Shown: in pieces, positions 1-64,000 of the stretch
Numbering within the stretch: position 1 is the stretch's first letter
Layout of the letters: the number at the start of each line of letters is the position of its first letter
Sequence record: PZ242158.1
DNA: 64,000 nucleotides
Source of the DNA: a phage
Direction: 5' to 3' (one strand)
Position numbers and translations under genes: made by a program
The notes under the pieces: model-generated
The model's input: only the letters and a program-made list of their open reading frames with translations
Told to the model about the DNA's origin: nothing
Databases searched by the model: none

Positions 1-27
1 ACCTATTACAAAGGCTCACTGGCTAAG

Positions 28-903
28 ATGGTCAAACTGGGTGCAGGAGAGGCTCCAGCAGCGACTCAGCAGCAAAAACAGCAACAAGGTGCACAATCAC
101 AAGGTCAGAAGCAGAAACCCCAGCAGAATGCCAATCAGGACGTTTTACGCATCTATGGGGATGTGACTCAGATTGTTGGCAACGTGGTTACTGTAAATGA
201 CCACAAGATTGGCGAAGGTGCTATGGTTGTAACTGATGAGCAGCTTAAAGACCTGGTGGTAGGTGGTCGTGTTGCAGCCATTGTTGACAAAGACACCGGA
301 AACATTATCAGTGGTTTCAAAGCCTATCCACCTAAGGCAGAGAACGGCACTCAAGGCTCTGGTGGCAAGCGTAAATCCTCTTACGACCCTATTGGTGTAG
401 AGACGGGGCATAGCATCAATGCTTTGCAGATCATCCTGGATCGCGGGTTTAAGGTGGATGACCCACTAAGCGTGGCTAAAACACTGCACGTAGTCACCAT
501 TGAGCTTAAGAAAGAGTATGCTCAAGCCACCAACCGAACTGAAGATGAAGTAGGTGCCAGTGTCGGTAATGCGGTGTTGAACGCTTGTCGCCGTATTGAC
601 AAGAAAACGAAAGTTGATGATTTTGCAGCGGCAATTACTGCAGAAGCAAAAGATGTCTTGACTAATCTGGCTGAGCCGTTGTACGATTGGATCAAGAACG
701 GTGCTGAGTCCACTGACCATCAAGAACCTCAAGCTGCCAAACAGGAAGCCGCTCCACAGCAAAACACTGTAGACGCTCCTCCTGTAAATGATGAGGAAGA
801 TGACCCGATGGGTCAGAATCCGGCGCAGTATGACTTCTGTGATGACATACCTTTCGCTCCGGTAGGTTTGCAATATGGCAAAAGTAGAATCCACGCATTG
901 TAA
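28..903 (+). CDS. hypothetical protein with Gln-rich segment and acidic SSB-like C-terminal tail (..DFCDDIPF then 16 more residues); no in-frame stop before position 28 so the true start may lie upstream of the window
   Basis: Long ORF; acidic tail with DDIPF motif resembling bacterial SSB C-terminus; 3' end overlaps next gene. Confidence 0.45.
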
Positions 904-1498
904 GAGGTGCATCAAGTGCGGAGAGGTGAAAGACCTCTCCGAGTTCTACAAACACCCAAAGATGTCTGACGGTCATCTTAATAAGTGCAAAGAGTGTTGC
1001 AAGAAGGCCAGCAGGGAGGCTGACCAATTTTCCCACGACTCTTCAGAAAAAGGTGTAATACGCGTGCTGTACAAGGCTCAAAAGTGCAACAGCAAGCAAA
1101 GAGGTCACCCGCCTCCGACTTACACCAAAAAAGAGTTTAAGGAGTGGCTATACCTAAACGGTTACAAAGAGTTGTATGATCAGTGGGTAGCCAGCGGATA
1201 CGACAAAAGGAAAAAGCCTTCTTGTGACAGGATAGATGATTTCAAAGGGTACTCTTTTGATAATATCCGTTTAACGACTTGGGGAGAAAATAAAGACAAG
1301 CAGACAGAGGATATTCTGTTGCATAGAAGCACCAGCGGTAGACGGTGTAAAAATGTAAGGAGGCTGGACATGAATGGCAACGTTCTTAAAGAATGGGTAT
1401 CCCACAATTCTTGTAGAAGAGAAACCGGAATATGTGTTGATTACTACATTCATGAAAAAATTCCAGCCCCAGATGGATACCTCTATGAATACTTTTAG
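875..1498 (+). CDS. homing-endonuclease-like protein (N-terminal CxxC..CxxC zinc-binding loop; C-terminal PSCDRID..GY..N motif, His-Me/HNH type)
   Basis: Cys-rich N-terminus [28 protein letters not shown] and DRID-GY-N motif typical of phage free-standing endonucleases; overlaps 3' end of upstream gene. Confidence 0.5.
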
Positions 1499-1560
1499 CA
1501 CCTAACTAACATAGCCCTGCCCGAAAGGGTGGGGCATTTTTGTATAAGGAGATCTGAAAA

Positions 1561-1977
1561 ATGACATTAGAAGATATCATTGTTAAACCTGAGAACTATG
1601 ACCAATACAACCTGTCAACTCAATCTGTAGACTTTGGATGCGCCACGGTCAGTGCGTGGCTGGTTAACGGAAAAGAGCTGGATAAATGCTTAGAAGCTCA
1701 CATGTCTATTAACAAGTTTCTGGATGAAAATACTCACTGGCTTGAGGGTGCAGGCGTATATGCTTCATGGTTGGAGAGTATGGGATTCGACTACCAATCT
1801 GAAGAGGGGTGGTGGAGCTATTTAGCTATCTGCCCAGAGACGCTGCAATGCTTCATGAAATATTCTGAAGATTTAGAGTATCGCGCTGTGGTTGACAGTG
1901 CTATTGCCCGTTATAGCCGTAAACCTTTTTCCCACGACATTAAAACTGTGGAAGAATTTGTTGAAGTTTTCTGTTGA
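1561..1977 (+). CDS. hypothetical protein
   Basis: ORF with AAGGAG RBS 8 nt upstream of ATG. Confidence 0.5.
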   Translation: MTLEDIIVKPENYDQYNLSTQSVDFGCATVSAWLVNGKELDKCLEAHMSINKFLDENTHWLEGAGVYASWLESMGFDYQSEEGWWSYLAICPETLQCFMKYSEDLEYRAVVDSAIARYSRKPFSHDIKTVEEFVEVFC

Positions 1978-2073
1978 CACAGGTTGAAAGGTGTGCAATT
2001 ATAACTTCATAGAACGGGAGGACGTGATGAACGAAGAAAACTGGGATGTATAACTAACAGGAGGCCACTGCCC

Positions 2074-2271
2074 ATGATTTATAGAATCCGTGTAAGAGAA
2101 GATGCACCAGGTTGTTACTTTGACTGGCGTGGGTGGTGGTTTCTCCACCCGATGGATGGACTCACAGATAGAATGCTGGATGCTGCCCTTTATACAGATA
2201 CCGATATAGAATATAATCTCTATCTGAAGGATGGTATAGATAACGGTCTATTTGAAGCAATTCCTGTGTAA
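2074..2271 (+). CDS. hypothetical small protein
   Basis: ORF with AGGAGG RBS upstream. Confidence 0.4.
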   Translation: MIYRIRVREDAPGCYFDWRGWWFLHPMDGLTDRMLDAALYTDTDIEYNLYLKDGIDNGLFEAIPV

Positions 2272-2339
2272 GAAACTGTGATAGCCATGTTTTATGATCT
2301 TCCTGTAGCACCACCACCTGTTGAACCCGGAGAACTAAG

Positions 2340-2765
2340 ATGATCTATGAAATGCCAAAACTGATTCGTGATGATGCCCAAAACGCTCACACCATTATTA
2401 TGGGCAAACGTATGGATATTATTTGTCATAAAGATTTCTGGGAAGGAAGTTACTTCACAGAGTATTTTGGTAAACTGGACAATGGTCTGCTGATCCAGTT
2501 CTACACCGATGCGGAAAACAACATTCACTGGGAGTTCGAAACTGAAGATATCCATAAACTTTTCACCTTCCTCGGTATTAAGGTTGAGGCCAAGTTTGAA
2601 GAAGGTGAGTGCGACGATTGTGGATTCTATGAGGTAACAGATTTCTACCTTCCAAGTGGTAAAAATCTCTACTACGAAAGCCACTTCGGCAACTCAAATA
2701 TGCCACAGGGTTGGGATGAGTTTTTGGAAATTGCAGAAGAGGAGCTGGAATACCGTGATTATTGA
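2340..2765 (+). CDS. hypothetical protein
   Basis: ORF 141 aa, co-directional. Confidence 0.5.
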   Translation: MIYEMPKLIRDDAQNAHTIIMGKRMDIICHKDFWEGSYFTEYFGKLDNGLLIQFYTDAENNIHWEFETEDIHKLFTFLGIKVEAKFEEGECDDCGFYEVTDFYLPSGKNLYYESHFGNSNMPQGWDEFLEIAEEELEYRDY

Positions 2766-3213
2766 TACTGTAAAGGGAGATCTAATCTCCATTTTCAAGA
2801 AAGGGTCAGGCCACATGATCCACGGTTGTAACTGCTTTCACACAATGGGTGCAGGTATAGCGAAAGATATTGCCCGTGAGTTCCCTCAAGCACTGGCAGC
2901 CGACAAAGAGACTGCTTATGGTAATCTAGACAAGCTGGGTATGTTTTCTTGTTGGGAGCATTTTGCCAAGGCCAGGGTCGTATATGGAATCAACCTGTAT
3001 ACCCAGTTCTACCCAGGGCCCAATGCTGAATACTTCTCAATCATGAAAGGTTTTGAGCGAGTCAACGAGGTATTCAAAGGTATGTCATTGCCGTTCTACA
3101 TTCCTAAAATCGGATGCGGTATTGGAGGTCTAAAGTGGAAACATGTAGAAGATGTAATTAATCTTGCAACCACAGATATTGATGTGGTTGTAGTAGAGTA
3201 CAAAAAGTGTTGA
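2755..3213 (+). CDS. macro-domain-like protein (ADP-ribose binding/processing); start placed at GTG overlapping upstream stop, ATG at 2656 is an alternative
   Basis: Motifs GDLISIF, HGCNCFHTMGAGIAKDI, PKIGCGIGGL resemble macro domain signature (GDIT / NAAN..GGGV / P.I..G..G). Confidence 0.5.
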   Translation: MIIDTVKGDLISIFKKGSGHMIHGCNCFHTMGAGIAKDIAREFPQALAADKETAYGNLDKLGMFSCWEHFAKARVVYGINLYTQFYPGPNAEYFSIMKGFERVNEVFKGMSLPFYIPKIGCGIGGLKWKHVEDVINLATTDIDVVVVEYKKC

Positions 3214-3464
3214 CGACCATCTTCTGAGGTGATATAGTTTCCACAACAACTAAGAGAGGAGAGCACTGTGGAGACTAAAATCTTAATTCTTGCTGTGGTA
3301 GATACAACCGAAGGAGCTATATTCGAATCTGCAGGAGGGTATTTCTACCTACCATACGGAAAAAGAACTTCCGAGCCAAGTAAAGATTCAATCCTCAAAG
3401 TGTTCCCGTGTGCTTTCTGGCTGGAGATTTTGGTATAAGATTGCAGATGATTTGGGAGAGAATT

Positions 3465-3659
3465 ATGAGAAACAAGAAAGAACTTTACTCTGGTGAGTGG
3501 ATCAACGATCAACAGGTGGGAGAGGTAACCTGCTTCCGATGTTTTACCAGGTACAATCTTAAAACTGCACCAAAAAGTGTTCCAAAGACTGATGGTTATT
3601 ATATAAAAGAACCTCATTGCCCAAAATGTAAATGCCGATTGTACTGGAGCAATCTGTAA
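3465..3659 (+). CDS. small Cys-rich (zinc-ribbon-like) protein
   Basis: CFRC ... CPKCKC pattern; GGGAGAG RBS upstream of ATG. Confidence 0.4.
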   Translation: MRNKKELYSGEWINDQQVGEVTCFRCFTRYNLKTAPKSVPKTDGYYIKEPHCPKCKCRLYWSNL

Positions 3660-3722
3660 GAGGTTGACATCTGAAAACTGCAGTGTATAATATACGCATA
3701 AACTAACAGAGAGCGATGTATT

Positions 3723-3914
3723 ATGGTAATTTTTAACCGAGATGGTATCATAGTTAGACAGCACCCGTTCCTTGAATACTATCAAATTGAGCAATGGTGC
3801 TACGGGGATTGCAGTCACTCCTATGGGCAAAGTTGGGGATACCGTACAGTTTTTGAATCCACAGACCTTGACAAAGTAAGACAGAAAGTTTTAGAACTTA
3901 TTAACAACAAGTGA
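3723..3914 (+). CDS. hypothetical small protein
   Basis: ORF 63 aa. Confidence 0.4.
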   Translation: MVIFNRDGIIVRQHPFLEYYQIEQWCYGDCSHSYGQSWGYRTVFESTDLDKVRQKVLELINNK

Positions 3915-3921
3915 GTATGAT

Positions 3922-4257
3922 ATGGTAACATTGGAAAGACGTAAAGCTATCGCCGCCACACTGGCAGACATCTTTTGGGATTGCAATTTAAAAGATACCC
4001 GATATTGTGGCGCATCTGTAGATGCATTATTCCCACGGCCCACTATTGTTGCAATGGGAAACCTGTCAAACGTGGTGTATGGAGCATGGGACAAAGAAGG
4101 TGGATTTTATATCTGGCAACCTGACTACGGGACCTGGAAAGAGGTAAGGGGTGCGGATGACTTTGGGCCTGCAGTTGCCAAAACGATGGATGGCTGGCAA
4201 ATTTATGTTGGAAATGACATGAAGCTGAAAGGCGAGATTGTTTACTGGTTACCTTAA
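3922..4257 (+). CDS. hypothetical protein
   Basis: ORF 111 aa. Confidence 0.45.
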   Translation: MVTLERRKAIAATLADIFWDCNLKDTRYCGASVDALFPRPTIVAMGNLSNVVYGAWDKEGGFYIWQPDYGTWKEVRGADDFGPAVAKTMDGWQIYVGNDMKLKGEIVYWLP

Positions 4258-4277
4258 GAAAGTGCAGGAGATAAAGT

Positions 4278-4523
4278 ATGAACAAAGGGTGGACATTTGT
4301 AGACGGCGTTGAAAACATGCCTCTAGGAAAGTATATTGTAGCCATGGCAGATGAGAATGGTAAGGTAGATTTCGGAGCTTGCGAGATTGTTCTTGCAGGA
4401 TCTGGTGACCATGTGCACAAAACTGGGATAATTAACGGTCATTTCTACTTTGATTACAACCCTGTTGTGGCGTATATGGCTATGCCAGAATTCGAGTTCC
4501 CAAAGGAGGGTGCGGATGTTTAA
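4278..4523 (+). CDS. hypothetical protein
   Basis: ORF 81 aa with GGAG RBS. Confidence 0.45.
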   Translation: MNKGWTFVDGVENMPLGKYIVAMADENGKVDFGACEIVLAGSGDHVHKTGIINGHFYFDYNPVVAYMAMPEFEFPKEGADV

Positions 4524-4713
4524 GCTTAAATCTGCATGGAACATCGCTGTGGGAGACGAGATCCGCATCCCAGGCGGAAAGACAATCATGAAGATATCTC
4601 GTATCGAGTACGAAGGTGATCGTGTATTCCACATCTTTGCAGAAGATGGTCGAGAAATTTATATACAGGCAGGTTCTCACATTTATATCCGTAAGAAAGG
4701 GGACGACAAATGA
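4516..4713 (+). CDS. hypothetical small protein
   Basis: ATG preceded by AGGAGGG; overlaps upstream stop. Confidence 0.4.
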   Translation: MFKLKSAWNIAVGDEIRIPGGKTIMKISRIEYEGDRVFHIFAEDGREIYIQAGSHIYIRKKGDDK

Positions 4714-5039
4714 CAGAGATCATCATTTCAACTGCAGGGTATGTGTTCCTGACAATCATTGCACTGACTATTTTGGTTACAGTGTATGGGTTTGTTATCC
4801 TTCCTATCCTTGAGACATTTAGTTTGTGTCGGTGTTGGAGAAAAGCTTACGGGCCACAACCGTGGAAGGACTGGCCTCACCTGGTGCGCTTAGCGTTCTC
4901 TTATGCTTACGATCACTCTAGCAGTGCATGCATAACCGGATACCACGCCCACAATTGGAGCTGGGAAGGGTTGAGGAAGTGGAATGTTACAAAGACTATA
5001 CCTCTCCGCATGTATAAACCTAAAAACAAAGATAGCTGA
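4710..5039 (+). CDS. hypothetical membrane protein
   Basis: Two hydrophobic segments near N-terminus; ATGA start/stop overlap with upstream gene. Confidence 0.45.
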   Translation: MTEIIISTAGYVFLTIIALTILVTVYGFVILPILETFSLCRCWRKAYGPQPWKDWPHLVRLAFSYAYDHSSSACITGYHAHNWSWEGLRKWNVTKTIPLRMYKPKNKDS

Positions 5040-5340
5040 TACTTGAAAATTTCTGGCATATCAAGTATAAGGGGGATTTCTAAAATGGATTTCCTCCTTT
5101 TTGATATTTCACCAGGCCAGATATTTTAAAATTCTTAGAAAATCAGAAAACGGATAGAAAACTAAAATGGATTTTTCAGGGTAGACACGATGAGCTGAGC
5201 CACTCATCCTATCGTTTGCGTCATATTCCGGGCTACCATTCCAGATTTTCCGCGTATGCTCACACCCTTCTACCAGAACTTTCCCACTCGCCCTTGGCCT
5301 TTTATGGCAATAATCCAGCCACTATCTTGAAGTTGCGGTA

Positions 5341-5540
5341 CAGCTCTCCAAGTACTCGATCTGTTTTTCGTTTCAAAGATTGAATTTTCTGAAAATTTTT
5401 CTCGATAAATTTCTCAGTACTCGATCTGTTTTTCGTTTTCTGAATCGGATTTTCTGGAAATCGTTCCAGCTCTCGACCTGAAATTTTTGGGGACGAAATC
5501 GATTTTTCGTTTTCAGAAATGGATTTTTAAAATTTCTATA
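5341..5540. repeat. imperfect tandem repeat array (three units of about 52-74 bp sharing CAG(C/T)(A/T)CTCGA(T/C)CTG..TTTTTCGTTT)
   Basis: AGTACTCGATCTGTTTTTCGTTT present at 5351 and 5416; related unit at 5467. Confidence 0.6.
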
Positions 5541-5643
5541 TGGGAATATTTTATGGGATACTGTTTTATAGGAAATTGTTACGGAGGGTAATTAGCATGC
5601 TAATTAAATTTATTAAATGCGAGGAGTTCTCATTTAGAATTTT

Positions 5644-5660
5644 GAATGATAATCATTCTC
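5644..5660. promoter_or_regulatory. Fur-box-like palindrome GAATGATAATCATTCTC
   Basis: Core AATGATAATCATT matches the E. coli Fur box core (GATAATGATAATCATTATC). Confidence 0.4.
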
Positions 5661-5773
5661 GTTTGCAGAATAACGGGCAGGCCCGGTGATTGTCTCCCGG
5701 CCCCTGTTGCCCCGGCTTGTTATTATAGTATCACACAGGACAAAGAAAGCAAGGATTTTTTGCATAAATTTTT

Positions 5774-5799
5774 AAATGATAATGATAACCGTTCTCATT
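5774..5799. promoter_or_regulatory. Fur-box-like palindrome AATGATAATGATAACCGTTCTCATT
   Basis: Imperfect palindrome AATGATAAC-C-GTTCTCATT; related copies inside the 434-bp repeats. Confidence 0.35.
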
Positions 5800-6234
5800 T
5801 TATGCAGCGCCCATCCCCGGTGGTTGTCTCCCCCGTCACCGGTGCCTGCCGTCCTTTCGATAGGCATATTGTGCCACCTGGCGGGGCCGCTGTCAACACT
5901 TCTTCAAAAATTTTTTCTAACATAATGCACCAACCGCTGCAACCTGGCGGGGCCAGCCTGGCAGGACCTGACTGACCAGGTAGGAGAGAGTGAAAACTTG
6001 CAAACCTGGTAGGCCTATGCTACAGGGCAGGTAACAATTGAAGAGGAGGTACAAAAATGAAAAGTAATATAATCCCCTGGAAAATGTAGCGATCAACGCC
6101 GCTGAAGTTATCACCCTGGTTGAAAAGGCTATGGCGGGAGCGTTGGAACATAAAGAAGAGTACGAAAAATGATGGTTAACCTGGCAGGGGCGGCGGCTGG
6201 AGAATTCTTCCCAAAAAATAATTCTAACTAATGG

Positions 6235-6262
6235 TTGACAGCTCGGAGAGTTCTGTTATTCT
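6235..6262 (+). promoter_or_regulatory. sigma70-like promoter (TTGACA-16-TATTCT)
   Basis: Consensus -35 with 16-bp spacer upstream of 6316 gene. Confidence 0.45.
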
Positions 6263-6315
6263 TATCCTCGCAAGGTGAACAACACCACACTAATTAACAG
6301 AGAGGATAAAAAATC

Positions 6316-6513
6316 ATGAACGCCTACGGAATTAAAGTACGTCGCAACACTCACCAGGCCGTCACCGATCAAATGGTTTGCCAGGTGGACGTAACCATCA
6401 ACAACGGGCAAGGCCTTTATAAATTCCGTCGCGGTCAGAGCTATACCCGGCAACAGCTTAATCGTTGCGCCCTGACAAAAGGCCAGATCAACCACTGGTT
6501 TAATAAAAAATAA
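6316..6513 (+). CDS. hypothetical small protein
   Basis: AGAGAGGATAAAAAATC-ATG start context. Confidence 0.45.
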   Translation: MNAYGIKVRRNTHQAVTDQMVCQVDVTINNGQGLYKFRRGQSYTRQQLNRCALTKGQINHWFNKK

Positions 6514-6516
6514 GTA

Positions 6517-6545
6517 TTGACATATAGTCTGACACCAAATACACT
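6517..6545 (+). promoter_or_regulatory. sigma70-like promoter (TTGACA-17-TACACT)
   Basis: Consensus -35, 17-bp spacer. Confidence 0.45.
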
Positions 6546-6577
6546 AAAAGCACAAAAGACACTAAGAGGATAAAATC

Positions 6578-6976
6578 ATGAAAACCACTACCTTTAATTT
6601 TGATAATGCGGACTTTTCTTTTTCTGATGTCAAGAACTGCCGCCGTGATCGTGGATTTTACAAGGCTTATAATCTGGTGGGCCTGGACGATGACAATAAT
6701 TTGCACGAAGTAGCTGAGATCCGGTATTATGCCGCCGCCAGTGGTAACACTCACTACTGCGTGTTTTGGATTCACGACAACAAGAACAATAAGTACGGTT
6801 ATACTGGCGGCAAGGCGAGCGGTCACGGTTACGATAAAGCTAACGCAGCACTTGAGAGCGCATTAAATGCTATGGGGATCACTGCCGACGGCTGGATCTA
6901 CGAAGAAGAGTTTTTGTCGGCACTTGCTGACCACCTGGGCTATAAAAAGCACATTGTGACATGCGCCCACGAATAA
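6578..6976 (+). CDS. hypothetical protein
   Basis: AAGAGGATAAAATC-ATG start context. Confidence 0.5.
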   Translation: MKTTTFNFDNADFSFSDVKNCRRDRGFYKAYNLVGLDDDNNLHEVAEIRYYAAASGNTHYCVFWIHDNKNNKYGYTGGKASGHGYDKANAALESALNAMGITADGWIYEEEFLSALADHLGYKKHIVTCAHE

Positions 6977-6982
6977 AAATCA

Positions 6983-7010
6983 TTGACACGCTGCAAAATT
7001 TAAGTAAACT
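6983..7010 (+). promoter_or_regulatory. sigma70-like promoter (TTGACA-16-TAAACT) followed by 5'UTR hairpin GGCGGGAATGTTTCCCGCC
   Basis: Promoter plus perfect stem-loop at about 7021-7039. Confidence 0.45.
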
Positions 7011-7058
7011 AGACACAAAAGGCGGGAATGTTTCCCGCCAACACAAAGGAAAAAGATC

Positions 7059-7463
7059 ATGAATAAGAACGTACGCCGCATCATGAATGAACTGGCAAAC
7101 GATGAAAAAATTATTGACATGCATTTGATCAACATTTGCCGCCGTTGTGTAACATATAACAACCGCGCCGCAAAAGCGCGTGAGATGAACGCAAAAGGCA
7201 CCTTAAAGCCATTCCAGGTGGTGGTAAAGGCCATTAAAGATGTAACTAATACGGCAAACCAGGTACAGGGGAGCACCAACGAGAGTACCAATATTGATCC
7301 GGCTTACATCATGAAACGGATCCGGACCTGCAAGAACAAAGAGCAAGTGTATAATGTCATAGACTGGTTGGATTCTATGGGCGATGTGGTGTACAATAGA
7401 TTCTCTGCAGCTATTGAGATCCAGCTTGACAGGTTAGACGGTAAAGTACTTAAAACTTACTAA
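7059..7463 (+). CDS. hypothetical protein
   Basis: ORF 134 aa with upstream promoter and hairpin. Confidence 0.5.
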   Translation: MNKNVRRIMNELANDEKIIDMHLINICRRCVTYNNRAAKAREMNAKGTLKPFQVVVKAIKDVTNTANQVQGSTNESTNIDPAYIMKRIRTCKNKEQVYNVIDWLDSMGDVVYNRFSAAIEIQLDRLDGKVLKTY

Positions 7464-7474
7464 ATTTATTTTTA

Positions 7475-7510
7475 GATGGCCTTGACTCCAGGGCCATCAA
7501 TAAAGTAAAT
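7475..7510 (+). promoter_or_regulatory. repeated terminator-hairpin/promoter module (GATGGCCTTGACTCCAGGGCCATC hairpin containing TTGACT -35, 17-bp spacer, GTAAAT -10)
   Basis: Near-identical 45-bp element recurs at 8096 and 11836. Confidence 0.45.
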
Positions 7511-7543
7511 TAATCTCAGCTAAGCGAAAAAGGGGGCTTTAAG

Positions 7544-7663
7544 ATGAGCACTACACGCCAATACACAAAGGTAACTATTATCGCCTGCGTTGTCGGTTAC
7601 ATCCTGGCGCAAATGTTAATGAGCAGCGCTAACAGTTTTGCAAAATTTTTCTTAAATTTTTAA
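7544..7663 (+). CDS. small hydrophobic peptide (39 aa)
   Basis: AAGGGGG RBS; hydrophobic core IIACVVGYILAQML; below ORF-track size cutoff. Confidence 0.3.
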   Translation: MSTTRQYTKVTIIACVVGYILAQMLMSSANSFAKFFLNF

Positions 7664-7691
7664 TTGACAAGCTAACTTAGATTGATATACT
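7664..7691 (+). promoter_or_regulatory. sigma70-like promoter (TTGACA-16-TATACT) with downstream hairpin GGGAAAACTTCCC
   Basis: Same architecture as promoter at 9527. Confidence 0.45.
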
Positions 7692-7742
7692 TAAACACGT
7701 AAACGGGAAAACTTCCCAGAGCACACAAAAGGAGAAAACACC

Positions 7743-8084
7743 ATGACTACTATGACCGCCGCAGAAAAAGCTATTCAGATCGCCGCACTGAAAAAACAGA
7801 TCGCAGACCTTGAGAACAAGATCGATAACTTTGAAATCGACGAGGACAAGTACGACGAAAACTATGATGAATGGTTAGACGAGATCTACGGCGAAATTAT
7901 GATCGGAAACATTTCTTTTCTTCCGTCGCGTATCCTCAAGGAGCTAGATCCTATCGCTTACCGCTGCGGATTTAGCGACTACATCGACAGCCTGGATATT
8001 GAGGACGATGAAGAATACCAGGAATTACAGACAGAGTTAGAAGAAGCAAAAGAAGAGCTTGCAGAACTGGAAGAAAACGAGTAA
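7743..8084 (+). CDS. hypothetical acidic coiled-coil protein
   Basis: ORF 113 aa, Glu/Asp-rich. Confidence 0.5.
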   Translation: MTTMTAAEKAIQIAALKKQIADLENKIDNFEIDEDKYDENYDEWLDEIYGEIMIGNISFLPSRILKELDPIAYRCGFSDYIDSLDIEDDEEYQELQTELEEAKEELAELEENE

Positions 8085-8095
8085 GATTATTTTTA

Positions 8096-8140
8096 GATGG
8101 CCTTGACTCCAGGGCCATCAATAAAGTAAACTTTATACTG
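8096..8140 (+). promoter_or_regulatory. second copy of terminator-hairpin/promoter module
   Basis: GATGGCCTTGACTCCAGGGCCATCAATAAAGTAAA repeated. Confidence 0.45.
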
Positions 8141-8173
8141 TTAACACTGAACTAATGCATAGGAGTTAAAACC

Positions 8174-8419
8174 ATGGCAGCACTAATCACCAAATATTAT
8201 GCCCCTACCAACACCAAAAGCGCCCGTATCATGGTAAAAGGCTTCGGACGTAAAAAGGTGTACACCTGGGATTATGCCTTAGACACGGAAGACAACTACA
8301 CCAACGCGATGACCGATTTTATTAATGATCTGAACACGCGGATCTTGACAAATTATAAAATTACCGATATTGCCTATATAGGGGAAGGCGGGATCTGTTT
8401 TGTCGGTATCGTCAAATAA
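8174..8419 (+). CDS. hypothetical protein
   Basis: ATAGGAGTTAAAACC-ATG start context (identical context at 12773). Confidence 0.5.
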   Translation: MAALITKYYAPTNTKSARIMVKGFGRKKVYTWDYALDTEDNYTNAMTDFINDLNTRILTNYKITDIAYIGEGGICFVGIVK

Positions 8420-8494
8420 GCTGTTTTTTCGGTGGTCCTGGTAGCAGGGCCATCTATAAAGATAGTTTATCAATACAATGAAAGGAGAAAGTAC

Positions 8495-8848
8495 ATGATC
8501 AGCGGGGCAAGTTTTATTATTGGCGCTATTGCTACGGCTTTAATTGTAAACAAGATCCAATCTAAAAACGAAAAAGATAGCAACGCCCTTACAGAATACC
8601 CGTTTTGGGTATTCAACGACAATGAAGACTATATTATCAAGTACAAGAATGAGAAGGGCGACCAGGTAACACCGCGACCGATCCCGGCTTACAAGATGCA
8701 AGAAACACTATACCGCCTAAAGGCTGGAGGCGCAAAAATCGTAGACTTTTGGGGATACGATCACACAGATCAGGAAGTTATAAAGCGCCGTATCCGGGCT
8801 ATTCAGGCCAATATTGAAGTTAGCAAGGGGGGAATATATGAAGATTAA
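8495..8848 (+). CDS. hypothetical protein with N-terminal transmembrane segment
   Basis: AAAGGAGAAAGTAC-ATG; hydrophobic N-terminus. Confidence 0.45.
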   Translation: MISGASFIIGAIATALIVNKIQSKNEKDSNALTEYPFWVFNDNEDYIIKYKNEKGDQVTPRPIPAYKMQETLYRLKAGGAKIVDFWGYDHTDQEVIKRRIRAIQANIEVSKGGIYED

Positions 8849-9035
8849 TTTTGAGAAGATTGTAAAGCGATCTCATGCTTCCGAAGAGCTGCCGGAACGC
8901 CGCCAGCGCAACAATAAACTGAATAAGCCAAAAAGATTTGGGAAGATCTGGCGAAATCATTATGATCGCAAATTACCGGGCCTGCTTTTGGAACGTGAAC
9001 GACAGGCGGAACGATACCGCCACAAAGGCAAATAA
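8838..9035 (+). CDS. hypothetical basic small protein
   Basis: Overlaps upstream stop; Arg/Lys-rich. Confidence 0.35.
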   Translation: MKINFEKIVKRSHASEELPERRQRNNKLNKPKRFGKIWRNHYDRKLPGLLLERERQAERYRHKGK

Positions 9036-9043
9036 CAACCAAC

Positions 9044-9070
9044 GCCCCGCCATTGTGCGGGGCTTTTTAT
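9044..9070 (+). terminator. rho-independent terminator (GCCCCGC-loop-GCGGGGC + T-tract)
   Basis: GC-rich hairpin followed by TTTTTATTT. Confidence 0.6.
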
Positions 9071-9276
9071 TTCTATCCTACGAATAGCGCCCCCGGTTGG
9101 CCCTGTAAGCGCCAAAAAGGCCCCACCTATGCAATCGCCCCCCTTTAACCTGAAAACATCGCTTAGGGCCGTTTTATGGCGTTAAAAATATCATTGACAG
9201 TGATTTTATTTAAAGCTTGACATCTTAAACAGGTTAGCTATACTAACCACATCAAAGAGAGAAAGGAGTAAACGCC

Positions 9277-9537
9277 ATGCGTAAATTAAAAAATTTTGAT
9301 AAAGTTGATGTTGTCCTGAATAATTTTTACTACTGCAACAACAAGGCCATTTGGTGGCGTGATAGTTCCACCGATAAAGTTAAAGCTCGCTTTCTCCAAG
9401 GGCACTGGCAAGGCCGTCCAGTGATTAAAATACTGGGGCAACTGGTAGCGTTTAAAAATTGCCGCCGTGTTGATGACGTTGAAGAGATCTTGAACATTTT
9501 ACGCCACAATAATTTAAAAAATAGTGTTGACAAGTAA
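9277..9537 (+). CDS. hypothetical protein
   Basis: ORF 86 aa. Confidence 0.5.
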   Translation: MRKLKNFDKVDVVLNNFYYCNNKAIWWRDSSTDKVKARFLQGHWQGRPVIKILGQLVAFKNCRRVDDVEEILNILRHNNLKNSVDK

Positions 9538-9554
9538 ATCTCGATAAGTATACT
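9527..9554 (+). promoter_or_regulatory. sigma70-like promoter (TTGACA-16-TATACT) plus 5'UTR hairpin GGCGGGAAAACTTCCCGCC
   Basis: Consensus elements; hairpin at about 9565-9583. Confidence 0.45.
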
Positions 9555-9611
9555 TAAACACACAGGCGGGAAAACTTCCCGCCACTAACAAAGAAAATAG
9601 GAGAAAATATC

Positions 9612-10235
9612 ATGACCACCGTTAACATTACCACAGGTTACAATTTATCTTTCGACGTGCTGACCGACGAACAAAAAGAAAAAGCTATTGAAATGGTCCG
9701 CGAAAGAGAAGAACACAGCGGGGATAATTTTTTTGCAGAAAGTGTAATTGAACACTATAAAGAATATGTCTTTCCAGAGTACGGCCTTGAAGATACCGAA
9801 GTACGTTGGTCCGGCTTTTGGTGTCAAGGCGATGGCGCGTCAATCAGTGCTGAAAACGTGGATTTAGAAAAATTCTTGCGTAAAGTAAAGGCCCTGACCA
9901 AGTTCCGATCAATTCGTCACTTGTTCGGCACAATGCACGATGGCGAGTTATCAGCCAGTGTTGAACGTATCCCGTTTAGCCATTATCATCACGAAAACAC
10001 AATAGGAGGGTGCATCGATACTAATTGGCTAGACCTGACCACCAAGCAAGAGGACAAAGTTGAAGAGCTGGAAGAGCTGATCACCGAGACGGTACGGGAG
10101 CTATCCCGCAAGGTTTACGTAGACCTGGAGGAGGCCTATCTTGAACAGTTTACTACCGAAAACCTGATCGGCCTTATTGAAGCCAATGATTGGCGGTTTG
10201 ATGTGGATGAATATGGGGAGATGAGTTTTTCATAA
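9612..10235 (+). CDS. hypothetical protein
   Basis: ORF 207 aa. Confidence 0.55.
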   Translation: MTTVNITTGYNLSFDVLTDEQKEKAIEMVREREEHSGDNFFAESVIEHYKEYVFPEYGLEDTEVRWSGFWCQGDGASISAENVDLEKFLRKVKALTKFRSIRHLFGTMHDGELSASVERIPFSHYHHENTIGGCIDTNWLDLTTKQEDKVEELEELITETVRELSRKVYVDLEEAYLEQFTTENLIGLIEANDWRFDVDEYGEMSFS

Positions 10236-10325
10236 ATAAAGTGTTGCAATAATCTAAAAACCTGCTATATTAAAAACTCAAGGGGCGAGATGACTTGCCC
10301 CCCACAAAACAAAGAGGAAAACATC

Positions 10326-10706
10326 ATGAAAAACACTACTAAAGCTATTGACACCGTTATGTTTAACCTGGTTACATTCCGTGAAGATATGAAAGATCTT
10401 CCACGTGAAACAGTGTGCGACCATATCGAAAACTATCGCAAACTAATCAAAGAGTTGCCTTTAAAACGTGACCAGTACGCGGCTAACGCTATGCTTAACG
10501 CCATGATCAAAAAGATGATCCAGTGTGATTTAACTCTGGCCTATGATTATGCAGGCGGTCGTTTTGCAGTATACAATCAGCCCGTGCCCGGTATGAGCAC
10601 CACCGAAGAATTGCACGCGTTAAATCTGAAACAAGATGTATGGGATAACATGCCCCGCGTGGTGGTGTGGGCAGAAAGCGGAAAGATTTACGGCGATAAT
10701 TTTTAA
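10326..10706 (+). CDS. hypothetical protein
   Basis: CAAAGAGGAAAACATC-ATG. Confidence 0.5.
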   Translation: MKNTTKAIDTVMFNLVTFREDMKDLPRETVCDHIENYRKLIKELPLKRDQYAANAMLNAMIKKMIQCDLTLAYDYAGGRFAVYNQPVPGMSTTEELHALNLKQDVWDNMPRVVVWAESGKIYGDNF

Positions 10707-10770
10707 TCAGGTAACAGGCGGCATATTTGCCGCCTTATTGTTAAACAGAACTGCAAAAGAGGTACATAGA

Positions 10771-11142
10771 ATGGAATTTATTATTTTGGCTGTAGTAGTT
10801 GCCTTGTTCAACGCCTGGATCGCTGGCAAGATGGGTAGATCCGCTTTTTTATGGTTTATTATATCTATTTTCCTGGGGGTGGTTGCAACTATTGTACTTG
10901 TTATCCTTGCAATTGTTGACAAGGGGAATAATAGAAAGGGTAAAGTATTTTCAGACCTGTACGACGCTCAAACATTTGTCAACGCCTACTACAGCGATCT
11001 TCCAGTCTCCCTACGTTGCAGCCTTGCACAACAGGTTTTCGATGAAGCTAAAACCAGAGATCACGCCCATGAGATTTGTTTAACTGAGGCGGATCGCCTA
11101 TTTGAGAGGAATAGAAAATATGTGGACCAGCCGTTTAAATAA
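10771..11142 (+). CDS. hypothetical membrane protein (two predicted TM helices)
   Basis: Hydrophobic N-terminal half. Confidence 0.45.
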   Translation: MEFIILAVVVALFNAWIAGKMGRSAFLWFIISIFLGVVATIVLVILAIVDKGNNRKGKVFSDLYDAQTFVNAYYSDLPVSLRCSLAQQVFDEAKTRDHAHEICLTEADRLFERNRKYVDQPFK

Positions 11143-11361
11143 TGCCACGTTAATTAACCCCTTTAGTGAAGATTTGAAGCCAGCCGCCTGGCGGGATGGA
11201 TTCAATAACGAAAGCTTTATTTTCAGGCCTGATCTTAAGGAATTTTATAACAATGGATCGAACAACGACAGAGATAATTTTTCTTGTAATGTGCGTGGTG
11301 ATAATACTCCTGGGAGCCATTGCAAACCACGTCACTGCTAACAGGAGGAAAGGGGGAGACG

Positions 11362-11481
11362 ATGACACCCAAGGATAAGCCCCGCACCGATAAGGCGCGC
11401 CGTGTTATGGTATGGCTTGAGATCATCGCCCTTGAAATATTGTTAGGCGTAGGGATGTATTTTATCGCTGTAAGTAATTGA
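11362..11481 (+). CDS. small hydrophobic peptide (39 aa)
   Basis: AGGAGGAAAGGGGGAG RBS; C-terminal TM-like segment; followed by terminator-like hairpin. Confidence 0.3.
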   Translation: MTPKDKPRTDKARRVMVWLEIIALEILLGVGMYFIAVSN

Positions 11482-11622
11482 TAACGGCCCCGATCCCTGG
11501 GGCCTAACTTTTCAAATTTTTTTTCTCCCTGAGTGTTGCAATCCGATCCAGAATATGGATAATAACAATCAACGGGGAGACACTCCCCACCGCATAGACA
11601 AAGTTCCAAAAGGAGAAACAAA

Positions 11623-11823
11623 ATGAGCAACAATATCCGCGTTATTAACTTCAAAAAAGAAGAAAAAATTGCCGTGCTGATTGACGGTCAAGAAATCTTT
11701 AAAGGTGATTATGAAGATCATCAAACGGCGATTAGTATCACTCGCGTGATTGGTTACCATAATTTTTACCCTCAAGGCGCTGAGGCAGCAGTAAAACTAA
11801 TTAAAGAGATTGTAGGCCTGTAA
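11623..11823 (+). CDS. hypothetical small protein
   Basis: AAAAGGAGAAACAAA-ATG. Confidence 0.5.
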   Translation: MSNNIRVINFKKEEKIAVLIDGQEIFKGDYEDHQTAISITRVIGYHNFYPQGAEAAVKLIKEIVGL

Positions 11824-11835
11824 AATTTATTTTTA

Positions 11836-11872
11836 GATGGCCTTGACTCCAGGGCCATCAATAAAGTAAATT
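11836..11872 (+). promoter_or_regulatory. third copy of terminator-hairpin/promoter module
   Basis: GATGGCCTTGACTCCAGGGCCATCAATAAAGTAAAT. Confidence 0.45.
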
Positions 11873-11914
11873 TAAACCCTGTTAAAATAATCAGTGCAAA
11901 AAGGAGTAATGATC

Positions 11915-12214
11915 ATGTTTATCCAGGCTAATAATCTTTATTTCTTTGATGGTCAGATCGTAGACGGCGTGGAGGTGGAAATCACCGGGTGCCCTGGCGG
12001 TCAGGTTATGACTTTTCGGAATAATGCCTTTGATGATTCTCATATCGTTATGAGAATGGAAGTTAGTAAGCTGGATGACAAGAAAACACTCATTGATTAT
12101 TCCGTGAAAGATCATCCAGACTACCACATGATCTATGGTGATTTGTGCATTGTTGACCGTGACAAGGTGGGCGGCATTGTGATCGCTATTGTGAACGATG
12201 TTTTCTCAAACTAA
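11915..12214 (+). CDS. hypothetical protein
   Basis: AAAAGGAGTAATGATC-ATG. Confidence 0.5.
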   Translation: MFIQANNLYFFDGQIVDGVEVEITGCPGGQVMTFRNNAFDDSHIVMRMEVSKLDDKKTLIDYSVKDHPDYHMIYGDLCIVDRDKVGGIVIAIVNDVFSN

Positions 12215-12231
12215 TTTCAGCAGGTGATTTT

Positions 12232-12582
12232 ATGAAAGTAAAACTATATTACCTTAATGAGCTTAACCCCCTTGCCCAGGTCCGCGCCCTGGCTAATACC
12301 TTGATTTGTGAGAAATCTGTATATTGTGTTGAGCTTAACTCCATGCGTGAACGTCTCAAAGGTGGTTACTTTGACATCCATGCTGCAATCAACGGCCTGA
12401 ATATGGAATTTATCCGCTTACGTAACAGCCGCCAGAATCTGGCAAGAATGGAACAAGATCCGGCCCACCTTCGTAAGCTGGTTATTGAAAATCATCTAAT
12501 GTTTAATGCCGATGGTGATTATTACCATTTTCACCGTAAACGCTGGTACCGTAGCGGCAATATAGGAAAGAATGCAAAATAA
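12232..12582 (+). CDS. hypothetical protein
   Basis: ORF 116 aa followed by two hairpins (12586-12651). Confidence 0.5.
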   Translation: MKVKLYYLNELNPLAQVRALANTLICEKSVYCVELNSMRERLKGGYFDIHAAINGLNMEFIRLRNSRQNLARMEQDPAHLRKLVIENHLMFNADGDYYHFHRKRWYRSGNIGKNAK

Positions 12583-12788
12583 GGCCCCTGGCAGGGCCTG
12601 CAGCGATATAATCACATAAAGGCTATGCGGTTGCATAGCCTTTATTATTTTGGCGTTACAGCGGCCCCCAAGGCGCTTAAAAAATTTTTAAAGAAGTACT
12701 TGCATCAAGTCCTACAATATGGATAATAAAGGGTGTCGGGGGGCGGTGAGGCCTCCAATCATTAACCGGATAGATAGGAGTTAAAACC

Positions 12789-13073
12789 ATGGCTATTGTT
12801 ACCGTTGGCGATGTAGTAGAAATGGAAGCCAAATACTTAAAAGCTGGTATGCATATCATACGGAATGATCAAGAATTGTTATTAACCATGGTTGAATATA
12901 ATCCCGGTCAGGATTATCCAAGCATTGACTACTTTTTCCAGTATGTTGATGAAGAATTAAAAGAGGATGAGGCTTATCAGGGTGAATTTTGTAATTTCTT
13001 TTGCCCTGATGAGGTTGTAAAAGTTATCTATCAACCTGGCGTACCTTTCCCGCTGCACGCTATCAACAAATAA
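12789..13073 (+). CDS. hypothetical acidic protein
   Basis: ATAGGAGTTAAAACC-ATG. Confidence 0.5.
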   Translation: MAIVTVGDVVEMEAKYLKAGMHIIRNDQELLLTMVEYNPGQDYPSIDYFFQYVDEELKEDEAYQGEFCNFFCPDEVVKVIYQPGVPFPLHAINK

Positions 13074-13128
13074 ACCTGGCGGGGCCGAAAAGGCCCCCAA
13101 TTATGAAAATAAAGAGAGGCAAATCATC

Positions 13129-13362
13129 ATGATGGAACAAATTAAACGCGCCGAGGCTATTAATGGCAACGTGATCTATTTTGTCAGCAAAAACGAAAAA
13201 GGCGTACCCTATGCGGCGGTAATAGTACAGCCTGACGGCGATTATTGGTGTACTGTGTACGGCGCTTATTCTTTTGGGCGTCCAGTGCATGATAAAATTT
13301 TGAAAGTAGCGAACCCTACCGGGAAAAATATCACAGCAGAAAAATTTTTTGAAAATAGTTGA
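13129..13362 (+). CDS. hypothetical small protein
   Basis: AAAGAGAGGCAAATCATC-ATG. Confidence 0.5.
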   Translation: MMEQIKRAEAINGNVIYFVSKNEKGVPYAAVIVQPDGDYWCTVYGAYSFGRPVHDKILKVANPTGKNITAEKFFENS

Positions 13363-13433
13363 CATGACCATATAAGACTGTAGTATATAAATCAAAGGGG
13401 CAAGCCCCACCAACCACAAAGAGGATAAAAATC

Positions 13434-13613
13434 ATGGCTATTATTGCAAAGACTGAGATCGTAGGCTTGGATTCTATTCTCCTCGCATATGAGGAAGCTA
13501 TAGAAATGTATGTGGTTTCCTATGGTGAGTATATCCGTGAATATAAATCTATTGATCTGGCTTTTGAATGTTATATTCGCCAGGTTAATAAAGCGTACGA
13601 TGATTATCGTTAA
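13434..13613 (+). CDS. hypothetical small protein (59 aa)
   Basis: TTGACA-16-TAGTAT promoter and CAAAGAGGATAAAAATC-ATG. Confidence 0.4.
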   Translation: MAIIAKTEIVGLDSILLAYEEAIEMYVVSYGEYIREYKSIDLAFECYIRQVNKAYDDYR

Positions 13614-13703
13614 AATAGTTTGAAAACAAACAACCATCTTACAAAGCATAATACATAAGGCGGTGGAATGGTCCGCCACCTGGAACAAGAAGAGGAAAAC
13701 AAA

Positions 13704-13808
13704 ATGAAACAGAAATTAATTGATGCGGTGATCCTGGTTATTGCCCTGGGTATTGGCCTGATTGCAACCATGGCTAATGTGATCTTGTCTTCCAACGGTA
13801 TCGGGTGA
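13704..13808 (+). CDS. small hydrophobic peptide (34 aa)
   Basis: AAGAGGAAAACAAA-ATG; single TM-like segment. Confidence 0.3.
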   Translation: MKQKLIDAVILVIALGIGLIATMANVILSSNGIG

Positions 13809-13817
13809 GGTTGGCAA

Positions 13818-14033
13818 ATGATCACTAACAAAACAGGCAAAACGGAATTTTTACGCAACTTACAGATCGGCAAGCCTGAGATCTGGTATTGCACTAAAAC
13901 ACCACGTGACGAAATGAAAGACTTCACCGCCACGCTGCAACGGGTAAAGATATCCATCACGCAGAAAAAGGCCTTGATAGTGGTGGAAGGTGAGATCCCT
14001 CAAACCGTTGTTATAGTTGAGCGTACAGCATAG
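13818..14033 (+). CDS. hypothetical small protein
   Basis: ORF 71 aa. Confidence 0.45.
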   Translation: MITNKTGKTEFLRNLQIGKPEIWYCTKTPRDEMKDFTATLQRVKISITQKKALIVVEGEIPQTVVIVERTA

Positions 14034-14124
14034 TTTAATTTATACCGATACCCGAAAATTAACCAACAAAGCATAAACAGGCGGTTACCGCCGCCTTAAA
14101 CGTAGCAGAAAGAGGATAGACACA

Positions 14125-14409
14125 ATGAAAAAGATGATCGCAGTGGTTGCCCTGGTTGTTGGACTTAATGCGCCTGTAATGGCTAAAGAGCTGGCAAAAG
14201 AGGTTGATCTAACGGATATCCATGCCGTCAATCAAATCGGGGTTACTTATCGCTTATGCCTTGCCGCTAAAACTTTTAATGACGGCACAACAGAGTACTA
14301 CGGATTCGAGGGTATCCGGTGCGGTGAGCTTGCTCGCGACCTTAAGGAAGATCCAGACCTGGAAGATCTGCCCATCACCGTAAACGGTAAAGCTTACGTA
14401 AACCGTTAA
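14125..14409 (+). CDS. hypothetical secreted protein (N-terminal signal peptide)
   Basis: MKKMIAVVALVVGLNAPVMA signal-like N-terminus. Confidence 0.5.
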   Translation: MKKMIAVVALVVGLNAPVMAKELAKEVDLTDIHAVNQIGVTYRLCLAAKTFNDGTTEYYGFEGIRCGELARDLKEDPDLEDLPITVNGKAYVNR

Positions 14410-14411
14410 CC

Positions 14412-14546
14412 ATGAGAAAGATAATCATCACCTTGGGGATTGTGGCGGGATCGCTGGCGCTCTTTCTCCTTATGGTTAGGTATGTGCTGATCGGTATTGT
14501 CCTGGTAGTCAGTGATCTATTGGAAACGGTTGGCACCTTGTTTTAA
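14412..14546 (+). CDS. small hydrophobic peptide (44 aa)
   Basis: Two hydrophobic stretches; immediately follows upstream stop. Confidence 0.3.
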   Translation: MRKIIITLGIVAGSLALFLLMVRYVLIGIVLVVSDLLETVGTLF

Positions 14547-14558
14547 AGAGCGGTAAAA

Positions 14559-14750
14559 ATGAATATCGAACAAGTTAGAAAGGTATTGGCGGTACTGCGT
14601 TATCATAATCATAGAAAGGTCATAGACGATCCTGATTATGTCGATTCAAGCCTGGAAGGGGATACACTACAAGCCATAAGTAATATGCAAGAATTGCTAA
14701 AGCGCATGACAGAGAAAAACCGACCGGACTACATAGGCGAAAAAATATAA
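14559..14750 (+). CDS. hypothetical small protein
   Basis: ORF 63 aa; terminator-like hairpin downstream. Confidence 0.45.
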   Translation: MNIEQVRKVLAVLRYHNHRKVIDDPDYVDSSLEGDTLQAISNMQELLKRMTEKNRPDYIGEKI

Positions 14751-14963
14751 TCCTTATAAACTACAAAACAGGGCTTGCAATGGTCCTGTTTTTTTGTTAT
14801 ACTTGTTTCACGGCAGGCACCTGGCGACGGGGGGAGACAATCACCGGGTGTGCCTGCTATATAAAAACTATAAAAACCGTTGACATCTGCCAGGTGCTGG
14901 GGTAGCATTTATCTCGAAGGGGGCAAAAGCGCCCACACAACAACCGGAAGAGAGGAAAACGCC

Positions 14964-15236
14964 ATGTTAAGCTGGATTAACCAAGAAGTTGAATCACGTT
15001 TTAATGCTATTTGGGATCTCATCGAAAAAGAAGACGGCACATCAAGCCCCTACCTCAACAATTTGGAATTCCATTTTGTGGAAGCGATGAACGCAGAACA
15101 TGATCACGAAGGTGGCGCGGATGAGTTCGCTAAAGGTTATGGCTTTAACAATGCCAACGAAATGATCGAGGCGGTAGTACTCCAGGCTGAGGAAGATTAT
15201 CAATTAAAAACGCTTGAATTCTGCCGCCGCAAGTAA
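14964..15236 (+). CDS. hypothetical acidic protein
   Basis: GAAGAGAGGAAAACGCC-ATG. Confidence 0.45.
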   Translation: MLSWINQEVESRFNAIWDLIEKEDGTSSPYLNNLEFHFVEAMNAEHDHEGGADEFAKGYGFNNANEMIEAVVLQAEEDYQLKTLEFCRRK

Positions 15237-15298
15237 TAAGATAATGACACGGGCCAAAAGGCCCACTAAACAAAAACCACATAAAGAGGAAAAACATC

Positions 15299-15562
15299 AT
15301 GAAACGCCTTGATCAGCTCAAATTAGTTCAATATATGGCTTATCGTGTTCTTGAAGTCCAGAAAGGTAGCAAAAAAGAGGTTTGCGAGAAAGCTTATAAG
15401 ATCTTCACTCGCAAAAAAGATGACTGGATGCTACGCCAGACCAAAAAGGCTGACATCTTGGGGTACCTGGAAGAAGAGATCCGACTTGAAGAGCAAGAAG
15501 AGATCCGCCGTAGTGAGGCAGATTATCAGGCAGCTTGGGAAAACTGGATGAGCAACAAATAA
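15299..15562 (+). CDS. hypothetical protein
   Basis: AAAGAGGAAAAACATC-ATG. Confidence 0.5.
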   Translation: MKRLDQLKLVQYMAYRVLEVQKGSKKEVCEKAYKIFTRKKDDWMLRQTKKADILGYLEEEIRLEEQEEIRRSEADYQAAWENWMSNK

Positions 15563-15705
15563 TACAACAAGGTGCACGGTCAGGGGCTTAAAGCCCCTTG
15601 ATCACATAAAAATTATGCTATCCCTGGTTGACAGGGATCGGCAGTTTTGCTATATTCTTTTTTGAAGGGAAGTTGTAAGAAAATTAACTAAGAGGTAAAA
15701 ACACC

Positions 15706-16125
15706 ATGAACATTAAATCTAATAATCCGGCATATAGCTTTGATAACGCTTTTTGTCACGGTCCGGCGGCGAAAGGATTCGAAATCGATGGTAAACTAAT
15801 TATTGTCAATGTTGACGGGGAAGAGGTTGCAGTATATCCGGTGGCAGACGTAAAAAGCCGTTTACAATGCCGCATGGATGTTACCGCCTATCAGCTTGAT
15901 CCGGTCCGCATAGTTGCCCTGGTCCTGGAAGAAGAAATTAAAGCCATGCACCATAGCAACAGGTTTATTGGTGACGCTCAGGATAATATGAAGGTGTGCC
16001 GCCATAAAGTTAATGAAGTGCTTAAAGAGTACGGCTATAAAGATCTTATGATCAAACGTGATGAAAAATTCCGGTACCGTAACGACCTGGCAAATCGGAT
16101 TTTTGAAATATACGAATCATTATAA
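15706..16125 (+). CDS. hypothetical protein
   Basis: CTAAGAGGTAAAAACACC-ATG; last plus-strand gene before gene-free zone. Confidence 0.5.
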   Translation: MNIKSNNPAYSFDNAFCHGPAAKGFEIDGKLIIVNVDGEEVAVYPVADVKSRLQCRMDVTAYQLDPVRIVALVLEEEIKAMHHSNRFIGDAQDNMKVCRHKVNEVLKEYGYKDLMIKRDEKFRYRNDLANRIFEIYESL

Positions 16126-16785
16126 TTTTTTAACTGAATTATCAAGGGGCTTAGGTCCCTTTCTTTTTGTCTGCTCTTCCTCCCTACCATAAACGGCCCT
16201 ACCTGGCAAGTGGAATAATTGACGAGCCATCAATCCCACACACTGTACAAATATACATGTAAAATAACTATTGCATAACCTTTCATTGTGTGGTAGCGGT
16301 GCTATTTTTACCCGTTTTCCTTCCAAAATTGCACGTAATGCAGCTATTGCACAAAATTTAACCTGATGCGCATCTTCAATATCTTGTCAACAACTAAAAA
16401 TCTTTATAAGTCATACACTTACACAAACCAAAAAGCGTGTTCTACGTGAAAAATCGAGTATAACTATAGCCGACAGATCTCAGAATTTACGTACGCTCAC
16501 CATTCTATAGCCTGCTAAGTATTTATTCCGACCATAGAATAACAGAATAGTCAATACCTGCATAAAATAATTATTCGTTTAAATTGCATAACATAAATCA
16601 GCTCAGGTGTCAACATTTTTCGTAAACAGTCTGAAATTGTCACGGCAAGTTATCATAATCAGAGAAATCTTTAGTCGTCTAATGTTTACTGTACGTTACT
16701 ATACTAACTGGAATCATTAGATGACTAATAGAAAGATAAGAAATAATTAACAATACAATTATTTTATCTGTAACAATAAGGCAAC

Positions 16786-16950
16786 TATGCAAACGAATGG
16801 CATGGCGCGACGGAGTCGCGACATAATATAAAAGCAGTAACCATCACCCCCGTGATAGTTTGTCTGCAATCTATTAATCAGATCATAGTTGCCTTGTATT
16901 TAGTTAATCATGACATAACAAGCAAGGCAACTATAGATCTTCTAATAGTT
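16786..16950. repeat. iteron-like inverted repeats (AAGGCAACTAT / ATAGTTGCCTTG) with palindrome GCGACGGAGTCGC
   Basis: GGCAACTAT occurs twice direct and twice inverted within about 160 bp; ATGCAAACGAATGGCATGGC also repeated at 16797 and 17059. Confidence 0.5.
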
Positions 16951-17191
16951 GCCCTGCTTTTATATTATGTCATATATTATTAACTTGTTAATTGTTAGTC
17001 AGTCAAATCAACAGCGTTATCATTTCAGTCTTTATTGTTGTTGATCGTTATTGTTATCATGCAAACGAATGGCATGGCTTATCATCTCTGTATAAACAGT
17101 TTATGCGTGAACAGTGAGGCATGCAATAGTAACAATTGTTATTGTGTCATCATGTCAAGGGTAAAGTGTCATAGTATGTCAGACATGTTTT

Positions 17192-17625
17192 TCCCCTCTT
17201 TGTCAAGTGCTGCATGAAAAAATTTACAAGCTGGTATGGTAGCATTTTTGCGGCCTTGTTTACATTCAGGAGTGTATGTATAATCCTTGTTGTGTGGGCG
17301 TTTATACGTCTGGACGGTCAGAAGTCTGCAGGTTAATATCTAATCTATTGGCTGCTAACTATATCCCACACAAATGATAAGAAATATAATTGTTATATGC
17401 GTAAACTGTAACTCATGTTATCAATCCCTGTATGTATCGCCAGTGGTGCGCATAATGGGTATTATGTTAAATTGCCCGTAATGATAACAGTTCTCACAAT
17501 GATAGGTATTCTCATTCATCCACACAAAATAGGTTGCAAATGTTGTGCCACTGTGTGAACGGCCTGGCCTATTAATTTCTCTCACTGCCTCGATATTTGA
17601 GAATTGTTATAAGAATGAGAAGTAT
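17192..17625. repeat. 434-bp direct repeat, copy 1
   Basis: Identical to 17752-18185 by visual comparison. Confidence 0.85.
17256..17284 (+). promoter_or_regulatory. sigma70-like promoter inside repeat copy 1 (TTGTTT-17-TATAAT)
   Basis: Perfect -10 hexamer with 17-bp spacer; no ORF downstream. Confidence 0.4.
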
Positions 17626-17751
17626 CCATGTTTATATTACATCTACTTGGTTCAGAACCAAAATGCGCGAAAGCGTTTCACGATAACTAGCGACCACGGT
17701 CTGTTCCCTGGCGGCCATACGGCTTCTACTGAACGCAGCAGAGGGCGATAA

Positions 17752-18185
17752 TCCCCTCTTTGTCAAGTGCTGCATGAAAAAATTTACAAGCTGGTATGGT
17801 AGCATTTTTGCGGCCTTGTTTACATTCAGGAGTGTATGTATAATCCTTGTTGTGTGGGCGTTTATACGTCTGGACGGTCAGAAGTCTGCAGGTTAATATC
17901 TAATCTATTGGCTGCTAACTATATCCCACACAAATGATAAGAAATATAATTGTTATATGCGTAAACTGTAACTCATGTTATCAATCCCTGTATGTATCGC
18001 CAGTGGTGCGCATAATGGGTATTATGTTAAATTGCCCGTAATGATAACAGTTCTCACAATGATAGGTATTCTCATTCATCCACACAAAATAGGTTGCAAA
18101 TGTTGTGCCACTGTGTGAACGGCCTGGCCTATTAATTTCTCTCACTGCCTCGATATTTGAGAATTGTTATAAGAATGAGAAGTAT
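17752..18185. repeat. 434-bp direct repeat, copy 2
   Basis: Identical to copy 1; 126-bp unique spacer between copies. Confidence 0.85.
17816..17844 (+). promoter_or_regulatory. sigma70-like promoter inside repeat copy 2 (TTGTTT-17-TATAAT)
   Basis: Same as copy 1. Confidence 0.4.
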
Positions 18186-19213
18186 TCCCATTCCGTCCGC
18201 CTGGCAGCGCTCCTGTAGGTCCTGCAAGGACTCTAGCTTTCAGCTAGACCCTTCGGGCCTCCCTACAGGTCAGGTCAAAATCGTGGTAGAATTGGGCCTA
18301 TTCAGATATTTCTGGCTGACTCTTCAGGTCTGTGTGGGAAAAGCCAACCTCTCCGGCGGGGCAGGGGGAGGTCAATTAAAAAATTTACGTGGTGTATGAA
18401 GCGCTCTTCAGGTAAGGCAGGTATTATGGGATGAAACCCTCTTCAGGCAATGATATTTGTGGGTGTGATATTTGCTGGAAAGCCAGATATGACGGGACTC
18501 CCGGCGGGGCAGGGGTAGTACAGACAGGGAAAATATGAGAATGTAGTTGGGGAAATTGATCAGACAGGTAGAGTATGGAATATGTTACAAGTATGTTAAA
18601 TATGGAGGTTGAATATCTGTAGGATTTGTGTGTAAAATCAAAGACTTAAGGGGTGTTGTGATATTTTCTATAAATAATTCAAGTTTAATAGGTGATATTT
18701 GTCTCTATCCGCTTTGTGTGGTAAACAGATTCAGATGAGATTGGTTTACAAGTGTATACATAATATACAAATTAAAGATACAAGAAACCCCCCATCCCCC
18801 TTCGGCTACCATTCACCTTTTCCTCTGACTGGTACTTAAACACTTATTCAGACTCTTCAGGTTATCACCCATATATCATATGGCAGTGACTGGTGTCCTC
18901 CGGCCCCTCTTTCGTCACCCGTCCGCTTCGCCATGCTAATGCCATAGCCAATGGTTCGGTTGTTCACCCTGTTCACTCAGGTGTATCTCCATACCCCTTC
19001 AAACCGAAGAGAACAGAAAACCCGAATTACTCGGTAAAAGAAAAGAGAAGAACTTAATTTTATCAGGATAGGCAAGAATGTCAAGGCATGACTGCTCACT
19101 AAACAAGCAAACAGTCATGTGTGGGAGGTAAGTGATTGTGGTGGTGGGAAATTTAGTTGAAAGATGTGTTATAGGTGCGCTTCCAGCACTTTAGCCGGGC
19201 AGCTAATTGTGTG

Positions 19214-19429
19214 TCAGTCCAGTGGTTCATCACCTACTTCACTGAAATCAATGTTCATGGTCTCCTCCCAACCATCAATCTCAGCACCAGAGTAGAGATC
19301 TTTAGGACTTACTCCCAAAGCATCAGCAACAGAGTCCATATTTAACACCTCTGGCAGGTATGATTCATCGAATTCAAGGTAAATCAGGCCACGAGTGTTG
19401 TCAGCTCCACCAAATATTTCTATCTTCAT
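19214..19429 (-). CDS. hypothetical small acidic protein
   Basis: ORF 71 aa, acidic C-terminus; last gene of minus-strand block. Confidence 0.45.
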   Translation of the reverse strand: MKIEIFGGADNTRGLIYLEFDESYLPEVLNMDSVADALGVSPKDLYSGAEIDGWEETMNIDFSEVGDEPLD

Positions 19430-19550
19430 GAAATCTCCTCTGGAAATGAGAGTGTGAACAGGGTTTTATACGTTCCGATGCACAGGAATTATGCACGTTT
19501 GCCTCTTCAGGCCATGCTTTAGCATGAGGAACCTGTGTGGGCTCGGTGCT

Positions 19551-19763
19551 TCATAGTCTACCACCCCTGAACTCTTCGTGCTCAGGCATAATAGAGAACC
19601 AGATATCTACGATGTCTTCCCACGTTAGGTCATCAGCCTCAGGATCTACCTGGAGCGAAGATGGAGAATCTTCAGAATCTAAGTTTTCCTCTTTCACTGG
19701 CTCAGCCAAGGGACATATAGTCACTCCTTTGGATGTCTCTTCAGATGCATGTGTGTTTATCAT
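19551..19763 (-). CDS. hypothetical small acidic protein
   Basis: ORF 70 aa; overlapping plus-strand ORF judged less likely. Confidence 0.3.
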   Translation of the reverse strand: MINTHASEETSKGVTICPLAEPVKEENLDSEDSPSSLQVDPEADDLTWEDIVDIWFSIMPEHEEFRGGRL

Positions 19764-20123
19764 GTTCCACCCGTGAGTATTCCGGCAACAGCCGCTATGG
19801 ACGTAATGATCATCAGGATCACCACTAAAACTTCGGACAATGTTCTCATTGTGTACTCCATATTCTACAAACTATGTGTGGATACTATCACTGGATCGGT
19901 AATGTGTCAACAGAAACGCCGCGAGGGTTTGGTTAAAATCCGAGCGTATGGTGATTTGGGTCAAAACGGACGTGCGTTCTCGCTACGCTCGAAATATGGA
20001 GTTGTTTGTAGGGAGCTCTTAAACGCTCTGTAATGAGATTAACTGCCCAAGGTATGCAATCGTGCACCAGATAAAGAAAAGGACGCCACAGAGCGTCCTA
20101 GGTGTCTTAAATTTGATATTTTG

Positions 20124-20435
20124 CTATACCCACGAGGGCTTATCAAGGTTGGAGTAGCTGAAAGGTGTCAAAAGGTGACTGTCAAAATCTCTCAAACTAT
20201 CCAAATCTTTTTCCTCGTCCTGACACCATCTGTGCCTACATTTGTTGTTGTAGTGCATGGAATGCATAGCGTTCTGCAACTTAACAGGCACAAGTGATTC
20301 AGGAGTAGATAGTATTGTTGGGTATGCCAGAACCACCTCAAACAGTGGAAACACATCGAAACTAAAGTCTACCTCTGCAGAGGTTGATGGCATGTAGGAG
20401 TATTTAGCCGCCTTTGTAGACATAATCCACCTCAC
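20124..20435 (-). CDS. hypothetical protein
   Basis: ORF 103 aa. Confidence 0.45.
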   Translation of the reverse strand: MRWIMSTKAAKYSYMPSTSAEVDFSFDVFPLFEVVLAYPTILSTPESLVPVKLQNAMHSMHYNNKCRHRWCQDEEKDLDSLRDFDSHLLTPFSYSNLDKPSWV

Positions 20436-20764
20436 ACAGGTTTGATAATACCTTCACCGAATAGCTCTTCGTATCTAATCTTGTCCGGATCCCACTCCTG
20501 GAGAATTTCGAAGACAATATCCAACCCAGGAACAATCACTTCTCCAGTGTCAAGCTTAGCAAGAACAAAACCGGAAGGTTGAATGGTTTCCCAGTTACGG
20601 CGATCAGAATAAAATACTTCGAAAATATCACCAACCTCAATCCGTTTCTGTTGCTCAAGATGCTCAAGGTTCTCTTTCATACGGATGCAGCGTATTTTTC
20701 GTGCAGGCCATAGACCACCTGCATCACGTTCATTCAATTCTTTTACAGTGATCGGTATACCCAT
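20432..20764 (-). CDS. hypothetical protein
   Basis: ORF 110 aa; stop/start overlap with next gene. Confidence 0.5.
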   Translation of the reverse strand: MGIPITVKELNERDAGGLWPARKIRCIRMKENLEHLEQQKRIEVGDIFEVFYSDRRNWETIQPSGFVLAKLDTGEVIVPGLDIVFEILQEWDPDKIRYEELFGEGIIKPV

Positions 20765-20790
20765 CTCAAATCTCCTTCATAGATAGTAAA

Positions 20791-20810
20791 AGAGGGGCCC
20801 AAGCCCCTCT
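20791..20810 (-). terminator. hairpin terminator (AGAGGGGC-loop-GCCCCTCT, T-rich flank)
   Basis: GC-rich stem-loop in intergenic gap. Confidence 0.45.
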
Positions 20811-20818
20811 CTTTGTCA

Positions 20819-21124
20819 TTATTCTACAGAGCGTTTGAACAGAATGTCTGCCTCGGACATGTGCTCAACCTCTTCTTCGATTTTAGCTCGACGTTTTTCA
20901 GCCTCATAGCGAATATCGAACTCGGTAGCCACCAGAGATTTGATGAATTTAGGAGAATACAGGTGATCCTGCTTCTCAACGAGAATGATATCCTTAATGG
21001 CATCTTTCAGATCTTTAATCTGAAGTTGGAGTTCCACCAGTTCTTCGATTGTCTTGCGAAGGCGATCACGCTCTGCAGTGTCAGAAGGAAGAGAGGTGAA
21101 CAGTTCAACTTTAGATTTAGCCAT
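20819..21124 (-). CDS. hypothetical coiled-coil protein
   Basis: ORF 101 aa. Confidence 0.5.
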   Translation of the reverse strand: MAKSKVELFTSLPSDTAERDRLRKTIEELVELQLQIKDLKDAIKDIILVEKQDHLYSPKFIKSLVATEFDIRYEAEKRRAKIEEEVEHMSEADILFKRSVE

Positions 21125-21152
21125 AGTAAGAGTCTCCTTATGTTGTTTTAAA

Positions 21153-21470
21153 TTAACGTTCTACAAAAATATCGTTCAGTTCAATAACCAGGAATTTCTG
21201 GTCTTCACTGTCGTCTCGTGCCAGCACCTCACAGACGTATCGGTCATCTCCATCATCATCGCAGTCAAATACAAGACTGAGGACTTTATCATGGTAAACC
21301 TTCGCCACTACCGCCTCGTAAGTATTGCCGATTGTGAATCCAAGATAATCTCCGATGCATTTGACAACAACATGGTCTCCAGCATTTAAGTCAATCTTCG
21401 TCATTACTGCGCTCCTTGGGTAATAATACTGTATGTAAAACTTTAACCAGAGATGTGAATAACGCCCCAA
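21153..21470 (-). CDS. hypothetical protein
   Basis: ORF 105 aa. Confidence 0.5.
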   Translation of the reverse strand: MGRYSHLWLKFYIQYYYPRSAVMTKIDLNAGDHVVVKCIGDYLGFTIGNTYEAVVAKVYHDKVLSLVFDCDDDGDDRYVCEVLARDDSEDQKFLVIELNDIFVER

Positions 21471-21559
21471 AACACACCGATAGCGCTAAAACAGACAAGG
21501 CCATCATTAAAGCTTCAGTAAAATCAGTCACCCCTCACCTCTTGTTAGTCACTATACTG

Positions 21560-21823
21560 TCATTTATCCTTGCCGTCAAGAACTTTTTTAAATCTTTCAG
21601 GGATATCGCCTGTTCTTAGATAGCTCATGACCTCACAAGGTTCCCACTTAAATTTCTTACAAAGCAGGGCGGCTGAGATTGTTTCATTGCGAAAAGAAAG
21701 GATATTAATATCCCATTCTGAGAACCCCAACTTCCGAAGGGTAGCTACAGAAATCCTCACCGCAACCCAGCAGCAAAAACATGCAACAAACGCCACTGCT
21801 ATAACCCACATCAGGATGTTCAT
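21560..21823 (-). CDS. hypothetical membrane protein
   Basis: Hydrophobic N-terminus. Confidence 0.45.
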   Translation of the reverse strand: MNILMWVIAVAFVACFCCWVAVRISVATLRKLGFSEWDINILSFRNETISAALLCKKFKWEPCEVMSYLRTGDIPERFKKVLDGKDK

Positions 21824-21912
21824 ACAAGCACCTCACTGAAATACAAGACACAGTGTTAAGGTTACTGACCAGCAAATAATTAACAGTGCCGTTGCAACCT
21901 TGGCAAGATTTA

Positions 21913-22200
21913 TCATAGTGCCTCTAAGATTTCATATCCTTCGGGTCGGAATACAAGCCACTCCGTGGCTCCGTTTGGTCGATACGCTTTATACAGAACA
22001 ACCTGATCTCGGCACATGCACATAGCTACATAGTTTTCATCCACACCTGCAGCCTGCATTGCAGCTTCTTCTCCGGCAACTGCTTTGCTTACAACCTCCT
22101 TGGTAGGCAGGTGTGCGATCAGCTCGTCACCATCATTAATTCCAAAATGGCTGAGTTCTCCATTGGTATCTTTAATCTTAATCTTAACCAGATCTTTCAT
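21913..22200 (-). CDS. small acidic protein, paralog family C (C-terminal ..EGYEILEAL)
   Basis: Shares C-terminal Y-E-[IV]-[VL]-[DE]-E signature with neighbours. Confidence 0.5.
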   Translation of the reverse strand: MKDLVKIKIKDTNGELSHFGINDGDELIAHLPTKEVVSKAVAGEEAAMQAAGVDENYVAMCMCRDQVVLYKAYRPNGATEWLVFRPEGYEILEAL

Positions 22201-22529
22201 TAGTCTTCCTCCAGGTTCAAAGGCCCTAAGATTTCATATGCCAGATTAGAAGTTACCAGAGGGTCTTCTGCATCTTTAGTATTGTACCACCCGTGAATAA
22301 CCAGAGTCCCACTTTGTTTCATGTCCAACTGGAGCTCTTCTGCCGTTTCCTCATCCAGCTCCAAGATTTCCATGAGGTATTTGATGTTAGGAAGGTATGC
22401 AGCTGTTACAGTTCCCTCCACCAAACCTTCGGGCCAACCTACATCCGGATGACAAGTAGGAACCAAGTTGGTCAACTTAATGGTGTACGCTTTTTCTGCA
22501 CGAGCCTTCAGTAACGGGTCAATCTTCAT
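22200..22529 (-). CDS. small acidic protein
   Basis: ORF 109 aa, coupled to neighbours. Confidence 0.5.
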   Translation of the reverse strand: MKIDPLLKARAEKAYTIKLTNLVPTCHPDVGWPEGLVEGTVTAAYLPNIKYLMEILELDEETAEELQLDMKQSGTLVIHGWYNTKDAEDPLVTSNLAYEILGPLNLEED

Positions 22530-22879
22530 TATTCGTCCTCCTCTTCGGTGCCTGCTTCCAGTAATAAGTTAAGAATATCTTCTGCACAAGGCTCATAGAA
22601 CTCTTGGCCTTCATTATCGATGATTTTGTAGTCATCTCCACGAATAATTAGTGGATCACTCTCAAAATTATCGAGACCTTTAACAACGACAACACGATCG
22701 ATTGCCATCATTGTAAGAACTTTATCGACATCTTCCTCTGCTACACCATACTGCAGCAGAATGTCTTTAGTAGGAGGAACAGCATCCACCACAACACCGT
22801 TACCAAAACCTTCCGGAAGTTTAGCTAAAATATCTTCCGGAACCACATTAACATCAAAACCAGTAATTTCTACTTTCAT
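22529..22879 (-). CDS. small acidic protein, paralog family C
   Basis: Starts MKVEITGFD; acidic C-terminus. Confidence 0.5.
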   Translation of the reverse strand: MKVEITGFDVNVVPEDILAKLPEGFGNGVVVDAVPPTKDILLQYGVAEEDVDKVLTMMAIDRVVVVKGLDNFESDPLIIRGDDYKIIDNEGQEFYEPCAEDILNLLLEAGTEEEDE

Positions 22880-23140
22880 TTACAGCACCTCTTCGTCAAC
22901 TACTTCATAAAAATGGCCTGGGATTGCAATAGCGTTCTCACCTTCACCTACAAACACAGTTCCGTCAAGAATCAACATCATAAGAATTTCTGTAATATCC
23001 TCTTCCGGAACGTTGCCAAAACCTTTAATCAGCTCGTAGGTTGGAATATTTACCTCTAAGATGTCACCATCTTTAGAACGGAAATCAACACCGTCCTGAA
23101 TCTCTGCCGTTTCAAGGTTTTTCAATTTAATCTTCATCAA
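22880..23140 (-). CDS. small acidic protein, paralog family C
   Basis: MMKIKLKNLE.. and ..FYEVVDEEVL C-terminus. Confidence 0.5.
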   Translation of the reverse strand: MMKIKLKNLETAEIQDGVDFRSKDGDILEVNIPTYELIKGFGNVPEEDITEILMMLILDGTVFVGEGENAIAIPGHFYEVVDEEVL

Positions 23141-23216
23141 TCGGTCTCCTGTCTTGTTAAGATGAAGGTATTATTTCACACAGGGTTGGCGTTGTCAACA
23201 CCTGTGTGCAAGAAAA

Positions 23217-23612
23217 TTACTGAAACAGTGCGGATAAATTACCTTCTGGTGGGAACTTATCTGCCAAAAACGGTGTTAGCACAGTAGCCTTCTGAAGATC
23301 TGGGGTCCACTCGTTGTTCAGAACATCCCAGTAGTACGCAATGTTGCTGTGTGGGTGCCGCATTACGAACTTTTTCCCTTCGTAGTCATCTGAAACCTCT
23401 ACAGAAGAAATAACAACAGAATCTTCAAGGGTTTCTTCATAGAAAGATCCGCCTTCAAATTTCCAACGAGATGCAAGAGCCCCTGCCTTGAACGCTGCAG
23501 ATAACGGACTGTCGGCAAGAACATACATTTCTTGCACTCTGTCGCTGCGATCTTTGCTTCTTACGTTGTATACAGTATCTGAGCTATACTCAACACGGTA
23601 TAGGCTTACCAT
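23217..23612 (-). CDS. paralog family B protein (HP.S..YW....W.TP motif)
   Basis: Similar to 25419-25817 product. Confidence 0.5.
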   Translation of the reverse strand: MVSLYRVEYSSDTVYNVRSKDRSDRVQEMYVLADSPLSAAFKAGALASRWKFEGGSFYEETLEDSVVISSVEVSDDYEGKKFVMRHPHSNIAYYWDVLNNEWTPDLQKATVLTPFLADKFPPEGNLSALFQ

Positions 23613-23971
23613 TACCGCACCTCCTCAATAACTTCCACATCTGAACCTACCACAAATGCAAAAGGACAGGTTTCATGAAAGACATCCGGATCGCCGCCAA
23701 GCTTGCTAACAATCTCTCCACCACTAATAAACACAAGCTCACCGATATTCATCAGATTGCTGAAATAGTACCCATAATGATTAAAGAATGCAGCAGGGTC
23801 AGGTAGACTAGTAGCCTCAAGCACTACATCAGTTGAGGTTACTTTCTTATCATAACCTCTCGCCTTTTGAGATGCAAGATCTGCAGAATCCTCAGGCGAC
23901 CGGAGATGCACAGGAATTGTTTCACCAATAAAGCGTACTTTCATATTATCACCCAACAACCATAGCTTCAA
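23612..23971 (-). CDS. small protein, paralog family A (alternative start MKVRFIGET at 23944)
   Basis: Contains MKV(K/R)..G...G(E/K)..V.(K/S)GG.. pattern. Confidence 0.45.
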   Translation of the reverse strand: MKLWLLGDNMKVRFIGETIPVHLRSPEDSADLASQKARGYDKKVTSTDVVLEATSLPDPAAFFNHYGYYFSNLMNIGELVFISGGEIVSKLGGDPDVFHETCPFAFVVGSDVEVIEEVR

Positions 23972-24212
23972 AAGGGGTCATGAACGAATAAACGGCATCA
24001 TCATCTGCTTCAGGGAATGCTCCCAAAGACTTCATGTCTGAGCCCTTGACAAATACAAGGTTTTGATCAAAAGCTTCTTGAGGATCAATCCGATACATAT
24101 TTCGTAGAATATCGCCTACCTCCTCATCAAGAGGTGAGTATGCTGTGCACGTTTTTCCGATCAAGCTTTGAGAATCAGGGTATCCACCTGAAGTTTTAAA
24201 ATAAACAATCAT
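23949..24212 (-). CDS. small protein, paralog family A
   Basis: VFVKGSDMKSLGA resembles VLVKGKDLLAAGA. Confidence 0.45.
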   Translation of the reverse strand: MIVYFKTSGGYPDSQSLIGKTCTAYSPLDEEVGDILRNMYRIDPQEAFDQNLVFVKGSDMKSLGAFPEADDDAVYSFMTPFEAMVVG

Positions 24213-24303
24213 ATAGTATCACCTCTGGTAAGAGATTGGGATTCCTTTCCCACAAATAATTACAAACCTTCCTTATCGAGGAAGTATGCTAATCCAAGCA
24301 GGA

Positions 24304-24573
24304 TTATTCCTCTACAATCTCATACACATCCGGAGTTACAATCAACTCTTCTCCGTTACCCGGTGCAACAAACACCACCATGCCTTCAGGTGTGTGCTTT
24401 TTAGCCATCTCGATAACATCTTCTCGCAGAGCTGGCTCCATCAGATCAAAACCTTCACCCAGGGCATCACGAACCACCTTCATATAGTCAACTGGTTGTG
24501 CTTCGACAATCATACCTTCAACCAGTCCACAGTTTTTGTCTGCCAGCTCAGTTTTGAATAATTTAATTTTCAT
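24304..24573 (-). CDS. small acidic protein, paralog family C
   Basis: MKIKLFKTELA.. and ..VYEIVEE. Confidence 0.5.
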   Translation of the reverse strand: MKIKLFKTELADKNCGLVEGMIVEAQPVDYMKVVRDALGEGFDLMEPALREDVIEMAKKHTPEGMVVFVAPGNGEELIVTPDVYEIVEE

Positions 24574-24710
24574 TTAGAGGTCTCCTCAATTATTTGATAT
24601 TAATAGCCGTAACCTAACACATTAACTACAACTGCGATTGCAAACATAATTTCAAAGCATGCAATCTCTACATTTGGGACTAATTTCTTGATCACACCCA
24701 TTGTAGCACC

Positions 24711-25028
24711 TCATTCTCTAAAGTCAATCTTTACTTTGCCTTTCCCCTTACCTTTCTTTCCACCGCATTTAGCCAGTTGACGTGCTGCAACATCTACCAT
24801 ACGGTCAGTTGCCTCGTAAGCATCACTGCCTTTAGCTTTGGCAATAACTTCTTTTCCAGAATTGTCAAAAATGAACGCCATAACTTCCTGGTGATCATTT
24901 TCAACTTTTACACTCACACGTGCATAGTTGGCAGAGGGATGCAAACGCTCCAGCTTAGACATTTTGTGGGAAATGAAAGACACCATACCTTCAGTGATTT
25001 CTACGTTGCCAGTGATTTCAATTTGCAT
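24711..25028 (-). CDS. hpf: ribosome hibernation promoting factor / YfiA (RaiA) family homolog
   Basis: MQIEITGNVEITEGM...KLE...VKVE...G.E..A.A.G.D.Y.A.D...D..ARQL.K closely parallels E. coli HPF (MQLNITGNNVEITEALR..). Confidence 0.75.
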   Translation of the reverse strand: MQIEITGNVEITEGMVSFISHKMSKLERLHPSANYARVSVKVENDHQEVMAFIFDNSGKEVIAKAKGSDAYEATDRMVDVAARQLAKCGGKKGKGKGKVKIDFRE

Positions 25029-25045
25029 AACGTGTTCCTTTTAAA

Positions 25046-25067
25046 GAAGAGGGAACCAAACCCTCTT
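25046..25067 (-). terminator. hairpin terminator-like element (AGAGGG-AACCAAA-CCCTCT)
   Basis: Stem-loop in gap upstream of hpf. Confidence 0.4.
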
Positions 25068-25110
25068 TGAAAACAATGATACTAAATCTGAAGCGTTGTG
25101 TCAACAGTTT

Positions 25111-25401
25111 TTACAGATTGTTGTCGATAGTTTTTAAAATATCCACAGCAAGATCTGCCATTTTTCGAACATACTCTGCAAACTCAACAGGATCCTTGAT
25201 CAAAGAATTCACAGGGTCGTACCCTAGAGCGTTCAAAATGGCTGCAGCATCTACAACCTTCTCATCATTTGCGAAGATCTCTCCGTCAAACTTGTAGGTC
25301 CATTTTGAGTCAACCTTAGCAGAGCAGGGTTTGTCCATGCTTGTTACACCATCGTCTTTAAACTCTCCTGCGTTATCAATATTTAGAATTAAATCCATCA
25401 T
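25111..25401 (-). CDS. hypothetical protein
   Basis: ORF 96 aa. Confidence 0.45.
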   Translation of the reverse strand: MMDLILNIDNAGEFKDDGVTSMDKPCSAKVDSKWTYKFDGEIFANDEKVVDAAAILNALGYDPVNSLIKDPVEFAEYVRKMADLAVDILKTIDNNL

Positions 25402-25418
25402 GGTGACACCTCACTGTT

Positions 25419-25817
25419 TCAGTTTAGCTTTTCTTCAACAACCCCATAACTTGGGGCAGAGTCAAGAGCTTTCTGGTTTAAAAGTGGCGTAGCAGAATCT
25501 GCAAACGGTGTCCAAGTTTTTGTTCTGGCATTCCAGTAATGCTTCACTCTGGAATCTGGATGCACTATAACAAAAACTTTTTCACTTGTCAACACATTAA
25601 TTTCTTCTACACCCTTGCTGATAATTTCTCCGTCATAGCCCCCAGTCTGGTATCCTTCGTACCAGGTTCTTGCATAGGCATAGCCAGCCTGCCAGCATGC
25701 AGCCTCCTCCGAGGTGGAGACTACGTAGAAGTCTTTCTCAAATTCTGGAATACGCCCTTGCTTTACGCTCCAAGCCCCGCGAATTTTCATTGTAACTTTA
25801 AACAGTTTATTTTTCAC
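25419..25817 (-). CDS. paralog family B protein
   Basis: ..HPDSRVKHYWNARTKTWTP.. similar to 23217-23612 (..HPHSNIAYYWDVLNNEWTP..). Confidence 0.5.
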   Translation of the reverse strand: MKNKLFKVTMKIRGAWSVKQGRIPEFEKDFYVVSTSEEAACWQAGYAYARTWYEGYQTGGYDGEIISKGVEEINVLTSEKVFVIVHPDSRVKHYWNARTKTWTPFADSATPLLNQKALDSAPSYGVVEEKLN

Positions 25818-25829
25818 AACGGTTACCCA

Positions 25830-26084
25830 TCACAGCTCTACAATATCTGCATCTGACCCTACCCCAAAGGCATAGTAGGACTCTTCCCCGAAATAATATT
25901 CAGGTGCACCAGCGGTGATCAGGTCTGATCCCAAGATAAACACCACGTTGTGGCCTACATAACTGTGATGTTGCCGCACAGGATCATCCCACGGCAACCC
26001 TTCAAAGTATACCGCAGGAACGACCTTTCCATTCAGGAAGGATTGTCCCAAGTAGACGTTAGAATCAAGAATTTTAACCTTCAT
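25830..26084 (-). CDS. small protein, paralog family A
   Basis: MKVKILDSNVYLGQ..GSDLITAGAPEYYF. Confidence 0.5.
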   Translation of the reverse strand: MKVKILDSNVYLGQSFLNGKVVPAVYFEGLPWDDPVRQHHSYVGHNVVFILGSDLITAGAPEYYFGEESYYAFGVGSDADIVEL

Positions 26085-26301
26085 GATCGTCCTCCACTAC
26101 CTCTACATCCTCACCTAGGGCAAAGTTATAGGTCCACTGACTGTCAAAGCATTCCTGAGATGCACCAGCGGCAATAAGATCTGCTCCTTTTATTTTTAAA
26201 AGGTCAGGGTAATCTTCGTTAGGGACAGCAGTAAACACTTTTCCTACTAAAGGCTCCTGACCAATATAGAAGCTTGAATCTAAAACTTTAACTTTCATCA
26301 A
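26074..26301 (-). CDS. small protein, paralog family A
   Basis: MMKVKVLDSSFYIGQ..GADLIAAGASQECF. Confidence 0.5.
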   Translation of the reverse strand: MMKVKVLDSSFYIGQEPLVGKVFTAVPNEDYPDLLKIKGADLIAAGASQECFDSQWTYNFALGEDVEVVEDDHEG

Positions 26302-26585
26302 CGGTCTCCATCAGGTGGTTGTGGGACGTAAACACTGTTACGAATATCGTCAGCAGTGTAGTAATAAGTGGTTCCAACCCTGTCTCGGGCTGCAATGTAC
26401 TCTGCTATACCAATAAGTGCCATTGATTTGGTGGCGTATCTTCCCAACTCGTTAGCTCCCCAGTAGAATTTAGACCAGTAGGGAATAAGACCGAACAAAT
26501 ATACCTTTTGACGAACTTCCCAGTAAGTGCCTTTTCCGACAAGTTTAAACTCTACTTCACTACTGTTAATCTTTTTCATTATCAA
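26298..26585 (-). CDS. hypothetical protein
   Basis: ATGA overlap with neighbours. Confidence 0.5.
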   Translation of the reverse strand: MIMKKINSSEVEFKLVGKGTYWEVRQKVYLFGLIPYWSKFYWGANELGRYATKSMALIGIAEYIAARDRVGTTYYYTADDIRNSVYVPQPPDGDR

Positions 26586-26878
26586 TCTCCCTCTACCGTG
26601 GTCGGATTGTCAGTAAGAAATTGAGCATTGGCTGGAGGCACGCCTGACATTTTCCACACAACCATAAGTTTGTAACCAGGCACTCTATTAAGTGCAGATC
26701 GAGTAGAGTTTGTGCACGTATACTTTCGCTTTCCAAACCCGTTCTCCATCATAATCCAGTACCCAGTATCTTTGTCACCAGGTATCGGTAGACCACCTTC
26801 ATCAACCCACTGAATGGACCACGGCACGATGGCTACAGCTTTATATTTAAACTTTTTAAACCACTCAAAAAGTTTCAT
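26582..26878 (-). CDS. hypothetical protein
   Basis: ORF 98 aa. Confidence 0.5.
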   Translation of the reverse strand: MKLFEWFKKFKYKAVAIVPWSIQWVDEGGLPIPGDKDTGYWIMMENGFGKRKYTCTNSTRSALNRVPGYKLMVVWKMSGVPPANAQFLTDNPTTVEGD

Positions 26879-27063
26879 AATTCAGCCTCGCTTGGCAACT
26901 CTTCTACCTTAACATGCCGAAAAGTGTTACCGTAATGGTTGATCCATGACATCAGCTCGCTTTCTTGCTCTTCCTCTGGGATGAACTCTCGAATGCTGAC
27001 AAGTTTTAAGAAAACCCAATCACAATCTGCACCCATTCTACCAGACAGGCAATAGTGCTTCAT
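26875..27063 (-). CDS. hypothetical small protein
   Basis: ORF 62 aa. Confidence 0.4.
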   Translation of the reverse strand: MKHYCLSGRMGADCDWVFLKLVSIREFIPEEEQESELMSWINHYGNTFRHVKVEELPSEAEL

Positions 27064-27081
27064 AAAACCCTCCTGCCTGGT

Positions 27082-27276
27082 TTAGAATATTGCTTCTTCC
27101 ATTGCGCCTGAGAGCAACAAAGAGGTGATCTGGCTAACATTCATCTCAGACTCTACTTCCTCCCCTTTGAAAGGTTCGCGGCAGAATAGGACTGTTTCAG
27201 GACTTTTACTTCGAACAATATAATACAAATCATTCAATGTGTTGTAGTAATAAGTGTTAAAACGTAAGTTTTTCAT
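27082..27276 (-). CDS. hypothetical small protein
   Basis: ORF 64 aa. Confidence 0.4.
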   Translation of the reverse strand: MKNLRFNTYYYNTLNDLYYIVRSKSPETVLFCREPFKGEEVESEMNVSQITSLLLSGAMEEAIF

Positions 27277-27560
27277 TTTCTAGTCCCCTTCTTAGATTTT
27301 TGTGTAGAAACGCTTTCTGCAATACGAGACAGACGTTCTTCTGAAGCCTTACCTACTCCAGGTTTTTTGAGTGGATTATCTTTATGACCACAATCCAACT
27401 GGATATTGGATACCTCTCCAACTTTGTAAGTCAATTCTAGCAAAAGGTTGTCGTCCTTGTCAAATGTTTTTACGATAAATTTTTTATCGTTCTCCTGAAC
27501 TTCATATCTGGTACCTGCAGTATACAGCATGGTGCCATCAGCATAGGATATCCAGATCAT
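27273..27560 (-). CDS. hypothetical protein
   Basis: ORF 95 aa. Confidence 0.45.
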   Translation of the reverse strand: MIWISYADGTMLYTAGTRYEVQENDKKFIVKTFDKDDNLLLELTYKVGEVSNIQLDCGHKDNPLKKPGVGKASEERLSRIAESVSTQKSKKGTRK

Positions 27561-27904
27561 TGAGCCTCCTTTTGCTGCAACAGCATTAACTCTTTGTTAG
27601 AGATCTTTACTGCTGTTTTTATTGTTCCATCTTCACGAAACCACGACCAGAACTCTACAGTGTCACCACTATCAAGTAAAGCATGCCCATGGTAAAAATC
27701 TTTGTCCTTAGACAGTTTCTCATCTATATCTGCATCAACACATTCGTGATCCATAGCATTTTGCCTGAACGCATCGGTTATGCCAATGCACGCCTTGCTC
27801 TCAAGACTGGTATATCCGATATCTTTTAATTCAGTTTCCCAAGTCCAGTACCCTATAAAAGCTAAAACAGCTACCCACAGTAATAACGTTTTAATCTTTG
27901 GCAT
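27557..27904 (-). CDS. hypothetical protein with N-terminal signal/TM segment
   Basis: MPKIKTLLLWVAVLAFIGYWTW hydrophobic N-terminus. Confidence 0.45.
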   Translation of the reverse strand: MPKIKTLLLWVAVLAFIGYWTWETELKDIGYTSLESKACIGITDAFRQNAMDHECVDADIDEKLSKDKDFYHGHALLDSGDTVEFWSWFREDGTIKTAVKISNKELMLLQQKEAQ

Positions 27905-27966
27905 TCTCTCTACCTCTTTCTTAGTTTATTTCACTATGGCACATCCTTTGTGCCATATCTCAACTA

Positions 27967-28437
27967 CTACTTAAATAGTAGTTCAAAATAGTGCAAAATT
28001 AACAGAAGTTGAACTACACCTAGTGCAACGGCGAGTATGTTAATCTTAGAATCGAAAAACTTCTTAACTTTTACTCTAAAAGGTTCCTTAATGTCCTTTA
28101 CGATCCTATCTATAGATGACCTCATATCTCTGATTACCATCCTGAACATTAAAGACGGATGCTCCCCCATCTCTGTAACGGAATCGAAAACATACTCTCT
28201 TCGGTCATAAGGGCCGCCAGCTCTGCGTATTAACCTCTCCACAGAGACCTCGAACGTCACACCTGTAACGTAATCATCTATAACAAGTCGTGACGGGTCT
28301 TTACCTTTACTATCAAGAGGTATCAAAGTTATCTTTCCAGATTTTGTTAAAATTTCCCCTTTTTCAAGCAAGGTGTACCAATGCTCTCTGCCAAGACTGT
28401 TGAGGCACGTTTTTACATATTTAACAAACATCGTCAC
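27967..28437 (-). CDS. hypothetical protein with C-terminal TM segment
   Basis: ORF 156 aa. Confidence 0.45.
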   Translation of the reverse strand: MTMFVKYVKTCLNSLGREHWYTLLEKGEILTKSGKITLIPLDSKGKDPSRLVIDDYVTGVTFEVSVERLIRRAGGPYDRREYVFDSVTEMGEHPSLMFRMVIRDMRSSIDRIVKDIKEPFRVKVKKFFDSKINILAVALGVVQLLLILHYFELLFK

Positions 28438-28637
28438 CCCTCACCGCACGTCTGATATAACCACTCTATAAAATCTTGATACCATTCGCCCTCTGAGCGC
28501 TCCGTAGGCCAATAATCTTCACCCTCTCGTGCATTAAAATCTGAGTATTCAACTTTCCACTCCTTTACCAGCTCGTGGAGAAGGTTTTCAGCCTGCTCTA
28601 AAGATTTATTTTTTACCATTGCTGTCTCCTTTTTCAA
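28434..28637 (-). CDS. hypothetical small protein
   Basis: ORF 67 aa. Confidence 0.4.
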   Translation of the reverse strand: MKKETAMVKNKSLEQAENLLHELVKEWKVEYSDFNAREGEDYWPTERSEGEWYQDFIEWLYQTCGEG

Positions 28638-28838
28638 GATAGTTATACATCAGAACTGCACCACCTAAGATGGCTACCAGTAACAATATCCCAGATAGCA
28701 TCTCAATAAACATGGCTTGAAACACTGGAAGGTCTCCCTAAATTAACGCACCATTTTAAATACATGCTCTTTTCCCATAAAGGTGCCTGGCTAAGATCTG
28801 CGTAGAACGCAATCTCTTTAAGAACAGTATAGATAGTT

Positions 28839-29066
28839 TTAGGTGCGGTCTCCATCCCTACTCTCCTTCCTGATATTCTTGTAGTAATCAACTAGGCACA
28901 TTATTACGATGAAGATAACAACAGGCCAAAAAGGTGCAGCAGTGATGATGGTGATAAAATCATCAAACTTCACCCTTCGTCTGGACACGATGCATACACC
29001 TGTCAAGAATACCGCTGTTATAACGGACATTACCAGGTAACCTATTAGCACAACATTTATACTCAT
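28839..29066 (-). CDS. hypothetical small membrane protein
   Basis: Two hydrophobic helices. Confidence 0.4.
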   Translation of the reverse strand: MSINVVLIGYLVMSVITAVFLTGVCIVSRRRVKFDDFITIITAAPFWPVVIFIVIMCLVDYYKNIRKESRDGDRT

Positions 29067-29096
29067 TGGTCCTCCCTTTGTAGGTTAAATTGTATA

Positions 29097-29630
29097 CTAC
29101 AAATGGTCGCTGAGGGTGTCAAGAAAATTATCCCGTTCTTTCTCAGAGTTTTCATGTGTGTAGCTGAAAAACATATCGAGAATAACCTTATTGATATATT
29201 CCAGCTCCTCTGTGTTCAGATGCTTAGCAGGATCTACAATGACATCCCAAATATCATACAGACCACACTCATGATACCCATAACGCCACTCAATTGTCAA
29301 GCTGAGCGGCAAATCTTTACCTTCACAAACAACCTTCCATCTACATATGTTGGTATCTGGTCGTACCTGTGCACGGTACACCTGCACAAAATCCAATTTG
29401 AATTTGAGGTACTCGTCATACAATTTAAGCACAAAGCTCTCGATTTGTGGAGACACTTTTGCAGCAAACTGTGCGTATTTGTACTTGCACTGAATGATCT
29501 TTCTGCGTTTTGCAGTTAAATTTTTTGCCGCCAGTTGTTCTTCAGTGTATCTCCACCTACGATCAACAAACGCAACAGGGTCTTTGTCCCCATAGAGGTC
29601 TTCCCAGTTAATCAGAAGCATACCTGTCAC
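29097..29630 (-). CDS. hypothetical protein
   Basis: ORF 177 aa. Confidence 0.5.
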   Translation of the reverse strand: MTGMLLINWEDLYGDKDPVAFVDRRWRYTEEQLAAKNLTAKRRKIIQCKYKYAQFAAKVSPQIESFVLKLYDEYLKFKLDFVQVYRAQVRPDTNICRWKVVCEGKDLPLSLTIEWRYGYHECGLYDIWDVIVDPAKHLNTEELEYINKVILDMFFSYTHENSEKERDNFLDTLSDHL

Positions 29631-29860
29631 TCCTCCACAACTTCAAGGCCTTTACCGCCTCGCTCTGGCAGATTACTTAAAGATAGGTAATACATATAAT
29701 CAGGAGAGATCCTGCCAGACTCTGCACCTGCAGCTAGTAAATCCTTCCCTTTAACCAGGACAACATTCTCGTTTGCAGATAGCCGTTTTGCTTCCACAAT
29801 TTTACCAACACAGTCAACCAAGGAAGGGTACCCTAAATCTGTAAGAAATTTAACTTTCAT
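29627..29860 (-). CDS. small protein, paralog family A
   Basis: MKVKFLTDLGYP..VLVKGKDLLAAGAESG. Confidence 0.5.
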   Translation of the reverse strand: MKVKFLTDLGYPSLVDCVGKIVEAKRLSANENVVLVKGKDLLAAGAESGRISPDYMYYLSLSNLPERGGKGLEVVEE

Positions 29861-29897
29861 GCTACCTCCTACCTACCGTCCCTGGTAAGATAAATTA

Positions 29898-30296
29898 TTA
29901 CTGAACAGAGCGCGGTGCTGGGAAGGATAACTCTTCTAAAGAGAAGATTTCATTTCCTACCACCCAAGTTGCTGGGTCATCTGGATCAACAGGTTGGATA
30001 ATCATTACCTCATCCGCCTCGCACACACGTTTCCCACCCATAGTAGCGTCAGCCACTAACATACGCGGCTCTTCAGAAATGCACAGGTAGCCACCTCGGC
30101 CCACTGTTCCTTCCACGGGATCCTGCCCTTTGACCACAATGAATACCTTCTCTCCTGTGGAGATATTACTTTTCACACTAACAGTTTGACCAACTTTAGA
30201 TGTACCGATCTTGGTGGCTTCAAACATTAAATCCCGAATTACTGTTGCATAGTTGCCGGACACTTTCTTACCTTCTTTAGTAATCTCAATCTTCAT
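29898..30296 (-). CDS. hypothetical protein
   Basis: ORF 132 aa. Confidence 0.5.
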   Translation of the reverse strand: MKIEITKEGKKVSGNYATVIRDLMFEATKIGTSKVGQTVSVKSNISTGEKVFIVVKGQDPVEGTVGRGGYLCISEEPRMLVADATMGGKRVCEADEVMIIQPVDPDDPATWVVGNEIFSLEELSFPAPRSVQ

Positions 30297-30568
30297 AATC
30301 TAGGCTCCTTAAATGAATCTATGTAATCAATTAAATCCCAAGCATCGCGATGGGCTGTCAGAGGGTATACTTCTCCGAGAGGGATCATAGCAATAAGTCT
30401 ATCAAAAACCCAGTCTGGACGCAACATTTTATGGTGATATTCCCACTCACCTTCCACAGATTTTTTCTGAGTGATCAGGATCTCTGTGTAGTGTTTCGCC
30501 TGTCTTGAGTAGATTGAAAATGACTTGTACATAAATGACCCCCTCTTGTTGAAAACAACAATACACAA
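30293..30568 (-). CDS. hypothetical protein
   Basis: ORF 91 aa. Confidence 0.45.
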   Translation of the reverse strand: MCIVVFNKRGSFMYKSFSIYSRQAKHYTEILITQKKSVEGEWEYHHKMLRPDWVFDRLIAMIPLGEVYPLTAHRDAWDLIDYIDSFKEPRL

Positions 30569-30883
30569 CTACCAGGTTACTGTCAAGTAGGCAACCGTAT
30601 TATTTTTCTCTGGGGAGATGCCAACAACATCTACCTGCAGACCTCCTGCCCTTAAATCTCCAACAATGTGCGGGAAGTAATCTGAGAGATGCGAGGGCAG
30701 ATTTATCGAAAATCCGCACCCCAGAAAGCCTGCTAACGCTTTATTTTGTATCTCCCCTACAATCGCATCATAAATGGAGTTAAGCTCGTCAGGGAGCGTT
30801 ACAGGGCGTTTTAGCGCTAGCTGGTGTAATTTGTCCTTAGCACTCATTTTCATTTCAGGTCTACCTCTGGGGGTGCCAACCAC
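30569..30883 (-). CDS. hypothetical protein
   Basis: ORF 104 aa. Confidence 0.45.
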   Translation of the reverse strand: MVGTPRGRPEMKMSAKDKLHQLALKRPVTLPDELNSIYDAIVGEIQNKALAGFLGCGFSINLPSHLSDYFPHIVGDLRAGGLQVDVVGISPEKNNTVAYLTVTW

Positions 30884-31383
30884 ATAAACGGCGGCAAGTC
30901 TAAACGGTTTTTCTTATCCCACACAAAATATGCATATGCTTGCCCGTCAGTTCTGCCGTTTGATTGAAATGATGGACGCTTAGATATTGTGATCACAGTA
31001 GTAGGTGCATTATCAAGCCACCATTCAAATCTGGCTTTGCTTTCCAGAAAATTAAGACGCAAAAGCATAATAACTACGTCAGCATCTTTCAACGCCTTGT
31101 CTACAAACTCACGAGCCAGGCTGTATGGTGGGTTGGTGATAATACAGTCAACATGGTTGTATTCTGTATTCAGATAGTCAACACCTTCTTGTATTTCTCC
31201 CCATGCAGATCCTAACGGCATACGGGAGTAGAACACACCTGAGGCACTATTCCTGCAAGGCTCTAAGTAGGTCCAGTCTTCTGGGAACGGAATAAGGTCA
31301 TACAGCCCTTCTGCACACCACTCCGGTGTCACATACTCATCGTAGGCGTTACGTTGTTCATCAGGTTTTCTAGCACAAGTCAT
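30850..31383 (-). CDS. small phage-type DNA N6-adenine methyltransferase (Dam-like)
   Basis: CIITNPPY catalytic motif IV in a 177-aa protein. Confidence 0.55.
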   Translation of the reverse strand: MTCARKPDEQRNAYDEYVTPEWCAEGLYDLIPFPEDWTYLEPCRNSASGVFYSRMPLGSAWGEIQEGVDYLNTEYNHVDCIITNPPYSLAREFVDKALKDADVVIMLLRLNFLESKARFEWWLDNAPTTVITISKRPSFQSNGRTDGQAYAYFVWDKKNRLDLPPFMWLAPPEVDLK

Positions 31384-31402
31384 GCAAATCTCCAGATCAT
31401 AA

Positions 31403-31422
31403 AAGCCCTCCGAAGAGGGCTT
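31403..31422 (-). terminator. hairpin terminator (AAGCCCTC-CGAA-GAGGGCTT)
   Basis: Perfect stem with T-rich flank on minus strand. Confidence 0.5.
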
Positions 31423-31434
31423 TAGAATTAATGT

Positions 31435-32484
31435 TTAAGCTTCTTCGACAATTCCTGCACCCAGGATTTTTTCATTGAGCTCTTTTGCTGTTTTAATAAT
31501 ATTGTCCACAAGACGCTTGCGAGTCTTATCTTTCACCTTAACCTCTTCACCGCCGTTCAGAGTAGTCTTCAATTGAGACAGAATATCCTGAAGTTCAACG
31601 ACAGAGAATCTCTGCAGATCTTCTGAAGTAATCTCACCCAGGGCAATTCGGACGGTCTCGCCACTTTCCATCTGCAGATTCAGGAACACAGTGTGAACAT
31701 CACCTTTCGAACCACCCGCTTTTGCAGATTCAACAGCATGAACTAACTCATCTAAAGATGTGCACTGATGAATCTCCGGAAGACCTGCTTCACCTAACAC
31801 GCCTTCTTCATCACCTTTTGCCAGAAGCTTTTTCGGTTTTTGTCCGTTCTGGATGCGTTGTATGTTGCCTTCATCCAGAATAATAGCTCCAGTGCGTGCT
31901 GCCAACTCTTCTCCGTCCAACCACACTTCGCCACCAGCTGTGATGGATGCGATCTCATCTTCTGTCAGCACCCCACCGTAGTATTTTTCGATCAGGTGTT
32001 CAAAACGTTTTTTCCAGTAGCTGACCTGAGTATTCATGTTAACACCGTTACCATAAGTGCCACCTTGATAGTAGTGGAACATAAATTCTGTGTCCGGAGC
32101 CACAGTGCGTTCTTTGCAACCAAGCCATAAGATTGTTCCAGCAGAGCAGCACATCCCTTCAGCATGTGCAACAACGCTTGCCTGAGACTCGCGGAATGCC
32201 TGCAGATAGGCCATTGCAATGTGCACGCAACCACCAGGGCTATTGATGATCACACGTATGCTTTCTTCCGGCTGAGCCATACGGATCGTCTGCAGACGAG
32301 ACATATGATCCTGCAGGTCCTCCAAATCGTCGATATAAAGAACGTGGTCAACAACAGGTGTTGGGTAGCTGTATGTTTCCATGATACCGCCCGGCATACC
32401 AAACATTTTATTACTCATAGGTTCGAAACCGTTCTGTTTTTCTTTCATGCCGTGTACCATGGTGCTGCGAGGTGTTAAATTCAT
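31435..32484 (-). CDS. ClpP-family serine peptidase with C-terminal extension
   Basis: INSPGG and GMCCSAGT motifs characteristic of ClpP/S14 fold. Confidence 0.6.
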   Translation of the reverse strand: MNLTPRSTMVHGMKEKQNGFEPMSNKMFGMPGGIMETYSYPTPVVDHVLYIDDLEDLQDHMSRLQTIRMAQPEESIRVIINSPGGCVHIAMAYLQAFRESQASVVAHAEGMCCSAGTILWLGCKERTVAPDTEFMFHYYQGGTYGNGVNMNTQVSYWKKRFEHLIEKYYGGVLTEDEIASITAGGEVWLDGEELAARTGAIILDEGNIQRIQNGQKPKKLLAKGDEEGVLGEAGLPEIHQCTSLDELVHAVESAKAGGSKGDVHTVFLNLQMESGETVRIALGEITSEDLQRFSVVELQDILSQLKTTLNGGEEVKVKDKTRKRLVDNIIKTAKELNEKILGAGIVEEA

Positions 32485-32544
32485 GAGAAATCCTTAATAT
32501 TGGAAGTTGAAAGCTATTTATTTAAACCTGATTCACATTTACCT

Positions 32545-32979
32545 TTATTTAGCAATCACTATGGAGTACTTACGATTGTCAGAAGCATCACAACTCAGTG
32601 ATTGCCAATCTACCACATACCACGTATCATTGTCAACAATTACTTTATCGCCTGTTCTGTAGCAAGTGCTGCTTTCAATAATTCGAGACTCGATAAAGAA
32701 TCTGTGTCGGCGCTCACGTAGCAACGCTAAGTTGATTATATTACCACCGCTGTCCTTGGTCCACACATTCTTGGATCCTTTATTTGCCAAAATTGTCTCA
32801 CCGTTATAGACAAATAGGCAGTATATTTTATTCAGTTTCTCTTGTATTGTAGCCATACTGTCCTTCTCTTTGTTTTGTCCGATAATAATATCTAAAGCTT
32901 GCCTATTTGTCAACAACTGTTTTAGATATTTAAGGGTGGAATAACCACCCTTCTGTATTACTCGGAAACAGGGGTCCAA
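32545..32979 (-). CDS. hypothetical protein
   Basis: ORF 144 aa. Confidence 0.45.
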   Translation of the reverse strand: MDPCFRVIQKGGYSTLKYLKQLLTNRQALDIIIGQNKEKDSMATIQEKLNKIYCLFVYNGETILANKGSKNVWTKDSGGNIINLALLRERRHRFFIESRIIESSTCYRTGDKVIVDNDTWYVVDWQSLSCDASDNRKYSIVIAK

Positions 32980-33746
32980 ATATGATTTGCACGATCCTCA
33001 ATAAGATTGAGTGCGATTTGACGACCCAACCCGGAACGAACGACATCGTCTGGACTATCAAAGCTGATCATTCCAACCTCAGGATCTGGATGACGAGTAA
33101 AGAAATCTGTCACCCATGCAAGGCCAGATTTACCAGGGATGTCACGTTGGCTATTATCACCCATAATTACAAGGGTGGCTTGATCAGAGATCCTTGTGAT
33201 AATTGACAACATTTCTTCAGGGTTAGTTTGCTGTGCCTCGTCAATCAGGACAAAGCATCGCTCATCGAAACTACGACCACGAATGCTTTCAACTTCACAA
33301 ATCTCGATACGACTGTTCTGACCGTCTCCCAGCATTGCGGCAAAAGCACCTTTGCCAACACGACGACAAATCGTGTCCATCATGCTTCGAAGATAGGGCC
33401 ACAGTTTCTGCATTGCATTTCCGGGTTTAAATCCTGAAGTCTTTCCTGTCTGGACGTAAGGACGTGCAACAATGATCTTATCAATCTCGTTCTTACGCAG
33501 AAGATCACCTGCATATGCAGATGCCATAAATGTCTTACCGGATCCAAACACGCCGTTTACAATAATAATCTTACGTGACCCTAGATAATCAAGATACTTT
33601 TGCTGCTTCTTATTCATTGGTCGGAGAGCTGGAGCGGTGTGCTCTCTTTCGTCAGCAAATTTCTCAGCAGCCTTACGCAGGCGATCAGATTTGCGAGCCT
33701 CTCTAGCTTCATCACGCATGCGTTTTGTTTCTTTAGCTCGACCCAT
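32958..33746 (-). CDS. phoH: PhoH-like ATPase
   Basis: Walker A GVFGSGKT, Walker B VLIDEAQ, PhoH-like spacing. Confidence 0.75.
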   Translation of the reverse strand: MGRAKETKRMRDEAREARKSDRLRKAAEKFADEREHTAPALRPMNKKQQKYLDYLGSRKIIIVNGVFGSGKTFMASAYAGDLLRKNEIDKIIVARPYVQTGKTSGFKPGNAMQKLWPYLRSMMDTICRRVGKGAFAAMLGDGQNSRIEICEVESIRGRSFDERCFVLIDEAQQTNPEEMLSIITRISDQATLVIMGDNSQRDIPGKSGLAWVTDFFTRHPDPEVGMISFDSPDDVVRSGLGRQIALNLIEDRANHIWTPVSE

Positions 33747-33784
33747 GTTGGGACTCCTTTCAGATTGAGATGTGCCAAGTACTT

Positions 33785-34135
33785 TTACTGCAACAGTTTT
33801 TCAATAGCCGCTTCCATGCTGCTTGCAACAGCCTGAACTCGGATATTCATCTCTTCTTGGTGGATCAGCTCCTTAAGCTCTTTAATGGTAAATTCTTTAG
33901 AGAAACCTTCCACCATAATCTTGTGCAAGGCTTCTTGCGTGTCTACTTGCAAGAACTTTTCCAGTTTGTTGGCAGAGGCTTCTAAATCAGCCCGAATACG
34001 AGGGTCATCTGTGCGATTCAGCATTAGGCGTAAGCCATCAAGATTAGTAGAAATAGCATCTGCATGTTGAGTAACTAACCGTGGCAAAATGAGGTCTACA
34101 AACTTATTAGCCAAATCGATACGTTCTTGTGTCAC
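33785..34135 (-). CDS. hypothetical protein
   Basis: ORF 116 aa. Confidence 0.45.
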   Translation of the reverse strand: MTQERIDLANKFVDLILPRLVTQHADAISTNLDGLRLMLNRTDDPRIRADLEASANKLEKFLQVDTQEALHKIMVEGFSKEFTIKELKELIHQEEMNIRVQAVASSMEAAIEKLLQ

Positions 34136-34309
34136 TGTTGCACCCCCTCTTCATCTTCATGATGTTTCTTTTCACGCTTGTGTTTTTTCTTAAGCTCAAG
34201 CGCAATCTCTTTCTTGTACGCCTTCTTCAAGGCTTTTTTAGCCATTTGGCACCTCCTCTGCTTTCATTTTACGATAATTATACCTATCTAAACAAAGCTT
34301 TGTCAACAA

Positions 34310-34783
34310 CTAGTCTACCTGAACCCAACCGCCTGATACTTTTTTAAACATTCTTTGGTTATCACTGCCTCGGAACGGTTTCTTGGTTGGTAAATCTTTT
34401 ACATACTTACCGTCAATGATGATATCAGCCAGTTTAAGAACATCACTAGAGATATGGTCAAATGTGAACCCAGTATATACAAGAATAGTTTTCTTGTCAC
34501 CAAATTTTTCCTTAATTTTCTCCATCAGGCTAATAATACCTGGCTCATTATAGTATGCTAAGGGTTCTCCACCCAGCAGAGAGATACCGCACACAGACGG
34601 GTTATCCAGATCTGACAAGATTTTTTGCAAATCTTCTTCAGTGAACTCCCTCCCCTTATCTTTTGACCAAAATGCCTGATTAAAGCAACCAGGGCAAGCG
34701 TGTGGGCACCCAGATACCCACAAGGCAGTTCTAATACCTGGCCCTTCTGTGTAAGATACTTCTGTGTATCCGACAATGTTCAT
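34310..34783 (-). CDS. nrdG: anaerobic ribonucleotide reductase activating protein (radical SAM)
   Basis: GCPHACPGC cysteine cluster; size and position next to nrdD. Confidence 0.8.
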   Translation of the reverse strand: MNIVGYTEVSYTEGPGIRTALWVSGCPHACPGCFNQAFWSKDKGREFTEEDLQKILSDLDNPSVCGISLLGGEPLAYYNEPGIISLMEKIKEKFGDKKTILVYTGFTFDHISSDVLKLADIIIDGKYVKDLPTKKPFRGSDNQRMFKKVSGGWVQVD

Positions 34784-34896
34784 AGATACTCCGTATCACA
34801 TTCAGGGCAATGCCAAATAAAATCGTCCAGTGCCTTGCACCAACGAAGATTGCAACGACAACCACACTTGCAAATTTTATAAATGCCTGATGACAT
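34780..34896 (-). CDS. small Cys-rich zinc-ribbon protein (38 aa)
   Basis: AAGGAGGTG RBS; CKCGCRC..WC..HCPEC; stop overlaps nrdG start (ATGA); below ORF-track size cutoff. Confidence 0.45.
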   Translation of the reverse strand: MSSGIYKICKCGCRCNLRWCKALDDFIWHCPECDTEYL

Positions 34897-34944
34897 GCTG
34901 CACCTCCTTTAGTTTATAACATGTTTAAAGGTTGATATATGGCT

Positions 34945-35937
34945 CTACAGGTTATTACCTGTCCTATGTTTACAACAAATCTCTCTATGCGCTGATTCTA
35001 CCATACTGAACACTTCAGGTCTGTAGTTAAAGAATTCGGTACTACCATCAAATTTTACAGGGAAGTTTATTTTATATTTACTGAAGGCTTTGTGCATAGA
35101 TTTTTCTACAGCCAGCATGTTTTCAGTTGATCCTTCCAACGTTTTCACTATGTGAAGATCGCGGATACCAGCTCCAGATCTTTGTGCACTTTTAAGTATC
35201 TGGTCTCTTCGCTTACTTTCATTATGACTGACCCCTATTTTCATAAATGTAGGTACTTCTGGATCATCAACCATAATGTAGAGTTTTCCGTTATCGTGTG
35301 ATAAAAATCCTGTTTTAGCGCATCTAGGGCAAGCATGTCCCTGCTTAAGACTGCTTGGTACGGTTAACCATGTGTGGCTACAACCTTTACAGCAGCACAG
35401 GACTTTCTTATCCCACCCAATAATTTCTTCCAATATCTCAACATAAGGATTTCTACTTCTTATGGACTCAACCCACTTTTCGTGTGGTGATGTTTTACTT
35501 TGTGAGATTCTTGACCCCTTGCAAACTGGACAACCTCTTTTCAAATTTATATGGTTATCAGGTGTCTGTGTAAAGTGATTTCCACAAGTGTTGCAGATTA
35601 TTTCTACCCTGTCTTTGCAAGTCTTGTAGTATACGAGAGAGTAGTCATATTTATCTCCATGGATTTCTTTGGCCCTTTCTACAAATTTAAGACCTTTATT
35701 ACACTTTGCAGCACGAGAAAGTTTTGCACAAAAAGGACAACCACGACCTTGCAAGTGTTTACAAGGTGCTTGCATAAAATCCCCATGGATTTGGCAGGTA
35801 ATGCAAACCTTCGCATAGCAATCCACGTACACTGTTTTCGTGTAATCGTATTTATAACCGTGAATGATTTTCGCCTTCTCTATAAACTCTTCTGTTGATA
35901 ATTTAGCCATTTCTTGTTTCCTAACTTCCCTAAACAT
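34945..35937 (-). CDS. free-standing homing-endonuclease-like protein (three zinc-ribbon repeats plus C-terminal T5orf172/GIY-YIG-like domain)
   Basis: Repeated HG.KYDYS...C..HG.F...P..H..G.GCP.C units; C-terminal YIMVDD..KIGVSHN. Confidence 0.5.
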   Translation of the reverse strand: MFREVRKQEMAKLSTEEFIEKAKIIHGYKYDYTKTVYVDCYAKVCITCQIHGDFMQAPCKHLQGRGCPFCAKLSRAAKCNKGLKFVERAKEIHGDKYDYSLVYYKTCKDRVEIICNTCGNHFTQTPDNHINLKRGCPVCKGSRISQSKTSPHEKWVESIRSRNPYVEILEEIIGWDKKVLCCCKGCSHTWLTVPSSLKQGHACPRCAKTGFLSHDNGKLYIMVDDPEVPTFMKIGVSHNESKRRDQILKSAQRSGAGIRDLHIVKTLEGSTENMLAVEKSMHKAFSKYKINFPVKFDGSTEFFNYRPEVFSMVESAHREICCKHRTGNNL

Positions 35938-35974
35938 CTGTATAGTGCCACATCCTTGTGGCTTTTGTCAAGTA

Positions 35975-37207
35975 TCAGCAACCACAACTTCCGTAGTGCT
36001 TAACTCGCTCGATAACTTCCGCTTGCTTACCTTTATTGTAAGGACGGGAGTTAGGACTGGAAAGATATCCAGACACTCTTCGGATCACTGAGATATATTG
36101 TTCATCGTGGCATCCGCACGCAGGGCAGCAGAACCCTTTAGCTGTTGCACTGAACTCACCAGAGAAACCACACTTGAGACATTTATCCACAGGTTGGTTA
36201 ATACCAAAATACATAATATGTTTATACCCGAAGTCAACAAGAGCCTCTAAAGCATCCAGGTTGTTTTTCAGGTTAGGTGTCTCTACGTATCCAATGTTGC
36301 CACCAGAGGAGATCATAGCAAAACCTTCCTCATACTCCCACTTATCAAAAGGAGAGCTATTTATCCACACTGGCTGATGGAAACTGTTGGTGAGATATTC
36401 ATGCTCGTGCTTCAACACTTCCGGGTATTCACGATCCAGACAGGTTGCAGCTTTATAGCATAGACTCTCAGAAGGAGTGCCGTACAAGCTAAATGCTAGT
36501 CTACTTTCCTTCTTGTATCGCTCACAAGCATCTCTCATGTGCTGAAGGATTCCAAGAGCTAAAGCCTTGTCACCCTCTCTGCCCAAAATCTGACAGGTTT
36601 CATACACACCAATATACCCAATACTGATGGAAGCGTACCCGTCATAGAAGAGTTTATCAATACTCTCTTCAGGATCCAGGCGAGCAAGAGCGCCTTCACA
36701 CCACATGATGGGGTTCTGCCCTGCCTTTGTTCCTTTTAGACGGTTAACCCTTACAAGGTGAGCCTCATATGCAAGATCCAAGTATTCGTCAAGAACTGCA
36801 AAGAAATCAACACCTTCCGTCTTAGCTTTTGCCGCAATCATTGGCAGGTTAAGGCTAACAACGCCTAAGTTAAATCTGCCAAGGTATTTCTCCTCGCCTG
36901 TTTCCAAGTCATTGTATTTGCTAAGAAAACTCCTGCAACCCATGCTAGTTACTTTGCCATCTGTCGAGCCTGTCACTTTTCTATTTAGTGGTACAGATAC
37001 GAAGTCAGGATAGATACGTTCTGCACAGCATTCCAGAGCTAATCGTTTCAAATCATAGTTAGGATCCCCAGGGTTCATGTTGACACCCTCTTCCAGGAAG
37101 AACAGCACTTTAGGGAACACAGGTGTGATACGTTCTTCACCAAGACCCATTTTGTGGACTTTCAAGTAATTTTTGGTAATCATTCTACCAAAGACCGAAG
37201 TGTCCAA
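35975..37207 (-). CDS. nrdD: anaerobic ribonucleoside-triphosphate reductase, C-terminal exon (glycyl-radical domain); true 5' boundary is the intron 3' splice site
   Basis: Zn site CPACGC and glycyl radical motif RRVSGYL near C-terminus. Confidence 0.8.
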   Translation of the reverse strand: MDTSVFGRMITKNYLKVHKMGLGEERITPVFPKVLFFLEEGVNMNPGDPNYDLKRLALECCAERIYPDFVSVPLNRKVTGSTDGKVTSMGCRSFLSKYNDLETGEEKYLGRFNLGVVSLNLPMIAAKAKTEGVDFFAVLDEYLDLAYEAHLVRVNRLKGTKAGQNPIMWCEGALARLDPEESIDKLFYDGYASISIGYIGVYETCQILGREGDKALALGILQHMRDACERYKKESRLAFSLYGTPSESLCYKAATCLDREYPEVLKHEHEYLTNSFHQPVWINSSPFDKWEYEEGFAMISSGGNIGYVETPNLKNNLDALEALVDFGYKHIMYFGINQPVDKCLKCGFSGEFSATAKGFCCPACGCHDEQYISVIRRVSGYLSSPNSRPYNKGKQAEVIERVKHYGSCGC

Positions 37208-37491
37208 ACCTAAACTTAATGTGATAAAAGGGGTTTGCGGTCCCCACCCTTATGTTTCCACAAGGCCAGACTATCTCTTGCCTGAAATCACACCGTGTGA
37301 TTCTTAATCAGACCCCTGCGTTTCGGAATCTTCCATAATCCCTACACCAAAAGGTTAGTCGTTACAACCGCCTCACTCCTTGTGAAGCTAGTCACGGGAT
37401 TGGCATAGCTTTCGCCTTAGCGTTCCCCGTTAGCCAGCGATCAGCTGACCCCTCATACTGAGGTTAGCAGAGTTTTAAAACGGCCAGTTTG
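37208..37491 (-). ncRNA. putative ORF-less group I intron interrupting nrdD
   Basis: About 280 nt separate two nrdD halves; contains R-like element ACGACTAA (P7 5' strand, plus coords about 37352-37368) and S-like element AAGAGATAGTCTGG (P7 3' strand, about 37265-37278); exon 2 frame reads ..GPQTPFITLSLG.. only after the intervening segment. Confidence 0.55.
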
Positions 37492-38355
37492 TTAACCGTT
37501 TACCGAGGTTAGTGTGTTGATCTGATAAAGCAACGTCTGCATGCTGTCAAACACGTCTTTATCTGTCATTTGCATTGCAACAGTTTCAGCATCCGGCAAC
37601 CAATGTTCCTGGCAAAATTTAAGGTTCTTCTCATAGGTTGCTTCAGCATACTGTGCCAGATAATGATCAATATGGCTCATAGTCTGACCACCATATTGAG
37701 CACTAGCTACCGCGCTAGAGATTTGACTAAGGATTGTTGTTGCAACCCCTATTGACTTCGGCTTACTGACATGGGCGTTGCCAATGTTGAATCCGTTTTC
37801 CAACATATCTGGATAATTTACCAAACAACAGTTTGTTAACGGACTGATCAAGTAGTCAAGATCATGCACATGGATGAAGCCTTTATTGTGCTCTTCTGAA
37901 ACACGGTCTGGCAGGATCTGTGTTGATGCAAGGTGTTTGCTAAGGATGCCTGCAAGCAGGTCACGATGAGTGTGTACATGATTAGTGGGCTTATTTGCGT
38001 TTTCTTTTGTAAATTCATCACAAGTTCGATCCAAGAAGCCACTAATATCTGCAAGCAGTTTTCCACCTGCCTCTCTGTTATTATCTCTTGTCTGTCTATA
38101 CTGGATGTATTCTCTGGCTGCACATTTTAAACCCATATCCATAAGAGCATCTTCAACAAGGATATGGATATTTTTTACAGAGATCGTGCACTGGTCGGTT
38201 GGTAGATTGTTAGCAACAACTTCATTAACCGCGCAGGCGATCCGGTAAGCTTCTTCTTCAGTATGTCCAGACTCAAGTAAGGCGGACTCTGCCGCCTTGA
38301 TCACCTTAATTCCGTTATAGAACTCTTCTCTACCGTCCCGTTTTACAACTTTCAC
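37492..38355 (-). CDS. nrdD: anaerobic ribonucleoside-triphosphate reductase, N-terminal exon (ATP-cone)
   Basis: MKVVKRDGREEFY.. ATP-cone start; annotated stop lies inside putative intron. Confidence 0.8.
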   Translation of the reverse strand: MKVVKRDGREEFYNGIKVIKAAESALLESGHTEEEAYRIACAVNEVVANNLPTDQCTISVKNIHILVEDALMDMGLKCAAREYIQYRQTRDNNREAGGKLLADISGFLDRTCDEFTKENANKPTNHVHTHRDLLAGILSKHLASTQILPDRVSEEHNKGFIHVHDLDYLISPLTNCCLVNYPDMLENGFNIGNAHVSKPKSIGVATTILSQISSAVASAQYGGQTMSHIDHYLAQYAEATYEKNLKFCQEHWLPDAETVAMQMTDKDVFDSMQTLLYQINTLTSVNG

Positions 38356-38630
38356 TTTTTCTCTCCAAAACCATTCTTAACAAAAGAGATGAAATCGTCG
38401 GCACCGCCTATATGGACACTTTCAAGATTGCTTTCTAAGAAGATCTGCGGCAACGTTCTGGGGACAATTGGACTGCACTTCTCAATAAGCTCTTCTTTTG
38501 TGTAGCCCTCGCCAAGTGTCTTATATACAAAAGGCAGACCTTTGCTGATTGCAAATTCTTTTGCTCTGACACAATGTGGGCAGTTATCCTTACCGTAAAT
38601 GATGATGAAAAAAGATTTTTCGCAGCTCAT
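38352..38630 (-). CDS. glutaredoxin/thioredoxin-like protein (NrdC/NrdH-like)
   Basis: CPHC active-site motif in 92-aa protein adjacent to nrd genes. Confidence 0.7.
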   Translation of the reverse strand: MSCEKSFFIIIYGKDNCPHCVRAKEFAISKGLPFVYKTLGEGYTKEELIEKCSPIVPRTLPQIFLESNLESVHIGGADDFISFVKNGFGEKK

Positions 38631-38633
38631 ATA

Positions 38634-39722
38634 TTAAAACTCCCAAATTTCTTCTTCAGCGTCGTTAACAGTTGTGTTGACGCGGTAGTCAGTGTTCGAC
38701 ATTTCTTGGTTCGCCGTCTGTTGTAATGAAGGTTTCATCCACACCTGCATAAACGGTAGCGGGTCCTTTGTTGGCGGCACAAAGTCTTTGTCGATGTCGT
38801 AGTAATCATAAATCGGTGAGCAGTTATAGTCAACCCACTCTTTAAGCAACGGTGAGTTAAGACCTATAATCGCTCTTCCTTCGCTGAAAATATAGTCACT
38901 CCAACCGTACTCTTTGGTTCGTACTTCATCAAGAATCTCTTTTAACTCCCCCTTTATCTCAAGGAAGCTTTTCTCCCATGCGGGATCATTAAGCAAGATA
39001 TCAATGATGGCAAAATCACCTTTCGAATGTAGCATTTCGTCAAGCATGATTTTTTGAACAAGCTGCGCCACCTGAACAAAGATACCCTGTTCAGCTACTG
39101 CGAAAGTGCATGCAAAACTTGCAATAAACTCAATACTTTCCAGAGCTAAAAGCGCAAAAAGCGCTCTAAGAATGCATTTCCGCACAATATCTTCTTCAAC
39201 ACTAGAAGGATCCAGGCGGTATTTTGCACCAATAACCTCAAGCTCTTGCATGTATTTGACAATAACGCCGGATCTGCTCAGAACGTTTTGGTTTTCCTGA
39301 ATCTCTTCTATAATCTCACGGGCATTGGGGAGGCATTGTCTAACAATCTCTGAGTAAGTTAGTGCGTGAAGAACTTCAATCTCTGACTGTTTCATCAATA
39401 GAGTGAAAAGCTCACTATTAGTGATGAATGGTGAAAAGAGGCAGATGATAGATCTTGCCGCAACGCTATCAGCCTCCCATTGCCACATCAAGGTCTGCAC
39501 CATCACGTCATAAGTTGACTTTGAGCATGTTACAAAATCTGAAATAGATTGCGACAAATCCACTTCATCCTCTGCCCAATCTTGCTCTTTTTGTTTTTTG
39601 TATAGTTCAAACAGTTGTGGATATTTTTTGTTGATAGAGTCGTACATACCCATTTGCTGTCCCAGAAACAGCGGATAGTCACCAGTTTTATGAGCGGTGT
39701 TCTCAGCATTAAATACAGCCAT
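38634..39722 (-). CDS. nrdB: ribonucleotide reductase class Ia beta subunit (start taken at internal ATG 39722 with GAGGT RBS)
   Basis: Ferritin-like di-iron fold motifs; upstream extension in ORF track spans a terminator hairpin. Confidence 0.85.
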   Translation of the reverse strand: MAVFNAENTAHKTGDYPLFLGQQMGMYDSINKKYPQLFELYKKQKEQDWAEDEVDLSQSISDFVTCSKSTYDVMVQTLMWQWEADSVAARSIICLFSPFITNSELFTLLMKQSEIEVLHALTYSEIVRQCLPNAREIIEEIQENQNVLSRSGVIVKYMQELEVIGAKYRLDPSSVEEDIVRKCILRALFALLALESIEFIASFACTFAVAEQGIFVQVAQLVQKIMLDEMLHSKGDFAIIDILLNDPAWEKSFLEIKGELKEILDEVRTKEYGWSDYIFSEGRAIIGLNSPLLKEWVDYNCSPIYDYYDIDKDFVPPTKDPLPFMQVWMKPSLQQTANQEMSNTDYRVNTTVNDAEEEIWEF

Positions 39723-39737
39723 TATTCTACCTCTAAA

Positions 39738-39755
39738 ATGGGGCCGAAGCCCCTT
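39738..39755 (-). terminator. hairpin between nrdA and nrdB (GGGGC-CGAA-GCCCC, T-rich flank)
   Basis: Perfect GC stem in 38-bp gap. Confidence 0.45.
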
Positions 39756-39760
39756 TAAAA

Positions 39761-42076
39761 TTATAGTGCACAGCTTTCGCAATACGGATCTTCAACTGAA
39801 CTATCTGCAATCAAAGGATAGTTCTTTCTGGTTTCATCTTCAGCCTGTTTCTTGGCATGAAGTTCCTCTGCCAAGGAGTCACCAGCACCAACCCTAGAGT
39901 TTAAATAATACCATGTCTTCATCCCGAATTTAGTGGCACGGATAAGGTACCCTAACTGCTCCTTCATTGAAATTTTACCATCTTTCAACTTGGTGTAGTC
40001 TATGTATAAATCCGCGCTGATTGCCTGACCTGTGAATTTTTGAATCACGGCATACATATCGATCATGTCGTTAGTATCAACGTCCCAAGCCGAGGTGTAA
40101 TACTCTTTCAACTCATCATAGTCAGGAACGATAAACAGCACCTGCCCTTGTGGCGACTTTTTAAAGATAATGTGCTCACGGACAGGATAAACCCCGTTAG
40201 TGGTGTTTGTTGCCAGCGAAGAGCTTTCATTAGGCATATATGCTTCAAGAACGCTATTACGTAGCCCACCATTCTCAATGATTTCTTTACGTAACCCTTC
40301 CCAATCCTGTTTAAGAGAAGGATCTTTCACCACGCTATCGACCTCTTTGTTATAGGTGTCGATTGGTAACCAACCTTCTGGATATTTTGTTTTATGCATC
40401 CACTCGCAGACACCACGCTCTTTTGCCAACCGTAAACTTGCCTTATGCAAGCTGTAGCTGTGAAGTTCTGCAAGATCGTGAACGAGCTGTTTACTTTCAG
40501 GAGACCCGTAAGTAACCTTGTGGCTGGCAATAAAATGTGCAACATTGGTAAGGCCAACCCCGATGGATCTGCGTTTTTTAACTGTGCTTTCCATATTTTC
40601 ATACGGATATGTCATGATTTCCATAACATTGTCAATCATAAGCACCGTATAGTATGCAACATCCTCATACTCCTCTGGAGTAACCCTCCCAGCTACAAGA
40701 GATGACAGGAAGCACAATGCAACCTCTCCATCATCAGCATCGTACTTGAAGATATTACGCATATCTGAATAGCCTTTTGTCGGGAGGGCTATTTCTGCAC
40801 ACAGGTTGCTTGAATAGATCACATCTTTAAAAGGTGTATGTCTATTCATCTCATCTGTCCAGTATACGTACAGCCTTCCCACCTCAGTGCGCTGCGTGAT
40901 CAGTTCAACAGCAAGATCTCTAGCTCGGATCCATGTTTTAGGAATACTGTCATCTTTAGCAATACGATCAACCTCTGCATCAAACTCCTCCATAGACATG
41001 GTGAAGATACCCTCATGCAGTTGAGGCGCGTGCTTATAAGAAACAAGCATCCAATCTAAATTCTTAGCCACACGGTTGATAAACGACCTATTAATACCGA
41101 TAGAGTAGTCCATGGTGTTGATTCTTTTTGAAGCAACAGTCATAGGGTTTCTCAAACGGATTAGCTCATCAATCTGCGGGTCCAGTGCAAGGAATGATAC
41201 TGTTGCAGAACCACCACGTGATTGTTGTCTGTTCTCCTTAACCCCAGCATCAATACCTCGATAATATGGAATCTTACCCATATGTTTAATAGTGTTACCA
41301 CGAACACCATCGCCTGCAGATCTTGAGGATAAGTAGTAGCCGATACCTGCTTGATTAACCGTCATTGTGTACGCAACTTCACGTGCCACACCAATAGATT
41401 TTGCTGTATCGTCAGCTTTTATTACACAACAAGATGCATACCCTGTCTTACCTGTGCGCAGCCCGTTTAAGTACGGTGTCGGGGCATTGATCTTTAAGTC
41501 GGACAGATAAGTGTATAATTTTACAACATCGTTGATACGACGTTCTTTCGGCATATTCTTCATGACAGCCATTGCTATCCCCATAAACATCATCTGGGGA
41601 GATTCAAACAAGGTGTCTTTAAGAGTATCCTTGATCCCATATTTGTCGCGAAACTGTTTAAGGACTGCATAGCCATAACCGAGATCTTTACTGTGGTCAA
41701 TAACAGCGTCTAAAGTGTTTAGCTCGGTAAAGCTATAGCCCATATCCTCCCAATACCCTTTCTCAACCATGGTATTGTAAAATGATGGTAAGGAAGGGAT
41801 CTTTGTAAACCCTCCAAAAGCCTCTTTATAAATCTGACCAATAAGAACACGACCCGCCATACGGGAATGTGCTTCGTCTTTACGGCTAACACAGGAGTCT
41901 ATGATAGCTTGGTTAACTTCTTTGGTTGTACATCCATCATACAGTCGTTTGTATGCATCCAGTGCAATGTGTGACCAATTGCCGTTACCGTCGTCACCGA
42001 AAATAGCTGCCTTATTTAAACGTTCTGGATCGAATGCCACTTCACATCCGTTGCTTTTAATTACCTTGGTGATCAA
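39761..42076 (-). CDS. nrdA: ribonucleotide reductase class Ia alpha subunit
   Basis: 771 aa; ATP-cone N-terminus, catalytic NLCAEI-type region, C-terminal CxxC redox pair (..YCESCAL). Confidence 0.9.
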   Translation of the reverse strand: MITKVIKSNGCEVAFDPERLNKAAIFGDDGNGNWSHIALDAYKRLYDGCTTKEVNQAIIDSCVSRKDEAHSRMAGRVLIGQIYKEAFGGFTKIPSLPSFYNTMVEKGYWEDMGYSFTELNTLDAVIDHSKDLGYGYAVLKQFRDKYGIKDTLKDTLFESPQMMFMGIAMAVMKNMPKERRINDVVKLYTYLSDLKINAPTPYLNGLRTGKTGYASCCVIKADDTAKSIGVAREVAYTMTVNQAGIGYYLSSRSAGDGVRGNTIKHMGKIPYYRGIDAGVKENRQQSRGGSATVSFLALDPQIDELIRLRNPMTVASKRINTMDYSIGINRSFINRVAKNLDWMLVSYKHAPQLHEGIFTMSMEEFDAEVDRIAKDDSIPKTWIRARDLAVELITQRTEVGRLYVYWTDEMNRHTPFKDVIYSSNLCAEIALPTKGYSDMRNIFKYDADDGEVALCFLSSLVAGRVTPEEYEDVAYYTVLMIDNVMEIMTYPYENMESTVKKRRSIGVGLTNVAHFIASHKVTYGSPESKQLVHDLAELHSYSLHKASLRLAKERGVCEWMHKTKYPEGWLPIDTYNKEVDSVVKDPSLKQDWEGLRKEIIENGGLRNSVLEAYMPNESSSLATNTTNGVYPVREHIIFKKSPQGQVLFIVPDYDELKEYYTSAWDVDTNDMIDMYAVIQKFTGQAISADLYIDYTKLKDGKISMKEQLGYLIRATKFGMKTWYYLNSRVGAGDSLAEELHAKKQAEDETRKNYPLIADSSVEDPYCESCAL

Positions 42077-42381
42077 TTTGCTTCCTCCACTTCATTAACG
42101 TATTTATCAAGGCAGGTATCAGTATCTTGCTGGATAAAGGTATCCTCTTCTACAGAGATATTTATAATTTTACCTGTATACTCGTCATAATAAACATCAT
42201 CATACATTTTAATATCGTTTGTCAGGCCGTTGAACCAAAGCCAACCAACATACTCTGCCCGACTTGCAAAACCAAGATCCTTCCACTTGGAGTTATGACT
42301 CATCTTCACCACCTTAGCTTTCAATACCGAATAATTTTTCCAGGCGATGCAGATCTTCAAAATTGAAAGGTTCATCAACAA
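42073..42381 (-). CDS. hypothetical protein
   Basis: ORF 102 aa. Confidence 0.5.
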   Translation of the reverse strand: MLMNLSILKICIAWKNYSVLKAKVVKMSHNSKWKDLGFASRAEYVGWLWFNGLTNDIKMYDDVYYDEYTGKIINISVEEDTFIQQDTDTCLDKYVNEVEEAN

Positions 42382-42814
42382 TATGAATATCTTCAGCCTT
42401 TTCAGATTGTTTTGTATACTTTCTTACATTAACACGATCCTCTACAGGGATATCATACGGAAGATCTTGAACAAGCATTGCCTCACCGGGTGCTTTATCT
42501 ACATCTAAAATATCTACACCGTTATACATTTGCGGGTATCTAAAGTCTGCACGCATGACACCAGCAAATACATCTGCCTTTCGATAATGTGTTGGCTTAT
42601 TTTTGCATCGAACGTTTTTTCCACGAAGAACATCAATACTTTTTAAATCAAACCCTACGGCAAAGAGTGCAGCTCGGAGACCGTTTCGTGTGCGAACGTT
42701 AAACCCGGGAACGGTAGATAGGAAATCCAAAGTAACTGAAATAAATGTCTTTTTAGGAATCATAACATTACTCATATCTGTCTCCATTTCTGGCTCACCA
42801 ACAAAGTGAGCCAT
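42314..42814 (-). CDS. hypothetical protein
   Basis: ORF 166 aa. Confidence 0.5.
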   Translation of the reverse strand: MAHFVGEPEMETDMSNVMIPKKTFISVTLDFLSTVPGFNVRTRNGLRAALFAVGFDLKSIDVLRGKNVRCKNKPTHYRKADVFAGVMRADFRYPQMYNGVDILDVDKAPGEAMLVQDLPYDIPVEDRVNVRKYTKQSEKAEDIHIVDEPFNFEDLHRLEKLFGIES

Positions 42815-42873
42815 TATTATAGATTATCTAATACTATTAGTCAACACAAAAGTTACCTATCGCTGTGATAGGA

Positions 42874-43857
42874 TTAACCTTTCACGAAGTGGTTATTAAG
42901 CAGTTGTCTGTGCTGAACCCACCCACAAAAGTTGGCAGACCAGAATTTACCATCACGGTCTTGATGGGTTACACCTTCCTGCCAAGTACTGATGTCTTGT
43001 GTGATTTCACATGAAGACAGGTAGTAGTTTAAACGTTCCATTGCGTTATCGTGATCCATAGGTGTTGCCTGGTGCTCGTAAGGGCTTGCATGAATACGAT
43101 CCCCACCAATCAATTTTTTAGCCACACTATCTGCCTTTTCAAACGTGCTGTCAATATTTCGATAAGATACTTGTGCACAGCAACTAGCACTGATAGACAG
43201 AGCTTCTTTAGTATCGAGAATGCAGAGCTTTCCTTCTGTGTCACGTACAGCGTAGTTAAACTCTCCGTCCAAATAAACGTGCTCTACATATGGGGTGTGC
43301 CATTGACCCGGTTTAAGGATTTCAGGAGTGCTATTCTCAAGAGCCTCCCACATACAATTAGCTAACATCTGAATCGTAGGATCCGCATCGTGCCAGCAAC
43401 GGAGGTGGAAAAAATTATTCCACTCGGTGCTTGTTACAACTGTTTTCATGCGCTGGAACGGCTCCACTAAGCGGTTACATACTTGCTTATGGTAACCAGC
43501 AAGGGCGAACTTCTCTGCATGCCAAGCGGCGTTTTTTGCAGCTTCTTTCCAAAACTCTTCAGGAGTTAGCTCCATGTCAGTGTACTCTACACGGATCTTT
43601 TGATCGTGTTCCCCACCATCTTCCATTCCTCGCTTATTTACACCGAAGCGAACTGGCATTGCCGGATTCTCCACAATCTGTTGCAGCATCTTGCCGACAG
43701 GTACTGCACGGGAAGACATGGCGTTTCGGCTGAACACTCGGTGCGTCATAAGCTCTGAGTGAATAATTCGAGGATACTCTAGTTCAAAAGTGGTGATACG
43801 CTTACCTTTCTCGGAAATGCTGTCAGCAATAATCTTTGCAGTGCACAGTTTTAGCAT
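42874..43857 (-). CDS. thyX: flavin-dependent thymidylate synthase
   Basis: ThyX signature THRVFSRNAMSSR (RHRxxSxxxxSxR). Confidence 0.8.
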   Translation of the reverse strand: MLKLCTAKIIADSISEKGKRITTFELEYPRIIHSELMTHRVFSRNAMSSRAVPVGKMLQQIVENPAMPVRFGVNKRGMEDGGEHDQKIRVEYTDMELTPEEFWKEAAKNAAWHAEKFALAGYHKQVCNRLVEPFQRMKTVVTSTEWNNFFHLRCWHDADPTIQMLANCMWEALENSTPEILKPGQWHTPYVEHVYLDGEFNYAVRDTEGKLCILDTKEALSISASCCAQVSYRNIDSTFEKADSVAKKLIGGDRIHASPYEHQATPMDHDNAMERLNYYLSSCEITQDISTWQEGVTHQDRDGKFWSANFCGWVQHRQLLNNHFVKG

Positions 43858-44057
43858 TATTTAGCTCTCCTTGTTTTAATTTTGGAAATTTCGTCTGGGT
43901 TTATGTTGGCCTTAAATGCAAGGTATCTGTTGAACATGTCAGAGCACATATCTTGGGTGATCCTAGAGGCATACACTAGCTTACCTCCTAGATCATACAC
44001 CTCTAGCCAGTCACCGTATCTGACTACAGGATCGCCACCTTTAGAACATCTGCCCAT
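43857..44057 (-). CDS. hypothetical small protein
   Basis: ORF 66 aa. Confidence 0.45.
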   Translation of the reverse strand: MGRCSKGGDPVVRYGDWLEVYDLGGKLVYASRITQDMCSDMFNRYLAFKANINPDEISKIKTRRAK

Positions 44058-44058
44058 T

Positions 44059-44652
44059 TCAAATACCTTCTAAAAATTTTCCTATTTTATACCAGCTATT
44101 AGCGGTATAGTCAACACTGACCTTTAACTCCTCGAATTGCTCATAAGGCGTATCTTTTAGGATTTTAATAACTTCAGGTCGTGAAGCGAATTGGTTCAGG
44201 TATTCATGCCTGTCGTCAATTATAACATCTACAGCCACATTCCCTTTGAAATGTGTGGCGTAGAAGCCGTGGCCCTGGGTGTGATCGTCCAGATCCATAA
44301 AATCACCGGTCCAACGCTTTAAGAACCTTGATTTAGATGCAAGGTGACCTTTCTTGCATACCGAGATAAATGCAAGCTTGTGACCACGAGCCACCAAATC
44401 TTTCATAACCTCAATAGCCCCCTCTTCAGGCTTAAGGAAGTCGTAGAGGAACGGATCACTCCAGAAATCAAAAGGTCCTATGATGTTTTCTTTGGGGCGA
44501 TCAGGCCAATACTTTGACAGATCGTAATACATCAGCCCATTAGAAGGTTTAACGACTGTCTTACTGGCTGGACCATACAAACGCTCCAACCACTCCCACC
44601 ATGCTGTTCCTGAATCTACCAGTGTCAAATCTACATCAATTCCGATTAACAT
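44059..44652 (-). CDS. HAD-family 5'(3')-deoxyribonucleotidase-like protein
   Basis: N-terminal IDVDLTLVDS (DxDxT) and VIIDDR motif. Confidence 0.55.
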   Translation of the reverse strand: MLIGIDVDLTLVDSGTAWWEWLERLYGPASKTVVKPSNGLMYYDLSKYWPDRPKENIIGPFDFWSDPFLYDFLKPEEGAIEVMKDLVARGHKLAFISVCKKGHLASKSRFLKRWTGDFMDLDDHTQGHGFYATHFKGNVAVDVIIDDRHEYLNQFASRPEVIKILKDTPYEQFEELKVSVDYTANSWYKIGKFLEGI

Positions 44653-45263
44653 TCTTCTTGGGCCTCTTTAGCATCAATATACTTGCACACAATCTCCGAT
44701 GCACATTCCCAAGGTGCACCTTCAGGATTTACAACATCGAACTCAATCCCTTTTATTCCGTTCTTTTCCAGACTTAGATAGGTTCTGGAATCATTTCCCC
44801 AGTCATATCCGACACGGTGAATACGGAACAACAACAGATCTCCACCTGTGCTGTATGCGTACTCACTAAGGCATGCCAGCTCCTCTTTGAATCCACCATC
44901 GGAGTAAACAACAACCCCTTTACCTTTAGGGAAATCTTTCTTCAAGGATGTGACTGCGGCCTTACCGAAAGCATCTTCACCAAAGATAGGTTTAATCAGA
45001 TTTTCACTACAATGGATCATCCACTCTCGCGGAGAAACATGCTTACCGTCTATCATTAAGAAAGGGCAAGGCTCTTCTTTGTAGTGGCGGTCATAAAGTG
45101 CATTCCAGAGTTGAGGAGTTACACCAGCTGCCTTAATTGCCACGCTGAAGAGCATCTCCTTAACCTCACGATGGTGTGAGTTAGGAATAGCTTCCAACAA
45201 GAGATCTGCAATGTGATCCTTACCACTACTAGGTGGGGCGTTAAGAACAATAATATCCATCAA
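44646..45263 (-). CDS. deoxynucleoside monophosphate kinase-like P-loop protein
   Basis: P-loop NAPPSSGKD at N-terminus, similar layout to T4 gp1. Confidence 0.55.
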   Translation of the reverse strand: MMDIIVLNAPPSSGKDHIADLLLEAIPNSHHREVKEMLFSVAIKAAGVTPQLWNALYDRHYKEEPCPFLMIDGKHVSPREWMIHCSENLIKPIFGEDAFGKAAVTSLKKDFPKGKGVVVYSDGGFKEELACLSEYAYSTGGDLLLFRIHRVGYDWGNDSRTYLSLEKNGIKGIEFDVVNPEGAPWECASEIVCKYIDAKEAQEEC

Positions 45264-45463
45264 AAACCTCCGTGGTATTCTTCAACTGCATCAATAATAC
45301 TTTTACACTTATCTACCAGCTCGTTAGCCACTACAGCATCGTCTTCCCAAACAGCCTCTTCAATCTGATCAAGCAATGATCGCATCTTATCCATCATTTC
45401 TGGGATAAAGTTTTCTGAAAAGCTGTCTGGAACTGTTAACTTTAGTGTCATTGCGGTCTCCAA
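45260..45463 (-). CDS. hypothetical small acidic protein
   Basis: ORF 67 aa. Confidence 0.45.
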   Translation of the reverse strand: METAMTLKLTVPDSFSENFIPEMMDKMRSLLDQIEEAVWEDDAVVANELVDKCKSIIDAVEEYHGGF

Positions 45464-45478
45464 TCATACTATGCGTTA

Positions 45479-45937
45479 TTAGAAGTTTGTTTTTACACGT
45501 CCCTTTTCATCTACCTCATTGTTAGCTAAAAGCGTTACAAAGTCTGTGAAACGGACATGAAGAACTCTTTTCTTGTCAAGGTATCCTAAAGCCACCCCTG
45601 AAAAATTTAGCATCAAGGGGGCTAAAGAAGCTCTGGCACTGAAATGCTGTTGTTCTACTCTTCCTACACCCTTAGTGTAGGATGGGTTAAGATTGTAAGT
45701 TCTGAATCCCAGTTTTGTTGGAGCTTTAGAATTAAAAACAACTTTATAGCGTTTCTTACTCAACTTATGCTCCAGGATAAGAATTCCCTTATCACCCTTG
45801 ATAAGTTGAAAATCTGTAAAGTGCTCTTTTAAGACGAAAGGTAGTGCCAGTCCCATAGCCTGGCCTCTTTGTACCGCTGTCTCACCAAAAGCTTTTGCAT
45901 CAGTAAGTTCTTTGGTCAAGTCTATGCTTTTGATCAT
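45479..45937 (-). CDS. hypothetical protein
   Basis: ORF 152 aa. Confidence 0.5.
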   Translation of the reverse strand: MIKSIDLTKELTDAKAFGETAVQRGQAMGLALPFVLKEHFTDFQLIKGDKGILILEHKLSKKRYKVVFNSKAPTKLGFRTYNLNPSYTKGVGRVEQQHFSARASLAPLMLNFSGVALGYLDKKRVLHVRFTDFVTLLANNEVDEKGRVKTNF

Positions 45938-46718
45938 ACCGGGTCTCCAAAATGTATTGTAGTTCTTTCTTGCCTATACTCTTCATTCCAGCAGTCTTAC
46001 CTGCTTCTTCTTGAAAAGAAGAATAGCATTCAGCAAACACTCTGTCAACACCGTCAACTAAAGATTTTATGAAATATGTAGATTCTTCAGATTTTGGATC
46101 ATCATCACCCAATACTTTTCCAGCGTTATACCCAACACGTCTTACACAGAAGTCGTAGTCATCCGGTGTGCTAAAAGAAAATAACTTATTCTCTCCAATA
46201 TCTACAGGATCCCTATTGCACGCCTTTTTCTCCCAAATTTGGAAAACACATGGCACGTCATAAGGTTTGCCATTAAGTAAAAACGAGTTCTTAGGGCACC
46301 TTTCGCTGTAGACAAGGTGCATAGACATGTCCAGTTTGTTTGAAAAAAATATTTTTTCAAATGTCCGTGGCAAGATGAAGGCTATAGCCCCGCCAAGCTC
46401 TAGCAATGATGCACAATGGTTAAAGAATTTGCAAGCTAAAGATGAATTCTTACCAAACGGTGGGTTACCTATGAAGACATCTGCCTTGGGGTGCACCTCC
46501 AAGAAGTTTGCCTGAATGCACGGTGTTGGTCCTTCAAATTCAGGATCTGGTACTAAATCGTACGACAGTATCTCTGAAAATAGTTTTGAAAAAGAACCTC
46601 TTCCAGCAGAAGGCTCAACGTATGCACAATTCCCATACTTATCTTTTACTTTACCAACAAGATATTCTGCATACTCAGGGTTTGTGTAATATTTGTCGTT
46701 GGACTCTTTCTTACTCAA
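45900..46718 (-). CDS. DNA N6-adenine methyltransferase
   Basis: SAM motif VEPSAGRGSF and catalytic NPPF. Confidence 0.65.
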   Translation of the reverse strand: MSKKESNDKYYTNPEYAEYLVGKVKDKYGNCAYVEPSAGRGSFSKLFSEILSYDLVPDPEFEGPTPCIQANFLEVHPKADVFIGNPPFGKNSSLACKFFNHCASLLELGGAIAFILPRTFEKIFFSNKLDMSMHLVYSERCPKNSFLLNGKPYDVPCVFQIWEKKACNRDPVDIGENKLFSFSTPDDYDFCVRRVGYNAGKVLGDDDPKSEESTYFIKSLVDGVDRVFAECYSSFQEEAGKTAGMKSIGKKELQYILETRYDQKHRLDQRTY

Positions 46719-46736
46719 AGTGCCTCCAAAAGGAAA

Positions 46737-46757
46737 AGGGAGGCTTGCGCCTCCCTA
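46737..46757 (-). terminator. hairpin terminator (AGGGAGGC-GCAA-GCCTCCCT + T-tract)
   Basis: GC stem followed by TTTTCCTTTT on minus strand. Confidence 0.55.
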
Positions 46758-46763
46758 TACTTG

Positions 46764-47747
46764 TTAGATTATCTGAATCAGGGTGTTTTTCATCTCTTCT
46801 CTGGTACGGATGTTGTTACGATCACGAACAACAGATCCACAACCTTCACAGCGGTATGTTTTAAATGCACTCAGCTGAGTATATGCCAAAGCTTCTTCCT
46901 CGTGAAGGTGTTCTCCACCACAGCGTGGGCAACGAACCTTTGGCTCCTCGTCCTGGTAGTACAATGACATGTTTGGGTGCTGCTTAGCAAACGGGCGAGC
47001 CAGCAAATACAGTCCTTCCAGAGACAGGATATCACCAACATTATACTCCCGCATCTGTTTAAATGCCTCAAGATCACCATGGACACACTTGATCCACATT
47101 TCAAATGTGTGATCAATCAGTTTCTGTCGGGCCAGTTGGAAGTATTTGCATGCATACTCCAAAGTGTTTGCATTCAAACGAAATGCCTTTTTGATCATTT
47201 TAAGGGTGTCAACATCTTTGTAGGGGCTTGTTGGAGGCAACCCGTGAAATGCAAATCGTTGGTTGGCCCACCCGCAGTCAAAACCTGAATTGTGGGCTAC
47301 TGCGACATCGCATTTATCCAGATAATACCACAAATCCTGAATCAATTCGAGATCATTGTGAATATCCTCATCCCACATTTTGTAATCTGGAAGAGCGCAA
47401 TCAACCACACTAGGGCTGTCTAACCACTTACCTGCGAAAGTTAGCATATAGGGCATAACTTCAATACCACAGGTTTGAATGTTGGTCTTATAGTGCCCAA
47501 AGAACCAGCCGTTTGTTGGGGATGTCTCTGTATCATACACCCAAACTTTAGCACCTTTGTGCTCTTCAAGGAAGCGCTCCGTTGCCTCTCCTACAATCTC
47601 TGACATATTCTCTTGTGCACGTCTAAGCTGTAGTCGGATCCAGCTCTCACGTGACTCACGGCCTAAAAATTCACGAGCAATTTGTCTATTAGTGTATCCC
47701 TGTTGCTTTAGTGTTAAAATTTGCTCAAGAGTTAACTTTGTCATCAT
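46764..47747 (-). CDS. DnaQ-like (DEDD) 3'-5' exonuclease domain protein with N-terminal HTH and C-terminal zinc ribbon
   Basis: YDTETS (Exo I), VAHNSGFDCGW (Exo II), CPRCGG..CEGCG. Confidence 0.55.
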   Translation of the reverse strand: MMTKLTLEQILTLKQQGYTNRQIAREFLGRESRESWIRLQLRRAQENMSEIVGEATERFLEEHKGAKVWVYDTETSPTNGWFFGHYKTNIQTCGIEVMPYMLTFAGKWLDSPSVVDCALPDYKMWDEDIHNDLELIQDLWYYLDKCDVAVAHNSGFDCGWANQRFAFHGLPPTSPYKDVDTLKMIKKAFRLNANTLEYACKYFQLARQKLIDHTFEMWIKCVHGDLEAFKQMREYNVGDILSLEGLYLLARPFAKQHPNMSLYYQDEEPKVRCPRCGGEHLHEEEALAYTQLSAFKTYRCEGCGSVVRDRNNIRTREEMKNTLIQII

Positions 47748-47759
47748 CGTTAAGATTCC

Positions 47760-47981
47760 TTAGTAAAACTGAAGAATGTCTTTTAAAGCGAAGTCACGAT
47801 ATTCGCCCTTGTCTACATCGAAGGCACGCATCAACCACTGCTCTTCTTTATGATACTCTGTAGAGCCAAACCATAAATTAGGCTCAGTAACGCAGCGATC
47901 TGCAACAACACCTTTCCAGTTACGGTATTTCATCCTGATCAGGACTGAGTCGCAAGGATTGAATACCTTTTTCATCCCCAT
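47760..47981 (-). CDS. hypothetical small protein
   Basis: ORF 73 aa. Confidence 0.45.
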   Translation of the reverse strand: MGMKKVFNPCDSVLIRMKYRNWKGVVADRCVTEPNLWFGSTEYHKEEQWLMRAFDVDKGEYRDFALKDILQFY

Positions 47982-48525
47982 AGAAATCTCTCTCCTCAGT
48001 TTTCTTTATAAACTCTTGCATGTAGAACTCAATAGCCTCATGCTTGGTGCACTCCGGATCAATGACAAGATTGAGATCTGATTCTGCTCGTGCAATAATC
48101 GTAGCTTTAGAGCATCTCCTCAAGAACTTTGTCATATCATCTCTGTAGTTTTTGTGGAGCGGGAAGTCGCTGTAGTCTTTCTCCAAATAGTCAGCCATCC
48201 GGCGCAACGCCTCTGATAAACTGCAATCTGTATACTCGTTACAGTATTTCATCCAGTATTTAAGCACATACCCCTCAAAGGTATTAGTGCATTGAGACAA
48301 AACACCCCTGCAACGACCAGTCAGATGATCATGATCTAAACAAGGCTTACGAAGTGGCTCGCACAAGATCGGATCAAGACCATCCTGCTCCTCTGACAAT
48401 TCTTTTCGAAAGTTGGCTATGTCCTTAGAATCTTTTAACCACCCGTTATGAACTGGGGCTTTGACAGCTTTCTTTCTTATTTTACGCTTTGCGATAATCC
48501 CTCCAGATGAGCCCTGCCTATCCAA
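47920..48525 (-). CDS. endonuclease VII-like Holliday junction resolvase
   Basis: CLDHDHLTGRCRGVLSQCTNTFEG parallels T4 gp49 HLDHDH..RGLLCNLCN..EG. Confidence 0.7.
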   Translation of the reverse strand: MDRQGSSGGIIAKRKIRKKAVKAPVHNGWLKDSKDIANFRKELSEEQDGLDPILCEPLRKPCLDHDHLTGRCRGVLSQCTNTFEGYVLKYWMKYCNEYTDCSLSEALRRMADYLEKDYSDFPLHKNYRDDMTKFLRRCSKATIIARAESDLNLVIDPECTKHEAIEFYMQEFIKKTEERDFYGDEKGIQSLRLSPDQDEIP

Positions 48526-49106
48526 TAAGCATCTGCGAGATCGGCCTTACCTTGTACCAAATTGATCCCGTCTAGGAACCCAGGTTCAGATACTTCGCAG
48601 GCCTTAACCATCAACTTTTTATCCATTGTAACAGGTTTCTTCACAGTATGCTCTTTACCTGTCTTTTTGTCAAGCTTTTTCTTCTCCTCAAAAGCAAGTT
48701 CTTCAGGAAGATGACTACGAGCAAACTTTTTGGCAGTTGTTGGTGTCACTGTGTGGACCTTAAACAGGCCGTCATTTTCACAATCAGCTAAGGCATCCCA
48801 AAGCATAATTTCAAGACCGTAAAACAACCCAGCCAGTTCACGTGTGGCATCCCCGCGTGATCCAAAGGAAAGCCCTTCCATAACCACGGTGTCAACGTGA
48901 TGCGTGTGGATATAATATCTGACCTGTTTGCAGATCCAGTCAATACGCTCAGCAGCTGTTGCAAAAGAAACCGTCCCTGGTTTCTTCTCTTTTGCAGATG
49001 AGCTTTGAGTTCGTAACACAACCTTATGAACAGGCTTTCCATCGTCCCATACAACGCAAGCTGTGTGTGTCAACGACTGGTCTATGGATAATAGACGCTC
49101 TCTCAT
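48477..49106 (-). CDS. putative RNase H-fold (RuvC/YqgF-like) nuclease
   Basis: N-terminal SIDQSLTHTA and MEGLSFGS acidic motifs; weak. Confidence 0.3.
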   Translation of the reverse strand: MRERLLSIDQSLTHTACVVWDDGKPVHKVVLRTQSSSAKEKKPGTVSFATAAERIDWICKQVRYYIHTHHVDTVVMEGLSFGSRGDATRELAGLFYGLEIMLWDALADCENDGLFKVHTVTPTTAKKFARSHLPEELAFEEKKKLDKKTGKEHTVKKPVTMDKKLMVKACEVSEPGFLDGINLVQGKADLADAYWIGRAHLEGLSQSVK

Positions 49107-49438
49107 GCTTCCTCATCCTCCTCTCCTTCATCAGGAGCATAAGCCTTATCTTTGAACAAGACGAGAGAGCAAAGCTTAACATCTGTTTCCACACTGGTGA
49201 ACATGCATAACCGCTCGCCCTCAATCAGCTCACAATCCTCTTTTAAAACAGCAGACCATACACGGTCATCTGCGTAATCATCCGTGTACAGGATGTATGA
49301 AATGGTGTCATCTTCATACAACCGCCACATACCTGTGGCAACAATAAATGTATTTTTTGTTTTAATGGCCCCTGTTGTATGATCATCCTCAAAAACAGCT
49401 TCCATGATTGCATTATCTACAGAATTTTTAGTCATCAA
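49103..49438 (-). CDS. hypothetical protein
   Basis: ORF 111 aa. Confidence 0.45.
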   Translation of the reverse strand: MMTKNSVDNAIMEAVFEDDHTTGAIKTKNTFIVATGMWRLYEDDTISYILYTDDYADDRVWSAVLKEDCELIEGERLCMFTSVETDVKLCSLVLFKDKAYAPDEGEEDEEA

Positions 49439-50574
49439 ATTGCTCCAACATTTCTAAGAACGTTAACAAGTTTTGTTTGATCATTGAATGTTCGCTTCAT
49501 ATACAAACAGTCAAAAATTATACTCATCCATTGACCTACGGAAATTCTACGATCAACACCATTGAAGTCAGTATACTTAACAACACCTTTCGGGAACCAC
49601 TTCTTGTACTGATCAATAATAGCCACCCACATCTCCTTTGGAGTGCTGCACTGAGACAGTAGGTAGAATGCTGAGGCATCCCCGAACTTACCCTTACCGA
49701 TAAGTCCTTGATACGGCTTGATATTGTCAGCAGAGTCACCACACAGCATTTGGTATCCGAAGAACAGCATTCCGTAACCACCAACCTCTCCATTAGGCTT
49801 CATGAAGATGTTCCCCATACCGTTATCGATCAGCATAGGGGTTTCCCTTACAAAATCTCCCTTATCGTTTCGCATGGGATCGAACACAAGCCCCGGTAGT
49901 GTTCTTTGGTCCTTATCAATAGAGATAATAAACTTGTTGAACTTACCTGTTTTTTGGTAGTGGTTCCAACCTTCAAATTGCTGAATAGCTAACCAGTCGT
50001 CAGCCTCGATACCGTTGATCACTTGAGCATTATACTGCTTTTGGAGATACTGTCTTGCATCTCCAAGCAGCAGTGGTCGAAGAGTATTGTTACGGTTGGC
50101 CTTGTATCTTTCCGGCATTGGAAGATCTAGTCTGAAGTTACCTGTGCCTCCCAACACCCCGACACATCGCTCTTCCGGAATACCCAGATAGTTAAGAACT
50201 GCATTAGCTTTACACTTAATTGTGTGTAAGCAGTTCTCTACAGGATCAGGGGTTTGGATATCCAAGACATCGAAATCTTCGCGTGTCCACGGAATAAACT
50301 CCTTTCCAGCCTTTTTACATGCGGCTTCACGGTTGGTATTCTCAGCTTTTAACCAACCACCAACGGTGTTCTTCTGCCTCCCCCAGAACTCTGTTCGTGT
50401 TTTAAACATCTTCTTGCGTCCGGAGGCTTTGTGTGTTACCTCAATTGTCCTTTTTTCACAACTTGCCGCAGCTTGATATGCAACCTGGTCGAAGTCATAA
50501 TAAACTATAGCGTCAGGTTCGAGAAGATCAGCAAGACAATCTACAGATTCAATAAGTGGATATTCTCTACTCAA
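49435..50574 (-). CDS. 5'-3' exonuclease / flap endonuclease (T4 RNase H-like)
   Basis: YYDFDQVAYQA, GIEADDWLAI, IISIDKDQ, GDSADNIKPY resemble FEN-family motifs. Confidence 0.6.
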   Translation of the reverse strand: MSREYPLIESVDCLADLLEPDAIVYYDFDQVAYQAAASCEKRTIEVTHKASGRKKMFKTRTEFWGRQKNTVGGWLKAENTNREAACKKAGKEFIPWTREDFDVLDIQTPDPVENCLHTIKCKANAVLNYLGIPEERCVGVLGGTGNFRLDLPMPERYKANRNNTLRPLLLGDARQYLQKQYNAQVINGIEADDWLAIQQFEGWNHYQKTGKFNKFIISIDKDQRTLPGLVFDPMRNDKGDFVRETPMLIDNGMGNIFMKPNGEVGGYGMLFFGYQMLCGDSADNIKPYQGLIGKGKFGDASAFYLLSQCSTPKEMWVAIIDQYKKWFPKGVVKYTDFNGVDRRISVGQWMSIIFDCLYMKRTFNDQTKLVNVLRNVGAI

Positions 50575-50875
50575 AGTCCCTCCTGTTAGTTACTCTGCAA
50601 GATGGTTGGATGCTGTAATGAAATGCATCATCACTTTCTGCAATAAGTGACTCAACATCCCAATACTTTTCAAAAAGGAACGGATTAGACCCCCAGTGGT
50701 GGGTTATTTTCATCAAGGAGTCTGGTATCAGATAGCCACAGATCTTAATTACATCGCCAGGTTGAATTGTGTTTTCATGAAGGTTGCTTGCCTTCTTCAG
50801 AATCATACCTTTGTGATTCTCATTTGCATACAACTGGACGATATCTTTATCTTCAACAATAAAAATTTTAAGCAT
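50567..50875 (-). CDS. hypothetical protein
   Basis: ORF 102 aa. Confidence 0.45.
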   Translation of the reverse strand: MLKIFIVEDKDIVQLYANENHKGMILKKASNLHENTIQPGDVIKICGYLIPDSLMKITHHWGSNPFLFEKYWDVESLIAESDDAFHYSIQPSCRVTNRRDFE

Positions 50876-50934
50876 ACCTAGTTCTCCTAGTTAATAAATA
50901 GTTAACTGATAATATCAGATCAGAGACTCATTTG

Positions 50935-51228
50935 TCAAGACTTTTTAGTCTTTCTTGGAGAGCTTTTTGTTGATCTTTTTCTTTTGTGGTAAATTCCAAG
51001 TGCAGCATTTTCTTGGGCACACGTTTTAACGGTTTTTAGATCAGAGCTTTCAGCTTTAGGTAGATTAAGCTCCCACCAACCCAACCAGTAAAGCTCTGAT
51101 TCCGACAGCTGCTCAGATTCAGACTTCCGATACAAGGCTTGCATACCTCTGATGATATCGTCCAGAGGTGTATCGAATACAAAAGCTGTCTTATCAAATT
51201 TCTCTTTTGCAGGTTTCTTAGCCATCAA
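50935..51228 (-). CDS. hypothetical basic protein
   Basis: ORF 97 aa. Confidence 0.45.
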   Translation of the reverse strand: MMAKKPAKEKFDKTAFVFDTPLDDIIRGMQALYRKSESEQLSESELYWLGWWELNLPKAESSDLKTVKTCAQENAALGIYHKRKRSTKSSPRKTKKS

Positions 51229-51682
51229 GGTAACCCTCTATCCACGAAAAGTCAGTCTTCCATTCTGGAACTTTACTAAGCTCACGCCACTCTGCAAAGC
51301 AGTCTCGGTAATAGGCCTCTGCCATACCCTTGGTGATCTTATTCACCTTAGCCAACTGATTAACTGCCTGAGCATACTTTCCACGGATATTTGCTAACCC
51401 AGGATGCACAGATGTGTGACAATCTGGGCACAACGCTATCAGTCCGACAAGCCGGATCACTCCCTCTTCGAAAGTGTAAAGTTCATGACACTCCACTGGA
51501 TGTTTGCTGCCTTTACCTCCGCACACCTCACAAGTGTAGTTGGCTTCTCTGTAACACTTCTTACGGATCTTATCCCACTCACTCTTCTTCACAGCGTTTC
51601 GGAGGTTATTATACCAAGCTGTTTCTGGGATCAGTTGCACAATAAGCCTGCGTTCAGACTTCATTAAACGTCCGTCTTCCAC
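51218..51682 (-). CDS. zinc-finger/HNH-like protein
   Basis: CEVCGG..H..ECHEL..CPDCHTSVH. Confidence 0.4.
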   Translation of the reverse strand: MEDGRLMKSERRLIVQLIPETAWYNNLRNAVKKSEWDKIRKKCYREANYTCEVCGGKGSKHPVECHELYTFEEGVIRLVGLIALCPDCHTSVHPGLANIRGKYAQAVNQLAKVNKITKGMAEAYYRDCFAEWRELSKVPEWKTDFSWIEGYLDG

Positions 51683-51691
51683 GTATCCTCC

Positions 51692-51898
51692 TCATTCAAA
51701 GAAATGGGTGCGAGGGCAGGAACCTGCCTCACCTTGTTTCACAAGCTCGTAGAGCTCACCTTGGCTTGTCTCATAAAGGCAAATACGTTTACCATTGTCC
51801 CGATATACATCGACAAGATACGCTGTTTCACCTGCAAACACGACACCACAGGACAGACATGCTGCCATGAACAAAATTGCCAACAGAAAATCTTTCAT
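51692..51898 (-). CDS. small secreted Cys-containing protein
   Basis: Signal peptide-like MKDFLLAILFMAACLSCGVVFA. Confidence 0.45.
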   Translation of the reverse strand: MKDFLLAILFMAACLSCGVVFAGETAYLVDVYRDNGKRICLYETSQGELYELVKQGEAGSCPRTHFFE

Positions 51899-51961
51899 GG
51901 TTAAACCCTCCTAAACATTTTATGAGGTAACAATACCACGTCCGTGTGGTTATGTCAATGA

Positions 51962-52723
51962 TCAATCCTCAACACAAGGTCTTGGATAGCCTCTGGATAA
52001 CTTCCACTCAGTTAGTGACATCCCTCCGTAGAGACAGTTTACTTCCCAAGACTTTCTTGCACAAACTGCCTCCCACCACGGATTTAGCCACTTCCTGTCG
52101 TTGAAGCATCTTAAGTTTCTTCCTTTGTTATCTCGTGCCCTCCAACAGGTATCTTTCTTAGACCAATCAATACCTGGCAGGATATTATTCTTGTGCGGGT
52201 TTGGAACTATCTTTAAAGCCTCTTCCGGGTTGGCTATTGACCATTCAACCCTAGACTTAGCCTCTTCGAAAGTGTCAAAATCTCCCAACCTAACATTTAC
52301 CCTATTTATCCTTCTACTTGCCCTCCACTTACCCTCTCTTTTCAGCCATACCACACCAGTCACTGTAGAGGTGTTATTGCTTTGCACATTTTCCAAGGCT
52401 CTCTTACAGTAGTTATCCCAAGGCTTCAACATTTGAAGGTTTTCTATCTTGTCTACAGGCACTCCGTTAGTAGAATTTTTCTTAGAGACGATATGATCGA
52501 TATGCCAAGTATCTGTGACACATCCGTAAAACATGTCAAAAATTTCCCTATGTCTGCCACGTTTAACATTTGTCAGCTTATTGTACACTTGGAAATATCC
52601 AGTCTTTTTGTTGTAGTGTCCAGCCCTATTTCCATTCCTACTGTAGCCAGGTTTCCAAAAGATTAGATCACCATCCTTGTACCAATAAGGATAGTGATCA
52701 TTAAAAAAGAAATGTATCTTCAT
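51962..52723 (-). CDS. HNH homing endonuclease with AP2 DNA-binding domain
   Basis: HIDH..N..N HNH core and AP2-like GVVWLKREGKWRASRRI...LGDFDTFEEA. Confidence 0.7.
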   Translation of the reverse strand: MKIHFFFNDHYPYWYKDGDLIFWKPGYSRNGNRAGHYNKKTGYFQVYNKLTNVKRGRHREIFDMFYGCVTDTWHIDHIVSKKNSTNGVPVDKIENLQMLKPWDNYCKRALENVQSNNTSTVTGVVWLKREGKWRASRRINRVNVRLGDFDTFEEAKSRVEWSIANPEEALKIVPNPHKNNILPGIDWSKKDTCWRARDNKGRNLRCFNDRKWLNPWWEAVCARKSWEVNCLYGGMSLTEWKLSRGYPRPCVED

Positions 52724-52748
52724 ATCTCAACACACCTCTGGTGTAGAA

Positions 52749-52770
52749 AGGTAGGCGAGTGGCCTACCTT
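52749..52770 (-). terminator. hairpin terminator (GGTAGGC-GAGT-GGCCTACC + T-tract)
   Basis: Stem-loop with flanking T/A tracts, potentially bidirectional. Confidence 0.5.
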
Positions 52771-52777
52771 TTGATCA

Positions 52778-53275
52778 TTAATCCAGAACAACACCTCCAA
52801 ACTCTACAAATTTCTTAAGCAACTTGTCAATGGTTTTTGGATTTTGGTCGTACTGGTTGTATGGGAACGAAGCCCAAATATTTGAGGTCTTACGTATAGC
52901 AGATTTAATATGACCGTTATCTATGTCTTCAAGTGCTTTACGTTCCCTGATCAACTGGATTGCCCACTTATCCTGGCTATCTGGTCCAAAATCCGGCAAC
53001 TTAAGCTGTTTTTTGTAGTGTTCCCAGTATTTGACAAGAAATTGATATTTACCGCAGGCTGTAGTTCTTTGCCCTTTTGAGTTAAACACTTTACCAGGGC
53101 GACCGTTTGCAAAAGGGTGCGTAGAAAAATCTGTAAAGATTTCAGGTTTTCCGTCCATCCCGTATGCTACAACATCGTATCCTCCACATTTGGTGGCAGG
53201 GTGGGTTGTTGTTCCCTCTGCCCAGCCAATAAGATCCAAGAAAGCTTTTCGTTGAACATTTTTATCAAGTTTCAT
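52778..53275 (-). CDS. endolysin, lambda R-type lytic transglycosylase
   Basis: NVQRKAFLDLIGWAEGT...CGKYQFL...WASFP closely parallels lambda R. Confidence 0.8.
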   Translation of the reverse strand: MKLDKNVQRKAFLDLIGWAEGTTTHPATKCGGYDVVAYGMDGKPEIFTDFSTHPFANGRPGKVFNSKGQRTTACGKYQFLVKYWEHYKKQLKLPDFGPDSQDKWAIQLIRERKALEDIDNGHIKSAIRKTSNIWASFPYNQYDQNPKTIDKLLKKFVEFGGVVLD

Positions 53276-53402
53276 TTTTCATACTCTCCAGTTTACTCAT
53301 AACTAACCAGATCAACAACACTACACAGTGTGGTTGTTATGTAGGTACCAATTGAAAAACCATCATTCGATTGGCTACCGTTACCTACTAAACCTTCCTA
53401 CA

Positions 53403-54686
53403 TCATTCCAGAACCTCCCAAGTGTCTGGGTCAACATTTCGGACGCAGATACCGACAGGGAATTGGTAGTTGTTGTCTTCTGTCCTTGATTGATATTTGA
53501 AGGTGACAAACTTGCCGATCATTTCCTGCATCCTGTCATAGCTACGCTCCTCGTGCGTGCCTTTCATCTTCATTTTAACAATAACACCTTCCTTGTCAAC
53601 ACAGATAAGAACACCTTCATCATTCTTATCTTTCTCAACGTCAATAACTTTCACCTCTGCGTCGTTGAACTTTTTCCATTTCAATGCTTCAGATGTTCGC
53701 TGACCGTACTCGTATTTACCGCAGAAATTACGCATGATAGTACCTTCATATCCTTCGGACATGAATATACCAACAGATTCTTCGCAATGATCAACTGTGT
53801 ACGCAAGCTCTGCGTCAACAACCTTGATATGGTCAAGCATCAGAGTGGTAACGGTATCCTCTGCATCCATAAGATCCTTGCAGCGTCCAGACTCTGTTTC
53901 TGGATCCCACCACACCTTGTCGCTAGGAATATCAAAAATGTGATACTCCAGATCGTAGCTACAGTACCCACCGTAACGCAAATCATCACGAACAGGCTCA
54001 ACATCGACAGGAATATCTACCTTGTTGAAGTTTTTGTATGTTGATAAGCCTGCCTTAATTGCTGCATGACGGCGTTTTTTATCTGCCTCATAGTCTTTAT
54101 CGATCTCGGCCTGAATCTCTTCCTGTGTGCGCCACCGTTTAGCAAGAGACACTATTTTCTGCAAAGGAAGACCATGAATGTATAGTTCCCCATCAAGTTG
54201 TTTAATCCCAGTGGTAGAATGGAAAGAACGAAGTTGCTCTAAAAGCTTTCCTTGAATAGGGTAGGACTTATTACCACGGGAAATAAATTTAGGCTCACCA
54301 TTTTGGAAAACAACAAGCAGACGAAGGCCATCTAACTTACGCAAGATCCAGCAAGGTAATTTAAGTGCCTTGCCACGCTTCAGGTAGTCATGCACCAGCA
54401 TGGGTAAAAGATCAACACCCTGCTCGCAATCTTCCATGTTTTCAACATACCCCAGACGGACTTGTTTTTCCCACTTGCTGATAGCCTCAAGCTCGGCCTG
54501 TTGCTCAGCTGTAGTCTCGTTGGCACGACCTACGTTCTTAGGTGTGCATACCGTCTCTTTGTACTGCAGTTTACCATCAAGCTTGCCAAACTCTACGATA
54601 ACCTTATCACCATCCGTGAATACTTTCCACTGTTGGTAGCTGCCATCTTTATTCAGTGCGTACAGTGTTGTTTTGATCTGATGCAT
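53403..54686 (-). CDS. ATP-dependent DNA ligase
   Basis: Motif I RKLDGLR (KxDGxR), motif III DGELYIHG, downstream EG and K-x-K motifs. Confidence 0.7.
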   Translation of the reverse strand: MHQIKTTLYALNKDGSYQQWKVFTDGDKVIVEFGKLDGKLQYKETVCTPKNVGRANETTAEQQAELEAISKWEKQVRLGYVENMEDCEQGVDLLPMLVHDYLKRGKALKLPCWILRKLDGLRLLVVFQNGEPKFISRGNKSYPIQGKLLEQLRSFHSTTGIKQLDGELYIHGLPLQKIVSLAKRWRTQEEIQAEIDKDYEADKKRRHAAIKAGLSTYKNFNKVDIPVDVEPVRDDLRYGGYCSYDLEYHIFDIPSDKVWWDPETESGRCKDLMDAEDTVTTLMLDHIKVVDAELAYTVDHCEESVGIFMSEGYEGTIMRNFCGKYEYGQRTSEALKWKKFNDAEVKVIDVEKDKNDEGVLICVDKEGVIVKMKMKGTHEERSYDRMQEMIGKFVTFKYQSRTEDNNYQFPVGICVRNVDPDTWEVLE

Positions 54687-54955
54687 TACTCGGCCTCTTC
54701 CTTAAAAATTTTAAACATCTCTTCTTTACTCATTACCAACCAGTCTCCCATAAAGTCAACTAGCCAATCTCCCTGGTACAAGACAAGGTTACCAAAAGGC
54801 TCGACAAGCTCACACATGCGACGAAGATCTCTGGTCCGAACAGGTGACGATGTAAACACACCTGTATCAATCCACCGTTGCAGATCAGATACTGATGAAG
54901 AGCTTCCGTCAAACTGATGTGCTTCTACAGGTTTAGCAAGATTAAATAACGGCAT
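54686..54955 (-). CDS. hypothetical protein
   Basis: ORF 89 aa. Confidence 0.45.
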   Translation of the reverse strand: MPLFNLAKPVEAHQFDGSSSSVSDLQRWIDTGVFTSSPVRTRDLRRMCELVEPFGNLVLYQGDWLVDFMGDWLVMSKEEMFKIFKEEAE

Positions 54956-55250
54956 TGCAGTCCTCCTTCTGTAGTAGGTCTTTTATAGGATAAACAAGTA
55001 AGTGTGGGTCGTAATAACGTATAGTCCTATTCTGCCACACTATGAACTTTATTACAACCAAATTTACAATATCTTTATCACCATGTAGCCCAACACACAC
55101 ATTTGTCCATATTTTGTGGTTGAAGACCTTGCTATCGATGTAGATTTTAGTGTCAAACTTATCTTCCATTCTACCAATAAGTTTGATCAGCTCCTTCATC
55201 TGGTCGCCAAACACAGCATCTTTTTCAAGATCTCTGGAATGCTTGTACAT
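54942..55250 (-). CDS. hypothetical protein
   Basis: ORF 102 aa. Confidence 0.45.
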   Translation of the reverse strand: MYKHSRDLEKDAVFGDQMKELIKLIGRMEDKFDTKIYIDSKVFNHKIWTNVCVGLHGDKDIVNLVVIKFIVWQNRTIRYYDPHLLVYPIKDLLQKEDCNAVI

Positions 55251-55288
55251 AACTGACTACCTCACTGCATACTTTCCATAATAAGTAA

Positions 55289-55306
55289 AGCCGGGTAATC
55301 CCGGCT
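55289..55306 (-). terminator. hairpin terminator (AGCCGGG-TAAT-CCCGGCT)
   Basis: GC stem in intergenic gap. Confidence 0.45.
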
Positions 55307-55312
55307 ATGTTG

Positions 55313-56026
55313 TTAAATATACTCTGTTACATCCTTGAAGCTCGAAGGCTTCATAATCTTACCTTTACTGTCAAGGAATATAATAACTTTATTGCCGTTG
55401 TAGAACTCCTCTTTAGCAACGAAACCTTCGTAGCGACCACCAAAACGACGCTCAAGATCTTTAATCTCCAACTCGATGAGTTGTTCAGCAGGCATATCTG
55501 CACTGGCACCGTGTGAATGCCGTAGATGGTTGATCCGTGCAAACTTACTGTCATTAGATTTTAGAACCTTCCGCATCATCCCACACACATCCCCGCTAAG
55601 CTGGAACAGCAAAGCTGTTGATAACTCCGCTAGTCGGTAAGCTGACGCTCTTTGCTTGGATGTGTTTTTCGCAGCGATCAGTGTATCATAGAACTCACCG
55701 ATCTTGAACTTAAGACCTCGCGGATTATCAAACAGGTTTGACCACTTTTCGTGGTTATCATTAACAAGATAAGCTGCATAACTTGTGACAACGTGAAGAT
55801 CGCAGGCCTCTTTTAGCAGGTGATCTCCACCATCACCTTTCTCCAGCTCTTCCAAAACTTCATTGAACTCTTCCTCAATGAAGCTAAGCTGTAATTCGAA
55901 TGGTGTGTATGATTTTTTCACTTTAGCTGCCACACGGTTCCAGTTTTCCACCCAGTTGGCAGACCAAAGGTAGTTTTCAGGCTGGGACAGTTTTTCCAGG
56001 TTGTCGATCAGTTTAGTATTCAGCAT
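55313..56026 (-). CDS. hypothetical protein, possibly MazG-like nucleotide pyrophosphohydrolase fold
   Basis: EEEFNEVLEEL...LLKEACDL pattern reminiscent of MazG E..E...E..D motif; weak. Confidence 0.3.
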   Translation of the reverse strand: MLNTKLIDNLEKLSQPENYLWSANWVENWNRVAAKVKKSYTPFELQLSFIEEEFNEVLEELEKGDGGDHLLKEACDLHVVTSYAAYLVNDNHEKWSNLFDNPRGLKFKIGEFYDTLIAAKNTSKQRASAYRLAELSTALLFQLSGDVCGMMRKVLKSNDSKFARINHLRHSHGASADMPAEQLIELEIKDLERRFGGRYEGFVAKEEFYNGNKVIIFLDSKGKIMKPSSFKDVTEYI

Positions 56027-56039
56027 TAAAGGTCTCCTT

Positions 56040-64000: not shown

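What the first reader, a model, noticed from the sequence alone, without database searches (positions are those of the whole stretch)
28..1498. SSB-like acidic C-terminal tail extended by an overlapping homing-endonuclease gene
The first ORF ends ..[22 protein letters not shown] followed by 16 extra residues ([15 protein letters not shown]), and the endonuclease-like gene starts inside this extension at 875. In bacterial SSBs the terminal DDIPF with a free C-terminal Phe is the protein-interaction hub. An extension past it would be expected to alter that function, and suggests the endonuclease gene inserted at the 3' end of the host gene.
Basis: inference. Interest (0 to 1): 0.5.

Follow-up and report, generated by a model that had tools for sequence, protein, structure and literature searches.

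The report
Capped SSB tail plus homing endonuclease
A selfish endonuclease gene sits exactly between the last codon and the stop codon of a phage SSB-like gene, but the 15 extra residues it adds belong to a conserved, apparently undescribed peptide "cap" that follows the DDIPF tip in about 230 phage genomes, mostly without any endonuclease.

Summary
The window is an rV5-like coliphage (Vequintavirus). Bases 1-903 encode residues 124-423 of an SSB-like protein ending ..YDFCDDIPF + [15 protein letters not shown] (15 residues, not 16). A 207-aa endonuclease gene starts inside that extension at 875.

The insertion idea is supported. Among 117 related phages, about 65 have neither the endonuclease nor the extension and end exactly at DDIPF-stop. 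32 carry the window's arrangement. 20 carry the endonuclease with DSIPF-stop intact. The window's insert is exactly 640 nt, placed between the Phe codon and the stop.

The idea that the extension is incidental read-through is not supported. AP[IV]GLQY-x3-4-Φ-x-small-Φ follows DDIPF tips in about 230 phage records. These include canonical SSBs, DnaB-like helicases and a portal protein, mostly without an endonuclease. Codons differ synonymously throughout, so the peptide itself is under purifying selection.

The endonuclease is a PacI-like HNH enzyme. Its relatives usually sit just downstream of genes ending in an SSB tip. I infer that the family homes to tail-coding DNA and brought the cap with it. 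What the cap does is unknown. It should block the free-carboxylate docking of the SSB tip.

The parts
1..855 (+). Codons 124-408 of the rV5-type SSB-like gene (orthologue of Bas52_0087 / bas50_0088), up to its terminal Phe codon (853-855). The first 123 codons lie upstream of the window.
829..855 (+). SSB-Ct-like tip [12 protein letters not shown]-free alleles read YAFDDDIPF and allele C reads YEFDDSIPF.
   Evidence: There are 10 substitutions in the last 45 nt before the junction, against about 1 per 45 nt elsewhere.
856..903 (+). 15-codon cap [15 protein letters not shown] plus a new stop (TAA 901-903). It is a member of the conserved tail-cap module.
   Evidence: Selection test: 16 of 45 nt differ from L009 but only 3 conservative aa changes in this frame, against 9 of 14 in the other frames, P<5e-5.
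856..1495 (+). The 640-nt inserted cassette (cap, stop, and endonuclease gene without its own stop), lying exactly between the host Phe codon and the host stop position.
   Evidence: HEG-free relatives span 1360 nt where the window spans 2000. Junction alignments.
863..867 (+). Shine-Dalgarno-like TAGGT, 8 nt before the endonuclease ATG, formed by the Val-Gly codons of the cap.
   Evidence: Read from the sequence; inference.
875..1498 (+). Free-standing PacI-like HNH (beta-beta-alpha-Me) homing-endonuclease-like gene, 207 aa.
875..903 (+). 29-nt dual-coding overlap: the cap residues YGKSRIHAL-stop in frame 1 and the endonuclease [10 protein letters not shown] in frame 2.
   Evidence: The SSB frame is the conserved one; the endonuclease N-terminus before its first Cys is not (MAKVESTH versus MGGHAFMP).
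899..1003 (+). N-terminal Cys4 zinc module of the endonuclease (C..C[IF][16 protein letters not shown]), residues 9-43.
   Evidence: The module sits at a fixed offset (+4 after the upstream stop) in seven complete genes (window/L001, L009/L010, L055, L008, L046, L056, L058); a truncated remnant in L021 lies at +13. In L046, L056 and L058 it is fused to a classical HNH domain instead.
1217..1294 (+). Catalytic core [26 protein letters not shown] (residues 115-140), aligned with PacI DRSDSFEGYSPQNARL.
1352..1495 (+). C-terminal NUMOD-like DNA-binding domain ending ..DGYLYEYF. The last codon TTT and the following TAG occupy the place of the host gene's TTC TAA.
1514..1545 (+). Intrinsic terminator. 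In HEG-free phages it directly follows the SSB-like gene; here it ends the SSB-like plus endonuclease transcript.
   Evidence: No promoter-like site was found between the two genes.

Best explanation
Bases 856-1495 are a 640-nt mobile cassette. It sits in frame, exactly between the terminal Phe codon and the stop codon of a Vequintavirus SSB-like gene.

The cassette does two things. First, it encodes a PacI-like HNH homing endonuclease. That gene has no promoter of its own, is co-transcribed with the SSB-like gene, starts inside the gene's new 3' end, and reuses the host gene's stop position and terminator. Second, it supplies 15 new C-terminal residues and a new stop for the SSB-like protein.

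Those 15 residues are not junk read-through. They are a copy of a conserved phage-specific tail cap, AP[IV][GT]L[QP][YF]-x3-4-[ILV]-[HYN]-[ACSV]-[ILMV]-COOH. This cap follows the SSB-type DDIPF tip in about 230 phage genomes, on carrier proteins of at least five unrelated kinds, mostly without any endonuclease.

The endonuclease family habitually sits just 3' of genes that end in an SSB tip. I therefore infer that it recognises tail-coding DNA as its homing site. I also infer that it entered the Vequintavirus gene, whose native end is DDIPF-stop, from a donor whose SSB carried the cap, and that gene conversion copied the adjacent cap-coding segment and a diverged tip (YDFCDDIPF) along with it.

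For the cap itself my best guess, at about 40%, is a partner switch. It turns the tip's terminal Phe into an internal residue, which would block the carboxylate-anchored docking used by host SSB-interacting proteins such as ExoI and RecO. It would then present a composite motif with a new hydrophobic C-terminus to some other partner.

Shown: the anatomy, the allele polymorphism, the conservation and selection of the cap, the fold of both proteins, and the endonuclease-tail association. Inferred: homing activity, the direction of transfer, and the function of the cap.
For: Insertion:
- The locus has three alleles in phages that are about 97% identical. Roughly 65 records are empty (..FDDDIPF-TAA-terminator). 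32 records have a 640-nt insert with the cap. 20 records have a 587-nt insert with TGA directly after DSIPF.
- Substitutions cluster at both junctions: 10 of 45 nt on the left and 5 of 45 on the right, against about 1 of 45 elsewhere.
- L013 keeps the cap plus about 70 nt of endonuclease 5' and 3' remnants.
- L011 has the window-type tip but a stop codon and no insert.

Cap is a conserved module:
- An IMG/VR scan for PFAP[IV]GLQY gave 48 loci, all at the C-terminus of an ORF after a DDIPF-like tip.
- Carriers are PF00436 SSBs, a DnaB-like helicase, an SU10-type portal, rV5-type proteins and other OB proteins.
- Further variants appear among 1.84 billion representative proteins.
- About 230 phage records carry it.
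- Only 9 true hits occur in 185,579 species genomes, all gamma-proteobacterial except one MAG labelled Parasphingorhabdus; they lie on SSB-like ORFs, one on a plasmid and one on a chromosome.
- Every codon varies synonymously.
- Pairwise tests give P from <5e-5 to 4e-3 for conservation in the SSB frame only.

Endonuclease:
- Five of six sampled distant homologues lie 24-78 nt downstream of a gene ending [DE][DE]IPF.
- The same zinc module abuts the cap in seven complete genes and, as a truncated remnant, in L021.

SSB-like nature: and preprint 10.64898/2026.04.29.721553.

Carboxylate anchoring of the SSB tip: RecO Arg132 (PMC3152348).
Against: - No cleavage or homing was demonstrated.
- The catalytic His of classical HNH enzymes is absent (D-R instead of D-H). 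Activity is inferred only from the PacI analogy.
- The direction of transfer (cap arriving with the endonuclease) is inferred from linkage within one genus. Distant orthologues with a cap and no visible endonuclease remnant (L005, L006) also fit an old native cap.
- DDIPF stays conserved in capped tails. That argues against simple inactivation of the tip and leaves the cap's function open.
- AF2 shows the cap as disordered (pLDDT 25-30) and docked on nothing.
- Alleles with and without the cap coexist at similar frequencies, so in this genus the cap may be nearly neutral.
Confidence: 0.72

Rival explanations
1. The 15 residues are incidental read-through into the 5' region of an inserted endonuclease gene. 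They have no function of their own and damage the SSB tip.
For: Within the genus the extension occurs only with endonuclease allele A, and both lie in one 640-nt indel. Nine of the 15 codons overlap the endonuclease ORF. A second endonuclease allele restores a stop right after the tip, as if the extension were disfavoured.
Against: The same peptide follows DDIPF in hundreds of phage proteins without an endonuclease. Serine AGT versus TCA, arginine AGA versus CGC/CGG, and leucine and glutamine codons all differ while the amino acids stay the same. The overlapping endonuclease frame is not conserved.
Confidence: 0.08
2. The cap is the ancestral native end of this protein family. The uncapped Vequintavirus alleles are secondary truncations, and the endonuclease later overprinted its start onto a pre-existing cap in situ rather than importing it.
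For: Distant orthologues at 34-42% identity carry the cap. Two of them (L005, L006) have a terminator directly after it and no endonuclease remnant. Synonymous sites are saturated, so the cap is old.
Against: Most family members at all depths end at ..IPF. Empty alleles differ from capped ones by a single clean 640-nt indel that contains both cap and endonuclease, with clustered flank substitutions typical of co-conversion. L013 shows that a cap without an endonuclease can arise by endonuclease decay. Converting the GCT codon to a stop needs at least two changes, yet all roughly 65 empty alleles share TAA followed by the same spacer.
Confidence: 0.12
3. Assembly or annotation artefact, or a decaying pseudogene junction. 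On this view the protein is really made with a free DDIPF end, for example through an unrecognised stop, a frameshift or processing.
For: None found directly. Proteolytic removal of the cap cannot be excluded with these tools.
Against: 32 independent genomes share the junction. No in-frame stop lies between 856 and 900. No unusual RNA structure is present there (z = 0.43). The cap is under purifying selection, which requires that it be translated.
Confidence: 0.04

Closest known systems
T4 segG, a free-standing GIY-YIG homing endonuclease between genes 32 and 59 that cleaves gene 32 (PMC2988022)
   Same: It is a promoter-less or host-transcript-dependent free-standing endonuclease gene lodged next to the phage SSB gene, and it is thought to spread by cleaving the SSB gene of endonuclease-free relatives with co-conversion of flanking markers.
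   Different: segG is GIY-YIG, lies upstream of gene 32 and does not change the protein. Here the enzyme is a PacI-like HNH, lies at the 3' end, overlaps the coding sequence and changes the C-terminus of the protein.
Restriction endonuclease PacI (PDB 3ldy/3m7k) and the HNH homing endonuclease I-HmuI (1u3e)
   Same: Beta-beta-alpha-Me fold flanked by Cys4 zinc sites. PacI shares the D-R..GYS..N.RL core. I-HmuI shares the architecture of a nuclease domain plus a C-terminal DNA-binding domain.
   Different: 24% identity to PacI over 87 residues. The window protein has an extra N-terminal zinc module and a NUMOD-like tail, and its cleavage has not been tested.
E. coli SSB C-terminal tip (PMDFDDDIPF-COOH), the docking site for ExoI, RecO, PriA, chi and other partners
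   Same: An acidic run followed by I-P-F at the end of a disordered linker after an OB fold. Some family members carry EPPMDFDDDIPF identically.
   Different: In the window the Phe is internal, followed by 15 residues, so the free carboxylate that partners anchor is missing.
Bas52_0087, the SSB-like trigger of the DRT10/UG17 defence system (preprint 10.64898/2026.04.29.721553)
   Same: It is an orthologue. Escape positions D252 and Y351 fall in the same protein; D252 is nearly invariant in my alignment, while Y351 is not among the conserved columns listed there. It is described as two OB folds plus a disordered tail with FDDDIPF.
   Different: Bas52 has the uncapped allele. The preprint does not mention capped alleles or the endonuclease.

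Membership tests
Bacterial-type SSB (Pfam PF00436) | Sequence match to the SSB OB-domain profile | tested here: not met
   No Pfam or NCBIfam hit for the 423-aa protein. The only match is the last 50 residues to PRK09010 at E 0.78.
Bacterial-type SSB (Pfam PF00436) | OB fold of SSB type | tested here: met
Bacterial-type SSB (Pfam PF00436) | Disordered linker ending in an acidic tip whose terminal Phe has a free carboxylate | tested here: not met
   The linker and the DDIPF tip are present, but in the window Phe408 is followed by 15 residues. The feature is met in the empty and C alleles.
Bacterial-type SSB (Pfam PF00436) | ssDNA binding and oligomerisation | not testable with these tools
   Only indirect evidence: the preprint places its escape mutations at a predicted oligomer interface.
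Free-standing HNH homing endonuclease | Beta-beta-alpha-Me nuclease fold with zinc-binding cysteines | tested here: met
Free-standing HNH homing endonuclease | Canonical catalytic His of the HNH motif | tested here: not met
   The motif reads D118-R119, with Arg invariant. This matches the PacI variant (DR..GYS..N), in which, from my recollection of the PacI structure paper, a Tyr is thought to start cleavage. Y126 and N139 are invariant.
Free-standing HNH homing endonuclease | Presence/absence polymorphism at one precise site among near-identical genomes, with a diverged target at the junction | tested here: met
Free-standing HNH homing endonuclease | Site-specific cleavage of the empty allele and super-Mendelian inheritance | not testable with these tools
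   Needs in vitro cleavage assays and mixed infections.
SSB-tip cap module (proposed here; no published description found) | Starts directly after the Phe of a [DE][DE].[IV]PF tip with A-P-[IV]-G-L-Q-Y | tested here: met
   Window residues 409-415 read APVGLQY. The same is seen in 48 IMG/VR loci and about 230 phage records.
SSB-tip cap module (proposed here; no published description found) | Seven to nine further residues ending hydrophobic-x-small-hydrophobic at the protein C-terminus | tested here: met
   GKSR-I-H-A-L-stop. Compare PRHA-I-H-A-I, PAL-L-N-C-M and ANHT-I-Y-V-L.
SSB-tip cap module (proposed here; no published description found) | Purifying selection on the peptide | tested here: met
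   (P from <5e-5 to 4e-3 for close and mid-range pairs) and the codon table.

The most novel reading that the evidence does not exclude
The cap is a previously unrecognised, phage-specific short linear motif that re-purposes the universal SSB C-terminal tip. Making the Phe internal switches the tail away from the host's carboxylate-dependent SSB-interactome, and possibly away from tip-linked defence triggering such as DRT10, toward another partner. On this reading the PacI-like endonuclease family that homes to tail-coding DNA is the vehicle that has moved this motif between unrelated genes (several SSB families, primase-helicases, even a portal), which would amount to endonuclease-driven shuffling of a protein-interaction motif.
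Probability: 0.3. Interest if true: 0.8.

Novelty: new variant of a known kind. Interest (0 to 1): 0.6.

Why it matters
SSB biology treats the free C-terminal Phe of the DDIPF tip as the docking point for more than a dozen genome-maintenance proteins. A conserved 14-16-residue cap after that Phe, limited to phages and prophage- or plasmid-like elements and present on SSBs, helicases and a portal, implies a mode of tail use that has not been studied.

It is also directly testable. The uncapped orthologue was recently reported as the trigger of the DRT10 defence system, through a proposed interplay with ExoI at this very tip. The BASEL phage collection already holds near-isogenic phages with capped, uncapped and empty alleles.

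Finally, the locus is a clean natural example of a homing endonuclease that rewrites the C-terminus of its host protein while preserving a functional motif. It also defines an endonuclease family tied to SSB-tail-coding DNA.

Tried and rejected
- Pfam and NCBIfam gave nothing usable for either protein. PHROGs gave only 'unknown function' and 'endonuclease VII'.
- I looked for an RNA structure that might regulate the endonuclease start or cause recoding at 830-930. There is none (z = 0.43).
- No promoter-like site lies between the genes.
- Full-text searches for APIGLQY, IGLQY, PFAPIG, DDIPFAP, DIPFAP and TLPFPRH found no paper printing the motif. GLQYP, searched in the same call, was absent from all 15 papers listed. 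The library is incomplete, so this is weak evidence of novelty.
- I first split caps into a 'native' type (P-A-L-L-N-C-M) and an 'endonuclease-borne' type (G-K-S-R-I-H-A-L). I dropped this after the representative search showed a continuum, for example PRHAIHAI and NNSAIYVI on endonuclease-free SSBs.
- I considered resemblances to the beta-clamp-binding motif, the ssrA/ClpX degron, the SulA/Lon degron and PDZ ligands. None fits the conserved positions well enough to claim.
- I considered an assembly artefact and rejected it because 32 genomes share the junction.
- The tail profile search against 1.84 billion proteins returned only 30 hits, because a 37-position profile has little power. It gives variants, not prevalence.
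- The preprint text gives no per-phage DRT10 data for Bas50, Bas51 or Bas53, so capped and uncapped alleles could not be compared.

Full report
**What is in the window.** The window comes from an rV5-like coliphage (Vequintavirus). Bases 1-2000 match 117 phage records at 91-98% identity, best Escherichia phage DrSchubert at 98.2%. Frame 1 is open from base 1 to a TAA at 901-903 and ends ..[28 protein letters not shown]. In DrSchubert the same gene (bas50_0088) is 423 codons and starts 369 nt upstream of the window edge. The window therefore holds residues 124-423, and the ATG at 28 is internal. The extension after DDIPF is 15 residues (856-900), not 16. A 207-codon ORF at 875-1498 begins inside it, so 875-903 is read in two frames.

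**The endonuclease gene is an insertion.** The 117 related records fall into three alleles.
- About 65 are empty. The gene is 408 codons and ends ..YAFDDDIPF-TAA, followed after about 20 nt by an intrinsic terminator.
- 32 carry the window's arrangement (allele A).
- 20 carry the endonuclease with a TGA directly after ..YEFDDSIPF, and the endonuclease ATG eight bases after that stop (allele C).

The window's insert is exactly 640 nt (856-1495), lying between the Phe codon (853-855) and the position of the original stop. The endonuclease's last codon and stop (TTT TAG) sit where the host gene's TTC TAA was, and the host terminator (1514-1535) now follows the endonuclease. Allele C's insert is 587 nt.

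Substitutions between allele A and the empty alleles pile up at the junctions. There are 10 in the 45 nt to the left and 5 in the 45 nt to the right, against about 1 per 45 nt elsewhere. This is the usual signature of a diverged homing site with co-converted flanks. A metagenomic relative (L011) has the window-type tip YDFCDDIPF but a stop codon and no insert, which makes it a recombinant or a precise loss.

**The extension is not incidental.** Among 56 homologues of the SSB-like protein, the same peptide recurs after the tip in lineages only 34-83% identical:
- [15 protein letters not shown]
- APIGLQYGRSRIYAL
- APIGLQYANHTIYVL
- [15 protein letters not shown]
- AYAGLQYATHAIHCLY

All other homologues end at ..PF. 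Two of the capped genes (L005, L006/L007) are followed at once by a terminator and a convergent gene, with no endonuclease. A third (L013, 83% identical) keeps the cap and about 70 nt of endonuclease 5' and 3' remnants.

A scan of IMG/VR for DNA encoding PFAP[IV]GLQY found 48 loci. In every one the motif follows a DDIPF-like tip and runs 14-16 residues to the stop. The carrier proteins are varied:
- canonical PF00436 SSBs;
- a 691-aa DnaB-like helicase;
- an SU10-type portal protein;
- rV5-type proteins;
- other small OB proteins.

A profile search of 1.84 billion representative proteins added variants such as APVTLPFPRHAIHAI and APIGLPYPRHAIYVI. The resulting consensus is AP[IV][GT]L[QP][YF]-x3-4-[ILV]-[HYN]-[ACSV]-[ILMV]-COOH.

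About 230 of 50,697 deposited phage genomes carry tip plus cap. They include lambdoid HK75, mEp235 and mEpX2, Salmonella phage g341c, T1-like phages, phi92-like phages, and Klebsiella phages in which the carrier is annotated 'DNA primase/helicase'. In contrast, one genome for each of 185,579 bacterial species gave only nine true hits. All lie on SSB-like ORFs and are gamma-proteobacterial, apart from one MAG labelled Parasphingorhabdus. No paper in the searchable library prints the motif.

**Selection on the cap.** Codon tables show synonymous variation at every conserved position, for example Ala GCT/GCG/GCC, all four Pro and Gly codons, six Leu codons, and Gln CAA/CAG. Between the window and L009, which both carry the endonuclease, 16 of 45 nucleotides differ. 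Only three conservative amino-acid changes result in the SSB frame (V/I, K/R, H/Y), including Ser AGT versus TCA and Arg AGA versus CGC. The other two frames change at 9 of 14 positions. Random placement of the same number of substitutions never did as well in 20,000 trials. In the 29-nt overlap, then, the constrained frame is the SSB tail, not the endonuclease N-terminus (MAKVESTH versus MGGHAFMP). The cap is translated and it matters to the phage.

**The endonuclease.**
- It has 198 homologues.
- Four cysteines (C12, C15, C38, C41) and the core P-S-x-D-R-x-D-D-x-K-G-Y-S-x-D-N-I-x-L-x-T-W-x-x-N are invariant or nearly so.
- The AF2 model is confident, pLDDT 91.6.
- PacI is also the only PDB hit by sequence (E 0.09-0.18), sharing DR.D.F.GYS..N.RL.
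- The classical catalytic His is replaced by an invariant Arg, as in PacI, so activity is plausible but unproven.

**The endonuclease family is tied to SSB tails.** Its N-terminal zinc module (C[FI][16 protein letters not shown]) starts four bases after the upstream stop in the window and in L009/L010, L055, L008, L046, L056 and L058. A truncated remnant in L021 starts at +13. In L046, L056 and L058 the module is joined to a classical HNH domain instead, and the upstream genes there are unrelated cap-bearing SSBs. Of six more distant homologues whose contexts I fetched, five lie 24-78 nt downstream of a gene ending in an SSB-type tip..DWDDQEIPF..DTEIPF..DDSEIPF..EDEIPF+NEVQ, and a ResIII helicase ending ..DEDIPF plus 22 other residues. 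One, in a crAss-like contig, does not. I infer that the family uses tail-coding DNA as its homing site. That sequence is held constant by selection on the protein, which makes it an ideal target.

**Most likely history and mechanism.** The native Vequintavirus gene ended at DDIPF-stop. A cassette from a donor whose SSB carried the cap entered by cleavage and repair at the conserved tip-coding sequence, bringing the cap-coding 45 nt and a diverged tip along. The endonuclease has no promoter of its own. It is read from the SSB-like transcript, has a Shine-Dalgarno-like TAGGT supplied by the cap's Val-Gly codons, and begins 26 nt before the SSB-like stop. Its expression is therefore probably coupled to the abundant upstream message. 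Allele C shows that the same endonuclease can also sit behind an uncapped tip.

What the cap does is not resolved. Two facts constrain it.
1. Partners such as RecO anchor the carboxyl end of the SSB tip with an arginine (PMC3152348). An internal Phe should therefore not dock in the canonical way.
2. DDIPF remains conserved in capped tails, so the tip is still used, either as part of a longer composite motif or after removal of the cap.

My best guess, at about 40%, is a partner switch away from the host's carboxylate-dependent interactome. AF2 leaves the cap disordered and undocked.

**Comparison with known systems.** The closest precedent is T4 segG, a free-standing endonuclease gene next to the SSB gene 32 that cleaves gene 32 of related phages (PMC2988022). 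It belongs to a different nuclease family, lies upstream, and does not alter the protein. The endonuclease gene is already annotated in GenBank as 'putative homing endonuclease' or 'endonuclease VII', and the SSB-like nature of the host gene appears in a preprint. Those parts are known. What looks new is threefold:
- a conserved cap after the SSB tip;
- its spread over unrelated carrier proteins;
- its link to a tail-associated PacI-like endonuclease family.

**Verdict.** The ordinary part is a homing-endonuclease polymorphism. The interesting part is a widespread, selected and apparently undescribed tail module that contradicts the expectation that the SSB tip must be terminal. Interest 0.6; novelty 'new variant of a known kind'.

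Noticed in passing
L052 (IMG/VR 3300020046_003745), ORF ending at about 3934; also L014, L020, L022: An SU10-type portal protein (PF23899, E 2.4e-178, covering residues 17-602 of 634) continues through a Q-rich linker into ..EFDDKIPFAPIGLQYRSILNCM. This is a portal carrying an SSB-type tip plus cap.
   Followed up: partly
L019, L039, L059 (146-kb IMG/VR phages); Klebsiella and Salmonella phage records: A 691-aa DnaB-like primase/helicase ends ..GPDDDTPFAPIGLQYAKHAIYVI. In Salmonella phage KE23 the annotated features under the match are 'DNA primase/helicase | endonuclease'.
   Followed up: partly
L064:641-2476 and 2501-3118: A ResIII/DEAD helicase ends ..ISDEDIPF followed by a different 22-residue hydrophobic extension (SLSIAIPLASLSLYLEWYNLII). 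A homologue of the window's endonuclease starts 24 nt downstream.
   Followed up: no
L011:3600-3770: A Vequintavirus allele with the window-type tip YDFCDDIPF but a TAA stop, no cap and no endonuclease. It is apparently a recombinant or a precise loss of the cassette.
   Followed up: partly
L004:1867-2445 (phage inoa, allele C): The allele C endonuclease is 93% identical to the window's (alignment A4) but has a replaced, shorter N-terminus (MKCKRCGEDKEASDFYTSNKSTCKECC) that lacks [10 protein letters not shown]. Its insert restores a stop directly after the SSB tip.
   Followed up: partly
GenBank MG065644-MG065690, matched by window 1-2000: Sixteen records named 'Campylobacter phage' with host Campylobacter jejuni are 96-97% identical to E. 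coli rV5-like phages across this region. The host assignment looks doubtful.
   Followed up: no
P0198 (120 aa): An N-terminus that looks Ead/Ea22-like to me (not checked against any profile) is joined directly to ..[28 protein letters not shown]. This suggests the tip-plus-cap segment recombines onto unrelated genes, or it may be a gene-calling artefact.
   Followed up: no
L078:606-2609 (Vibrio phage 1.085.O, MG592460): The gene order is a GIY-YIG gene, then ERF recombinase, then a 107-aa protein ending ..DDDFDTEIPF, then a homologue of the window's endonuclease. That puts two different endonuclease-type genes in one small recombination module.
   Followed up: no
window 2755-3213: This ORF corresponds to genes whose products have a faint Macro-domain (PF01661) hit in related contigs; FV3 annotates it as a phosphatase.
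   Followed up: no

Follow-up and report, generated by a model that had tools for sequence, protein, structure and literature searches.

Why does an rV5-like coliphage (Vequintavirus) keep a gene-free stretch of 1.3 kb among its early genes? The stretch (the island) occupies positions 5040-6300 of the window, the whole 64,000 nucleotides of DNA that were analyzed and, judged from its nucleotide sequence, it is a strongly conserved control region, rich in regulatory signals. Its anatomy suggests that an early step of the phage, perhaps initiation of its DNA replication, is made to depend on the iron status of its host. From left to right, AT-rich short repeats are followed by three iteron units, Fur-box palindromes and two predicted minus-strand promoters (P1 and P2), each with a short GC-rich element after it (elements 1 and 2); to their right, the early genes resume from promoters on the plus strand. 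In the literature on Fur boxes, transcriptomes and origins in rV5-like phages, the coverage of which was incomplete so that an earlier description is possible, the island was undescribed and no RNA-seq study of these phages was found.

Conservation and coding status of the island

The same layout was found in seven genera belonging to two subfamilies. The order iterons, Fur boxes, element 1, P1, element 2 and P2 was kept in Vequinta-, Mydo-, Seuna-, Certrevirus, Kashira, Phapecocta- and Justusliebigvirus, always within an ORF-poor gap of 0.8-1.3 kb. Among close relatives identity was 93-100% over 5641-5900, as opposed to 70-90% in the same relatives over the spacer at 5190-5340, the least conserved part of the island, which has no frame free of stop codons in all relatives and whose adjoining segments were 92-100% identical. 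A perfect 18-bp palindrome, TAATTAGCATGCTAATTA, lies in the AT-rich spacer (5589-5606) and is kept by Vequintavirus relatives, four of them with one variant base. GC content was 0.33-0.37 at 5300-5800 against about 0.42 overall, the iterons adjoining the lowest-GC stretch of the island. The plus strand of the island is pyrimidine-rich (GC skew to -0.32, AT skew to -0.24), opposite to the purine-rich flanking plus-strand genes, which fits a minus-strand sense. Since skew follows gene orientation and transcription direction in this genome, it was discarded as a means of locating an origin; the rV5 paper likewise reports that skew only tracks gene orientation (PMC3606486).

No ORF was consistently annotated in the island across records. 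The ORF at 5646-5975 (phrog_14993), suspected from the outset of being non-coding, has its ATG inside Fur box 1 and is not preceded by a ribosome-binding site; its C-terminus and frame vary among close relatives, all observed changes alter an amino acid, and early stops end its counterpart in other genera after 6-26 codons. With a frame that is not kept and substitutions that are not mostly synonymous, it was rejected as a protein-coding gene. A candidate conserved minus-strand ORF at 5109-5207 was also rejected, its frame being broken in three of nine relatives. On the plus strand, a small ORF with a strong ribosome-binding site (6057-6233; phrog_21957) encodes 58 aa in several relatives, and two 1-nt homopolymer deletions break the window copy. 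The preliminary description had proposed a non-coding region, regulatory or replication-associated; its regulatory side was borne out by this non-coding status, by the conservation of 5641-5900 and by the many regulatory signals, and a role in replication may be added. Missing from that description were the Fur-box palindromes, the conserved pair of minus-strand promoters and the persistence of the layout over two phage subfamilies.

Fur-type palindromes and facing promoters

Boxes 1 and 2 were the two best matches in the 64 kb to the 19-bp Fur consensus GATAATGATAATCATTATC, for which six sites in the window scored at least 15/19 (0.4 in shuffles). Box 1 (5642-5665), with a Fur-type half-site, GAGTTCTCATTTAG, to its left (5624-5637), matches the consensus at 15/19 and includes an overlapping second site shifted by 6 nt; box 2 (GATAATGATAACCGTTCTC, 5778-5796), part of a duplicated unit of 134-136 nt, matches it at 16/19, the best score in the window. 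Nucleotides 5647-5665 were identical at 19/19 positions to the E. coli mntH promoter (3923 genomes), the mntH operator having 19 consecutive bases in common with box 1. The center of this stretch falls at -56 relative to mntH, the position of a 19.9-bit Fur site in Chen et al. 2007 (PMC2189734); these authors refer to earlier studies of mntH, one of which reports repression by Fe-Fur, and their Fur site clusters contain overlapping sites 6 nt apart, as in box 1. Box 2 aligned with an unannotated intergenic site in E. coli genomes (85.7% over 35 nt) and with plasmids (85.3% over 33 nt); no documented Fur site could be tied to this match, and it was rejected as such.

In Fur-repressed sigma-70 promoters of Enterobacteria (mntH; ryhB and fhuA types), a 19-bp Fur-box palindrome covers the -35 element and the spacer. 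By prediction the island resembles them: a putative plus-strand promoter (5642-5671; TTGAAT, 18-nt spacer, CAGAAT), with a weak -10 hexamer, has its spacer taken up by box 1. This TTGAAT...CAGAAT or GAGAAT arrangement was found in most genera and was weak in Mydovirus, L111 and L050; no convincing plus-strand promoter was found over box 2. Unlike the enterobacterial promoters, the island belongs to a strictly lytic phage, has no iron or manganese gene downstream, and presents a box that varies from one to six copies between genera and has a convergent promoter opposite it, at a distance of about 40 nt.

That convergent promoter is P1, a predicted sigma-70 promoter on the minus strand (5725-5752) with TTGCTT at 5752-5747, a 16-nt spacer with TGn, and TACTAT at 5730-5725. 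Its hexamers were kept in position while the spacers differed in 13 phages of seven genera, in forms such as TTGCAA-17-TATATT, TTGATC-16-TATTAT, TTGCTT-16-TATTCT and TTGACC-17-GATAAT. P2, also a predicted sigma-70 promoter (5868-5896, minus strand), consists of TTGACA, the 17-nt spacer GCGGCCCCGCCAGGTGG and CACAAT, and other genera have TTGCAA-17-TATATT, TTGACG-17-CATAAT or TTGACA-17-TATACT at its position. Over the seven genera, then, the hexamers of both promoters were conserved and their spacers divergent.

The explanation that we prefer, a tentative one, is that a Fur-gated pair of face-to-face promoters may control the leftward transcription that enters the iteron array, the array being possibly an origin of replication activated by transcription. 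Host Fur-Fe(II) would bind both boxes. Box 1 would lie in the spacer of the rightward promoter (predicted start near 5678) facing P1 (predicted start near 5718), with transcripts overlapping by about 40 nt, and P2 with box 2 would repeat the module 135 nt rightward. Leftward transcripts from P1 and P2 would have to cross the Fur boxes on their way through the AT-rich spacer to the three iteron units, so that Fur occupancy would set the transcription entering the array; it would also decide whether the antisense rightward RNA is made. Counting against this explanation, Fur bound downstream of P1 might leave elongation unaffected.

Face-to-face promoter and antisense modules include pIN/pOUT of IS10, Pant/Psar of P22 and pR/pL of coliphage 186. 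With these the island shares convergent promoters whose predicted starts, about 40 nt apart, would make the 5' ends of the transcripts complementary and might cause transcriptional interference; it differs in having no evident coding target, in the host metal sensor that would control one arm, and in that its transcripts are predicted only.

Whether the palindromes are addressed to Fur at all bears on two alternatives. One is that regulators encoded by the phage use the iterons and the palindromes as operators, the likeness of the latter to Fur boxes being incidental, and that the island is an early-to-middle transcription switch shutting off the leftward promoters. In its favor, the island is surrounded by many small early proteins of unknown function (all its neighbors fall in PHROG families of unknown function), several genera have a short gene on the minus strand (for DUF7170, or for a protein of 88 aa) just upstream of P2, and weaker related palindromes (AATGATAACAGTTCTCA and others) occur in a second non-coding region at 17480-18192. 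However, a private regulator hardly explains 19 nt of identity with a host Fur operator, nor the presence of the same palindrome in unrelated phage families, including T5-likes, which points to a host factor and not to a phage-specific one; no candidate DNA-binding protein was recognised either, and we regard this alternative as improbable.

The other is a Fur decoy: the boxes would regulate no phage promoter, and the replicating genome would titrate Fur in vivo, as a plasmid does in the Fur titration assay, derepressing host iron uptake and feeding iron-dependent phage enzymes. It seems doubtful to us, given that only two strong boxes are present in the window phage and one in PVP-SE1, and that box position and the distances to P1 and to the facing promoter are fixed over genera, neither of which a simple sponge needs. 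What it would account for are the arrays of five to six boxes in Justusliebigvirus SD2 and of about five or more in the repeat region of T5 and DT571/2, which far exceed the need of a single promoter, as well as the wide distribution of the palindrome in viral contigs, where it is sometimes in tandem.

Phage-borne sites for host regulators are known mainly before auxiliary metabolic genes or on prophages. Cyanophages, for instance, carry Pho and NtcA boxes. On lambdoid prophages, a Fur box precedes sitABCD (PMC6969025). Both cases resemble the island in that the site is one for a host nutrient-sensing regulator, yet there it controls an auxiliary metabolic gene, whereas here Fur operators that are of high quality by sequence lie by iterons and non-coding elements in a gene-free stretch of strictly lytic, therapy-relevant coliphages. 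Phages of the rV5-like group serve against O157 and as components of phage cocktails; should Fur indeed bind, their development would be sensitive to iron, a resource in short supply both in the gut and in infected tissue, and phage efficacy in vivo would be affected.

Leftward transcripts, iteron array and a candidate origin

Element 1 (5672-5717, minus strand) lies between the facing promoters and contains the conserved core GAGACAAWCACCG (minus sense). It gave BLAST matches of 70-88% identity in distant genera, its primary sequence being conserved across subfamilies. No conserved secondary structure was found in it (RNAalifold, -1.3 kcal/mol), and its variants GG/CC (5680-5681) and GT/AC (5706-5707) occurred in all four combinations and are thus not compensatory; as a structured RNA, element 1 was rejected. 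Element 2 (5804-5850, minus strand), a hairpin presenting GGGAGACAACCACC (minus sense), is a paralogue of element 1 and of a plus-strand copy at 14817-14862. The 15-mer CCGGTGRTTGTCTCC was found at 5683, 5817 and 14833 (minus strand), each copy adjoining a promoter, and an independent unit with a copy of it spans 14775-14862. Fold z-scores were -2.2 for element 2 (plus strand folded) and -2.5 for the copy at 14.8 kb. Element 2 of the window is nearly invariant among relatives and unlike other genera in sequence; the element that those genera have at this position forms a hairpin supported by covariation, with four compensated pairs, 94% of cells paired (at most 47% in slid controls) and a score reached by none of 500 shuffles.

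Such elements could belong to a Fur-regulated sRNA locus, in which P1, P2 and/or the rightward promoter would make short trans-acting RNAs, a phage counterpart to iron-responsive sRNAs of the RyhB type, whose conserved core GGGAGACAAUCACC, or its complement, would pair with host or phage mRNAs, the iterons being unrelated sites. The three 15-mers beside promoters, one of them in an independent unit, the covarying hairpin of other genera and the primary sequence of element 1 kept across subfamilies are all in line with this possibility. Against them stand the absence of conserved structure in element 1 and the lack of any intrinsic terminator or U-tail after the GC-rich elements on either strand, which leaves the leftward RNAs undelimited. 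Searches against Rfam returned only the tRNAs at 62-63 kb at gathering score in the window, with nothing below E=2 in 4900-6500 nor below E=0.65 in four other genera. The search for a host homologue of element 2 in bacterial genomes turned up scattered matches, about as many as chance would produce and none of them in Enterobacterales, and no target was identified. On balance an sRNA locus appears possible but not likely.

In the explanation based on Fur-gated leftward transcription, the repeats on the left of the island are the destination. At its left border, AAATGGATTT occurs on the plus strand at 5083-5092 and 5165-5174, with a third copy at 5517-5526. This recurrence had been described at 5082, 5163 and 5515; the three copies stand, with positions corrected by 1-2 nt, as the only exact ones in 64 kb, and with one mismatch no window-wide enrichment was detected (11 found, 10.1 expected). 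The border also carries GATATTT at 5103-5109 and 5120-5126 (plus strand), a repeat present two to four times at the same border in Mydovirus, Certrevirus, Kashira and Justusliebigvirus.

The three imperfect tandem units recognised in the preliminary description were recovered by repeat search (copies at 5342-5388, 5407-5453 and 5481-5527, within 5342-5540 on the plus strand), spaced by 65 and 74 nt and sharing 74-80% identity. The cores AGTACTCGATCTGTTTTTCGTTT lie at 5351-5373 and 5416-5438, and the third is split in two (5469-5480 and 5498-5514) by an insertion, because of which Tandem Repeats Finder, the check suggested there, did not call the array. The 20-mer ACTCGATCTGTTTTTCGTTT was found exactly at 5354 and 5419, with 0.01 expected. 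In other genera, a homologous core, TCTCGATCG(R)TTTTTC, occurs two to five times, only in the island, in one orientation and left of the Fur boxes, with a spacing of about 65-80 bp. The pseudo-ToxI antitoxin mimic of phiTE was considered as a counterpart and rejected: the island units measure 65-74 nt and are unrelated in sequence to the ToxI-like repeats of about 36 nt, and the phiTE locus is elsewhere, beside tRNA genes and about 1.6 kb upstream of the terminase gene.

We infer that the iteron array and its AT-rich flanks are most likely the replication origin of the phage. As in an origin, at least three direct repeats in a single orientation are gathered at one locus, and the two predicted promoters are directed into the AT-rich repeat region, as in a transcription-primed origin. 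The minus-sense transcript, read from the sequence, is G-rich just past its start (GGGG...GGGG..GGG), and leftward G-rich transcription would activate or prime the origin, coupling the start of replication to iron supply. Transcription-activated or -primed origins include the T7 primary origin, T4 oriF/oriG, ColE1 RNA II and lambda ori. The island is like them in its promoters aimed at an AT-rich region with direct repeats and in the G-rich transcript, and unlike them in its wide repeat spacing (65 and 74 bp, whereas classical iteron origins have about 22 bp, two helical turns), in lacking DnaA boxes (TTWTNCACA; none in 5040-6300, inconsistent in other genera) and in that no initiator-like protein was recognised near it. 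Should Fur bind here, this would also open a first experimental way to the replication origin and the early control region of this large group of phages.

A further comparison is provided by repeat region 3 of T5, the injection-stop region (Davison preprint, 10.1101/866236), likewise an early region, large, conserved and untranslated, of a virulent coliphage; it too has palindromes and direct repeats that are nested. Copies of its 'direct repeat C' and palindromes E, G, H and I can be read as Fur-like boxes, e.g. AAATGAGAATCATTATCATTT. The terminal repeat, nick site, paired DnaA boxes and nine GTGCAAATCCGAC repeats of the T5 region are all absent from the island, with no sequence homology beyond the boxes, and with DnaA boxes lacking here and inconsistent in other genera, both a DnaA-box origin and a T5-type site were rejected. 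The general likeness between the two regions (non-coding, direct repeats, palindromes, Fur-like boxes) would be the reason to see in the island some other DNA-handling site, either for packaging (pac) or for a pause in injection. This we consider very improbable: a relative, phiTE, is reported to be circularly permuted and to have no fixed ends (PMC3475682), the island contains none of the paired DnaA boxes by which the T5 region is defined, and it lies among early genes, outside any terminal repeat.

The Fur-like boxes of T5 also allow a wider, speculative reading of the preferred explanation, which as a whole we think unlikely to hold: virulent phages of enterobacteria, from at least two lineages unrelated to each other (the rV5-like and phi92-like myoviruses, and the T5-like siphoviruses), would have Fur act on their own genomes as a licensing factor. 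Among rV5-like phages, Fur would gate the antisense module of facing promoters by which the replication origin is primed or activated, replication starting only with iron for nucleotide synthesis; in T5, the Fur-box array by the 7.9% nick would contribute to the injection-stop signal, for which an explanation has long been lacking, and the injection-stop region would thereby gain a new testable component, Fur.

The ACCTGG motif and the right side of the island

Recurrence of the motif ACCTGGCGGGGCC, which is also the spacer of P2, had been described at several positions of the island and beyond. The motif was indeed enriched, since ACCTGGCRGGG had six matches with at most one mismatch against 1.15 expected, a number reached in none of 100 shuffles; it was exact at 5876, 5942, 6179 and 13074, with one mismatch at 12586, and the copies proposed at 5955, 6003 and 14811 proved looser (AGCCTGGCAGGACC, AACCTGGTAGGCC and ACCTGGCGACGGGG). 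A single repeat family could not be upheld, the copies being mixed in context: ACCTGG forms promoter spacer at 5877 and 6005, falls inside the small decayed ORF at 6180, and is part of hairpins 3' of stop codons at 12586 and 13074. Promoter-like sites with CCWGG in the spacer numbered eight in the window, versus 0.23 in shuffles.

Three ACCTGG(C/T)(G/A)GG repeats (5943, 5957 and 6005) were located on the plus strand at 5941-6013, where four relatives show a deletion of 47-48 nt between CCTGGYAGG copies. The last of them overlaps a predicted plus-strand promoter at 5998-6026 (TTGCAA, spacer ACCTGGTAGGCCTATGC, TACAGG; TATAGG in relatives). Finally, a promoter of the form TTGACA-16-TATTCT (6235-6262, plus strand) precedes the next early gene, whose ATG is at 6316.

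Conservation and coding status of the island

The 1261-base non-coding island (5040-6300) had matches in 122 phage records at 80-96% identity, nearly all from rV5-like Escherichia phages of the genus Vequintavirus. It is surrounded by small early genes of the plus strand, many of which have a TTGACA-type promoter to themselves; a promoter cassette, TTGACTCCAGGGCCATCAATAAAGTAAAYT, precedes early genes three times (7482, 8103 and 11843). Annotation of the island varied by record, from 0 to 7 "hypothetical proteins" on either strand, an inconsistency expected of non-coding DNA, and the map in the rV5 genome paper carries a "non-coding" box, the origin not being locatable by skew there (PMC3606486). 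Among nine close relatives, positions 5641-5900 were 93-100% identical, versus 70-90% for 5190-5340. Based on a more sensitive BLAST search, 5604-5761 retained 70-88% identity in much more distant genera of the Stephanstirmvirinae (Phapecoctavirus, Justusliebigvirus) and Vequintavirinae (Mydovirus, Seunavirus, Certrevirus, plus Serratia phage Kashira), where the matched stretch was mostly without annotation.

Conservation in related phages, a check proposed in the preliminary description, extended to the whole layout, which is common to these genera of both subfamilies and lies each time within an ORF-poor gap of 0.8-1.3 kb. From left to right it comprises 2-4 GATATTT repeats; about three long tandem units (iterons), with the Vequintavirinae core TCTCGATCG(R)TTTTTC in a single orientation and in the island only; 1-6 palindromes of type AATGAGAATCATTCTCATT; GC-rich element 1 (5672-5717); minus-strand promoter P1 (5752-5725); GC-rich element 2 (5804-5850); and a second minus-strand promoter, P2 (5896-5868). 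A small minus-strand gene was located just upstream of P2 in Seuna-, Mydo-, Phapecocta- and Justusliebigvirus and in Kashira, in an early region otherwise on the plus strand (phage sequences L004, 2794-2976; L133, 1826-2011; L134, 1780-2046; L139, 1781-2047; L003, 2814-3080; all minus strand). Some of these phages encode DUF7170 (60-61 aa) at this place, whereas the product in the others is an unrelated protein of 88 aa; Vequintavirus has no such gene.

The three tandem units previously noted were recovered at 5342-5388, 5407-5453 and 5481-5527 (spacing 65 and 74 nt, 74-80% identity), with a 20-mer exact in two of the three versus 0.01 expected; Tandem Repeats Finder did not call the array, because the third unit is split. 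Likewise, exact copies of AAATGGATTT across the 64 kb were limited to 5083, 5165 and 5517. The recurrent GC-rich motif held up in part: ACCTGGCRGGG was enriched (6 matches vs. 1.15 expected), but three of the copies first listed were only loose, and ACCTGGCGGGGCC did not stand as one motif family. The copy at P2 is the GC-rich promoter spacer GCGGCCCCGCCAGGTGG, that at 6005 forms the spacer of a putative promoter on the plus strand, that at 6180 lies within a small ORF, and those at 12586 and 13074 belong to hairpins that follow stop codons; given these differing settings, the family is mixed. A 47-48-nt deletion polymorphism was observed at 5965-6011, between two CCTGGYAGG repeats (S127, FV3, SYGMH1, PMBT16).

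The ORF at 5646-5975 (filed as phrog_14993), already suspected to be non-coding, is regarded as an annotation artefact. Its ATG lies inside Fur box 1, without a ribosome-binding site, and that it stays open in close relatives is due solely to how little the DNA changes. Among these relatives the C-terminus and the frame differ, and each of the changes seen replaces an amino acid; the frame stops after 6-7 codons in Mydovirus and Phapecoctavirus and after 26 in PVP-SE1 and SD2. An A/T run of variable length (5900-5915) lies inside it. A strong ribosome-binding site accompanies the small ORF at 6057-6233, which seems genuine in several relatives and is intact in RudolfGeigy, FFH2, FV3 and PMBT16 (58 aa, MKGNMIPLENVAIN...). 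It was disrupted in S127, SYGMH1 and L122, another phage sequence, and broken in the window by two single-base homopolymer deletions (C5 to C4 near 6073, A6 to A5 near 6165), reflecting either a decaying gene or sequencing errors. Elsewhere, six tRNA genes are clustered on the plus strand (62085-62894).

Fur-type palindromes

By sequence, the palindromes of the island are boxes for Fur, the host iron sensor. Box 1 (5642-5660) and box 2 (5778-5796) matched the classical 19-bp consensus at 15/19 and 16/19 positions, respectively, and were the two best sites in the 64-kb window, where six sites scored at least 15/19 (vs. 0.4 in shuffles). Box 1 has an overlapping partner site shifted by 6 nt, as is typical of Fur site clusters. 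Bases 5647-5665 (19 nt) exactly match a sequence that 3923 of the 5426 complete E. coli genomes contain as a single copy; it lies between nupC and mntH, centred 56 nt before the mntH start codon. Chen et al. (2007) place a Fur site of 19.9 bits at that position, and their references on mntH include one reporting repression by Fe-Fur (PMC2189734).

The box palindrome also matched at least 120 viral contigs of many kinds, T5-like phages included, sometimes in arrays. A site common to unrelated phages and the host points to a host protein as binder. Operators for a phage regulator are a doubtful alternative, and a Fur decoy appears no less doubtful.

Promoters, GC-rich elements and a possible iron-responsive switch

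Consensus scanning placed P2 (TTGACA-17-CACAAT) at 5896-5868 on the minus strand; P1 in the window is TTGCTT-16-TACTAT (5752-5725, minus strand). Predicted promoters occurred at both positions in every phage aligned across genera, with conserved hexamers, often also an extended -10 TG, and differing spacers, the pattern expected of real promoters. The plus strand of the island is pyrimidine-rich, versus purine-rich flanking plus-strand genes, which fits leftward transcription. Promoter-like sites with CCWGG in the spacer (8 in the window vs. 0.23 in shuffles) are a recurrent trait of this phage. In non-Vequintavirus genera, two tandem CTTTACAA motifs, which may be an UP element or a regulator site, lie directly upstream of the P1 -35 (L133, 1650-1675; L004, 2610-2635; L135; others), the place occupied by box 2 in the window.

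The 15-mer CCGGTGRTTGTCTCC has two copies in the island, at 5683 and 5817, and a third in inverted orientation at 14833; a plus-strand promoter precedes the inverted copy, making the minus strand the common sense orientation in the island. The primary sequence of element 1 is conserved (GAGACAAWCACCG), with no consensus fold across the aligned sequences; its GG/CC and GT/AC variants were rejected as compensatory changes, all combinations occurring. The GG/CC dinucleotide at 5680-5681 flips (GGCAGGNC vs. GGCACCCC) within three separate genera (window vs. FV3, KaOmega vs. PBES02, PVP-SE1 vs. LNA4; same position in L127, L137 and L138) with no compensating change elsewhere, which could reflect recurrent mutation or exchange between phages. 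Element 2 of other genera differs in sequence from that of the window and carries a covariation-supported hairpin, with four compensated pairs (six sequences have G-C and five have A-U at pair 45-67), 94% of cells paired vs. at most 47% in slid controls, and a score reached by 0/500 shuffles. Fur-regulated trans-acting small RNAs, to which such a hairpin might belong, nevertheless seem unlikely: neither element matched Rfam, and element 2 had no homologue in bacterial genomes beyond chance. A link to the pseudo-ToxI of the related phage phiTE was discarded, the locus being different. A third copy of the GGGAGACAATCACCGG element (14775-14862, plus strand) lies in a stable hairpin (-24 kcal/mol, z-score -2.5) and may be a small independent transcription unit; its own promoter (TTGCAA-17-TATACT) has its -35 hexamer in the loop of the preceding terminator hairpin.

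Fur is proposed to bind the boxes. Box 1 would occupy the spacer of a predicted rightward promoter (TTGAAT-18-CAGAAT), whose predicted start near 5678 would face that of P1 near 5718, with about 40 nt of overlap; from genus to genus this spacing differs by no more than about five bases. Transcripts running leftward from P1 and P2 would have to pass over the boxes before entering the AT-rich spacer and the iterons. On this arrangement, we tentatively interpret the island as a switch through which iron would control leftward transcription into the iterons, and whose likeliest output would be a transcription-activated or -primed replication origin. An origin is favoured by promoters that point into AT-rich DNA, by the restriction of the iterons to a single locus and by a predicted transcript that is G-rich at its 5' end; against it, the iterons are 65-74 bp apart, the island of the window has no DnaA box and no initiator gene was recognisable.

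Fur boxes before prophage cargo genes, e.g. sitABCD, are already known (PMC6969025); no published description of the island, its Fur boxes or promoters was found in a literature search of incomplete coverage. We rate the island as an apparent case of phage co-option of an operator for a host regulator, in this instance within non-coding DNA conserved among lytic phages. The Fur proposal can be tested directly and is relevant to how these phages perform when iron is limiting.

Fur-like boxes in T5 and elsewhere in the window

In the T5 injection-stop region, "direct repeat C" and palindromes E, G, H and I can be read as Fur-like boxes. The island itself is very improbable as a packaging or injection-pause site. 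The T5 array (L251, AY587007, 9468-9640) lies just left of the 7.9% nick, e.g. AAATGAGAATCATTATCATTT; the corresponding coordinates in DT571/2 (L048) are 6700-6990. Davison's detailed analysis of the region does not mention Fur (10.1101/866236), nor does GenBank record AY587007 call these repeats and palindromes Fur boxes.

A second ORF-poor region of the window (16000-19600), where plus- and minus-strand gene blocks converge, contains an exact 434-nt direct repeat (17192-17625 = 17752-18185, 560 nt spacing). Alignments with relatives are about 560 bases shorter, which suggests that only this genome, or its assembly, has the duplication. Weaker Fur-like boxes were observed there, two per repeat copy (17480-17513 and 18040-18073) and another at 18174-18192.

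Follow-up and report, generated by a model that had tools for sequence, protein, structure and literature searches.

Fur boxes are textbook elements of bacterial iron promoters, and their apparent presence in gene-free DNA of a virulent phage raises the question of whether such palindromes are operators of the Fur type and, if so, which protein would read them and what transcription it would control. The locus lies in a stretch of 64,000 nucleotides of phage DNA (sequence record PZ242158.1, referred to here as the window), for which an earlier sequence-only reading had proposed that Fur-box-like palindromes at positions 5644-5799, with related copies at 17479-17517 and 18039-18077, could tie the expression of nearby genes or non-coding RNAs to host iron status or to a phage-encoded repressor with Fur-like specificity. 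No report of Fur boxes as conserved features of virulent phage genomes was found in the literature searched.

The window belongs to an rV5-like phage of the genus Vequintavirus, since a megablast search with positions 4500-7500 returned 129 phage records, all of the rV5 group and most of them 90-95% identical, with a query cover of at least 80% in 113 of the 129. Phages of this group are virulent myoviruses of E. coli. An additional search of IMG/VR with the ORF200 protein for further rV5-like sequences returned two loci. The palindromes fall in two gene-free regions. The first, NCR1 (5040-6315, 1.27 kb), is situated between homologues of rV5 ORF200 and ORF196, where the genes run from left to right, and holds three boxes numbered 0, 1, and 2. 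The second, NCR2 (16126-19213, 3.1 kb), is found where a rightward and a leftward gene block converge and holds the double boxes. In the rV5 genome paper, NCR2 was drawn as a 'non-coding' box in which no terminators were found, the replication origin could not be located, and Fur boxes are not mentioned (PMC3606486).

The NCR1 boxes are embedded in a conserved block (5350-5990, no strand assigned) made up of two tandem modules and upstream CTCGATC direct repeats. Across five genomes, the fraction of identical columns per 20-nt bin ranges from 0.65 to 1.0 within this block, bin 5370 being the exception at 0.3, and is lower on either side, with 0.15-0.5 in the flanking spacer bins and 0.1-0.7 across 5170-5350 and 5990-6210. 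The block is mostly conserved at the level of the flanking genes; it is non-coding and under purifying selection. Its two modules are tandem paralogues (repeats D5 and D7) with the same order of parts, in which one or two 19-bp boxes are followed by a GC-rich element and this in turn by a predicted leftward sigma-70 promoter. Both gene-free regions also contain direct and inverted repeats of iteron-like appearance, as CTCGATC units at 5340-5530 in NCR1 and ATAGTTGCC units at 16770-16962 in NCR2.

Inspection of the individual boxes bore out most of what the sequence-only reading had described. The element GAATGATAATCATTCTC, which it had placed at 5644, is present at 5644-5660 and contains the Fur core AATGATAATCATT exactly. 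It forms part of box 1 (5642-5666, plus strand), a candidate Fur operator composed of two overlapping 19-mers offset by 6 bp, with a palindrome AATGATAATCATTCTCGTT at 5645-5663; the 19-mer at 5642-5660 matches the Fur 19-mer GATAATGATAATCATTATC at 15 of 19 positions. The second element, AATGATAACCGTTCTCATT, is indeed an imperfect 9-1-9 palindrome, with 8 of 9 arm pairs matching, but it occupies 5781-5799 rather than the 5778-5796 assigned to it. Position 5778 is instead the start of the Fur 19-mer register GATAATGATAACCGTTCTC, in which 16 of 19 positions match, and 5778-5796 is the sole match in the window to the Fur 19-mer with at most 3 mismatches (0.01 expected). Together these make up box 2 (5772-5802, plus strand), a candidate Fur operator cluster with three registers spaced 6 bp apart. 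Box 0 (5616-5634, plus strand) is a degenerate Fur-like palindrome, AATGCGAGGAGTTCTCATT, located 29 bp upstream of box 1.

The related copies announced for the second region were likewise found. One pair occupies 17480-17498 and 17498-17516, the other 18040-18058 and 18058-18076, and each falls within one copy of a 434-bp sequence that is repeated exactly (17192-17625 and 17752-18185). In the Fur register, the first double box covers 17477-17516 (plus strand) and consists of AATGATAACAGTTCTCACA and AATGATAGGTATTCTCATT, 18 bp apart; the second, at 18037-18076 (plus strand), is identical to it and was made by the 434-bp repeat. The 19-mer at 17477-17495 matches GATAATGATAATCATTATC at 13 of 19 positions. 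A weaker Fur-like site, ACAAATGATAAGAAATATA, lies in the same repeat at 17370-17388 (plus strand), with its twin at 17930-17948. The NCR2 boxes are kept in rV5 and navn, with differences mostly in the central bases, and the pair is annotated as a repeat_region in the navn record. A motif shared by the boxes, AATGATANNNNTTCTCA, occurs six times in the window at no more than 1 mismatch, always on the plus strand (0.13 expected); since two of the six are duplicates generated by the 434-bp repeat, four independent boxes are counted.

For a quantitative comparison with real Fur sites, a 19-column Fur matrix was built from the best site in each of 13 Fur-regulated promoters of E. coli K-12 MG1655 (fhuA, fepA-fes, fepD-entS, fepB-entC, fecA, fecI, tonB, exbB, cirA, fiu, ryhB, fur, and fhuF), drawn from ten MG1655 regions (63.4 kb). 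The training sites, which were picked by consensus and are not footprinted coordinates, score 16.5-24.4 bits, or 11.6-22.5 bits when left out one at a time. In the 64-kb window, the top five scores fall precisely on the sites of the sequence-only reading: 5778-5796 in box 2 (21.9 bits), 5648-5666 on the minus strand (19.0 bits) and 5642-5660 on the plus strand (18.7 bits) in box 1, and 17477 and 18037 in the double boxes (18.4 bits each). The flanking registers of box 2 score 14.1 bits (5772) and 16.4 bits (5784, minus strand), and its rV5 counterpart, GATAATGATAATCGTTCTC, reaches 22.9 bits. The NCR2 boxes are somewhat weaker matches than those of NCR1, with 18.4 and 12.4 bits for the two members of each pair and 16.5 bits for the additional site at 17370. 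The top-ranking sites are within the score range of the E. coli sites at fhuF, ryhB, fecI, and entC.

Shuffling with preservation of local AT content does not produce such scores. Four clusters of at least 18 bits were observed in the window against 0.2 expected, and eight of at least 16 bits against 0.9, the expectations being the same whether taken from Markov sequences or from shuffling in blocks of 200 nt. In a complete 136.6-kb relative that is 96-98% identical, only three sites reach 18 bits, two in NCR1 and one in NCR2; counted as clusters, three were observed against 0.41 expected, all of them in the two gene-free regions. Comparison of a Fur weight matrix with background, a check that the sequence-only reading had called for, thus gave a clear result in favour of its proposal, the sites ranking at the top in both the window and the complete relative, and the observation of Fur-box-like sites is confirmed.

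The fine structure of the boxes points in the same direction. According to Chen et al. 2007 (PMC2189734), real Fur sites in footprinted regions form clusters in which overlapping sites are offset by 6 (or 3) bp. Box 1 (5642 on the plus and 5648 on the minus strand) and box 2 (5772, 5778, and 5784) are built in this way from sites with a 6-bp offset, and so are the boxes of phage relatives. Box 1 shares 16 identical nucleotides, ATAATCATTCTCGTTT, with the fhuA promoter, from which an oligonucleotide is gel-shifted by Fur, and the form of the box common to the phage genera shares 15, ATAATCATTCTCATT, with the Fur box over the -10 region of ryhB. Capture of the host ryhB or fhuA promoter was considered as a source of this likeness and rejected, as the likeness stops at the edges of the Fur box; confinement to the operator makes convergence likelier than transfer.

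The boxes are conserved well beyond the rV5 group. A sensitive blastn search with 5540-5990 returned 251 records, in which, outside the genus, only the surroundings of box 1 and the next 40-100 nt are kept, at 72-86% identity; these matches include Phapecoctavirus, Mydovirus, Seunavirus, and Certrevirus as well as phages of Serratia, Salmonella, Klebsiella, Enterobacter, and Pectobacterium. The arrays contain between one and four boxes, for the most part with a 29-bp phase, and extend across Vequintavirinae and Stephanstirmvirinae, being conserved in the four genera named and in further relatives; within Vequintavirus, rV5, ECML-10, two IMG/VR contigs, and navn all retain the boxes. Box 0, with 2 mismatches to the phage box consensus, takes the position of the upstream box of the GAP31 and Mydo arrays. 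Alignment of 36 boxes from 13 arrays yielded the consensus AATGA(T/G)AATCATTCTCATT, and the frequency matrix of these boxes correlates with the E. coli matrix at r=0.91 in register and at no more than 0.46 in any other. Conservation is base-specific at the half-sites critical for Fur, with variation in the central bases. The last box of each array, represented by box 1, is invariant or nearly so across genera, and TTG directly precedes the last box only. A second conserved element of GAP31, Mydo, CB7, and phAPEC8 (ACCGGCGATCC...GGGGTGGCG) was looked for in the window and is absent; rV5-like phages have the duplicate box module in its place.

Some features of these arrays set them apart from the E. 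coli sites used for training. The start-to-start distance between boxes is 29 bp in most arrays while the 10-bp spacers vary in sequence, so that the spacing itself appears to be constrained. A C at box position 14 is present in 33 of the 36 phage boxes versus 3 of the 13 E. coli training sites, and the phage boxes have a single orientation and a phase of 29 bp that does not correspond to a whole number of 6-bp Fur registers. On these three grounds a non-Fur reader, or a higher-order Fur assembly, could be involved.

An independent indication of the reader came from the distribution of the box outside these phages. The exact pan-genus 19-mer AATGATAATCATTCTCATT, from which the window's own boxes differ by 1-3 bases, is present in at least 120 bacterial genomes from many phyla, ranging from Bacillus and Paenibacillus to SAR86, Legionella, cyanobacteria, and Chloroflexi, where about 4 occurrences would be expected by chance in 596 Gb at uniform base composition. 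Among the 120 bacterial loci listed, an ORF starts within 300 bp of the 19-mer in 108, and the 19-mer falls inside a long ORF in only 6. The 131 ORFs flanking these loci include 13 TonB-dependent receptors, 8 FUR-family proteins, and 7 iron-type solute-binding proteins, along with Cupredoxin_1 (7), DUF2325 (6), ZnuA (4), Peripla_BP_2 (3), and ferritin (2), whereas no family has more than 2 members among 131 control ORFs taken more than 2.5 kb away at the same loci. The proximity to iron and FUR genes, without enrichment in the control, indicates that this box variant is used by Fur regulons across bacteria.

The same exact 19-mer occurs in at least 120 IMG/VR contigs from unrelated viruses. 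The ORFs beside it encode small proteins without known function, Rha/Ant regulators, terminase small subunits, and, in one case, NrdA; as no iron-uptake gene is found among the viral neighbours listed, these are taken to be real phage contexts. At least two boxes lie within 200 nt of each other in 40 of the 120 viral loci listed, compared with 12 of the 120 bacterial ones, and some unrelated viral contigs have 4-8 boxes in 400 nt.

What the boxes might control was approached through their promoter-like surroundings. Box 1 is overlapped by candidate promoters in both directions, which, like the others given here, are predictions from consensus matches, the region 4900-6500 being no richer in such matches than its shuffles. 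In the rightward sigma-70 candidate (5642-5671, plus strand), box 1 itself forms the spacer, with TTGAAT at 5642-5647, 18 nt, and CAGAAT at 5666-5671. The arrangement TTGAAT-18-CAGAAT is present in 8 of 13 array sequences; the -10 element varies among genera, and in Mydo and CB7 it has no A at -11. The leftward candidate (5667-5696, minus strand) would place its start site in box 1, with GAGACA at 5696 to 5691, 18 nt, and TATTCT at 5672 to 5667, and GAGACA/AAGACA-18-TATTCT/CATTCT is again seen in 8 of 13. Unit 2 of this phage is without a good promoter overlapping its box, and only a weak promoter-like site precedes the NCR2 boxes, which lie in the middle of the 3.1-kb gene-free region.

Each NCR1 unit has in addition a predicted leftward sigma-70 promoter of its own with an extended -10 TG. 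In unit 1 (5725-5752, minus strand) it consists of TTGCTT at 5752 to 5747, 16 nt, and TACTAT at 5730 to 5725, and in unit 2 (5868-5896, minus strand) of TTGACA, 17 nt, and CACAAT, with a match to the consensus at 10 of 12 positions. In all 13 arrays, a leftward promoter of good quality is predicted at the same place, elsewhere in the form of TTGATC-16-TATTAT or TTGCAA-17-TATATT, and its spacer varies in sequence; a fixed place combined with a varying spacer is the pattern of a real promoter. A transcript from this upstream leftward promoter would reach the last box after about 55 nt.

Between this leftward promoter and box 1 lies the GC-rich element (sense GGGAGACAATCACCGGG; 5682-5698, minus strand), whose core GGTGnTTGT is invariant across genera. 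A second copy is located at 5816-5832, and a third at 14832-14848 (plus strand, in gene direction), which has no Fur box; this third copy is accompanied by GAGACA-18-TATATA at 14836-14865, in the same layout as at box 1 as read by eye. The element folds in single sequences, and neither the window stretch nor the GAP31 downstream element folds better than its shuffles. A conserved RNA hairpin downstream of the box was rejected, given that RNAalifold on the 13 arrays returned -3.7 kcal/mol with no consensus structure or covariation. In Rfam searches, only tRNAs pass the gathering threshold in the window, with nothing meaningful in 4900-6500, and four distant loci gave nothing at E <=1.

A protein product was sought as well. 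The ORF starting from an ATG inside box 1, annotated as ORF198 in rV5, was rejected as protein-coding: substitutions are spread 13/14/13 over its codon positions versus 16/10/47 in ORF200, and its frame has 1-nt indels, is reduced to 7 aa in L260, and meets a stop at codon 8 in Mydo. No small leftward ORF in NCR1 is convincing. As no conserved ORF follows the boxes in either direction, it is probably a non-coding or antisense transcript that is regulated.

As for the reader of the boxes, the sequence-only reading had left two alternatives, of which host Fur is favoured. When 50,697 phage records were queried by tblastn with the E. coli protein, no Fur homologue was found in Vequintavirinae (the 31 matches lie elsewhere), and the spread of the 19-mer over unrelated viral contigs, at least 120 of them, is more than one repressor of phage origin can account for. 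The sites have the sequence properties of Fur boxes, combining an inverted repeat with a 7-1-7 core, the matrix score, 6-bp clusters, and a close likeness to the sequence found at Fur-regulated genes of bacteria. It is rather likely that the palindromes are operators for host Fur-Fe2+ which overlap conserved candidate sigma-70 promoters in a non-coding control module, and that non-coding transcription of the phage would thus be iron-responsive. Briefly, in an iron-replete host, Fur dimers would occupy the array, where bound Fur would occlude the promoter or promoters overlapping the last box and block the transcript that starts at the leftward promoter upstream. Iron starvation of the host would leave the boxes free, and non-coding transcription across the module would rise. 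The literature searched on transcription and transcriptomes of Vequintavirinae contained nothing relevant.

The main rival to this host-operator reading is that the boxes serve as a Fur sponge, binding host Fur in order to titrate it, for which no adjacent phage promoter is needed. Replicating phage DNA, with hundreds of copies of 3-7 strong boxes that could each take up two dimers, would draw Fur off host promoters, and the resulting derepression of iron uptake would serve phage replication. The Fur titration assay works on this principle, in that a multicopy Fur box derepresses a Fur reporter. The NCR2 boxes, with no convincing promoter or gene partner, would suit a sponge, as would regularly phased arrays that exceed the needs of one promoter and the crowding of boxes in viral contigs described above. 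Lytic phages have also been reported to induce iron-uptake genes in iron-replete medium, which is unexplained (PMC6024767). On the other hand, the last box holds a fixed position relative to conserved promoter-like flanks across genera, which a pure sponge does not need, and each genome has only three sites of at least 18 bits, which would have to suffice against several thousand Fur molecules per cell. Titration is considered unlikely as an account of the boxes; it is compatible with iron-gated transcription, and both may hold.

It is more doubtful still, and on balance improbable, that the boxes are operators of a phage-encoded repressor outside the Fur family, which would recognise a Fur-like palindrome by chance or convergence, in arrays comparable to the operator arrays of the lambdoid phages. 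Uniformity is greater among the phage boxes than among the Fur sites of E. coli, since TTCTC is present in 33 of 36 and the boxes are discrete, share one orientation, and follow a 29-bp phase. In addition, conserved face-to-face promoters adjoin them in a layout typical of phage switches, and all of this would fit such a repressor. Against it, the identical box stands beside Fur-regulon genes, and fur itself, in many bacterial phyla, and the identity to the ryhB and fhuA boxes extends over 15-16 nt. Moreover, the unrelated viral contigs carrying the 19-mer cannot all share one repressor, and a box that stays invariant across genera with diverged proteins fits a highly conserved host reader. 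The negative tblastn search also counts here, within its scope of the Fur family.

According to the last alternative, the boxes have a structural role in an origin of replication or a packaging region, as iterons or as an AT-rich unwinding element, and their likeness to Fur sites is incidental. This reading could draw on the iteron-like repeats of both regions, on promoters aimed at an AT-rich segment in a manner recalling R-loop origins, and on the failure of the rV5 authors to locate the origin (PMC3606486), but is very improbable because the scores are not reached when blocks are shuffled with their AT content retained, the half-sites critical for Fur are conserved base by base, and the GAP31 and Mydo boxes have no upstream iterons.

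Taken together, the properties of the boxes suggest that the phage may read or tamper with the iron status of the infected cell. If Fur binds, a strictly lytic family that is widely used for biocontrol and therapy of E. coli O157 has a built-in sensor of host iron, and, since iron is limited in the gut and in infected tissue, the phage could behave differently at these sites than in rich broth. On a broader scale, Fur-box arrays might be a widespread phage device, acting as a Fur sponge, an iron-gated non-coding switch, or both, by which host iron homeostasis is sensed or rewired; this generalization is tentative and more doubtful than the host-operator reading of the window. If true, it would explain why lytic infection in iron-replete medium induces iron-uptake genes, and it offers a testable mechanism for the switching on of these host genes despite plentiful iron (PMC6024767). 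Independent of the reader, a conserved 640-bp non-coding control block has been identified over which current annotations place a spurious ORF. A sponge role for phage DNA was not found described in the literature searched.

The closest known counterparts are the Fur operators of E. coli, such as those of ryhB, fhuA, and fecI, which are described by the 19-bp GATAATGATAATCATTATC and the 7-1-7 TGATAATnATTATCA. The phage boxes are the same inverted repeat with the same ...CATTCTC variant, have 15-16 nt in common with the ryhB and fhuA boxes, contain sites overlapping with a 6-bp offset, and score in the same range. They differ in being located in gene-free regions of a virulent phage with no iron-related gene following, and in being discrete and phased at 29 bp with an almost fixed ...TTCTC half-site, rather than contiguous runs of hexamers. 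The phage arrays also resemble the multi-site Fur clusters of host iron promoters in placing several Fur sites in a short stretch (PMC2189734). Unlike the viral loci, bacterial loci with the same 19-mer seldom have a second box nearby, with one within 200 nt in 10% of the bacterial compared with 33% of the viral loci listed.

Two phage systems provide further points of reference. In Stx1-converting prophages, the stx1 promoter is Fur-regulated, so that a host Fur box couples a phage-borne locus to iron. That case concerns one promoter, which drives a toxin gene carried as cargo by a temperate phage, whereas the boxes described here belong to non-coding control regions of strictly virulent myoviruses from two subfamilies. 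The geometry of the last box and its flanks resembles the face-to-face promoter switches of coliphage 186 (pR/pL) and P22 (ant/sar), where a repressor made by the phage acts on the operator and known genes are transcribed. In both these switches and the present arrays, a few tens of bp separate convergent promoters, here predicted, and an operator is located to one side, a geometry that permits transcriptional interference or antisense control. The phage arrays would differ from these switches in that the reader would be a metal sensor of the host and both transcripts appear to be non-coding.

Upstream of the Fur-like boxes in the first gene-free region of the window, the segment 5340-5530 carries three direct repeats of ~65 nt each that contain (A/T)CTCGATC, together with four copies of TTTCTAAAATGGATTT. 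Because repeats of the GGTCTCGATCG type also precede box arrays in CB7, POP18, CR8 and one IMG/VR contig (loci L008, L261, L264 and L148), a second conserved protein-binding motif may adjoin the Fur arrays.

The GC-rich element GGGAGACAATCACCGGG is present in three copies in the window, at 5682-5698 (-), 5816-5832 (-) and 14832-14848 (+), where 1.3 matches would be expected by chance if 3 mismatches are allowed. All three sit directly downstream of a predicted extended -10 promoter, and the stems of the three copies vary in sequence while pairing is kept in each. Another intergenic motif, CCTGGCGGGGCC / CCGGCGGGGCAGGGG, recurs at 5875-5971, 6178-6194, 13073-13087, 18353-18370 and 18501-18518, and makes up the GC-rich spacer of at least one predicted sigma-70 promoter (5868-5896).

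The convergent junction at 16126-19213, which is devoid of genes over 3.1 kb, corresponds to the 'non-coding' box drawn in the rV5 paper (PMC3606486). Iteron-like direct and inverted repeats (ATAGTTGCC / GGCAACTAT) occur at 16770-16962, and the segments 16820-16837 and 16954-16971 form a perfect inverted repeat of 18 nt. The junction also carries a 434-bp segment in two identical copies, a duplication not present in the relatives examined. In the relative OR844766.1, an assembly break falls within the counterpart of this region, which is possibly an origin or packaging region.

Within the tRNA cluster (62085-62897), ARAGORN predicted a 99-nt tRNA at 62554-62652 with a four-base anticodon (atcc) and assigned it no identity; its Rfam score is just 35.5 bits. 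This tRNA could be intron-containing, frameshift-suppressor-like or degenerate. Among the database records, ~17-19 are titled 'Campylobacter phage' with Campylobacter jejuni given as host (MG065646-MG065677), and share 92-94% identity with the rV5-like E. coli phage of the window in the regions tested; their names or hosts look doubtful.

A further intergenic Fur-like site was located upstream of the ORF192 homologue (window 7564-7582; related locus L002:4549-4567); this site scores strongly in ECML-10 (18.8 bits) and in rV5 (15.2 bits) but only weakly in the window (12.5 bits). In GAP31, phAPEC8, Mydo, CB7 and relatives, two copies of a CTTTACA motif and a GC-rich, strongly conserved stretch of ~110 nt, ACCGGCGATCCACCTTCC...GTTAGCCCCGCCTTTTCGCCGTGGGGTGGCG, lie downstream of the module of box array, GC-rich element and candidate leftward promoter (L005:1335-1465, L006:1355-1480, L007:1345-1470 and L008:1310-1440). 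This stretch, which has no counterpart in the window and no Rfam match, ends in a terminator-like hairpin with a U-run and is a candidate phage sRNA.

Fur-like boxes are also densely arrayed in unrelated IMG/VR viral contigs (L214:2790-3060, L132:2360-2750, L212, L203, L183, L174 and L138). In L214, 250 nt of ORF-poor DNA hold 8 such boxes with repeated ATTCTCATTT as the building unit, and 23 sites of at least 15 bits fall within 13 kb. Fur-box arrays may be a feature of phages in general.

Follow-up and report, generated by a model that had tools for sequence, protein, structure and literature searches.

Copies of a repeat around the early gene cassette

The window (the whole stretch of DNA analysed, 64 kb) belongs to a Vequintavirus, an rV5-like E. 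coli phage with 98.5% identity to rV5_ev156. It contains a cassette of about 30 small early genes, with copies A and B of a repeated element (duplicated in this genus) at the upstream border and copy C at the downstream border (Table 1). Copy B (CCCCGGTGGTTGTCTCCCCCGTCACCGGTGCCTGCCGT, 5815-5852, plus strand) has its reverse-complement match in copy C (CGGCAGGCACCTGGCGACGGGGGGAGACAATCACCGGGT, 14811-14849), and copy A is a partial direct copy at 5680-5704. The inverted copies of some 40 bp that the initial annotation described at 5.8 and 14.8 kb are real, a few bases away from where it had placed them, and so is the direct copy it had put at 5687-5705. The repeat search gave the inverted pairs I3 (37 nt, 78%) and I5 (29 nt, 86%). 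All three copies share a 16-nt core, CCGGTG(A/G)TTGTCTCCC, at 5683 (+), 5817 (+) and 14847 (-). Searching for CCGGTGATTGTCTCCC with up to three mismatches we found 3 matches in the 64 kb, 0.20 being expected, and none of 100 dinucleotide shuffles had three; the recurrence of the core in the window is non-random. A three-way alignment of the copies revealed an invariant block, CCCGGTG[A/G]TTGTCTCCC, within about 150 bp of looser homology, and the invariant core of the module amounts to 20 bp. The best explanation is that the copies are paralogues of one ~150-bp non-coding regulatory module, and they look like inverted repeats because two paralogues face each other.

This module is conserved in the Vequintavirinae, in Phapecoctavirus and in Aeromonas phages (Plateaulakevirus). 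In 11 genomes of six or seven genera we found the unit at the two positions, separated by 7-10.6 kb, and in all 11 the relative orientation was constant, the A-type copy running with the cassette genes and the C-type copy against them. A low-complexity hairpin artefact is contradicted by the presence of the unit at the same two places in other phage genera. Besides, the module is phage-specific. Rfam, the literature, host homologues and conserved ORFs provided no match, it was not found in 5,426 E. coli genomes, and 185,579 species genomes gave no matches above chance. The bare 16-mer is present in more than 100 unrelated prophage contigs, inside a structural gene (in-frame LPVIVSQ) and with flanks devoid of similarity, which is a coincidence; as the annotation would have counted a wide occurrence elsewhere against its reading, this is a caveat.

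It could be argued that the copies lie within real protein-coding genes and that the repeat is a shared peptide motif. An ORF of 109 aa (5646-5975) covers A and B and is a hypothetical protein in the records of rV5 (gp193) and WalterGehring, and in some records an ORF of 29-41 aa is annotated over C. However, the ATG of the former falls inside the Fur box and has no ribosome-binding site, copy C is on the opposite strand, and many curated records carry no annotation there. The frame ends after 6, 7, 13, 26, 26 and 35 codons in nepoznato, KB57, L043, R7, GAP31 and an Aeromonas phage, respectively. Since the frame over A and B closes so early in six lineages with the DNA still conserved, the module is non-coding, and a peptide motif is hardly credible.

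Table 1. Repeat copies and predicted control elements in the 64-kb window
Feature	Position	Strand	Remarks
P1(A) -35-like hexamer TTGAAT	5642-5647	+	Overlaps left edge of Fur box A
Fur box A, AATGATAATCATTCTCGTT	5645-5663 (classical 19-mer register 5642-5660)		1 mismatch to 9-1-9 consensus
P1(A) -10-like hexamer CAGAAT	5666-5671	+	Ends 13 nt before GGTG
Copy A, conserved block AACGGGCAGG and core CCCGGTGATTGTCTCCCGG	5672-5704	+	Would make up ~30 nt at the start of the P1 RNA
P2(A), predicted sigma-70-type promoter TTGCTT-16-TGA-TACTAT	5725-5752	-	Directed left, out of the cassette
Fur box B, GATAATGATAACCGTTCTC (5778-5796) or AATGATAACCGTTCTCATT (9-1-9 register, 5781-5799)	5778-5799
Copy B, GCAGCGCCCATCC, core CCGGTGGTTGTCTCCC and 3' arm CCGTCACCGGTGCCTGCCGT	5806-5852	+	Hairpin CCGGTGG/TCACCGG
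P2(B), predicted, TTGACA-17-(TG)CACAAT	5868-5896	-	Directed left through copy B; 10/12 with TG extension
Hairpin closing the cassette	14765-14792		Intrinsic terminator for +, followed by T7; loop contains P2(C) -35
P2(C), predicted, TTGCAA-17-(TGT)TATACT	14775-14803	+	Directed right, out of the cassette
Copy C, AGCAGGCAC, core CCCGGTGATTGTCTCCCCCC and GTCGCCAGGTGCCTGCCGT	14811-14857	read on -	Stable hairpin
Possible P1(C) -10, TATATA/TTATAT	14858-14866	-	Score 6.0; poor -35, no Fur box in this genus
Fur-type box pair CGTAATGATAACAGTTCTC; AATGATAGGTATTCTCATT	17477-17516		Large non-coding region
Repeat of the box pair at 17477-17516	18037-18076		Within 440-bp tandem duplication
Fur-type box AATGAGAAGTATTCCCATT	18174-18192		Also kept in rV5

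Fur-type boxes, predicted facing promoters and folding

The boxes of the module have the consensus AATGA[G/T]AAT-C-ATTCTCATT. The Fur-box consensus derived from Fur-regulated genes of Xanthomonas, which was aligned there with the Bacillus, Shewanella and (shifted) E. coli consensus sequences, is letter for letter the same (PMC1790865), and GATAATGAGAATCATTATT and TGTAATGATAACCATTCTC are among the published iron boxes of enterobacteria (PMC10665472). We scored about 128,000 positions with a matrix made of eight sites, all of them published iron boxes. Box B was the top site of the window (21.5 bits, 16/19 against the E. coli consensus) and box A the second best (18.4 bits). The training sites themselves scored 16.3-26.3, the mean best score of the shuffles was 14.3, and one of 200 shuffles reached 21.6 bits, a result that we have counted against the Fur reading. 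Fur-type 19-mers occupied 5 loci of the window versus 0.07 expected. In every genus these boxes cluster ahead of A, at C and, beyond C, in the non-coding region, with one to four per module and a spacing of 29 bp in the arrays, and the distance from box to core is exactly -38 in 21 of the 32 copies. Judging by these matches, the A and B modules carry canonical Fur-type operators. Copy C of this window has lost its Fur box, and the core is therefore maintained even in the absence of a Fur box in cis, a point that we also count against the Fur reading. We have found no Fur homologue encoded by the phages of this group; conceivably, a non-homologous phage protein with Fur-like specificity could read the boxes.

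The predicted promoter P1, TTGAAT-18-CAGAAT, is identical in the A-type copies of Vequinta-, Seuna-, Certre- and Henunavirus, and its geometry is the same in most A-type copies, the core beginning 13 nt past the -10. At the homologous place at C, other genera have a Fur box and CTGAAT/CGGAAT. On the opposite strand the best-scoring promoter, P2, is located 26-29 nt from the core in 28 of the 32 copies, and two P2 promoters were found independently by a generic promoter scan. The predicted start of P2(C) is near A14810, and alignment A1 shows no variation in the reverse complement of its -10 (ATAAC). P1 is predicted to be a moderately weak sigma-70 promoter and P2 a stronger one, often with an extended -10; the promoters, their start sites and the binding of Fur are all predictions.

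The initial annotation had also considered shared operators or structured RNAs at the cassette edges. The operator idea comes close to what was found, with Fur-type boxes and predicted promoters located there; a structured RNA is not established, as the A/C-type copies gave no consensus secondary structure on either strand and folding energy favoured neither strand (15 vs 16 copies). Fold prediction did produce a stable hairpin at copy C (minus strand, -23.1 kcal/mol and z = -4.0; plus strand, -24.2 kcal/mol and z = -3.1). The stem of the hairpin that closes the cassette covaries between genera (CAGG/CCTG, GGGG/CCCC, CGGG/CCCG), and on the minus strand it has a weaker UUUUGU tail. Downstream of C, the hairpin on the P1 strand lacks a U-tail in Certre-, Mydo- and Henunavirus, and a discrete, terminated sRNA is therefore not a general feature. 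Within the window the core had no convincing base-pairing target.

Alternative roles of the module

As had been proposed in the annotation, the copies could be crossover sites of a site-specific inversion or cassette exchange by which the 9-kb early block is flipped or swapped. Short inverted repeats bracket a multi-kb segment also in Hin/Gin/Cin and the shufflons, and the gene content of the block varies somewhat among relatives (1-6 aligned pieces). However, synthetic junctions were found in none of the matching phage records (0/118 for BxC, 0/123 for AxC), both junction halves staying at separate places in every record, and no inverted orientation appeared in about 120 related genomes. The orientation is fixed in the 11 genomes of six or seven genera, and the cassette genes need the plus orientation to be co-directional with their own promoters. 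Sizeable ORFs in or near the cassette contained no recombinase domain and no recombinase is annotated in the regions fetched from relatives. Unlike the repeats of the known invertible systems, the conserved unit holds promoters and operators, superfluous for an inversion site. The inversion reading is already largely refuted and we regard it as very improbable.

Inverted paralogous elements, promoter-proximal and at the two sides of a gene block, are known as nutL/nutR in lambda and putL/putR in HK022. The core might be a cis RNA of this type, by which the polymerase is modified to pass the intrinsic terminators of the early region. The short paralogues stand just downstream of promoters on both sides of the block, B and C have hairpins, and terminators are abundant in the cassette (23 found vs 11 expected). 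Their orientation to the genes does not fit, however, as P1 at C would run antisense through the entire cassette and no genes lie in front of P2 at A. We found no conserved two-stem structure, no match in Rfam, no likeness to boxA/boxB on reading the sequence and no N-like protein, and such a role seems improbable. The architecture, with a Fur box over the spacer between the -35 and -10 of a sigma-70 promoter and a short stretch of non-coding DNA behind, is that of Fur-repressed promoters and sRNAs such as RyhB, PrrF and NrrF, and arrays of adjacent boxes like those of the module are found at strongly regulated iron promoters. The unit might then specify a stand-alone, trans-acting, Fur-repressed sRNA of the Hfq type, a phage analogue of RyhB with a 5' seed against host mRNAs, P2 being irrelevant. 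The conserved segment would fall at the 5' end of this RNA, its UCUCC motif could pair with Shine-Dalgarno sequences, and an A-rich stretch and a UUUUGU hairpin come after copy C in Vequinta-, Seuna- and Phapecoctavirus. But the A-rich stretch is the complement of the T-tail of the gene-strand terminator and of the P2 -10, several genera have no U-tail, and no clean terminator was found, the A-type copies included. Unlike the known iron sRNAs, the module has no sequence similarity to RyhB or any Rfam family, is carried by virulent phages and not by a chromosome, depends on Fur by prediction, faces a convergent promoter and showed no conserved fold. We give little weight to an sRNA of this kind.

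It is also possible, although unlikely, that the core acts at the level of DNA, being bound by a phage or host protein for a purpose other than making RNA, with the promoters incidental or serving only to open the DNA. Examples would be a P2-driven replication origin or R-loop priming element, an insulator or boundary, or one portion of an array that titrates Fur. The core does not vary in its primary sequence and the pairing potential around it drifts, with neither a consensus fold nor strand bias. Copy A sits in a gene-free region of 1.2 kb with iteron-like direct repeats (D2), further Fur boxes lie in a 3-kb non-coding region that adjoins the terminal repeat in Hena1, and KB57 and Hena1 have annotated 'replication initiation protein' genes at a distance of 4-5 kb from the A copy. 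The predicted P2 transcripts are G-rich in several copies. Nevertheless, the G-run is absent from class-2 copies, two or three cores per genome, 9 kb apart, are unlike iterons, and we identified no protein that might bind the core. The simplest explanation for the constant distance between the core and both promoters is that transcription across the core matters. As in RNA I/RNA II of ColE1, a short P1 transcript would fully complement the 5' end of the longer P2 transcript, but we have seen no sign of P2 RNA priming replication, of a nearby origin or of a three-stem-loop structure.

Iron-responsive convergent promoters as the favored reading

We propose, with a probability of about 0.5, that the copies are paralogous, iron/Fur-responsive units of convergent promoters that would give rise to short non-coding RNAs, sense and antisense, at the borders of the cassette. 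Each unit would comprise one to four canonical Fur boxes; P1, with the last box as its spacer; the invariant RRCRGGCA...CCGGTG(W)TTGTCTCC directly after the P1 -10, which would form the ~30 nt at the 5' end of the P1 RNA; and P2, which would lie past the core on the other strand and fire back over it. Since A/B and C stand at opposite borders in opposite orientation, P1 would always point into the cassette and P2 always out of it. In an iron-replete cell, host Fe-Fur on the boxes would keep P1 silent and may hinder P2 read-through too. Once Fur is released P1 would fire, and the activity of both promoters would result in short overlapping sense and antisense RNAs, or in mutual interference. 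Transcription at the cassette borders would then follow the iron status of the host.

Transcriptional interference between a strong promoter and a weak, repressor-controlled one operates in the switches of coliphages 186 and P2. The geometry predicted here is similar, a stronger constitutive promoter being face to face with a weaker operator-controlled one, with predicted start sites ~40 bp apart (an estimate from the 13-nt and 26-29-nt offsets). Unlike in those switches, neither promoter at copy A directly serves genes, the operator is a host Fur box and not a phage repressor site, and the module occurs twice, inverted, with interference as a proposed outcome. Among temperate phages, stx1 of the Shiga-toxin phages is Fur-regulated cargo. 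The same is true of sitABCD in lambda-like phages (PMC6969025). There, a host Fur box on phage DNA makes expression follow host iron status, as predicted for the module. Those are protein-coding morons on prophages, whereas the boxes described here have no ORF after them, are conserved between genera and belong to non-coding, core control regions of phages that are strictly lytic. This suggests that a large group of virulent phages may read the iron status of the host.

Module copies on both sides of the early-gene cassette

The window belongs to a Vequintavirus: over 11 kb it shares 98.5% identity with Escherichia phage rV5_ev156, and 239 phage records match it. Between 5.9 and 14.8 kb it carries about 30 small genes on the plus strand, each with sigma-70 promoters, together with many intrinsic terminators; this block is the early region of rV5 (PMC3606486). 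The initial annotation had described an inverted element of about 40 bp at the edges of this cassette and a partial direct copy beside it. We found all three sequences (copies A, B and C in the table below), with the position of copy B 3-5 nt off, and the repeat search of the window returned two inverted pairs, I3 (37 nt, 78%) and I5 (29 nt, 86%). Together with a scan for the core, the 16-nt sequence common to the copies, it confirmed short inverted repeats at both cassette ends. The alignment of the three copies contains a single invariant block, CCCGGTG[A/G]TTGTCTCCC, inside about 150 bp of weaker homology. The core itself, CCGGTGATTGTCTCCC, occurs exactly three times in the 64 kb at up to one mismatch; even at up to three mismatches 0.20 matches are expected, and three were reached in none of 100 shuffles. 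Copies A and B lie inside a 1.2-kb gene-free stretch ahead of the early-gene block, and copy C follows the block's last terminator and precedes the next promoter. Curated records have over these regions no annotation or short "hypothetical proteins" only.

Other features were seen in the surroundings. Directly to the left of copy A, within the gene-free stretch, there are three iteron-like direct repeats of about 47 nt (5342-5527, period 65-74 bp, 74-80% identical). Nine of the ten CCAGGTG/CACCTGG sites of the window fall within 4878-14896, several of them within promoter spacers and the copy C 3' arm; over the whole window the motif is not enriched (10 against 6.5 expected). Upstream of the cassette, 2656-3213 (+) codes for a 185-aa Macro-domain protein (E = 1e-5), possibly an ADP-ribose-removing counter-defence enzyme. 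In rV5, gp139 (locus L122, 20271-20588) is a homologue of ribosome hibernation factors (Pfam Ribosomal_S30AE, E = 2e-12), a homology known from earlier reports on that phage.

Coordinates of the module copies and of associated elements in the window and in related loci (L numbers)
Feature	Location	Strand	Remarks
Copy A	Window 5680-5704	+	Read from window sequence
Copy B	Window 5815-5852	+	Read from window sequence
Copy C	Window 14811-14849	-	Read from window sequence, on minus strand
B-type element, ~100 nt	L123 213-310; L125 3260-3360; L128 4078-4180		Counterparts in L124, L126, L127, L129, L153, L248-L253
ORF opposite to cassette strand	L128 4225-4416	-	
ORF opposite to cassette strand	L127 15221-15406	+	
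ORF opposite to cassette strand	L124 11173-11439	+	
ORF opposite to cassette strand	L253 2168-2434	-	
50-nt repeat family	Window 7462-7511, 8083-8132, 8418-8467, 11823-11872		Hairpin terminator, -35 TTGACT in loop, -10 directly downstream

Conservation and orientation of the module in related phages

BLAST searches with both regions gave matches in Vequintavirinae and Phapecoctavirus, and in Aeromonas phages to part of the unit. In the distant matches the aligned part was precisely a palindrome plus the core. When the copies are set side by side, the module starts with one to four 19-bp palindromes, a -10-like GAAT hexamer and RRCRGGCA, and goes on with CCGGTG(W)TTGTCTCC, a variable segment that in many cases can pair back, ATAAC and a hairpin. 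The reading frame annotated as a gene over A/B stops within 6-35 codons in six lineages in spite of the conserved DNA, and for this reason we consider the module non-coding. A protein-coding gene was rejected, since the frame is not conserved among the relatives, and this reading is essentially excluded; the "hypothetical proteins" annotated over the elements, rV5 gp193 among them, very probably do not represent genes. A small peptide following the SD-like GGGAGA on the strand of the predicted promoter P2 (see below) was also discarded, as the sequences of the three window copies and of the copy in the related phage R7 do not conserve it.

We searched for the module outside of this group of phages. 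The unit around copy C had no BLAST match in 5,426 complete E. coli genomes and has therefore no host homologue. A gapped pattern of box plus core, run on 185,579 species (one genome each), gave 45 matches against about 54 expected by chance, and the single real one was a mis-binned phage contig fitting the unit profile. The 4-kb contig JAEZZU010000352.1, from a 'Proteobacteria' MAG, has a full A-type plus B-type module (that is, counterparts of copies A and B; nhmmer E = 6e-32) and is evidently a fragment of a Phapecoctavirus-like phage binned into a bacterial MAG. This gapped pattern worked where a scan with the 14-mer GAATAGCGGGCAGG had not, the matches of the latter being apparently mostly chance, with few loci fitting the unit profile. 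An exact 16-mer scan of viral contigs gave more than 100 coincidental matches and true relatives at only 5 loci. In IMG/VR prophage contigs (L002-L121) the exact core lies in frame (LPVIVSQ) within a very common structural gene of enterobacterial prophages, a pure coincidence that is misleading for any k-mer-based search. The module is real, non-random, phage-specific and non-coding.

In the genera other than that of the window, the A-type copy precedes a highly conserved, roughly 100-nt element (GAACTACCGGCGATCCACCTTCC...GTTAGCCCCGCCTTTTCGCCGTGGGGTGGCG), the counterpart of copy B, that belongs to no Rfam family. Directly after the A/B modules these genera also have a small conserved ORF opposite to the cassette strand (Pfam DUF7170/phrog_4653, or phrog_19316). 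The ORF found at the equivalent place in the window (5917-6114, minus strand) matches nothing.

Inverted repeats flanking a gene block could be recombination sites for inversion or cassette exchange, as had been proposed at the start. We built synthetic junctions for recombination between B and C and between A and C and searched them against 50,697 phage records; the joined sequence was found in 0 of 118 half-matching records for the former and 0 of 123 for the latter. Eleven genomes of six or seven genera were compared (rV5, WalterGehring, Salmonella R7, GAP31, nepoznato, ZCKP1, CR8, KaOmega, POP18, KB57 and Hena1), and the segment was inverted in none of them. In each of them the A-type copy shares the strand of the genes, and the C-type copy, 7-10.6 kb away, takes the opposite one. 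Pfam showed neither a recombinase nor a transposase domain in the ten longest ORFs between 1 and 16 kb, and no recombinase is annotated in the regions compared from rV5 or WalterGehring. Given the lack of recombinant junctions, the fixed orientation and the lack of recombinase domains in these larger ORFs, a site-specific inversion system was rejected, and a role as recombination site is essentially excluded. Terminal inverted repeats of a transposon or MITE were rejected as well, because both positions are constant in all genera and these ORFs contain no transposase domain; a mobile element is also contradicted by the absence of the unit from E. coli genomes and, beyond chance, from other genomes. 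The module is conserved on either side of the early cassette, its copies always inverted relative to each other, with no inversion.

Fur-type boxes and predicted face-to-face promoters

The consensus of the phage palindrome, AATGA(G/T)AAT-C-ATTCTCATT, agrees in every letter with the one published for Fur boxes of Xanthomonas campestris, which was derived from Fur-regulated genes and aligned with the Bacillus and Shewanella consensus and, after a 3-bp shift, with the E. coli 19-mer (PMC1790865). Lists of enterobacterial iron boxes contain GATAATGAGAATCATTATT and TGTAATGATAACCATTCTC (PMC10665472). Ahead of copy B, the box agrees with the classical E. coli consensus GATAATGATAATCATTATC at 16 of 19 positions. 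We built a Fur weight matrix from eight published boxes only (training sites score 16.3-26.3), and its top two sites in the window were the B box (21.5 bits) and the A box (18.4 bits); in 200 shuffles the best score averaged 14.3, with a maximum of 21.6. The 19-mer was found at five window loci against 0.07 expected, namely A, B and three in the non-coding region at 16.2-19.2 kb. The discriminating tests were these two, the 19-mer and the matrix; the 7-1-7 pattern TGATAATNATTATCA at up to two mismatches was not discriminating (1 match, 0.54 expected). In every genus, boxes repeated in tandem every 29 bp exactly stand before A, and others are clustered past C. Several genera have a box at C itself; copy C of the window has none. 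No phage of the group encodes a Fur homologue, which makes host Fur the obvious candidate binder, and we infer that it binds the boxes. The neighbouring rV5 'transcriptional regulator' gp153 was not Fur-like by Pfam.

A perfect tandem duplication of about 440 bp (17192-17625 and 17752-18185, period 560 bp) lies within a 3-kb gene-free region, and each of its copies contains pairs of Fur-type boxes. Since Erwinia phage Hena1 has an annotated direct terminal repeat 2.4 kb beyond its C copy, the duplicated region may hold the physical genome end, or it may be a repeat-junction artefact. A further match to the Fur matrix (16.5 bits, GATAATGACACTGATTTTC) was seen at 62331, inside a six-gene tRNA cluster (62085-62894, +).

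Two promoters are predicted to face each other across the core. The weaker, P1, reads TTGAAT-18-CAGAAT and is identical in most A-type copies; its 18-bp spacer is taken up by the box, and 13 nt separate the end of its -10 from GGTG. At copy C of the window the -35 of P1 is poor and there is no such overlap of box and promoter. The predicted P2, on the opposite strand, is nearer to consensus, with TTG(C/A)nn, a spacer of 16-18 nt, often TGn, and TATnnT. In 28 of 32 copies, both types taken together, the top-scoring promoter on that strand lay 26-29 nt from the core, and a generic promoter scan independently picked up P2 at B and at C. The ATAAC that does not vary in the alignment is the P2 -10 in reverse complement, and at copy C the P2 -35 falls within the loop of the last terminator of the cassette. 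P1 upstream and P2 downstream of the core would thus converge. In consequence, the predicted P1 faces into the cassette at either border and P2 faces outwards. From the promoter offsets we estimate the predicted starts to be about 40 bp apart, so that the two transcripts would overlap over the core. Canonical Fur-box sequences are present, together with conserved promoter-like hexamers that stand at fixed spacing on both strands. The design of a promoter embedded in a terminator also appears elsewhere in this phage, in the 50-nt repeat family D1, two copies of which are 100% identical.

Possible roles of the module

The best reading of these patterns is a convergent-promoter unit responsive to iron through Fur that produces short sense and antisense non-coding RNAs, to which we assign a probability of about 0.5. 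The Fur-controlled transcript would have the invariant core as its 5' part; Fur would bind, P1 and P2 would fire, and their products or their collision would regulate something. The initial annotation had also proposed shared structured-RNA elements, and folding did not establish this. Copy C gives a stable hairpin (z about -4), as does its complement strand. Neither strand is favoured in folding energy over all copies, and RNAalifold, run on MAFFT alignments of the C-type copies, of the A-type copies and of a mixture, returned no consensus structure. For the B-type counterpart of other genera a two-hairpin consensus is predicted, with U.G-to-C-G changes and one compensatory pair; as the opposite strand also folds, this covariation is a hint and not proof.

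These data bear on two alternatives that keep the Fur boxes and explain the core at the RNA level. A stand-alone, trans-acting sRNA of the RyhB kind, which would be a special case, fits the predicted promoter and the hairpin followed by UUUUGU that three genera have on the P1 strand. However, the U-tail is missing in three other genera, there is no consensus fold, and the A-rich linker and terminator that make copy C look like an Hfq-type sRNA are accounted for on the other strand by the T-tail of the cassette terminator and by P2; we regard this sRNA as improbable. Rfam reached its gathering threshold in the window with tRNAs only, a search of the loci themselves relaxed to E values up to 5 gave nothing relevant (RyhB-like families included), and sites complementary to the core within the window did not exceed the shuffle level. 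The core might instead be an antitermination element of the nut/put type, as the hairpins of single copies would allow, but it has no conserved structure, and the orientation of the genes does not fit at A (for P2) nor at C (for P1); we regard this as about equally improbable. A role of the core at the DNA level, again with the Fur boxes kept, in origin priming, as a boundary or in a titration array, is unlikely too, if less remote.

Returning to the iron-responsive unit, its widest version is that a whole clade of virulent myoviruses of enterobacteria and Aeromonas is wired into the host Fur regulon, with the arrays of boxes at the cassette borders and near the genome end gating short sense and antisense RNAs according to host iron status. 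We put this forward tentatively, as possible and rather doubtful. If it were so, the RNAs could also gate early-gene expression or the priming of replication, and the arrays, present at hundreds of genome copies, could titrate Fur and derepress host iron uptake.

That bacteria have promoters under Fur control and small RNAs responding to iron is textbook knowledge, and Fur boxes are already known ahead of cargo genes of temperate phages. In the paper behind the closest genomes, Fur boxes are mentioned only for sitABCD on temperate lambda phages (PMC6969025). We found in the literature no description of the element, of small RNAs of Vequintavirinae or of virulent phage genomes with Fur boxes, nor any report of canonical Fur boxes as a conserved, central feature of non-coding control regions in strictly virulent phages. 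The Fur box and the convergent promoters are each familiar; what appears to be new is that a large clade of lytic phages has conserved their use in its core control regions. One direct consequence is the correction of annotations, as proteins have been called over these elements (rV5 gp193, for example).

If true, the link to the host Fur regulon would be a previously unrecognised route for a lytic phage to sense and manipulate the physiology of its host. The rV5-like and phAPEC8-like phages are among the coliphages with the broadest host range and are candidates for therapy and biocontrol. Infant gut samples were the source of the rV5_ev isolates (PMC6969025). Should the early programme or the replication of rV5-like and phAPEC8-like phages depend on host iron status, their performance would be affected where iron is limited, as in gut, urine and blood, and a delta-fur host or iron chelators would provide a simple experimental handle on them.
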